From a virus (Duplodnaviria; Caudoviricetes): DNA of 24,309 bases. Position numbers and translations under genes: made by a program. Where the stretch lies: IMG/VR virus record IMGVR_UViG_3300017589_000258, positions 1 through 24,309 of that record; one strand, given 5' to 3'. The notes beneath the pieces are model-generated. The model did not search any database, was not told where the DNA came from, and worked only from the letters and a program-made list of their open reading frames with translations. The stretch's first letter is position 1. The number at the start of each line of letters is the position of its first letter. Positions 1-24,309 of the stretch are shown piece after piece.

Positions 1-273
1 TTACCCTCCGGCTTTGATTTGATTGCGCAATTCTTCCAATCCAATTCTCTGCTCAATATAACAACCTAAACGATTTTTATCAAACTTTTCATCATCATTT
101 AGGGTTTCATAACTTTCAATTATATTGTCAGTAATTTTAAATTTCCACATTGTTTTTGATACATACTGTTTACACTCGAGAATATCATAATTGCAAGCCT
201 CACAATAATTTATAAACGCTTTTTCTTTTTCACAAAATTCCCATTTTCCTTTAATACCTTTATAAATCTCCAT
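1..273 (-). CDS. hypothetical protein (90 aa), leftward small-gene operon
   Basis: ATG at 273 with upstream AAAGGA, TAA at 1-3; AT-rich; no recognisable motif. Confidence 0.7.
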   Translation of the reverse strand: MEIYKGIKGKWEFCEKEKAFINYCEACNYDILECKQYVSKTMWKFKITDNIIESYETLNDDEKFDKNRLGCYIEQRIGLEELRNQIKAGG

Positions 274-391
274 AGCATCCGCATTCCTTTCGGTTCAATC
301 ACGATAGAACCAGTTTTTTGATTTTATTGTAGCGCGTTGTGTGTTGGATTGCAAGTCGGAGCTTAGCCGCTCCGATCGGCGGTGGTGAGTG

Positions 392-619
392 TTATTTCTT
401 AATTGTCCATCCATCGCGTACAAGCTTTCCGTTTTTATATTCAATATAATTACATCCATCTTCAACCAACCATACTAAACCTTCACCACTATATCCGCAA
501 CTATCTGTCATAGTAGATGATTCTTTTGCGCACTGTTTAGCATCTTTTAAGTTAGTGAAGTAGCCGCCATATTCACCGTATACGCACCACTTGTCTTTTC
601 TGGCTCTGGTCATCTTCAT
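392..619 (-). CDS. hypothetical protein (75 aa)
   Basis: AGGAGGG RBS (reverse complement at 622-628) upstream of ATG; co-oriented with neighbours. Confidence 0.75.
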   Translation of the reverse strand: MKMTRARKDKWCVYGEYGGYFTNLKDAKQCAKESSTMTDSCGYSGEGLVWLVEDGCNYIEYKNGKLVRDGWTIKK

Positions 620-666
620 GCCCTCCTATTATTTGTGGTATCCACAGGCCGCCGAAGCGGTTTCGA

Positions 667-846
667 TTACTCATGTTTAATGGTTACAGTGGCGGTTTTT
701 TTGTCATATTCCATCGGCGGGTATCCTTCGCGCTCGGCAATCTCTTTCATGCAGTTGAAAAATCGCGTTGCCGCGCCTCCGGCTGGTGCAAGGCTGATTT
801 GACCATCAAGGGCAAGTTCTTCGAGTGCCATTCGTTCATTGCTCAT
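667..846 (-). CDS. hypothetical protein (59 aa, MSNERMALEEL...)
   Basis: Start moved from 897 to ATG 846, which follows an AAGGGAG RBS and avoids overlap with the upstream gene. Confidence 0.7.
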   Translation of the reverse strand: MSNERMALEELALDGQISLAPAGGAATRFFNCMKEIAEREGYPPMEYDKKTATVTIKHE

Positions 847-866
847 ATAGTGATTCTCCCTTTCCG

Positions 867-1202
867 TTATGTCTCGTCTGCATTCCAACATTTGCATTCA
901 TCGTCGTTGACTTCGCTGTATTCCTCGTCAGTGTTGTCCATGTTATAGAGCCTGTATGCGCCCCACAGTTGCGTTGTGCTGCCGTTGTCGATGATGACGG
1001 TCTTTATGTTGAACTTTTTGTATGTACCCTCTGCACCGCCATTAAATCCAGCCGCAAAGATTGTACCGTCTTTGTACTGCACGAAGATTGAGTCATCATC
1101 TGGCATGTTGTCAAAGTCATAATAGCCAATCCATTCAAGCGCTTCCTTGCGGCTGCTGAACATCTCGAATATCTGACCGCCTTTTGTCTCAATGCTTGTC
1201 AT
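867..1202 (-). CDS. acidic hypothetical protein (111 aa, MTSIETKGG...)
   Basis: Start moved from 1259 to ATG 1202 behind GGAGG (1211-1215); about 22 D/E versus 9 K/R by hand count. Confidence 0.75.
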   Translation of the reverse strand: MTSIETKGGQIFEMFSSRKEALEWIGYYDFDNMPDDDSIFVQYKDGTIFAAGFNGGAEGTYKKFNIKTVIIDNGSTTQLWGAYRLYNMDNTDEEYSEVNDDECKCWNADET

Positions 1203-1240
1203 GTTGCTTTCCTCCTCAATTTGCTTTGGTTTGTGATTAC

Positions 1241-1269
1241 ATAGTACCATCATGTACATGATATGTCTA
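1241..1269 (-). promoter_or_regulatory. leftward sigma-A type promoter
   Basis: Minus strand TAGACA (1269-1264), 17-nt spacer, TACTAT (1246-1241) with extended -10 TG. Confidence 0.65.
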
Positions 1270-1327
1270 TTGGCAGATTAGCCAAACATGTACATGATAT
1301 TTTGTGCATTATCATCATGGACATGAT
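1249..1327. promoter_or_regulatory. three copies of a 14-bp palindromic operator, consensus ATCATGTACATGAT
   Basis: 1249-1262 ATCATGTACATGAT (perfect), 1285-1298 AACATGTACATGAT, 1314-1327 ATCATGGACATGAT; copies 1 and 3 overlap the two divergent promoters. Confidence 0.85.
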
Positions 1328-1351
1328 ACTCGGGCAGTGATACTATATAAT
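1318..1351 (+). promoter_or_regulatory. rightward promoter for the RHH regulator
   Basis: TGGACA (1318-1323), 17-nt spacer, TGa-TACTAT (1341-1346); an overlapping TATAAT lies at 1346-1351. Confidence 0.6.
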
Positions 1352-1372
1352 GGATAAATTGGAGGTGTTGAA

Positions 1373-1558
1373 GTGGAGGAACGAAAAGAGGATTACCGCA
1401 ACTGGTGGCAGCGTGAGAACCAGGAGCGTATCATTGTAATGGTCGACAAAGGCCACAAGGACAATATTAAGGCGGCAGCATTTGAAGCCGGGTACAAGAG
1501 CCTGAACGCTTATATAGTGGAGGCGATTGAGGAAAAGATGAAAAAAGAGGTCACATAA
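1373..1558 (+). CDS. ribbon-helix-helix (Arc/ParG-like) DNA-binding protein
   Basis: GGAGGTG RBS and GTG start; strand ERIIVMV, helix KDNIKAAA, turn G-x-x-S, helix LNAYIVEAIEEKM. Confidence 0.75.
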   Translation: MEERKEDYRNWWQRENQERIIVMVDKGHKDNIKAAAFEAGYKSLNAYIVEAIEEKMKKEVT

Positions 1559-1590
1559 CGCAATTATGGAACGATTAGCCGCTGTGAGTG

Positions 1591-1599
1591 TGATATTAT
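1591..1599 (+). promoter_or_regulatory. candidate late promoter (extended -10, no consensus -35)
   Basis: TGaTATTAT upstream of terS, the usual position of activator-dependent late promoters in Firmicutes phages. Confidence 0.4.
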
Positions 1600-1668
1600 G
1601 TTAGCATCAAAGGTCGTCTGGAAAAACCTTACGGATTAACCAACCCCCGTAACTTAGTAACTGATAGG

Positions 1669-1709
1669 AAAAAGAGAGAGTGTGTCTATACACACTACTC
1701 TCTCTTTTT
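1669..1709. terminator. bidirectional intrinsic terminator-like hairpin
   Basis: AAAAAGAGAGAGTGTGT-CTAT-ACACA(CTA bulge)CTCTCTCTTTTT. Confidence 0.7.
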
Positions 1710-1778
1710 ACGTTCTAGGTTAATAGGTTATAAGTAACTAAGATGATTATAAATTGATTGATTGGAGTTGAGTAATAT

Positions 1779-2198
1779 ATGGCTAGACCAACAGATTATA
1801 GACAGGAGTATAACGACTTAGCTTATAAGTATTGTTTACTCGGTGCTTCTGATAAAGATTTAGCTGATTTTTTTTATGTAGAAGAGTCTACGATTAACAA
1901 TTGGAAGATAGCACATACAGAGTTTATGGAGTCCATAAAAAGAGGCAAAGAATTAGCTGACGCAAATGTAGCAAGTAGATTGTACAGCAGAGCAACTGGA
2001 TACGAGCAAAAAACAGATAAAATCTTTCAATTCCAAGGCAATCCGGTTATTGTGCCAACAGTTGAACATATAGCACCTGACACTACTGCTGCAATCTTTT
2101 GGCTTAAAAACAGACGGCCTAAAGATTGGAGAGACAAGCAAGACATTGAGGTATCTGGCAACGTCAGTTTCTCAGGTGAAAGCGAGTTAAAAGACTGA
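1779..2198 (+). CDS. terS: terminase small subunit
   Basis: MARPTDY start, HTH (LGASDKDLADFF..ESTINNWK), PDTTAAIFWLKNR.P..WRDKQ motif; upstream of terL. Confidence 0.85.
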   Translation: MARPTDYRQEYNDLAYKYCLLGASDKDLADFFYVEESTINNWKIAHTEFMESIKRGKELADANVASRLYSRATGYEQKTDKIFQFQGNPVIVPTVEHIAPDTTAAIFWLKNRRPKDWRDKQDIEVSGNVSFSGESELKD

Positions 2199-2590
2199 TG
2201 AAGTCAACAAAATAATGATTTTTTGACCAAGGTTACAATCTGTAACTAATCCTGTATCAACTGCAGGAGTAAGTATACAAGGTTTTACAGCTTGTTTCCT
2301 TTGCTTTGCTTGTTCGTCAATAACACGGATTTCGTGGTTTCAATGGCTGTTATGTGACCAACTAATGCTGCTTGTGCTGCTGAGTGATTGAGGGTATGTA
2401 CTCTCTCCTGCTGGTTGGTTGTGGGGGCTGCATGATGTGGATGCCTGGTTGCTGGCCGTGCCGGAATCGGGGGTGGGGTAGTCGCGGATTGGGCGGGTAC
2501 GGGTGGAGGGAAAGGTATAGTATATATATCCCTCCTTAAACTTTCCCTTTTACACAATTAATAAAAAATCAACCTAAGGAGTTACAATAA

Positions 2591-2821
2591 ATGGTAAGCG
2601 ATAATAAACAGTGTTCTACTTCTGGAATGATATGCACCAATGGAGAAATAGCTAACGCAAATCATTTTACTCATCATAGAGCTGTAAGTGATTCGTGCGC
2701 CGAATATTCAGAAACTGACTATCAATCAGAATGCGCAAAGCTAGCGAGAGAAAACGCTGAACTGAAAGCTGATATTGCCCAGCTAAGAGCGGCGCTCATA
2801 AAAGTCGCTCTAAAGCTGTAG
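2591..2821 (+). CDS. hypothetical protein with Cys-containing N-terminus and C-terminal coiled coil
   Basis: AAGGAG RBS; heptads LARENAELKADIAQLRAAL. Confidence 0.65.
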   Translation: MVSDNKQCSTSGMICTNGEIANANHFTHHRAVSDSCAEYSETDYQSECAKLARENAELKADIAQLRAALIKVALKL

Positions 2822-3015
2822 CCCACATCCACTAGTACATATTTCAAATTCACTTTAGAAGCTATCACATGCTTATTGAAGACGACTGGATTTAACGCAC
2901 ATTCTCCATCGGTCATTTGGGACGCTTGTGCCAGCGAGTGTTCGCAAAAACAATGAATAGCCCCGACTGTCTTCGGACTTAGGGTTGGCGGCTGGATGCG
3001 TCTTGCCGCCTATAC

Positions 3016-3091
3016 GCTGACATAGCTCAAACGGTAGAGCGTCGCACTTGTAAAGCGAAGGTTGCGTGTTCGATTCACGCCGTCAGCTCCA
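3016..3091 (+). tRNA. tRNA-Thr (anticodon TGT)
   Basis: 76-nt cloverleaf: acceptor GCTGACA/CGTCAGC, D arm GCTC/GAGC, anticodon loop CT-TGT-AA, T arm GCGTG-TTCGATT-CACGC, encoded CCA; mismatches at 7-66 and 31-39. Confidence 0.92.
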
Positions 3092-3092
3092 C

Positions 3093-3123
3093 GCCATCCT
3101 ATGGGGTGGCTGTTTTGTTGTTT
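3093..3123 (+). terminator. intrinsic terminator-like hairpin after the tRNA
   Basis: GCCATCC-TATG-GGGTGGC followed by TGTTTTGTTGTTT. Confidence 0.6.
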
Positions 3124-3258
3124 AAATTCCGTTAGGTGCTGGCTCGTTGAGAGCGCGGTGTGGACAAGCGCCAAAAGGACAAGTGGGGAAAAATATCGGT
3201 TTCGTATATAGCCTTGGGGCGGGCGGGCTAGATTCCGACAAAAGAAAGCGGTGATTCT

Positions 3259-4137
3259 CTGGACTGGAAATCAGAGGCTGAACACTTAAAATTTGACGAT
3301 GGCTTGTCGTGGAAAGAAGTATATGCCTCTCTACGGCATTACTTTCCCGAATCAACTGACAAACAGGTTGAAGAACGGATACGCAGAGCATTGCGCAGAA
3401 GCCCAAAGTATCACGCCGACAAACCAAGATCAAACCAAGACCATTTTACCTATCACAGCGATTCGTCAGTAAATCTGTACATTGTTTCTGACGTACATTG
3501 CGGCGCTCATGGCTTTGACAAGAAAGCCTTTACTCGATACATAGCCATGATTGCAAGGGATGATAACGCGGTTGTGGCAGTACTTGGAGACTTGATTGAC
3601 AACGCAACGCAAGGCTCCAAGGGTTGCATATTTTCTCAGCGTGTTTCACCTCAAAAACAGGTTGAGAGTGTCATTGAAATGTTAACGCCCATCAAAGACA
3701 AAATCATATTTTTTTGCATCGGCAATCATGAAGAAAGAACATTCCGGCAGACTGGCAGTGACCCCGGATATACAATGTGCCTCGGGCTAAACTGCCTCGA
3801 CAAATACAACTACGTCCACGGCTTTATTACCATTCACGCCGCAGGAAAAATGTACAAGCTGTACGCCACTCACAACATCGGGAAAGCGGAGAGCAAGCTA
3901 AAAACGATGGCTCGAGCGCATTCTGATTGCGACATTATTATGGGCGGTCACATTCACCAAGCGAAGGTTGTGCCTGTTGCCCAACAGCTTCACAGCGGCA
4001 AAATAAAGACCACCTACGCTGTCACGGGGTGCGCTTGGCTGAAAGACGAAAGCTACTCCATATCTGCCGCCTACGAGCCTGTCAGCATGTCGCCTCCGCT
4101 TATAACACTGGGAGAACGAATGAATGTATACCAGTGA
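3259..4137 (+). CDS. calcineurin-like metallophosphoesterase with a small N-terminal helical extension
   Basis: Motifs SDVH, GDLIDN, GNHE, H, GHIH; start proposed at CTG 3259 behind AAAGCGGTGA (ORF track gives TTG 3304). Confidence 0.85.
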   Translation: MDWKSEAEHLKFDDGLSWKEVYASLRHYFPESTDKQVEERIRRALRRSPKYHADKPRSNQDHFTYHSDSSVNLYIVSDVHCGAHGFDKKAFTRYIAMIARDDNAVVAVLGDLIDNATQGSKGCIFSQRVSPQKQVESVIEMLTPIKDKIIFFCIGNHEERTFRQTGSDPGYTMCLGLNCLDKYNYVHGFITIHAAGKMYKLYATHNIGKAESKLKTMARAHSDCDIIMGGHIHQAKVVPVAQQLHSGKIKTTYAVTGCAWLKDESYSISAAYEPVSMSPPLITLGERMNVYQ

Positions 4138-4312
4138 TAAGCGGCTGATTTGCCTATGCCACCGCTGCTTGCAGGACTACACGTCAACTGGCTGGCGCGC
4201 AAAGCGTGACTACTCTGTGCAGATTTTAGAAGAATGCGAACATTGTAACCGCAGCAGCTGGGTCTATTTGATTGAGAGGGTAAAGCATGGCGAAAGCAAA
4301 GACGACAATTAA
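4124..4312 (+). CDS. small zinc-ribbon protein (62 aa)
   Basis: CHRC...CEHC pairs; GGGAG RBS; overlaps both neighbours. Confidence 0.65.
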   Translation: MYTSDKRLICLCHRCLQDYTSTGWRAKRDYSVQILEECEHCNRSSWVYLIERVKHGESKDDN

Positions 4313-5714
4313 TCTTCCAGATGTTGTTGGGGCTGGATATGGAAGCTTTTGGAGCGATAGACACCGCTATCGCGTTTTAAAGGGCGGTCGTGCTTCTAAA
4401 AAATCCACCACTACAGCCTTATGGTTTATCACCAACCTCATGAAATACAAGGACGCCAACGCGCTTGTTGTTCGCCAAGTCTACAATACCCACAAGGACA
4501 GCACCTTTGCCATGCTCAAATGGGCGGCTACGCGCTTGGGGGTATATCACCTCTGGCAGTTTAAGGAAACCCCCTTAGAGTGCATTTACAAGCCCACAGG
4601 GCAAAAGATATTATTCAGAGGTTTTGACGATGTTTTTAAGCTGACTTCCATTACTGTTGCAAAAGGCGTTCTTTGCTGGGTGTGGTGCGAAGAAGCCTAT
4701 GAAATTCAGGACGAAGAAGAATTTCGCGTGCTTGACGAAACCATTCGAGGTGAAGTTCCCGATGGCTTGTGGAAACAAATTACACTCACCTACAATCCGT
4801 GGGTGTCGTCACACTGGACAAAAGACCGTTTTTTTGACAGTACCGACCCTGACGCATTCACCCTCACGACCACCTACAGATGCAACGAGTGGCTTGACGA
4901 TGCAGATAGAAAGCTGATCGAGGACACAGCGGTAACAAATCCTGATAGGTACAGGGTTATCGGCTTGGGCGAGTATGGCATCCCAGGCGGTGCGTTCTTT
5001 GGCGAATTTCGTACGGACACTCATGTTATGGAGCCTTTTCCTATCCCGTCGCACTGGACGCGCTTTGTTTGCATTGACTACGGGCTTGATATGCTTGCCG
5101 CCCTCTGGATTGCCGTTGACGAGCGAGGATTTGCTTATATTTACAAAGATATCAACGAACCGAATTTAATTATATCCGATGCCGCACAAAGGGTTAAGGA
5201 AGTAAGCGGCGGCGAAAATATCCGCCTGCACTATGCCCCTCCCGACCTTTGGAATAGGCGACAGGAATCTGGCAAGTCGGTTGCAGACTGGTTTCGTGAT
5301 TCTGGCATTGTTCTTTTCAAGTCAAATAACGACCGTGAAGACGGTTGCTTTGCGATGAAAGAATGGCTAAAGCCCATCGACACAAAAGACGTTGAAACAG
5401 GCGCACCTATCAGAATTGCAAAACTGCGTATTTTTTCAAACTGCAAAACGCTGATTAACTCCTTGCCGCAGCTTAGGACGGACGAAGTTAAGCCGAACAT
5501 ATACGACAATGAAGCTAAAAGTGCAACGAGACATAAATTGACGCATGCGCCTGACGCATTGCGTTATTTTTGTGTCATGCGCCACCGACCGACAGACGCT
5601 ATTATTCAAAAATCATATGACTATTTCCGCGATACTTACGGCTACGGCGACAATGAACACGATGGCGAACCCTCAGAAAGCTATATTTACATGAAAGTGA
5701 CGGGGAGAAGATGA
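4287..5714 (+). CDS. terL: terminase large subunit (PBSX-like ATPase plus RNase H-like nuclease)
   Basis: Walker A GGRASKKS, Walker B WVWCEEA, coupling motif TYNP, nuclease IDYG and HAPDALRY. Confidence 0.95.
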   Translation: MAKAKTTINLPDVVGAGYGSFWSDRHRYRVLKGGRASKKSTTTALWFITNLMKYKDANALVVRQVYNTHKDSTFAMLKWAATRLGVYHLWQFKETPLECIYKPTGQKILFRGFDDVFKLTSITVAKGVLCWVWCEEAYEIQDEEEFRVLDETIRGEVPDGLWKQITLTYNPWVSSHWTKDRFFDSTDPDAFTLTTTYRCNEWLDDADRKLIEDTAVTNPDRYRVIGLGEYGIPGGAFFGEFRTDTHVMEPFPIPSHWTRFVCIDYGLDMLAALWIAVDERGFAYIYKDINEPNLIISDAAQRVKEVSGGENIRLHYAPPDLWNRRQESGKSVADWFRDSGIVLFKSNNDREDGCFAMKEWLKPIDTKDVETGAPIRIAKLRIFSNCKTLINSLPQLRTDEVKPNIYDNEAKSATRHKLTHAPDALRYFCVMRHRPTDAIIQKSYDYFRDTYGYGDNEHDGEPSESYIYMKVTGRR

Positions 5715-5995
5715 TAATTTACCCTATTTTACTTACGGTTTTGCCCTTTATTTGCTTTTTCCTGTGCGTCTACTGCTACATTTTGGGGGTAAAGCATGGG
5801 CGTGTTGCTCAAAACGGCGGTACACCGCGCATCCCAAACCCTGTCGCCGCCATAAAAACGGCTGTTGAGGAAGCGGAGGCAGAAAAGGAAGCCAAGGAAC
5901 TTGACAGCGAGTTTGGAGAAATCATGTCTTTGTCGCGAGAGAGCATGATGGACGCGATAGATAAAAAGCGCGACGACCGAATGGGGCGTGGTTAA
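5711..5995 (+). CDS. small membrane-anchored hypothetical protein
   Basis: N-terminal hydrophobic helix (IIYPILLTVLPFICFFLCVYCYILGV); ATGA overlap with the terL stop. Confidence 0.7.
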   Translation: MIIYPILLTVLPFICFFLCVYCYILGVKHGRVAQNGGTPRIPNPVAAIKTAVEEAEAEKEAKELDSEFGEIMSLSRESMMDAIDKKRDDRMGRG

Positions 5996-7780
5996 ATGAC
6001 GGAAAAACTTGACAACACCCTCGAATGGGAACAAAAAACAGCAGGCGAACAATACAACAACAACATCCGCTACTACACGGCAACCGACCTCAACTGGAAC
6101 ATGTACAACGATAATCAGTGGGTTGGGGTAAAAGCTAATGATTTGCTAAAATTTCAGGCAAACGTCTGCAAGCAGTCCACGAACTACCAGCGGGCATCCA
6201 TTTTAAGCCGACCCATCAAAGCTGAATACGATGCCGACAATATCCCTGAGCCAATGCCGGGCTCACAAGACCCCGTTGACCTTGCAAACAAATCCAAGCG
6301 TGAAATCATCAAAAAGCTCACGCAGGCGGCAAGCATGAAGTGGGAAAAAGAAAAAATGCAACACAAGCTTCATGAAATTTTGCTTGATGGGGCGGTTTCT
6401 GGCGACATGTGCGTTCACACTTACTGGGATGAAACAATGGCAACAGGACAGCTAGAAACGGGCGACTTTCACACCGATGTAATTGACGGCGCAAGAGTAA
6501 TGCCATCTAACCCAAATTCAGCCGACATGCAAAGCCAAGAGTATATCCTTATTGTTGGTCGTGAAGCAGTTTCCAAGCTGAAAGCAGAGGCCAAGCGCAA
6601 CAAGGTAAGCCAGTATTTTATTGATGCCATTATGTCAGACCGCGATACGGAATACCAGATTGGAGAACGTGGGAAAATTGAGCTGGAAAGTAAAGACGAT
6701 GTAGGGGCAAAAGCGACTTATGTCATTAAATACTGGAAAGACGAAAGCGGAGAGGTTTTCTGGAACAAGTCAACCAGATACTGTCAGATTGTTAAAAACA
6801 GAAAATTGGGCAACGCAAAGGGCGAGTACATAGAAGAAACCAAAATAACACGTTACCCGATTGCTTGGGGCAACTGGGATATTATCAAGAACTCCTACCA
6901 CGGCAATTCGCTTATCGGAGGTATTGTAGACAACCAGCTTACCATTAACCAGCTCATTGCAATGTGCAACCACTGGATGCGGCTTAATGCCTTTGGCAAA
7001 ACCATAATTGACAGCGACCGCATTGAAAAGTGGACAAACAAATTAAACGAGGTCATCAAGTGCAGCGGCTCTACTGATGGCGTTGTTAAGCAGCTTGCCG
7101 CTGGAAACTTCAATTCTGCCATTCTGGAACTCATTAAACTAATTGTGCAGTACACCAAAGAGTTTTCAGGCGCAACCGAGGGCGCGTTAGGACAAATTAA
7201 CCCCGAACAAGCCAGCGGAACCGCTATCATGATGGCGGCAAAGCAATCGGCAGTCCCACATGCAAATATCCTTGAAAATCTCACGCAGTTTGTAGAGGAC
7301 ATTTACCTTATTTGGGGCGAGTTTATGCTGAAGAAGTACAACACTCGCAAGCTGTTCTTCAAAAACGAAAAGAATATGCTGACCGCCTTTGATTACAACA
7401 GCGAGGATATTTCAGATGTGCTTCTTTCTTGCAAAGTGAATGTAGGACCGTCCTCCATTTACAGCGAAACTGTGCTGATGCAAAACTTGGACAGCTTGGC
7501 GCAACGCGGACCCGAATGGATAACGCCTGTTGAATATTACGAAGCGGTAGCGACGATGAACATTCTCCCTAACCCTCAAAAGCTGATTGCAAATGCCAAG
7601 GTGCGCGAAATGCAGAAAGCGCAGATACAGCAGATGCAACAGCAGCTTGCGCTTGCGCAGGGCTTGCCACCCCAGTTAACCACGGCCACAGGGCAAGGCG
7701 CGAACTCCCCTGAGCTACAGGGTGCGCTAGGCGCAACCGCTCAAAACAGCCTCAGAACAAGCCAGCCAAAGCAAAGCTAA
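5996..7780 (+). CDS. portal protein (podovirus type)
   Basis: 594 aa between terL and scaffold; YPI..NW, SYHG.S, Q..IN and ASGTAI motifs; Q-rich C-terminal tail. Confidence 0.88.
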   Translation: MTEKLDNTLEWEQKTAGEQYNNNIRYYTATDLNWNMYNDNQWVGVKANDLLKFQANVCKQSTNYQRASILSRPIKAEYDADNIPEPMPGSQDPVDLANKSKREIIKKLTQAASMKWEKEKMQHKLHEILLDGAVSGDMCVHTYWDETMATGQLETGDFHTDVIDGARVMPSNPNSADMQSQEYILIVGREAVSKLKAEAKRNKVSQYFIDAIMSDRDTEYQIGERGKIELESKDDVGAKATYVIKYWKDESGEVFWNKSTRYCQIVKNRKLGNAKGEYIEETKITRYPIAWGNWDIIKNSYHGNSLIGGIVDNQLTINQLIAMCNHWMRLNAFGKTIIDSDRIEKWTNKLNEVIKCSGSTDGVVKQLAAGNFNSAILELIKLIVQYTKEFSGATEGALGQINPEQASGTAIMMAAKQSAVPHANILENLTQFVEDIYLIWGEFMLKKYNTRKLFFKNEKNMLTAFDYNSEDISDVLLSCKVNVGPSSIYSETVLMQNLDSLAQRGPEWITPVEYYEAVATMNILPNPQKLIANAKVREMQKAQIQQMQQQLALAQGLPPQLTTATGQGANSPELQGALGATAQNSLRTSQPKQS

Positions 7781-7782
7781 TC

Positions 7783-7818
7783 AGAGCGAAAGCGCAGAAG
7801 CGCAATCGCTCTTTTTTT
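7783..7818 (+). terminator. intrinsic terminator after the portal gene
   Basis: AGAGCGA-aa-GCGC-agaa-GCGC-aa-TCGCTCT followed by a T run. Confidence 0.75.
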
Positions 7819-7864
7819 ATGCCTAAATTCGCACGGGCGGCGTACAGCCCAAAAGGAGATTTTT

Positions 7865-8668
7865 ATGCCAGATGATTTTAACGTAGTTGACGCTACGCAA
7901 GAGCCTGTCGTGGAGGTTCAGGAAACCACCGCAGAACCAGCCGCAGCCGTTGAGAGCGTAAACGCTGAACCCGCGATTCAGCAGACGGAACAGAAAGCGG
8001 TACAGACCCCCGATGAAAACGCCAAGTATGCAGCCGCAAGACGCAAAGCGGAAGCCGAAAAGGCAGAGGCGGTGCAGGCGGCAAGGGATGAAGCAGCCGC
8101 TTCGCTTGCAAAACGGTTCGGCATTGAAAACGTCAAGACGCTTGATGACTTTGACAAATATGCCGCCAACCTTGAATTGCAACAGGCGGGAATCGACCCT
8201 GAAAAGTACAAGGCGCTACGGGAAAACGACCCCGAAGTCAAAAAGGCAAAAGCCATTTTGGAGCAGCAGGAAAGAGCCTCCAAAGACCTTCAATCTTTTG
8301 GCAATTTCAGGGCGGCATTCAAGGAGGCAAACGACAGAGAGTTTGACATTGCCACCGACAAAGAAGTGTATCAGGCGGTCAAAGCCGAAGCCGACACAAG
8401 CGGCAAAGACATGGTGGACGTGTTCGCACGGTACCAAAACAAAAAGCTGCTTGCGGAACTCGCTGACTTGAAAGCCAAAGCAAAGGCACAGGAAACCAAT
8501 GCGGCAAACGCCGCCGCATCACCCGGAAGCGTAAAGGCTGACGGCGACACAACCGCGAACGGAGAGTACATTACCCCCGATCAATTTGAGCAAAACAGGT
8601 CTAACCCGCAATGGGTGAGAAAAAACCTAGAAAAAATTATGAAAAGCCGCCCAAAGTGGGGCGGCTGA
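7865..8668 (+). CDS. capsid scaffolding protein
   Basis: Acidic low-complexity N-terminus, Ala/Lys/Glu helices, short C-terminal helical motif; directly upstream of the capsid gene. Confidence 0.75.
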   Translation: MPDDFNVVDATQEPVVEVQETTAEPAAAVESVNAEPAIQQTEQKAVQTPDENAKYAAARRKAEAEKAEAVQAARDEAAASLAKRFGIENVKTLDDFDKYAANLELQQAGIDPEKYKALRENDPEVKKAKAILEQQERASKDLQSFGNFRAAFKEANDREFDIATDKEVYQAVKAEADTSGKDMVDVFARYQNKKLLAELADLKAKAKAQETNAANAAASPGSVKADGDTTANGEYITPDQFEQNRSNPQWVRKNLEKIMKSRPKWGG

Positions 8669-8690
8669 ACTATTGAAAGGATGATTTTTA

Positions 8691-9542
8691 ATGCCTAATA
8701 ACGTCGCAAAGGGCTTTATCCCTGAAATTTTTGACGCAAATATTATGCGCGCTCTCGAGGATAACCTCGTTTTCAAGAAAATTGTTCGAGTTGTTCCAAT
8801 TAAAGCCGCTACCGGCAAGGGCGACACCGTATATTTTACCGGTCTGGCTGACCCCACAATCACCAGCTACACCGGAACCATTACACATGAAGCCCTCATT
8901 GACGACCAGATTGCGATGCTTGTTGATAAAGAGGAAACCTTTGCTTTTAAGGTCAACGACGAGGATGCCTTGATGACTAATGTTGACCTTCCCGGCTCTC
9001 AGGCGCAGCGTGCGGCTTACAACTTAAAGCGCAAGATTGAGGTTGAGGCGCTACAGACTATTGCTGGCTATGCAAGTGCTGGGACTGTAACCGCAACTAT
9101 TACCAGCGCAAACATTACTAGCTCTCTTGCTTCTATTGCTCAGTATCTTGCGGAGCAAAACGTTCCCGAAGACAACATGTTTATTGTTGTTCCCCCTTGG
9201 ATTCAGCTTAAATTGAAGCTGGCTGGCATTTCTTTCTCCTACAATGAAGGTTTGTCTGGCAAGGGCGGCATGGCGTGGACTAAAGACCTCGGCTTTGACG
9301 TTTATGTCACCAACACCGTTTACAACAGCGGCACTGCCGCAGCTCCTGTGTCTTCCGTGCTGGCTGGCTCTTATCAGTCTATCGGGTACACTGACATTCA
9401 GCTTATGACCCGCCGCAACGAACTGCACAACACCCGCGCTATTGGCATTGATGGCGGCTTGATTTACGGCTACAAGGTCATTAAGCCGAAGGAACTTGCC
9501 ACGGGCGTATTTACATTCGGCGCAGAATCCAGCACGCTTTAA
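8691..9542 (+). CDS. major capsid protein (HK97 fold, P22 coat-like family)
   Basis: FIPEIF, GDTV, VD....FAF.V.D.D and YG.KV.KP motifs; size and synteny. Confidence 0.88.
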   Translation: MPNNVAKGFIPEIFDANIMRALEDNLVFKKIVRVVPIKAATGKGDTVYFTGLADPTITSYTGTITHEALIDDQIAMLVDKEETFAFKVNDEDALMTNVDLPGSQAQRAAYNLKRKIEVEALQTIAGYASAGTVTATITSANITSSLASIAQYLAEQNVPEDNMFIVVPPWIQLKLKLAGISFSYNEGLSGKGGMAWTKDLGFDVYVTNTVYNSGTAAAPVSSVLAGSYQSIGYTDIQLMTRRNELHNTRAIGIDGGLIYGYKVIKPKELATGVFTFGAESSTL

Positions 9543-9573
9543 TTGCGCAATCTAAGAAAGGAAGTACATTTAT

Positions 9574-9978
9574 ATGGCTAATGTTACTGTTACCAACACC
9601 AAGCTAACTGCATTCAACGCTTTCAAGGTTTTGGCCGCGAACGCCGCGACTGAAACCACAGACGCAACCGCCCAGAAGTTTGTTTTTACCCCCACAGGCA
9701 AAGACAATCACGCTTTGATTATCGTGTCTACCACCGCTGACGATGCAGCGGCCGAGATTCTGACCGTTGCCGTTACTGGCGGTGAGGGCGTATTTGCTCT
9801 TGGCGCTCTCGCCACTACCGTGCCCGGCGTTGCAGGCCTGTATGCGTTCCAGATTGAGACCGGGCGCTACATGCAGTCTGACGGCACAATTGAAATGACC
9901 TTTACCCCCGGAACGGGCAAAGACCTTGCAACCGATTTTGCGCTCAAAGTCTACGTCTGCGAATCGTTGCCCAACTAA
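9574..9978 (+). CDS. putative minor capsid or decoration protein
   Basis: 134 aa, beta-rich Thr/Ala composition, immediately after the capsid gene, AAAGGA RBS. Confidence 0.55.
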   Translation: MANVTVTNTKLTAFNAFKVLAANAATETTDATAQKFVFTPTGKDNHALIIVSTTADDAAAEILTVAVTGGEGVFALGALATTVPGVAGLYAFQIETGRYMQSDGTIEMTFTPGTGKDLATDFALKVYVCESLPN

Positions 9979-10032
9979 CAAAAATGGGGAGGGGGAAAAC
10001 GCCCCCTCCCCTCCCCAATCATGGAGGATGCT

Positions 10033-10341
10033 ATGAAATTTTTTGCTCAACCCAATTTATTTATTCGATTCAAACCGCTTCACAAACGGTTGTTTAATGC
10101 AACAGGCTTTTTCTTTGACGCTAACGGAGAGTTTGAAACCGACCGCGAACTGCTCATTAAAGTTTTGCAGAAACAGTTTAAATATGAAGATACAGCCACC
10201 GCAAAAGCTATTAAACCCGAAAACACCGCTGACACTGGCGAAAATATAAAGCATTGCAAAAAGTGTGATTTTACGTGTTTTAATCAAGGCGACTTGTTGG
10301 CTCATTACAGAAAAGAACACCCAAAAGGAGATGCAGAATGA
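10033..10341 (+). CDS. hypothetical protein with C-terminal C2H2 zinc finger
   Basis: Start moved to ATG 10033 behind GGAGG; C-x2-C-x12-H-x4-H (CKKCDFTCFNQGDLLAHYRKEH). Confidence 0.7.
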   Translation: MKFFAQPNLFIRFKPLHKRLFNATGFFFDANGEFETDRELLIKVLQKQFKYEDTATAKAIKPENTADTGENIKHCKKCDFTCFNQGDLLAHYRKEHPKGDAE

Positions 10342-11732
10342 AAAATCCCATCAAAAACATTTCCGCAAATGTTGCTTACATCAATCCTTCGGACACCATT
10401 TTAAAAGTAGACACTTCCGTTTTTGCAACGGCAGTGTATTTCAGCGAGCCGTCAAAAAATTACGATGGCACTTACACGGTCAAGAAAACGGACAGCGGCT
10501 CAAACGCGGTCACTATTTATCCTTACGCGGGAGATACAATAGACGGCTCCGCAAGCGTAACGCTGGCCTTACAAAACGACTATAAAACGCTTTCGCCCGT
10601 TAGCGGAGGCTGGACTGTCGTTGATGCTTACACCGCCACACCGACGCTTGTTAACCCCACAATCACAGGCACAGGCTCGGCGGTGCTTAGTAAAATCAAT
10701 CCCGTTTCTGCAACAGGCGTTTTGACAATTGGCGGTGTTGCTATTGACGGCGAAACTGTGACCATCGGGACAGATGTTTATGAGTTTTGCGCAGACGCCG
10801 CGCAGTCTTTAACAGAAGGCTCAACAGTTGCGGTTGACATTACAGCGCATGCCACAGCTTCACAGGGAACATTGACAATGCCTGTAAACCCCACGGCGAC
10901 CAACACCATGACAATCGGTGAAACGGAATATACGTTTGTTGCCCTTGCTGATTTTGACACAGCGGGAGAAATCCCCATTGGTACAAATGTGGCGGCAACT
11001 CAGGTAAATGCAGTCGCGGCAATCAACGGAACAGATGGAGTAAACGAAGCGCACACCCTTGTTACTGCGGCGGCTTTTGCGACTAACGCTTGTGTGATTA
11101 CCGCCAAAGTCGCGGGCGTAGCAGGAGATTTAATTGCGACTACAGAAACTTTTACAGCCGAAACAAACATATTTGACGGCGACACACTCGGCACAACTGA
11201 GGCGGGCGTTGACTGTACGGCTACTCTTGCTGTTACTGCTTTGGTGGGTGAAATCAACGCAAGCGGCACAATGGGTGTAACTGCGGCTGATAGCGCAGGG
11301 GATACCGTGACGTTGACCGCAACGGCTGGCGCGGCTGGTACTGCACTGGCTACCACTGAAACGATGGCTAACGGAGCATTTGCGGCGGCTACCCTTGTCG
11401 GCGGTTCTGACATGGGGCTGACGACTCCCATCTTTACAAACCCGATTTCAAGAATAACCGTTGGCACTCACAGCTATGCAAGCGGCACAACTGCATGGAC
11501 GCTGACAGCGGCTGAACTTCTCAAGCCATATCACATCATGACGCTTGCTGGCGGCGGCGTTGATGCCGTCATTCCCCTTACTCCTGCTATTCCATATACG
11601 TTTATTAACACAAGCGGTCAGGCTGTTACGGTTAAGGGTGCAAGCGGAAACGGCATTGCAATTGCAAGCGCAAAAACAGCCACAGTTATGGCAGACGGCA
11701 CAAATGTTATCAGGCTTACACCTGACGCATAA
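10338..11732 (+). CDS. Thr/Ala/Gly-rich multidomain virion surface or fibre protein
   Basis: 464 aa; N-terminal VKKTD.S.NAVTI...TIDG module, two related beta domains, C-terminal ..DGTNVIR module. Confidence 0.65.
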   Translation: MKNPIKNISANVAYINPSDTILKVDTSVFATAVYFSEPSKNYDGTYTVKKTDSGSNAVTIYPYAGDTIDGSASVTLALQNDYKTLSPVSGGWTVVDAYTATPTLVNPTITGTGSAVLSKINPVSATGVLTIGGVAIDGETVTIGTDVYEFCADAAQSLTEGSTVAVDITAHATASQGTLTMPVNPTATNTMTIGETEYTFVALADFDTAGEIPIGTNVAATQVNAVAAINGTDGVNEAHTLVTAAAFATNACVITAKVAGVAGDLIATTETFTAETNIFDGDTLGTTEAGVDCTATLAVTALVGEINASGTMGVTAADSAGDTVTLTATAGAAGTALATTETMANGAFAAATLVGGSDMGLTTPIFTNPISRITVGTHSYASGTTAWTLTAAELLKPYHIMTLAGGGVDAVIPLTPAIPYTFINTSGQAVTVKGASGNGIAIASAKTATVMADGTNVIRLTPDA

Positions 11733-11745
11733 GGGGGATAAATAA

Positions 11746-12336
11746 ATGTCATCTTTACTCGAATTACAGTCTGCAAAGGTCTATCTCGGCAAGAGTGGAA
11801 TTGAGGGCACAAAAGGCATCTTTGCGGTTGACGACGATAAAGTTGTCACTTTCACAAATATGAAAGTAGGCGTTTACACGGTTGCCGCACAGCCTACCGC
11901 CTCATGCCTTATTAGTGTATTGGCAACCGCTGTAGGGACGGCTGACACAATGGGTACGCTAGCGGTTGTCGGCTCTCTGGCTGGCGTAGCGGCCACCGAA
12001 AGCATTGTCCCGATTGCTGGCACTACAGTTTACAGCGCCAATGAGTACGACACCATTACTTCCATCACTGGCGCAGGCTGGGTTATTGACGCAGGAAGCG
12101 GCAACGACACAATCAAAATCGGCGTTGCTTCCGCTGTTTCTGGCGACAATTATTACTTTACCGCAGTTCAAGCCCTTGCTGATACCGTAGTGGCATCACA
12201 AACCGACGTGACGGGCTACACAGGCACACAGCTCAGCGATTACACCAAAATACCCGAGGGCGTAACCGTGCCTTGCAGATGCACGAAAATAGCCCTTACA
12301 AGCGGTGAAGCAATCGGCTATCTGGCGAGGGTATAA
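11746..12336 (+). CDS. putative virion structural protein
   Basis: 196 aa, beta-rich; AAGGGGG RBS; lies between head and adaptor genes. Confidence 0.6.
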   Translation: MSSLLELQSAKVYLGKSGIEGTKGIFAVDDDKVVTFTNMKVGVYTVAAQPTASCLISVLATAVGTADTMGTLAVVGSLAGVAATESIVPIAGTTVYSANEYDTITSITGAGWVIDAGSGNDTIKIGVASAVSGDNYYFTAVQALADTVVASQTDVTGYTGTQLSDYTKIPEGVTVPCRCTKIALTSGEAIGYLARV

Positions 12337-12349
12337 GGAGGCGGCTTAA

Positions 12350-12943
12350 ATGGCTACCACAGCTAACACTTGTTTGCAAATTGCTTTGTCTCTCGCAGAC
12401 GAAATACCAGATACGGGGCTTTTCACTTCTTCTGATCTTGACAGTTACAAAGTCCGCGCTCCCTATATTCTCACCCTGCTTGAAGCTGAATTGCTCAAAG
12501 AGGGTGAGATTTTTAATGCCTATACTTTGACAGACACTGATGCACCATTCTCCACTGCTACTGTTGACGATGTGTGGATACGGATTACAATGCCAGCCGA
12601 TTTCAAAAGTGTAAATGAAGTCACTACGATTGACGCTGACGGTAACTATGTCAATGTTTCGTACAAGTGGGAAAGCAAAAATATCCTCGTTTTCCCTGCG
12701 CAGTTTGAAGGTACGCTTACAGTTTCCTACCACGCAATACCGGCCGTAATTACCGCGCTGACAGATGCTTTGCACGTGGACGACATCACGGCAAGAACGC
12801 TTCTTCCCTACGCTCTGGCGGCTGAACTATTTAAGATGGAAAATCAGGACATTTATAACTACTGCTCTCAGCGGTATCAACAGTTAAAGAAAGCAACGGT
12901 TAAAAAAGCAGTGATGGCAGAAATTGTAGATTATTATGCGTAA
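12350..12943 (+). CDS. head-tail adaptor / tail tubular protein A-like
   Basis: 197 aa with helical ends, MPADF turn and LLPYALAAEL helix; precedes the nozzle gene. Confidence 0.65.
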   Translation: MATTANTCLQIALSLADEIPDTGLFTSSDLDSYKVRAPYILTLLEAELLKEGEIFNAYTLTDTDAPFSTATVDDVWIRITMPADFKSVNEVTTIDADGNYVNVSYKWESKNILVFPAQFEGTLTVSYHAIPAVITALTDALHVDDITARTLLPYALAAELFKMENQDIYNYCSQRYQQLKKATVKKAVMAEIVDYYA

Positions 12944-12955
12944 GGCGGTGATGAA

Positions 12956-13240
12956 GTGGCAAGAGAAAGTATTTTTACCATTGACAAATTTCTTGGCGTG
13001 AATGAATCGCCTGACGGTGACACGGGGCTACAGTTTGGTGAAGCGGCGATTATGCGCAACTTTCACATTACCAAAGAGGGCAATTTGCAAAAACGCCCTG
13101 GCTGGAAATCTATTTTCCGAGCGCCTGATACTACACCCGTTCGCTGTATTTGGCACGGAAATGTTAGTGGCGTAGAGCACGTTGTTGTCGCATCCGCTGG
13201 CAAATTGTTCGACATGCGGCTTAGCGATTTTGGAGGGTAA
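12956..13240 (+). CDS. N-terminal fragment of tail nozzle / DNA stabilization protein (tubular protein B, P22 gp10-like)
   Basis: AAGGCGGTGA RBS; F.G.N..PDGDT.L..GEA..MRNF.IT..GNLQKRPG is the typical nozzle N-terminus; stops after about one propeller blade. Confidence 0.75.
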   Translation: MARESIFTIDKFLGVNESPDGDTGLQFGEAAIMRNFHITKEGNLQKRPGWKSIFRAPDTTPVRCIWHGNVSGVEHVVVASAGKLFDMRLSDFGG

Positions 13241-13242
13241 AC

Positions 13243-13356
13243 ATGATTGTAAAATCTGAACCAGTTATTACCGTATCCGCTGTTATTACGCGCAAAGACG
13301 GGCGCATTGAAAATCTTGGCATTATTTCAACCAATAAAAATAAGGAGGACAAATAA
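13243..13356 (+). CDS. 37-aa peptide (MIVKSEPVITVSAVITRKDGRIENLGIISTNKNKEDK), below the ORF-track cutoff
   Basis: GGAGGG RBS at 13232-13237; fills the gap exactly; its TAA abuts the next ATG in the same frame. Confidence 0.65.
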   Translation: MIVKSEPVITVSAVITRKDGRIENLGIISTNKNKEDK

Positions 13357-13743
13357 ATGGCAACTGTATCCGTATTGACTGACGGTGGTCTTGACATTAC
13401 AACTAATCGTATTAAGGGCAGCGGCACTGAGCCGAAGTATGTAGGCTGGGGGACTGGAACGACTGGTGCTGTTGTGGCCAACACCGCGCTTGAAACTCCC
13501 GCGGCAGAAGCTAGAACTTCGGGAACCACCTCGCAGGAAACCACTACAGAAACAAATGATACATACCGCGTTGTTGGTGCTATTACTTGCGCCACCTCTG
13601 CAAAGGCAATTACAGAGGTTGGCTTGTTTGACGCGTCAACTGACGGCAATTTGTTTGAGCGCAGCACATTCAGCGCAATCAATCTTGATGTTGGCGACGC
13701 GGCAACATTTACTATTGACGTAGTTTTTGCCCATCCTGCGTGA
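13357..13743 (+). CDS. putative virion structural protein resembling tail-fibre N-terminal / baseplate attachment modules
   Basis: AAGGAGG RBS; VLTDGG...YVGWGTG...TALE...ITEVGLFDA...G.L..R..F..I.L..GD...FT pattern. Confidence 0.65.
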   Translation: MATVSVLTDGGLDITTNRIKGSGTEPKYVGWGTGTTGAVVANTALETPAAEARTSGTTSQETTTETNDTYRVVGAITCATSAKAITEVGLFDASTDGNLFERSTFSAINLDVGDAATFTIDVVFAHPA

Positions 13744-13770
13744 TGATACGCTATTTAATTATGTTGGGAG

Positions 13771-16752
13771 GTGGTTATTATCGCTGATCGTTTTTGGGTG
13801 GGCGGTGGAGGCAACTGGTCAGATTATACCAATCATTGGTCGGATACGTCTGGCGGTTCTCCCGGCGCAACTGTTCCAAATTCTAATCATAACGCATATT
13901 TTGACGCGAACAGCTTTACTGCCTCCGGGCAAATAGTAAACATTGATGGTGGCGGCGGGTATTGCCTAAATATGGATTGGTCTGGCGTAACAAACACTCC
14001 AACACTTACAAACGGTACTGGATACTTGCCTATAGCTATTTACGGAAGTTTAACTTTGTCGCCTAATATGTCAACCGGGTCATATGGAAATGTAATTTTG
14101 TTTTTATTTAAAAGCAATATTGCTGGACACACAATTGATATGGCGGGAATAAAAACTTGGAATATGTCTTTTGATGGCGATGGAAGTTGGACGCTATTAA
14201 GCGACTTAATTGTAGCGAATAACTTTTCGATTGATAAAGGGAATTTAAACACAGGCGGTTATAATATCTCTTGCGCTAATTTTTATTGCTACGCAGCTAG
14301 CTATGCAAAGTCGCTTGTATTAAACGCGTCTGTAATTACAATCAGTGGTGACGTTCGTTTTGGCGTGGCCAACACAACTATTTCAGCTGGAACATCAACC
14401 ATTAAAATAACGGGAAACTCAAAAACATTTATTGGTGATGGGCAAACGTTTAACAACGTAGAGTTTCAAGGAACACCAACTACTATTACGGGTAGCAACA
14501 CATTTAACGACTTAAAAATATCCGCAGGAAAAACGGTTAATTTTACAGCGGGTACAACGCAGACCGTAGCCGACATGAGCGGAAACGGCATCAGCGGAAG
14601 CCTTATTACTTTGCAATCTACCTCCGCAGGAACGCCTTACACTATCAGCAAGGCAAGCGGAACACTAGAAGTTGAGTATTACTCTATTAAAGACTGTACG
14701 GCTTCTGGCGGCGCTACGTTCAATGCAGTTAATTCGACCAATGTAAGCGGAAACACGGGCTGGTCATTTTCTTATACTCTGCATCTTATTGCAAATGCCT
14801 TAGCTTCTGTGGGGTTGCAAAAATCATCTGCAAAAGCGTTGTCAACCTCTACCGTTGTTGCGCCAATCGTGCAAAAAAGCGTTGCTAAATCGCTTTTAGC
14901 AAATGCAATTACGTCTTCTGCAATACAAAAATCAGTCTCCAAAACTTTTGCATCTTTGGCATTTGCAGCTTCATTTGCCAGTAAAACCGTTGCAAAATCT
15001 TTCAGTGCGTCAGCCAATGTTGCGGCAAGCACAAGCAAAACAGTTGCTAAGACTTTAACTGCATCTGTAATTACCACAGCTTCCGTTGCAAAAAGCTTAA
15101 CAAAATCGCTTGTTACTTCCGCGTCATCTACCGCAAGCATAGTTAAGCAAACTGCTAAAACTTTAATTGCGACCGTATTTGCAACTGCAAACAGCGGATA
15201 TATTGTTGGTGATGTTATCGGCACGCTGACAGACGCCGAAACTCATATGTTTGGCTTCAATAACAAGCTGTACATTATGAACGGCACGCAGTACAAGGTG
15301 TGGGACGGCACAACGCTTTCTGACGTGGCAGGATACGTCCCGATTGTGGCAACTGCCGCCGCACCCGCAACGGGTACAGGAACAAGCAACGAGCAAGTAA
15401 ATAAACTGATTGCAAGTCAATACATCTGGTATTCAGGGACGGTTGATACGACGGTATATCAGCTTCCAGCCACTTCCCTAACAAGCGTCGACGCAGTTTA
15501 TGTGAATGACGCGTTGCAAACCTTGACGACGCATTACACCGTCAATTTGACGAATGGCACGGTTACTTTTGGAACGGCTCCGGGCGCTGGCACAAACAAT
15601 GTCAAAATCCGCTACACTAAAACCACCACAGCGCAAACGGCTAACCGCGCTTTAATACTTGCTCAAAAGTATTCGGAAATGTTCAATGGGAAAACAGACA
15701 ATAGAATATTCCTGTATGGTGACGGCACAAACAAAGCTTATTACAGCGGCATTGAGTACGCGACAGGCAGGCCAACCGCCGAATACTTCCCCGATTTAAA
15801 TGTGCTTGACATTGGGACAAGCAACACCCCTGTCACCGCTTTGACACGCCATTTTAACAAGCTGATGGCATTTAAAACCGATGGAACTTACCTGACCGAA
15901 TACGGCACTATTACGCTTGAAGACGACACTGTAACCGCAGGATTTTACACAAGCGGAATTGACAGAGACACGGGCAATACAGCTTTAGGGCAAGTAAGGC
16001 TTGTCAACAACTATCCAATTGCGATACACGGAAATTCGGCGTACCGCTGGGGACTTTTGTATTCTAGCGGCGTGCAAGACGAACGCTCGGCAAAGAGAAT
16101 ATCAGACCACGTTGCAAACACACTCTCAGGGCTTGCGCTTTCTTCTGCAATCACTTTTGACGACGATTTAAACCGCGAATTTTGGATTGTGCAAAACGGC
16201 ACGGCATTAATTTGGAATTATGCGGGTGAAGTTGACCAAGGCAAGAGCTACAAAAACAATACATGGAGCATTTACAACAACATTCCTGCATCGTGTTTTG
16301 CACAAGTTAACGGTGACGTTTATTTTGGCACAACTGATGGGCGTATTTGCAAATTGTCAACAGACTATCACAGCGACGACGGCACGGCAATTAACGCATA
16401 TTGGGAATCTGGTTCAATGTCTTTTGACAAGCCCTACATGCGCAAAGTGCTGTCTTACGTTTACACAGTGCTAAAGCCAGAGGTTGGAACTAGGTTAAAT
16501 GTCACGCTTGAAACTGATAAGAAATCAGACTTTGACGACAAACTTCTCGGGGAAAGCGTTCTTAATTTCACGCACATTGACTTTAACCATTTCAGTTTTT
16601 CGACCAATTACAAACCAAGGACTAACCGCACCAAGCTAAAGGCGAAAAAATTTACTACGCTAAAGCTGATTTTTTCCAGCAATTCAGCTTCAGCAACAGC
16701 GACCGTTTTGTCTTGTTCTTTGCCCGTAACAGAAACAGGATACACAAAGTAA
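13771..16752 (+). CDS. fusion protein: putative adhesin / beta-solenoid domain, 18-aa repeat stalk, and C-terminal ~510 aa of the tail nozzle
   Basis: RFWVGGGGNW N-terminus; repeats at 14821-15198; from ~15214 nozzle-like motifs FNNKLYIMNG..Y..WDG, RIFLYGD, YFPDLN, YFGT.DG, YWESG. True start may be 13777 or 13780. Confidence 0.8.
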   Translation: MVIIADRFWVGGGGNWSDYTNHWSDTSGGSPGATVPNSNHNAYFDANSFTASGQIVNIDGGGGYCLNMDWSGVTNTPTLTNGTGYLPIAIYGSLTLSPNMSTGSYGNVILFLFKSNIAGHTIDMAGIKTWNMSFDGDGSWTLLSDLIVANNFSIDKGNLNTGGYNISCANFYCYAASYAKSLVLNASVITISGDVRFGVANTTISAGTSTIKITGNSKTFIGDGQTFNNVEFQGTPTTITGSNTFNDLKISAGKTVNFTAGTTQTVADMSGNGISGSLITLQSTSAGTPYTISKASGTLEVEYYSIKDCTASGGATFNAVNSTNVSGNTGWSFSYTLHLIANALASVGLQKSSAKALSTSTVVAPIVQKSVAKSLLANAITSSAIQKSVSKTFASLAFAASFASKTVAKSFSASANVAASTSKTVAKTLTASVITTASVAKSLTKSLVTSASSTASIVKQTAKTLIATVFATANSGYIVGDVIGTLTDAETHMFGFNNKLYIMNGTQYKVWDGTTLSDVAGYVPIVATAAAPATGTGTSNEQVNKLIASQYIWYSGTVDTTVYQLPATSLTSVDAVYVNDALQTLTTHYTVNLTNGTVTFGTAPGAGTNNVKIRYTKTTTAQTANRALILAQKYSEMFNGKTDNRIFLYGDGTNKAYYSGIEYATGRPTAEYFPDLNVLDIGTSNTPVTALTRHFNKLMAFKTDGTYLTEYGTITLEDDTVTAGFYTSGIDRDTGNTALGQVRLVNNYPIAIHGNSAYRWGLLYSSGVQDERSAKRISDHVANTLSGLALSSAITFDDDLNREFWIVQNGTALIWNYAGEVDQGKSYKNNTWSIYNNIPASCFAQVNGDVYFGTTDGRICKLSTDYHSDDGTAINAYWESGSMSFDKPYMRKVLSYVYTVLKPEVGTRLNVTLETDKKSDFDDKLLGESVLNFTHIDFNHFSFSTNYKPRTNRTKLKAKKFTTLKLIFSSNSASATATVLSCSLPVTETGYTK
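14821..15198 (+). repeat. seven tandem degenerate 54-bp (18-aa) repeats, K-[ST]-x-[AST]-K-[ST]-[LF]...
   Basis: KSSAKALSTSTVVAPIVQ / KSVAKSLLANAITSSAIQ / KSVSKTFASLAFAASFAS / KTVAKSFSASANVAASTS / KTVAKTLTASVITTASVA / KSLTKSLVTSASSTASIV / KQTAKTLIATVFATANSG. Confidence 0.9.
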
Positions 16753-16762
16753 GGGGGAACTT

Positions 16763-17473
16763 ATGGCAATCGCAGAATTTACAACTGATCTCAATATTAT
16801 AGCCGCGCTGGACGACGAGCCAAATGACAGCGGCGGCTTAACTCCCGCGCAAGCAAAGGCAAAGTTTGATGAAGGGGCGCTTGCGCTACAGACATACCTC
16901 AACGAAGTTCACATTCCTGAACTGGATGCCGTTCACGTTCCCTATGATTACACTGTAGCTGGCGGTCAAACAATTAAAGAAGCAATGGAGGATTTGACCG
17001 CTGGCGTAATGCTTGACAACAGCGTAACTGCCGCAAAGCTGACAAGCGATTCTGTTACAACTGCAAAGATTGCTGACGGAAATGTGACGTTCGAAAAGCT
17101 AAATTCTAGCGTTCTGGCGACAGAGGCGGCGGCACAGGCTGGAACCGCAGAAAATTCTATCATGAATCCGTTAAGAACAAAACAAGCAATTCAAGTTTCT
17201 GACGCGACTACACAGGCTGGCGTCATTTCAATTTTGGCTGCAGGCGCTACCTATACGGTAACGTTTGCCTTTACTCCGACTTGCGTTTTAGTTTGCCGCG
17301 CTTCTGCTGGAACGTTATCGTTGTTTAGAAGCGGAGATTCTTTTCGGCTTTTAAATGGCGATGAAATGAACGCGTATATGGATGCCTCTTTATCGGGCAA
17401 TACGCTTTCTTTTACAACACAAGCTGGCTACAACTGGGCTACAAAAGCGTACAACTATATTGCGTTTCGTTAA
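16763..17473 (+). CDS. short tail fibre or spike protein
   Basis: N-terminal LDD.PND.GGL...Q.KAKFD attachment-type segment; three 10-aa SVT..K[LI]-type repeats; small C-terminal beta domain. Confidence 0.65.
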   Translation: MAIAEFTTDLNIIAALDDEPNDSGGLTPAQAKAKFDEGALALQTYLNEVHIPELDAVHVPYDYTVAGGQTIKEAMEDLTAGVMLDNSVTAAKLTSDSVTTAKIADGNVTFEKLNSSVLATEAAAQAGTAENSIMNPLRTKQAIQVSDATTQAGVISILAAGATYTVTFAFTPTCVLVCRASAGTLSLFRSGDSFRLLNGDEMNAYMDASLSGNTLSFTTQAGYNWATKAYNYIAFR

Positions 17474-17474
17474 G

Positions 17475-17531
17475 GCAGAACGTCAAGCGTTGCGTGATGC
17501 AGTCAACGCACTGGAGGCACAAAATGAGTAA
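17475..17531 (+). pseudogene. possible 3' remnant of a lost small tail-associated gene (AERQALRDAVNALEAQNE*)
   Basis: The intergenic gap reads as an amphipathic helix resembling C-termini of small fibre-associated proteins; it has no credible start and contains the lysin RBS. Confidence 0.4.
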
Positions 17532-18822
17532 ACAAATCGCAACCATTCCGCTCTCCACAATCGAGCGAATACAAATTTACATCAACACCGCAAAAAAGTC
17601 TCTTGCCACAATCAAAGCTGAAACAGGCGCTGACTATTTAATCAACGGCGGCTTGTACAATATGTCAACATTCAAGCCTGTTTGCCACCTTAAAGCTGAC
17701 GGCGTAGTTTACGCAAAAGACCAGTACGCCTACTGGGGCTATTCGTGGAATGCCGCTGACATTTCAATGACCGTTGTGCCAGATTCCGCAAAGCAAAATT
17801 ATATCTGTTGCAACGCCCTTATCGATGCAAACGGAAGGGTGGACAAGCTGGCGTATACATCTGCACAGGGAGGCGCAAGAGGCAGGACGGCCATAGGCAT
17901 TGCAGGTGACAAGCTGTGCCTGTACGTTTCCGGAGACGGCACAGCAGACGCCAAGACGCCCGAAGGCTTGCGTGACGAACTCATTGCCCTTGGCTGTACA
18001 TCGGCGCTTATGCTCGATTCTGGCGGTTCTTCTCAGTGCATTTTCAACGAAACCGAAATAAGAAGCGCAAGGCGGGTACACAATTTCATTTTGGTATATC
18101 TGAAAAAGGGAAAGCTAGAGCCCGTCAAGGAGGATACATTGGCAATAAAAACAATATGCCTTGATGCAGGACACGGCACAGGCTCGGTTAACGGTACGCC
18201 TGACGGCACATACAAAGAAGAAGAATTTACTTTTGATATGCAAGGGCGTATCAAGCCGCTTTTGGAGCGTCACGGCGTGGGCGCGGTGCTGACTAGACCG
18301 ACACGGGCAACAGTGTCGCTGGCAAACAGGGCAAAGATAGCCAACGCCGCAAAGGTTGATGCTTTCGTTTCCCTCCACTCTAACGCGGCGGGAAATGGCG
18401 GCTGGTACGATGCAAGCGGATTTCTTATTTACACATCGGCGGCGGGTGATACAGCGGGGCGAAACATTCTTGCCAAGGCTATTATTGCCCGTGCCAAAGA
18501 AGCAAAAATCAAAGTGAGAAACACCGCCTTAGCGCATAGCATGTACGCAGTCCTGAAAAACACTACAATGCCAGCCGTGCTGATAGAGTACGGTTTCCAC
18601 ACTAGCAAGGAAGATTCCGAACTGCTGAAATCGTCTGACTACAGGGACAGGCTGGCAGAGCTGACCGCAAATGGTATTTTGGACTACCTCGGTATTGCGT
18701 GGGCAGATAGCACCGCCGATCAGGTAAAAAAACGGTTTGACTTTGCGGATGAAACTATGGAATATCTTGCGGCTTATGAGTACGCTGACGCTTTACTAAG
18801 GGCATTGGCAACAAAAAAATAA
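17524..18822 (+). CDS. endolysin: phosphodiester glycosidase (NAGPA-like) domain plus N-acetylmuramoyl-L-alanine amidase (Amidase_3)
   Basis: ATG 17524 behind GGAGG; INGG, RTAIG and LDSGGSS motifs, then LDAGHG, E, SLHSNA and LIEYGF zinc-amidase motifs. Confidence 0.88.
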   Translation: MSKQIATIPLSTIERIQIYINTAKKSLATIKAETGADYLINGGLYNMSTFKPVCHLKADGVVYAKDQYAYWGYSWNAADISMTVVPDSAKQNYICCNALIDANGRVDKLAYTSAQGGARGRTAIGIAGDKLCLYVSGDGTADAKTPEGLRDELIALGCTSALMLDSGGSSQCIFNETEIRSARRVHNFILVYLKKGKLEPVKEDTLAIKTICLDAGHGTGSVNGTPDGTYKEEEFTFDMQGRIKPLLERHGVGAVLTRPTRATVSLANRAKIANAAKVDAFVSLHSNAAGNGGWYDASGFLIYTSAAGDTAGRNILAKAIIARAKEAKIKVRNTALAHSMYAVLKNTTMPAVLIEYGFHTSKEDSELLKSSDYRDRLAELTANGILDYLGIAWADSTADQVKKRFDFADETMEYLAAYEYADALLRALATKK

Positions 18823-18835
18823 CGGAGGTACATGC

Positions 18836-19021
18836 ATGAAAGAAAAATTTGCAAAACTAATTGACGTAAAATCTATTGTTACGGTTGTGCTTACATCAGT
18901 TTTTGCTTACTTAGCTATTGTAGGTAAAATCACAGGGGCAGAATTTCTTACCGTGTTTGCGGTCGTAATCGCTTTTTACTTCGGAACACAAGCGCAGAAA
19001 ATAGCTGACAAGGGGGAATAA
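18836..19021 (+). CDS. putative holin
   Basis: 61 aa, two hydrophobic helices, ..FYFG.Q tail, GGAGGT RBS, adjacent to the lysin. Confidence 0.7.
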   Translation: MKEKFAKLIDVKSIVTVVLTSVFAYLAIVGKITGAEFLTVFAVVIAFYFGTQAQKIADKGE

Positions 19022-19024
19022 GCC

Positions 19025-19291
19025 ATGACGGAGTGGAGCGTCGTTTTAGTAATTATAGCCCTTGTGGGGCTTGGCGCGGCTATCATAAAGCCAATTGTAT
19101 CATTAACAAAATCTATCACGACGCTCACTTGCGCCGTTGAAAGCCTACAAAGAGACGTAAACGCACTCACTGATCGAAATACCGAATCACATGACCATAT
19201 ATGGGAAAGTGTGAAAAGTCTTGTTGCCACAACTGGCGACCACGAAAAACGTATTATCCGCATAGAGGGGAAGCGATACGATGGCAACTAA
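19025..19291 (+). CDS. membrane-anchored coiled-coil lysis-cassette protein (XhlA or holin-like)
   Basis: N-terminal TM helix, heptads, HEKRI..IE C-terminus. Confidence 0.6.
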   Translation: MTEWSVVLVIIALVGLGAAIIKPIVSLTKSITTLTCAVESLQRDVNALTDRNTESHDHIWESVKSLVATTGDHEKRIIRIEGKRYDGN

Positions 19292-20420
19292 CCAAGAGCT
19301 ATACGATTTAGCAAAAGCAAGAGGTGACGCGCTTGGCATGAGGAATGCCAATGACGCTGAAAACCAACTCCGCAATGCAAACGGTGAAGCGGCGCAGTTT
19401 GCCAACAAAGATATTGCGACCGTGGCACAGCAAACAAAATCGGCCAATCAAGCTACTCAGCCAGCGTCCGCTTACTCTTACACCGACTTAACCGATCAGA
19501 TTGACAACACCTACAATGCCTACTTAAAGCAACAGCTTGACGCTTTAACTGCTCAGGAGACAAAGATTGAACCCACCTACGCCGCCGCACGGAACAATGC
19601 CGCAGTTACTCAGTCGCAAAACCAAAACGCTTTTAACGAGTATGCAAACGCAAACGGCTTAAATGTTGGCGCTGGCGGTCAAGCGGCTTTGTCAAGGCAG
19701 AACGTTTACGGCAACGCTATCAACGCCGCTGATGTTGCACAGGCTAATGCGTACAGTGATATTGCTTTACAGAAAAGCACAGTGCAAAGTGATGTTGACA
19801 GTCAGCGGTCACAAGCACTTTATGACGAATTGGTTCGGCTGGACAATGCAAGCCGTGAGCAAAATCAGTTTGACGCTTCCCTTTTGGCAAACCAGCAGTC
19901 AGACGCTTTGTCACAGCAAAGGTATGAACAGGAGCGGCAACAGGGGCTTGCTGATACCGAGTATAGCAGAATGACAAAACTCGCTGAAACAATGGCGGCT
20001 TACGGTGATTTCACAGGCTATGAAAATATGGGCATTGACACCACGCAGATGAAAGCGGCTTATGCACAGCAACAGGCTCTTGCGCGGCAAAAATCCACCA
20101 GCGGTGGTTCAGCTACTGCGTCAAAACCTACTCTAACTTATGCACAAATGATTGATGCAATAGAAAAAGAAAATTACACCCCCGCCGTTCTTGCGGCTTA
20201 TCAGTATTACATGGGTGAAGCTTTGGGCGGCGACACGCAAGCACCCGCCCCAACCACTGGCAGTAACGGCAATATCACTTCCCCGACTTACTCCAAAGTT
20301 TGGGGCTTGGTTCGCAATATGTCTAAAGACAAGGTTGTGCCGTATCTCACCAACGCTTATGCAAACGGTCAAATTACTGACGCAGAAATAGATATTATTT
20401 TAGATCAACTCGGCATGTAA
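19281..20420 (+). CDS. putative internal virion / DNA ejection protein
   Basis: 379 aa, Gln/Ala/Asn-rich helical; precedes the giant ORF as in podovirus ejectosome clusters. Confidence 0.55.
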   Translation: MATNQELYDLAKARGDALGMRNANDAENQLRNANGEAAQFANKDIATVAQQTKSANQATQPASAYSYTDLTDQIDNTYNAYLKQQLDALTAQETKIEPTYAAARNNAAVTQSQNQNAFNEYANANGLNVGAGGQAALSRQNVYGNAINAADVAQANAYSDIALQKSTVQSDVDSQRSQALYDELVRLDNASREQNQFDASLLANQQSDALSQQRYEQERQQGLADTEYSRMTKLAETMAAYGDFTGYENMGIDTTQMKAAYAQQQALARQKSTSGGSATASKPTLTYAQMIDAIEKENYTPAVLAAYQYYMGEALGGDTQAPAPTTGSNGNITSPTYSKVWGLVRNMSKDKVVPYLTNAYANGQITDAEIDIILDQLGM

Positions 20421-20433
20421 GGGAGGCTGACCA

Positions 20434-23400
20434 ATGGCAACTTTAAAAGGTTCTGCGCGGCTCAACGCCCTTGCTACTACGCCAAAAGAAGCGGCTACTT
20501 CCGGCATCAATCGCCTACAGGCATTGTCAACTCCTGCCACCTCCTTGCCGCTTCGCGGCAGTGCGGCGAGAAGTTCAGCGGATAGCCCGATCGTTCCATT
20601 AAGCGCCTCCAATCCGTGGAGAAATACAACAACTGCGTCTTTGCCCACTCCACCTAAGGCAACCGAACCGCCCAAAATTGCAGACCCTGTTAAAAGTGCG
20701 GGGCTTGCAATCGGGGGCGGTGTTAAAAGCGCTGTTGGTGGTTCCTTTAACGCCCTAGAAACCCTGTCTAACCTTTTGACCAACAAAGCGTCAAAAAGCA
20801 CAGGGGTTAGCGAGGACAAGCTGTCTCAGGTGTCAAGGGGCTTGCGTGGCATCCCTACCGAACAGGCTAAAGTGACCACTCTGCCCAGCGGCGGTGAATT
20901 AATCAACAGCGCCGCTCTCGATACGGCTAAGGCTAAGGAAAACACGGGCAAGGTCGGTTCTTTTGTGGTCGATGCTCTCAGCGGTGGCGCAAATATGGCT
21001 ACTGGTTTTGGGTTGTCTGCTCTTACTGGCATCCCTTTTGTTGCCGCAATGGGCATACAGGCTGGCGGCTCGTCTGCCTTTAACGCTAAAGAGCAAGGCA
21101 AAACAATTGAGCAACAGGCACTGTATGGCTTGACAAGCGGTCTTGCAGAGGCGGCAATTGAAAGCATTGGCGGTATTGGTGCATCAACAGCATTGAAAGC
21201 GGCGGCTGGCAAAGGCGTGTCTGCCTTAATTAGCAAGCTTTCTCCGCAACTTGTCACCGCTATTGGCAACCTTGGCGCTTCTACAATTGGGAAAATTCTT
21301 GGTTCTGCCGCAAGCGAGGGCGCTGAGGAAGCCATTAGTTACGATGTTGATAGATTTTTGCAAGGGCTTATTCTTCAAAACGATGTGCCAAGAGATATTA
21401 AAGACCAAGCATATCAAGCGCTTGTTGGAGGCGCACTTGGTGGTGTGTTTGGCGGCGTTCAAGTTGTGGGGCAAAACACAGCGCAGGTAACGCCCCCCCA
21501 GACCGCTCAGAATGCCCCACAAGTGCCGCAAGCAACCGCCCTTGAAAGTACCCCTGTAGAGCAAACAAACGTTACGGCGGCGCAGGCAGTGGCGCAAGAA
21601 GCGCCCCCCGCGCAGGATGTATATGCTTCCTCTGTTTCTGAGCAGGACAACGCAATCGCTACGCTTGAAAAGTCGCTTGAAACCGAAAGGGCGTTGTTCC
21701 GTAATCTGTACGCTGAATACAAAAGCACAGACATTGAAAGCCGCAGACCCGAATTGCTTGCGGAGGCACAGGCGCAGCGCGGAAAGATTGCACAGGCTGA
21801 AAAGGCGTTACAGCAGGCGCAAGAAGCGCTTGCTCAATTCAAGTCCGATAATGCAAATGCGGAAAAATCAAAGGCTGGCATTGCAAAAATCACCGACATT
21901 ATGGCTAATTTTCAAGACCGCTTTATCAGCGAATCTGCATTGGCTGAAATTGAAAAAGTCGGTGAAATGAGCGCTGAGGTTTCCGCGCTCAGGAAAGCAT
22001 ACAACAAGGCTATCAGTTTGCAGACTGGCGTTAACCGTTTGGTCGCTCAATTGCAGTCCTCTGAATCTTTGCTAGAGAGCGCATCGATTCAAGCCAAATT
22101 AGATAAAGCAAATGCGCAGCTTGACAAGGCGGCACAAGATTTGCAAACGGCGCAAAGCAAAGTCGCAAACTATTCGGATGTAACGCAGACTGTTTCTGCG
22201 CCGCAAAAACCTTCACCGGCTCCAAAGGCGTTGTTTGATGTGGCGAGGGAGAATGGGCAACAAGCGCCCCTTCCCGCTATGGCAAACACCGTTGTTATGG
22301 ATAGCCCCCAAAAACAAGGCAATCTCAAAGGCACACTCGAAAACGCCTATACTCGCACGGTTGACGCGCAATACCCCATTGCCCGATATGCAAAAGTGGC
22401 GCAGGACGGTACAGATATTTTGGCATCTAACACAAAAAATGCGGGCGGCACAGTCAACTATATTTTCACGGATGCGCTTGTCGATAAACAAGGCAACAAA
22501 ATCGGTTCATCTTTGCAAGAAGTTGTAAGCGCAATTCCGCAAGACCAGCAAACCGAATTTTGGAATTACATGGTGCAGCGCCAAAACATCGACCGCGCAA
22601 GAGAGGGCAAGAATGCGGTTCCTGATTTTACGCCCGAAATGTCCACCAGATATGTTGCTGAAACAGAATCTGTCAACCCCGCATGGAAAGCAACCGGCGA
22701 CAGCCTTGTTAGCTGGATTGATGCTTTCAACCAAGAATGGGGCGTAGGCTCTGGCATCATCAACGCAGACCTCTACAAGTCTTTGCGCGATACCTATAAA
22801 AGTTATTTCCCTTTACAGCGTGAATTTGATGAAATTGAGGGCAGTATACCGCGCGATATTTCAAAGCAATTTGTGGATTCGTCAACGCCCATCAAAAAGG
22901 CAACCGGTTCCAGCCGTGATATCAATAATCCTGTAGAAAACATTATGAACATGGTAAACAACACTGTCAAAATCGCTCGGTATAACGCAGTTGGGCAGAA
23001 CATATTAAACTCCGTTCGTGCCAATCCAGACGCACTGGTTAAATATGCAGAAATCATTGACGGGGATGCGGCAAAGCTATCCAAGACAGACGATATTGTC
23101 ACTGTTCTGGAAAACGGCGAAAAGGTGTATCTGAAAATCAATGACATAGACCTTTTGAAATCACTCAAAGGGCTACCCAAAACCACGATCAGCATTCCGG
23201 TTATGTCGCAGGCCACCAACTTATTCAAAAGCCTTATTACGCAGAAAAACCCCTTCTTTGCCGCCCGTAACGTGGCAAGGGACGTCCCAACCGCTTATAT
23301 TTATGGGAGTGAACCCAACCCCGTAAAGTATGCCGCTGGGCTTGGTGGCGCAGTAAAGGACATAGCGACCAACAGTGAAAACTACCAACGGTATAAAGCT

Positions 23401-24309
23401 GTCGGCGGTGGCATGGCAAACTTTTTCAACCCGTCGAACGTTGAAAAGTCTGCGAAATCACTGACCAGCCCAAGCAAGCCGTCAAATCTCCTGCAATATG
23501 CAAAACTGGTTGGTTCAAAAGTCAACAGCGGTATTGAGAATTTTAACAACATGACGGAATCAACTCCACGCCTTGCAGAATTTAACCGCGTATTTGAGCG
23601 CACCGGCGATGTGCAAAAAGCCCTTGATGCATCCAATAATGTCACGGTCAACTTTTCGCGCGGTGGCGATGTAACAAAGGCGATTGACCGCAATGGTGTG
23701 GCATACCTTAACGCTGGCGTTCAGGGCTTGGACAAGTTTGTGCGCAGCTTCTCCACCCCGCGCAAGGCGGTGGCAACACTGGCGAAAGCTGGCATTGCAA
23801 TCACACTTCCTGACCTTGTTTTGTATCTCATGAACAGGGACGATGAAAAGTACAAGGAATTGAGCAACTACATTAAAGACAATTATTACTGCATACCGCT
23901 TGGGAATGGAGAGTTTGCAAAGATACCCAAAGCGAGAGAATTTGGTGTGTTGTTTGGATCACTCTTTGAGCGCATACTCAGGGCGGCAAGCGGAGAGCAA
24001 GACGCATTTAAAGGCTTCGGCGATACTGTTGCAACTAGCTTTTCGCCTGCCAATCCCCTTACCGCCAACCTCCTTACTCCTGCTACCCGCAATATTGACC
24101 AAAACAAAACCTATTCCGGCGCGGCAATTGTGCCACAAAGTATGTTGCAGGATAACCGCTCACCGTATTTGCAATACGACGAAAAAACAAGCGAGCTGAC
24201 AAAGGCAATTGCGGCCTATGCAAATCAGGTCGGCGTTGACTTGTCGCCTAAAATTATGGATCACCTTATAAATTCGTACACTGGCGTTATTGGCGACTTT
24301 CTGCTTCCC
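20434..24309 (+). CDS. large internal virion / ejection protein with LPD38-like C-terminal region (3' partial)
   Basis: GGGAGG RBS, ATG 20434, open for 1292 codons to the window end; Gly/Ala hydrophobic helices, coiled coil, then NPFF..RN..RD, E...RLAEF, VTVNFSRGG, YLNAGVQGLDK, IPK.RE.G and SP...DHL..SYTG motifs. Confidence 0.85.
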   Translation, partial: MATLKGSARLNALATTPKEAATSGINRLQALSTPATSLPLRGSAARSSADSPIVPLSASNPWRNTTTASLPTPPKATEPPKIADPVKSAGLAIGGGVKSAVGGSFNALETLSNLLTNKASKSTGVSEDKLSQVSRGLRGIPTEQAKVTTLPSGGELINSAALDTAKAKENTGKVGSFVVDALSGGANMATGFGLSALTGIPFVAAMGIQAGGSSAFNAKEQGKTIEQQALYGLTSGLAEAAIESIGGIGASTALKAAAGKGVSALISKLSPQLVTAIGNLGASTIGKILGSAASEGAEEAISYDVDRFLQGLILQNDVPRDIKDQAYQALVGGALGGVFGGVQVVGQNTAQVTPPQTAQNAPQVPQATALESTPVEQTNVTAAQAVAQEAPPAQDVYASSVSEQDNAIATLEKSLETERALFRNLYAEYKSTDIESRRPELLAEAQAQRGKIAQAEKALQQAQEALAQFKSDNANAEKSKAGIAKITDIMANFQDRFISESALAEIEKVGEMSAEVSALRKAYNKAISLQTGVNRLVAQLQSSESLLESASIQAKLDKANAQLDKAAQDLQTAQSKVANYSDVTQTVSAPQKPSPAPKALFDVARENGQQAPLPAMANTVVMDSPQKQGNLKGTLENAYTRTVDAQYPIARYAKVAQDGTDILASNTKNAGGTVNYIFTDALVDKQGNKIGSSLQEVVSAIPQDQQTEFWNYMVQRQNIDRAREGKNAVPDFTPEMSTRYVAETESVNPAWKATGDSLVSWIDAFNQEWGVGSGIINADLYKSLRDTYKSYFPLQREFDEIEGSIPRDISKQFVDSSTPIKKATGSSRDINNPVENIMNMVNNTVKIARYNAVGQNILNSVRANPDALVKYAEIIDGDAAKLSKTDDIVTVLENGEKVYLKINDIDLLKSLKGLPKTTISIPVMSQATNLFKSLITQKNPFFAARNVARDVPTAYIYGSEPNPVKYAAGLGGAVKDIATNSENYQRYKAVGGGMANFFNPSNVEKSAKSLTSPSKPSNLLQYAKLVGSKVNSGIENFNNMTESTPRLAEFNRVFERTGDVQKALDASNNVTVNFSRGGDVTKAIDRNGVAYLNAGVQGLDKFVRSFSTPRKAVATLAKAGIAITLPDLVLYLMNRDDEKYKELSNYIKDNYYCIPLGNGEFAKIPKAREFGVLFGSLFERILRAASGEQDAFKGFGDTVATSFSPANPLTANLLTPATRNIDQNKTYSGAAIVPQSMLQDNRSPYLQYDEKTSELTKAIAAYANQVGVDLSPKIMDHLINSYTGVIGDFLLP

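Follow-up and report, generated by a model that had tools for sequence, protein, structure and literature searches.

The closest described counterpart of the locus examined here is the tail of the Pseudomonas podophage A1002 (Kochitakasuvirus), where cryo-EM revealed a split nozzle with bead dimers carried on a nozzle-rope protein (PMC13730344). Its parts are the nozzle-base gp42 (398 aa), the beads gp41 and gp40 and the nozzle-rope gp39, with ~20 rope residues per bead dimer; the arrangement was described there as unique, with a proposal for how it arose (PMC13730344). A long double-layered tail tube is a further trait of the A1002 type. Four ORFs of KPP25 match those of A1002 in size (398, 171, 147 and 620 aa). 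Fiber I of GP4 (PDB 8JOU, Pfam PF23140) is reported to be a rope bearing gp80 dimers, and in the account of the Bas63 collar-whisker, as in what that account says of GP4, rope domains complete the bead sandwiches (PMC12609058).

The window analysed here, by which we mean the whole stretch of 24,309 nucleotides (positions 1 to 24,309 of IMG/VR record IMGVR_UViG_3300017589_000258), comes from a provirus record. Our main reading, with a probability of about 0.78, is that it encodes a working two-chain nozzle with six bead-on-rope fibres, in which a Clostridia-type prophage nozzle gene was interrupted by a chain-fibre module. The features of the locus are as follows.

12350..12943, + strand: portal adaptor gene (context), directly 5′ of the nozzle N piece; weak SU10_adaptor match
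12956..13240, + strand: nozzle N piece, 94 aa; phrog_3287 positions 8-86 and homologue comparison
13232..13240, + strand: 5′ junction, where the final two codons and stop of the N piece are also the SD of the first cassette gene; sequence and SD scan
13243..13356, + strand: hairpin mini-gene, 37 aa; conserved motif and HMM match
13357..13743, + strand: bead protein with the Gp80 (GP4 fiber I) fold, 128 aa; Pfam, PDB profile and Atlas model
13771..16752, + strand: long ORF, 993 aa as called; ORF list
13767..13782, + strand: SD and likely non-AUG start of the long ORF; SD scan and relatives
13780..14772, + strand: head domain, ~330 aa, all-beta and beta-helix-like; AF2 model and model matches
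14776..15207, + strand: rope of 18-aa repeats, seven full and one degenerate; repeat analysis
15208..16752, + strand: nozzle C part, ~512-514 aa, fused in frame behind the rope; homologue comparison and fold of an intact homologue

Recomputing the ORFs returned 12956-13240, 13243-13356, 13357-13743 and 13771-16752, the same four given in a preliminary description made from the sequence.

Two abutting pieces of one nozzle

A P22-like portal, an HK97-type capsid and the weak adaptor match (E 0.0026, under the Pfam cut-off) precede the two pieces, which is the gene position of a nozzle, and in the syntenic relative L002 the adaptor is followed by an intact nozzle. The 94-aa piece matches 118 of the 120 homologues listed for the C part. 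In those of ~600 aa it aligns to residues ~1-99, residues 483-993 of the long ORF align from residue ~97-110 to the end, and at the junction zero residues are missing against four intact relatives. The split nozzle first noticed in the preliminary description is borne out by these adjacent matches to the same proteins, and at the level of sequence the 94-aa ORF and the C part of the long ORF are confirmed as abutting pieces of one ~600-aa podophage nozzle. They lie in two ORFs in different frames, and not in the single polypeptide of the P22 gp10 and T7 gp12 type.

For the fold, the window's chains were represented by P0001, an intact homologue that is 66% identical to the C part and 51% to the N piece. 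Its model (pLDDT 90.6) has a platform and a beta-propeller, and its best 30 Foldseek rows are all podophage tail complexes, including P22 gp10, T7 gp12, VP1, GP4 and Sf6, with the top matches to nozzle complexes at E 1e-21 to 1e-12; the fold search of this homologue agrees with the nozzle identity proposed earlier. The phrog_5107 label of the C part, 'amidase', is contradicted by the nozzle fold. On the P0001 model the cut maps between two predicted strands, 83-87 and 94-99 (site ~88-95 in P0001 numbering). Read from the strand order of that model, the N piece would supply the strands of the platform, three strands to the first blade and the one that closes the last blade, with the C part beginning at the fourth strand of the first blade. 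The single-chain homologues P0241, P0245, P0262 and P0271 have in-frame inserts at the same turn.

The best reading is that one nozzle is rebuilt from two chains, which is likely by analogy with A1002 and with four full-context loci cut at the same loop. A propeller made from two polypeptides had been suggested before; the complementary pieces, the A1002 precedent and the recurrence at the loop speak for it, but the accompanying view of such nozzles as single-chain proteins does not hold throughout, given the split nozzle published in 2026.

The strong SD of the long ORF (GGAGGTG, 13767-13773) overlaps the called GTG, and its spacing fits ATT 13777 or ATC 13780, so the start is probably one of these two non-AUG codons. 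The expected Met position reads ATC, the same position is ATA in L248, and Ile stands there in P0178, P0222 and P0237 (3 of 29 N-terminal heads). Both halves had been credited with strong ribosome-binding sites, which for the long ORF holds for the SD, though a normal ATG is absent. The part of the SPP1 paper available to us offers no precedent for an AUC or AUU start (PMC6316719).

Neither nozzle piece shows a sign of decay in its sequence. Among the columns conserved in at least 90% of 67 homologues the N piece keeps 19/20 and the C part 84/87, and both have profile scores in the middle of the range given by held-out intact genes. In comparisons with relatives the synonymous sites are saturated (pS 0.72-0.93) and dN/dS is uninformative, so conservation by itself weighs little against a very recent, lethal insertion. 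A recent insertion that destroyed the nozzle and left a defective prophage gene would fit the provirus record, the ATC in place of the Met, synonymous sites that give no date for the insertion, and the unameliorated third codon positions of the cassette, where GC3 is 0.38 in the head and 0.28 in the rope vs 0.46 and 0.49 in the nozzle pieces (the head domain had been called AT-richer, which holds at these positions). We consider it improbable, as the fusion is in frame with nothing lost and both pieces undecayed, the neighbouring structural genes are open, non-ATG codons recur at the start position, and the same layout is found at the same loop in other lineages.

Bead, rope and head of the inserted module

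The insert is ~2 kb and coding throughout. Profile searches of the window gave no match to transposase or endonuclease families and no direct repeat was found flanking the insert, in keeping with the cassette as previously described. Promoter and terminator counts were the same as the shuffle level.

By its motif, the 37-aa hairpin mini-gene is a conserved companion of this bead subfamily: the motif lies in a separate ORF upstream of the bead at 52/81 bead loci and is fused at none, and an HMM trained without the window matches the 37-aa ORF (E 5e-11). The suggestion that the hairpin represents the missing N-terminal ~30 residues of A1002 gp41 was unsupported (E 3.1 against KPP25 ORF007).

The 128-aa ORF is a bead with the Gp80 fold. 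It matches Pfam Gp80 (PF23140) at E 2.8e-4 with a score of 21.7 against a cut-off of 27, which makes it a divergent Gp80 subfamily; 35 of its 45 aligned relatives match Gp80, its profile reaches PDB 8jou_a at E 0.0028, and its Atlas model has the Gp80 fold, with a TM of 0.88 to a named Gp80 cluster that clears the naming bar. There was no significant profile match between the window bead and the KPP25 beads ORF006/007, and of 399 genomes from the class to which G001 belongs, 2 gave a weak match to the bead profile, against none of the five records holding near nozzles.

Seven full 18-aa repeats, as counted in the preliminary description, occupy residues 354-479 of the long ORF and are followed by a degenerate eighth. 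Protein autocorrelation is 1.40 at lag 18, compared to a maximum of 0.67 in 300 shuffles; Tandem Repeats Finder did not detect these repeats in the DNA. A rope profile trained on the window finds ropes behind 9/57 bead loci vs 0/88 controls, and a looser period-18 test, which is noisy, gave 29/57 vs 7/88. By analogy, the repeats would form a rope like those on which Gp80-type bead dimers are threaded, and since the 128-aa ORF is the bead, the graft is a predicted bead-chain fibre. What had been described as a 128-aa structural ORF and a stalk is recast here as a Gp80-fold bead and a rope, with the ORF boundaries unchanged.

The head is all-beta (AF2 pLDDT 96). It has no PDB match at E<=0.001 (best E 0.9) and a TM of up to 0.82-0.86 to phage models, including 'parallel beta-helix repeat', the matched beta-helix models being uncharacterised; its relatives include T9SS-domain proteins and phage tail proteins. 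We infer a role in binding for the head. The displayed receptor-binding domain proposed earlier corresponds to this head, which is optional, being absent from the related loci L300 and L315, and whose receptor binding is putative.

A two-chain nozzle whose repeats form a self-supporting stalk presenting an adhesin, with the 128-aa protein acting elsewhere on the virion, is also quite unlikely. The beta-helix-like head with relatives in secreted surface and tail proteins would suit it, and the bead-rope binding we propose rests on analogy. However, a Gp80-fold gene immediately precedes the rope gene in the window, L300, L315, L289, L166 and KPP25/A1002, solved ropes complete the beads' incomplete sandwich, and L300 and L315 have bead and rope with no head to present.

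Recurrence of the split and a proposed origin

Four of 80 wider-family loci are split at P0001 ~86-95. In L300 and L315 the C part carries a fused rope, and the bead is a bona fide Gp80 protein (E ~1e-50); in L309 and L312 a tailspike-like gene lies between the nozzle halves, with the L312 insert including an opposite-strand ORF. Twelve further loci are split at the neighbouring loop, 9 of them by a radical-SAM gene with CxxxC repeats. In P0135 two heads and a 20-aa rope go with a C part that begins at the same strand; as this protein is known without its genomic surroundings, an N piece is presumed. In our nozzle trees, which were quick searches with L315 as a long branch, the window, P0135 and L300 each cluster with intact nozzles, and a clade of the window with P0135 is rejected (AU p 4e-6). 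The early-cut nozzles sit in lineages that are nested among intact ones.

The module is also found outside split nozzles. L289 has the whole of it free-standing (hairpin, bead at 55% identity, head at 46%, and an 18-aa rope), and in L166/L167 the hairpin, bead and rope come immediately after an intact nozzle gene. In the window's nozzle clade no second copy of its cassette was found, with neither bead nor head in 164 nozzle loci. The 31 loci from a metagenome scan with the whole long ORF each matched the head only or the nozzle only, head and nozzle occur together only in the window protein and P0135 among 401 proteins compared, and none of 42 longer homologues besides the window's own has a rope fusion.

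Another reading is that an assembly chimera placed an unrelated 2-kb piece in the gene. The locus stands on a single contig and its exact 3′ junction has 0 matches in viral contigs, in a search that may omit the window's own record. Against this, neither junction has a repeat to drive a misjoin, the nozzle sequence picks up again at the adjacent codon with the fusion in frame, and four more full-context loci, from different assemblies, show this layout too; we find a chimera very hard to credit.

Removal of the insert at the RNA or protein level (intron, ribosomal bypass or split intein), which would restore a single chain, seems to us most unlikely. Two GGA codons, one immediately ahead of the N-piece stop and one near 15196, bear a superficial resemblance to the hopping of T4 gene 60, and an 11-nt inverted repeat lies near both insert ends, but by our estimate about one such repeat is expected by chance in 2.8 kb, and one arm is inside the hairpin gene. 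Searches for catalytic RNA, splicing domains, transposase and terminal repeats found nothing to make the insert an intron, intein or IS: there was no Rfam intron family apart from one chance match (E 0.94), and neither an intein nor a maturase domain. Coding sequence fills the ~2-kb gap, and unrelated inserts occupy the same site in other loci, even with an opposite-strand ORF.

Returning to the two-chain nozzle with bead-on-rope fibres, we propose that an already existing module of hairpin, bead and head-rope entered the gene by recombination, at the surface turn linking strands c and d in the first blade of the propeller. The module's SD would have supplied the N-piece stop, and its last gene would have fused in frame to the nozzle remainder. 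The N piece would then dock in three places, the platform and the first and last blades, through strand complementation, and fold with the C part into one subunit carrying the rope, bead-dimer threaded and capped by the head; the N-C contact and the bead-rope contact are both drawn by analogy. At approximately one bead dimer per 18-aa repeat, by analogy with the ~20 residues per dimer of A1002, a fibre would have 7-8 dimers and measure roughly 20 nm, with six fibres per virion that may assist adsorption. A weak non-AUG start may hold synthesis of the nozzle-rope chain (6 copies) below that of the bead (some 90 copies). Because intact sister genes, a free-standing module and a module beside an intact nozzle all exist, insertion into one ancestral gene is directly testable.

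More broadly, we see an even chance that first-blade nozzle loops are recurrent landing sites at which cassettes are grafted onto the virion by splitting an essential gene, a helper gene coming to lie between the two halves while the C part receives the helper's client as a fusion. Bead-on-rope would have landed at least three times at one loop, and at the neighbouring loop the radical-SAM/SPASM maturase and CxxxC repeats would make a RiPP-style thioether-crosslinked appendage, that is, possible enzyme-made crosslinks on a virion protein. The cuts mark natural split points of an essential propeller protein, and automatic gene calling will give such halves wrong labels and overlook the non-AUG start.

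Comparison with described nozzles and fibres

The bead-chain neck fibre of A-1(L) was set aside as a comparator, as the part of its description at hand has it built from trimers (PMC10966104). Avs13 senses the nozzle, according to the portion of that report available (PMC13581612), which by analogy suggests immune evasion as a motive for nozzle splitting, with no evidence for it at this locus.

The nearest cultured homologues belong to the Bacillus megaterium phages Page, Pascal and Palmer, with 29-30% identity to a Page-like structural protein. The single-chain nozzles P22 gp10, T7 gp12 and Sf6 gp8 have the same fold and the same place behind the adaptor, but are encoded by one gene where the window has two; in the virion, nozzles of this type form a hexamer below the adaptor. 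GP4 fiber I and Bas63 share the bead fold and the beads-on-a-string principle; the rope is reported as a separate protein on the collar in GP4, and is a collar N-terminal arm in Bas63, whereas in the window there is no separate rope of the GP4 type and it is fused to half a nozzle.

A1002 is most alike. In both, the genes run from the nozzle N part through one or more bead genes to a rope joined to the nozzle C part; the two halves are complementary, the beads are Gp80-like, and the rope carries a globular domain at its distal end. The cut differs, as it lies at residue ~93 in the first blade in the window and after ~398 aa, in the last two blades, in A1002; the late cut corresponds by a weak alignment to P0001 ~430, and the alignment of KPP25 ORF008, itself weak (E 0.02), runs across the cut site of the window. 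The window has one bead and a hairpin mini-gene where A1002 has two beads, a regular 18-aa rope where KPP25 ORF005 has no clear period, and a beta-helix-like head in place of an Ig-like domain; its bead and rope have no significant sequence match in KPP25, and its host is of the Bacillota and not Pseudomonas. We infer that the two splits are of independent origin. With a rope-bearing split nozzle already in the literature of 2026, the graft is not a wholly new route to a host-recognition module, and the unusual route claimed in the preliminary description has its precedent in A1002, though with a different cut site here. In the literature searched the design was described for one phage; the window and its relatives show it to be recurrent and convergent, and extend it to phages of Gram-positive hosts with a different cut.

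A nozzle gene in two pieces

The preliminary description held that a nozzle gene is divided by an insert of about 2 kb, and the four ORFs it named are present in the window sequence:

12956-13240, 94-aa ORF, N piece of the nozzle
between these, 37-aa ORF (hairpin mini-gene) and 128-aa ORF (bead)
13771-16752, 993-aa long ORF, comprising head, rope and the ~514-aa nozzle end (C part)

That both pieces belong to one protein family was borne out, with the N piece also matching 118 of the 120 best C-part homologues, on adjacent stretches. Against four intact relatives the junction of the pieces has lost zero residues, and in the syntenic relative L002 the nozzle gene is intact and the insert absent. 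The split is real, and an assembly chimera, which would make the junctions an artefact, is very unlikely. The N piece ends in two codons and a stop that double as the Shine-Dalgarno (SD) sequence of the next gene. Splicing or recoding that restores a single chain is the least probable explanation, to be given hardly any weight.

An AlphaFold2 model of P0001, the intact single-chain reference homologue, reached a pLDDT of 90.6 (67-row alignment), and Foldseek returned podophage nozzles in all 30 best rows. The cut separates predicted strands 83-87 and 94-99. Judged by strand order, it would lie in the first blade at the turn joining strands c and d, and the N piece would also contribute strands of the platform and the one that closes the last blade. 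The 'amidase' label of phrog_5107 in PHROG, which matches the C-terminal half of nozzles with the podophage-nozzle fold, was rejected as a probable mislabel.

Conserved columns are kept at 19 of 20 in the N piece and 84 of 87 in the C part, and among held-out intact genes 27/44 have profile scores above the N piece and 16/42 above the C part, measures that cannot date the insertion because synonymous sites are saturated. The window is a whole provirus record (24,309 bases, 61% complete) holding a single match to the nozzle C part, and its terminase, P22-like portal, HK97-type capsid, adaptor and lysin genes are all open and in order. A defective prophage, with the split as decay, is unlikely. 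Among genomes matching the nozzle family, most titles name Oscillospiraceae or other Clostridia, Papillibacter being in the top three, and the nearest cultured homologues are from Bacillus megaterium phages Page, Pascal and Palmer (29-30% identity).

Several other features of the window were observed:

1779-2198 and 4287-5714, small and large terminase genes, with a metallophosphoesterase gene (3304-4137) between them
10021-10341, ORF of 106 aa in the cluster of head genes, whose C terminus has a C2H2-like zinc finger; kept in L002
10338-12336, Ala/Thr-rich ORFs of 464 and 196 aa; those of L002 have 228 and 102 aa, so both carry additional insertions or swaps
17494-18822, lysin joining a phosphodiester-glycosidase (NAGPA) domain to Amidase_3; the tail gene lies on one side of it and ejection-type genes on the other
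20434-24309, large ORF, open at its end, that carries LPD38; its product is likely a polyvalent protein that is ejected

Bead, rope, head and start codon

The 128-aa protein adopts the fold of gp80, which forms fiber I of GP4. Its own match to Pfam Gp80 is under the cut-off (E 2.8e-4), the family is matched by 35 of 45 aligned relatives, the bead profile finds PDB 8jou_a (E 0.0028), and its Atlas model matches a named Gp80 cluster at TM 0.88. By sequence, the 37-aa ORF is a conserved companion of the bead: the hairpin motif occupies a separate ORF upstream at 52 of the 81 loci with a bead, and when 43 of those 52 were used to train a profile, with the window left out, the 37-aa ORF ranked best of 439 targets (E 5e-11). 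Directly 5' of a head-domain gene at locus L248, positions 316-846 encode a bead-like protein (176 aa) of a different subtype, which matches the window bead profile only weakly (E 0.02).

The repeats noted earlier show a clear 18-aa period. A window-trained profile found ropes behind 9/57 bead loci and 0/88 controls; period 18, a looser and noisier test, was found at 29/57 and 7/88. A stalk with an adhesin and bare of beads is also quite unlikely. The hairpin, bead and rope occur directly 3' of an intact, distant nozzle gene (L166/L167), and at L289 the entire module stands by itself, within another type of head-tail gene cluster. The domain ahead of the repeats had been called AT-richer, and GC3 (GC at third codon positions) is indeed low in head and rope, which fits a foreign origin.

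The head model is an all-beta domain (pLDDT 96) with no significant match among the solved structures searched; it closely resembles beta-helix models of uncharacterised phage proteins. PF18962, a T9SS sorting domain, occurs in ~50 of 119 head relatives among the matches listed (counted by eye) and a phage tail family in some, which suggests a surface-exposed role, with ligand binding putative. The domain (13780-14772) and its relatives form a large unnamed family, without a match in Pfam, PHROG or NCBIfam, and it is repeated many times per protein in T9SS-domain and phage tail proteins.

In the start region of the long ORF (13767-13782), the best SD overlaps the called GTG and lies 5 bases from an ATT and 8 from an ATC, where homologues carry Met. 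Loci with an ORF starting at this Met position have ATG in five distinct contigs and ATA in L248 (874-885), and 3/29 N-terminal-head proteins (P0178, P0222, P0237) have Ile there. ATC, ATA or Ile thus recur after a strong SD where Met is expected in the head-domain gene, and gene callers choose the GTG within the SD. Since ATA and Ile recur, the non-AUG start is likely a trait rather than a lesion, and it might throttle a six-copy protein.

Recurrence of nozzle splits

The near family comprises 160 loci: 113 plain intact, 26 with in-frame inserts, 16 in at least two ORFs and 5 cut by contig ends. With four multi-ORF loci at runs of N set aside, 12 true splits remain, all at another loop (profile position ~63) neighbouring the window's cut. 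In nine, the halves flank a radical-SAM gene and the C piece opens with 5-10 CxxxC motifs. The wider family has 80 loci, of which 75 keep a single ORF, one is truncated where its contig ends, and four have their split at P0001 ~86-95.

Split nozzle loci
Position 63, radical-SAM/SPASM: L068, L071 (1959-5719), L083, L117, L118, L120, L123, L129, L148; L073 partial
Position 63, no enzyme: L121 (818-3992), L124 (1363-4407), L125 (1321-4484)
Window's loop, tailspike-like gene between halves: L309 (3122-7470), L312 (2815-7467)
Window's loop, Gp80 bead between halves, rope fused to C part, head absent: L300, L315

For the two radical-SAM enzymes tested, the PapB ranthipeptide maturase model scored best, below cut-off; the combination with CxxxC repeats is possibly a RiPP-style crosslinked virion appendage, and the open-access literature listings held no title on a radical-SAM-modified virion protein. 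The three enzyme-free loci open their C piece with a different ~330-aa domain and nest among the radical-SAM splits. L309 and L312 have only a short leader on the C piece and a similar acidic, Trp-containing tail ending the N piece; L312 has an additional 215-aa opposite-strand ORF between the halves. P0135, known from protein alone, combines two heads with a 20-aa rope and a C part beginning at the same strand as the window's, and P0241, P0245, P0262 and P0271 carry in-frame inserts at the window's loop.

In the C part, the window shares 29-32% identity with L300, L315, L309, L312 and P0135. Quick trees, built from 60, 18 and 31 rows picked by hand, place the window beside intact P0001-like genes (support 96 and 100), L300 beside intact L308 (99) and P0135 beside intact L285 (90); the position-63 splits nest among genes with in-frame inserts. 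A clade of the window and P0135 was rejected (AU p 4e-6), and L315, a long branch, was left out of the origin count. One ancestral split followed by many re-fusions is the less probable history, as it would need more steps than repeated independent origin.

Comparison with known systems

We give a probability of roughly 0.78 to a two-chain nozzle in which the N piece and C part would reassemble and bear six bead-on-rope fibres, each rope repeat holding about one bead dimer and the head capping the fibre. The nozzle of Pseudomonas podophage A1002 is reported from cryo-EM to consist of the N part gp42, of 398 aa, and the 620-aa gp39, whose ~300-Å rope bears 11 dimers of gp80-like gp40/gp41 (PMC13730344), and bead dimers are threaded on a rope in Bas63 and GP4 (PMC12609058). 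A1002 was the only split nozzle found in the open-access literature listings. KPP25, a phage of the same genus, has ORFs of A1002 sizes in the window's gene order, but its sequences do not significantly match the bead or the rope of the window, and both phages are cut near the C end, unlike the window (PMC13730344; weak KPP25 alignments). The unusual route proposed earlier is of a kind already described once, with a different cut site and sequence. The window's design would work like A1002 without being a member by either measure, and what it adds to the described kind is repeated independent origin at one loop, a visible source module and a radical-SAM variant.
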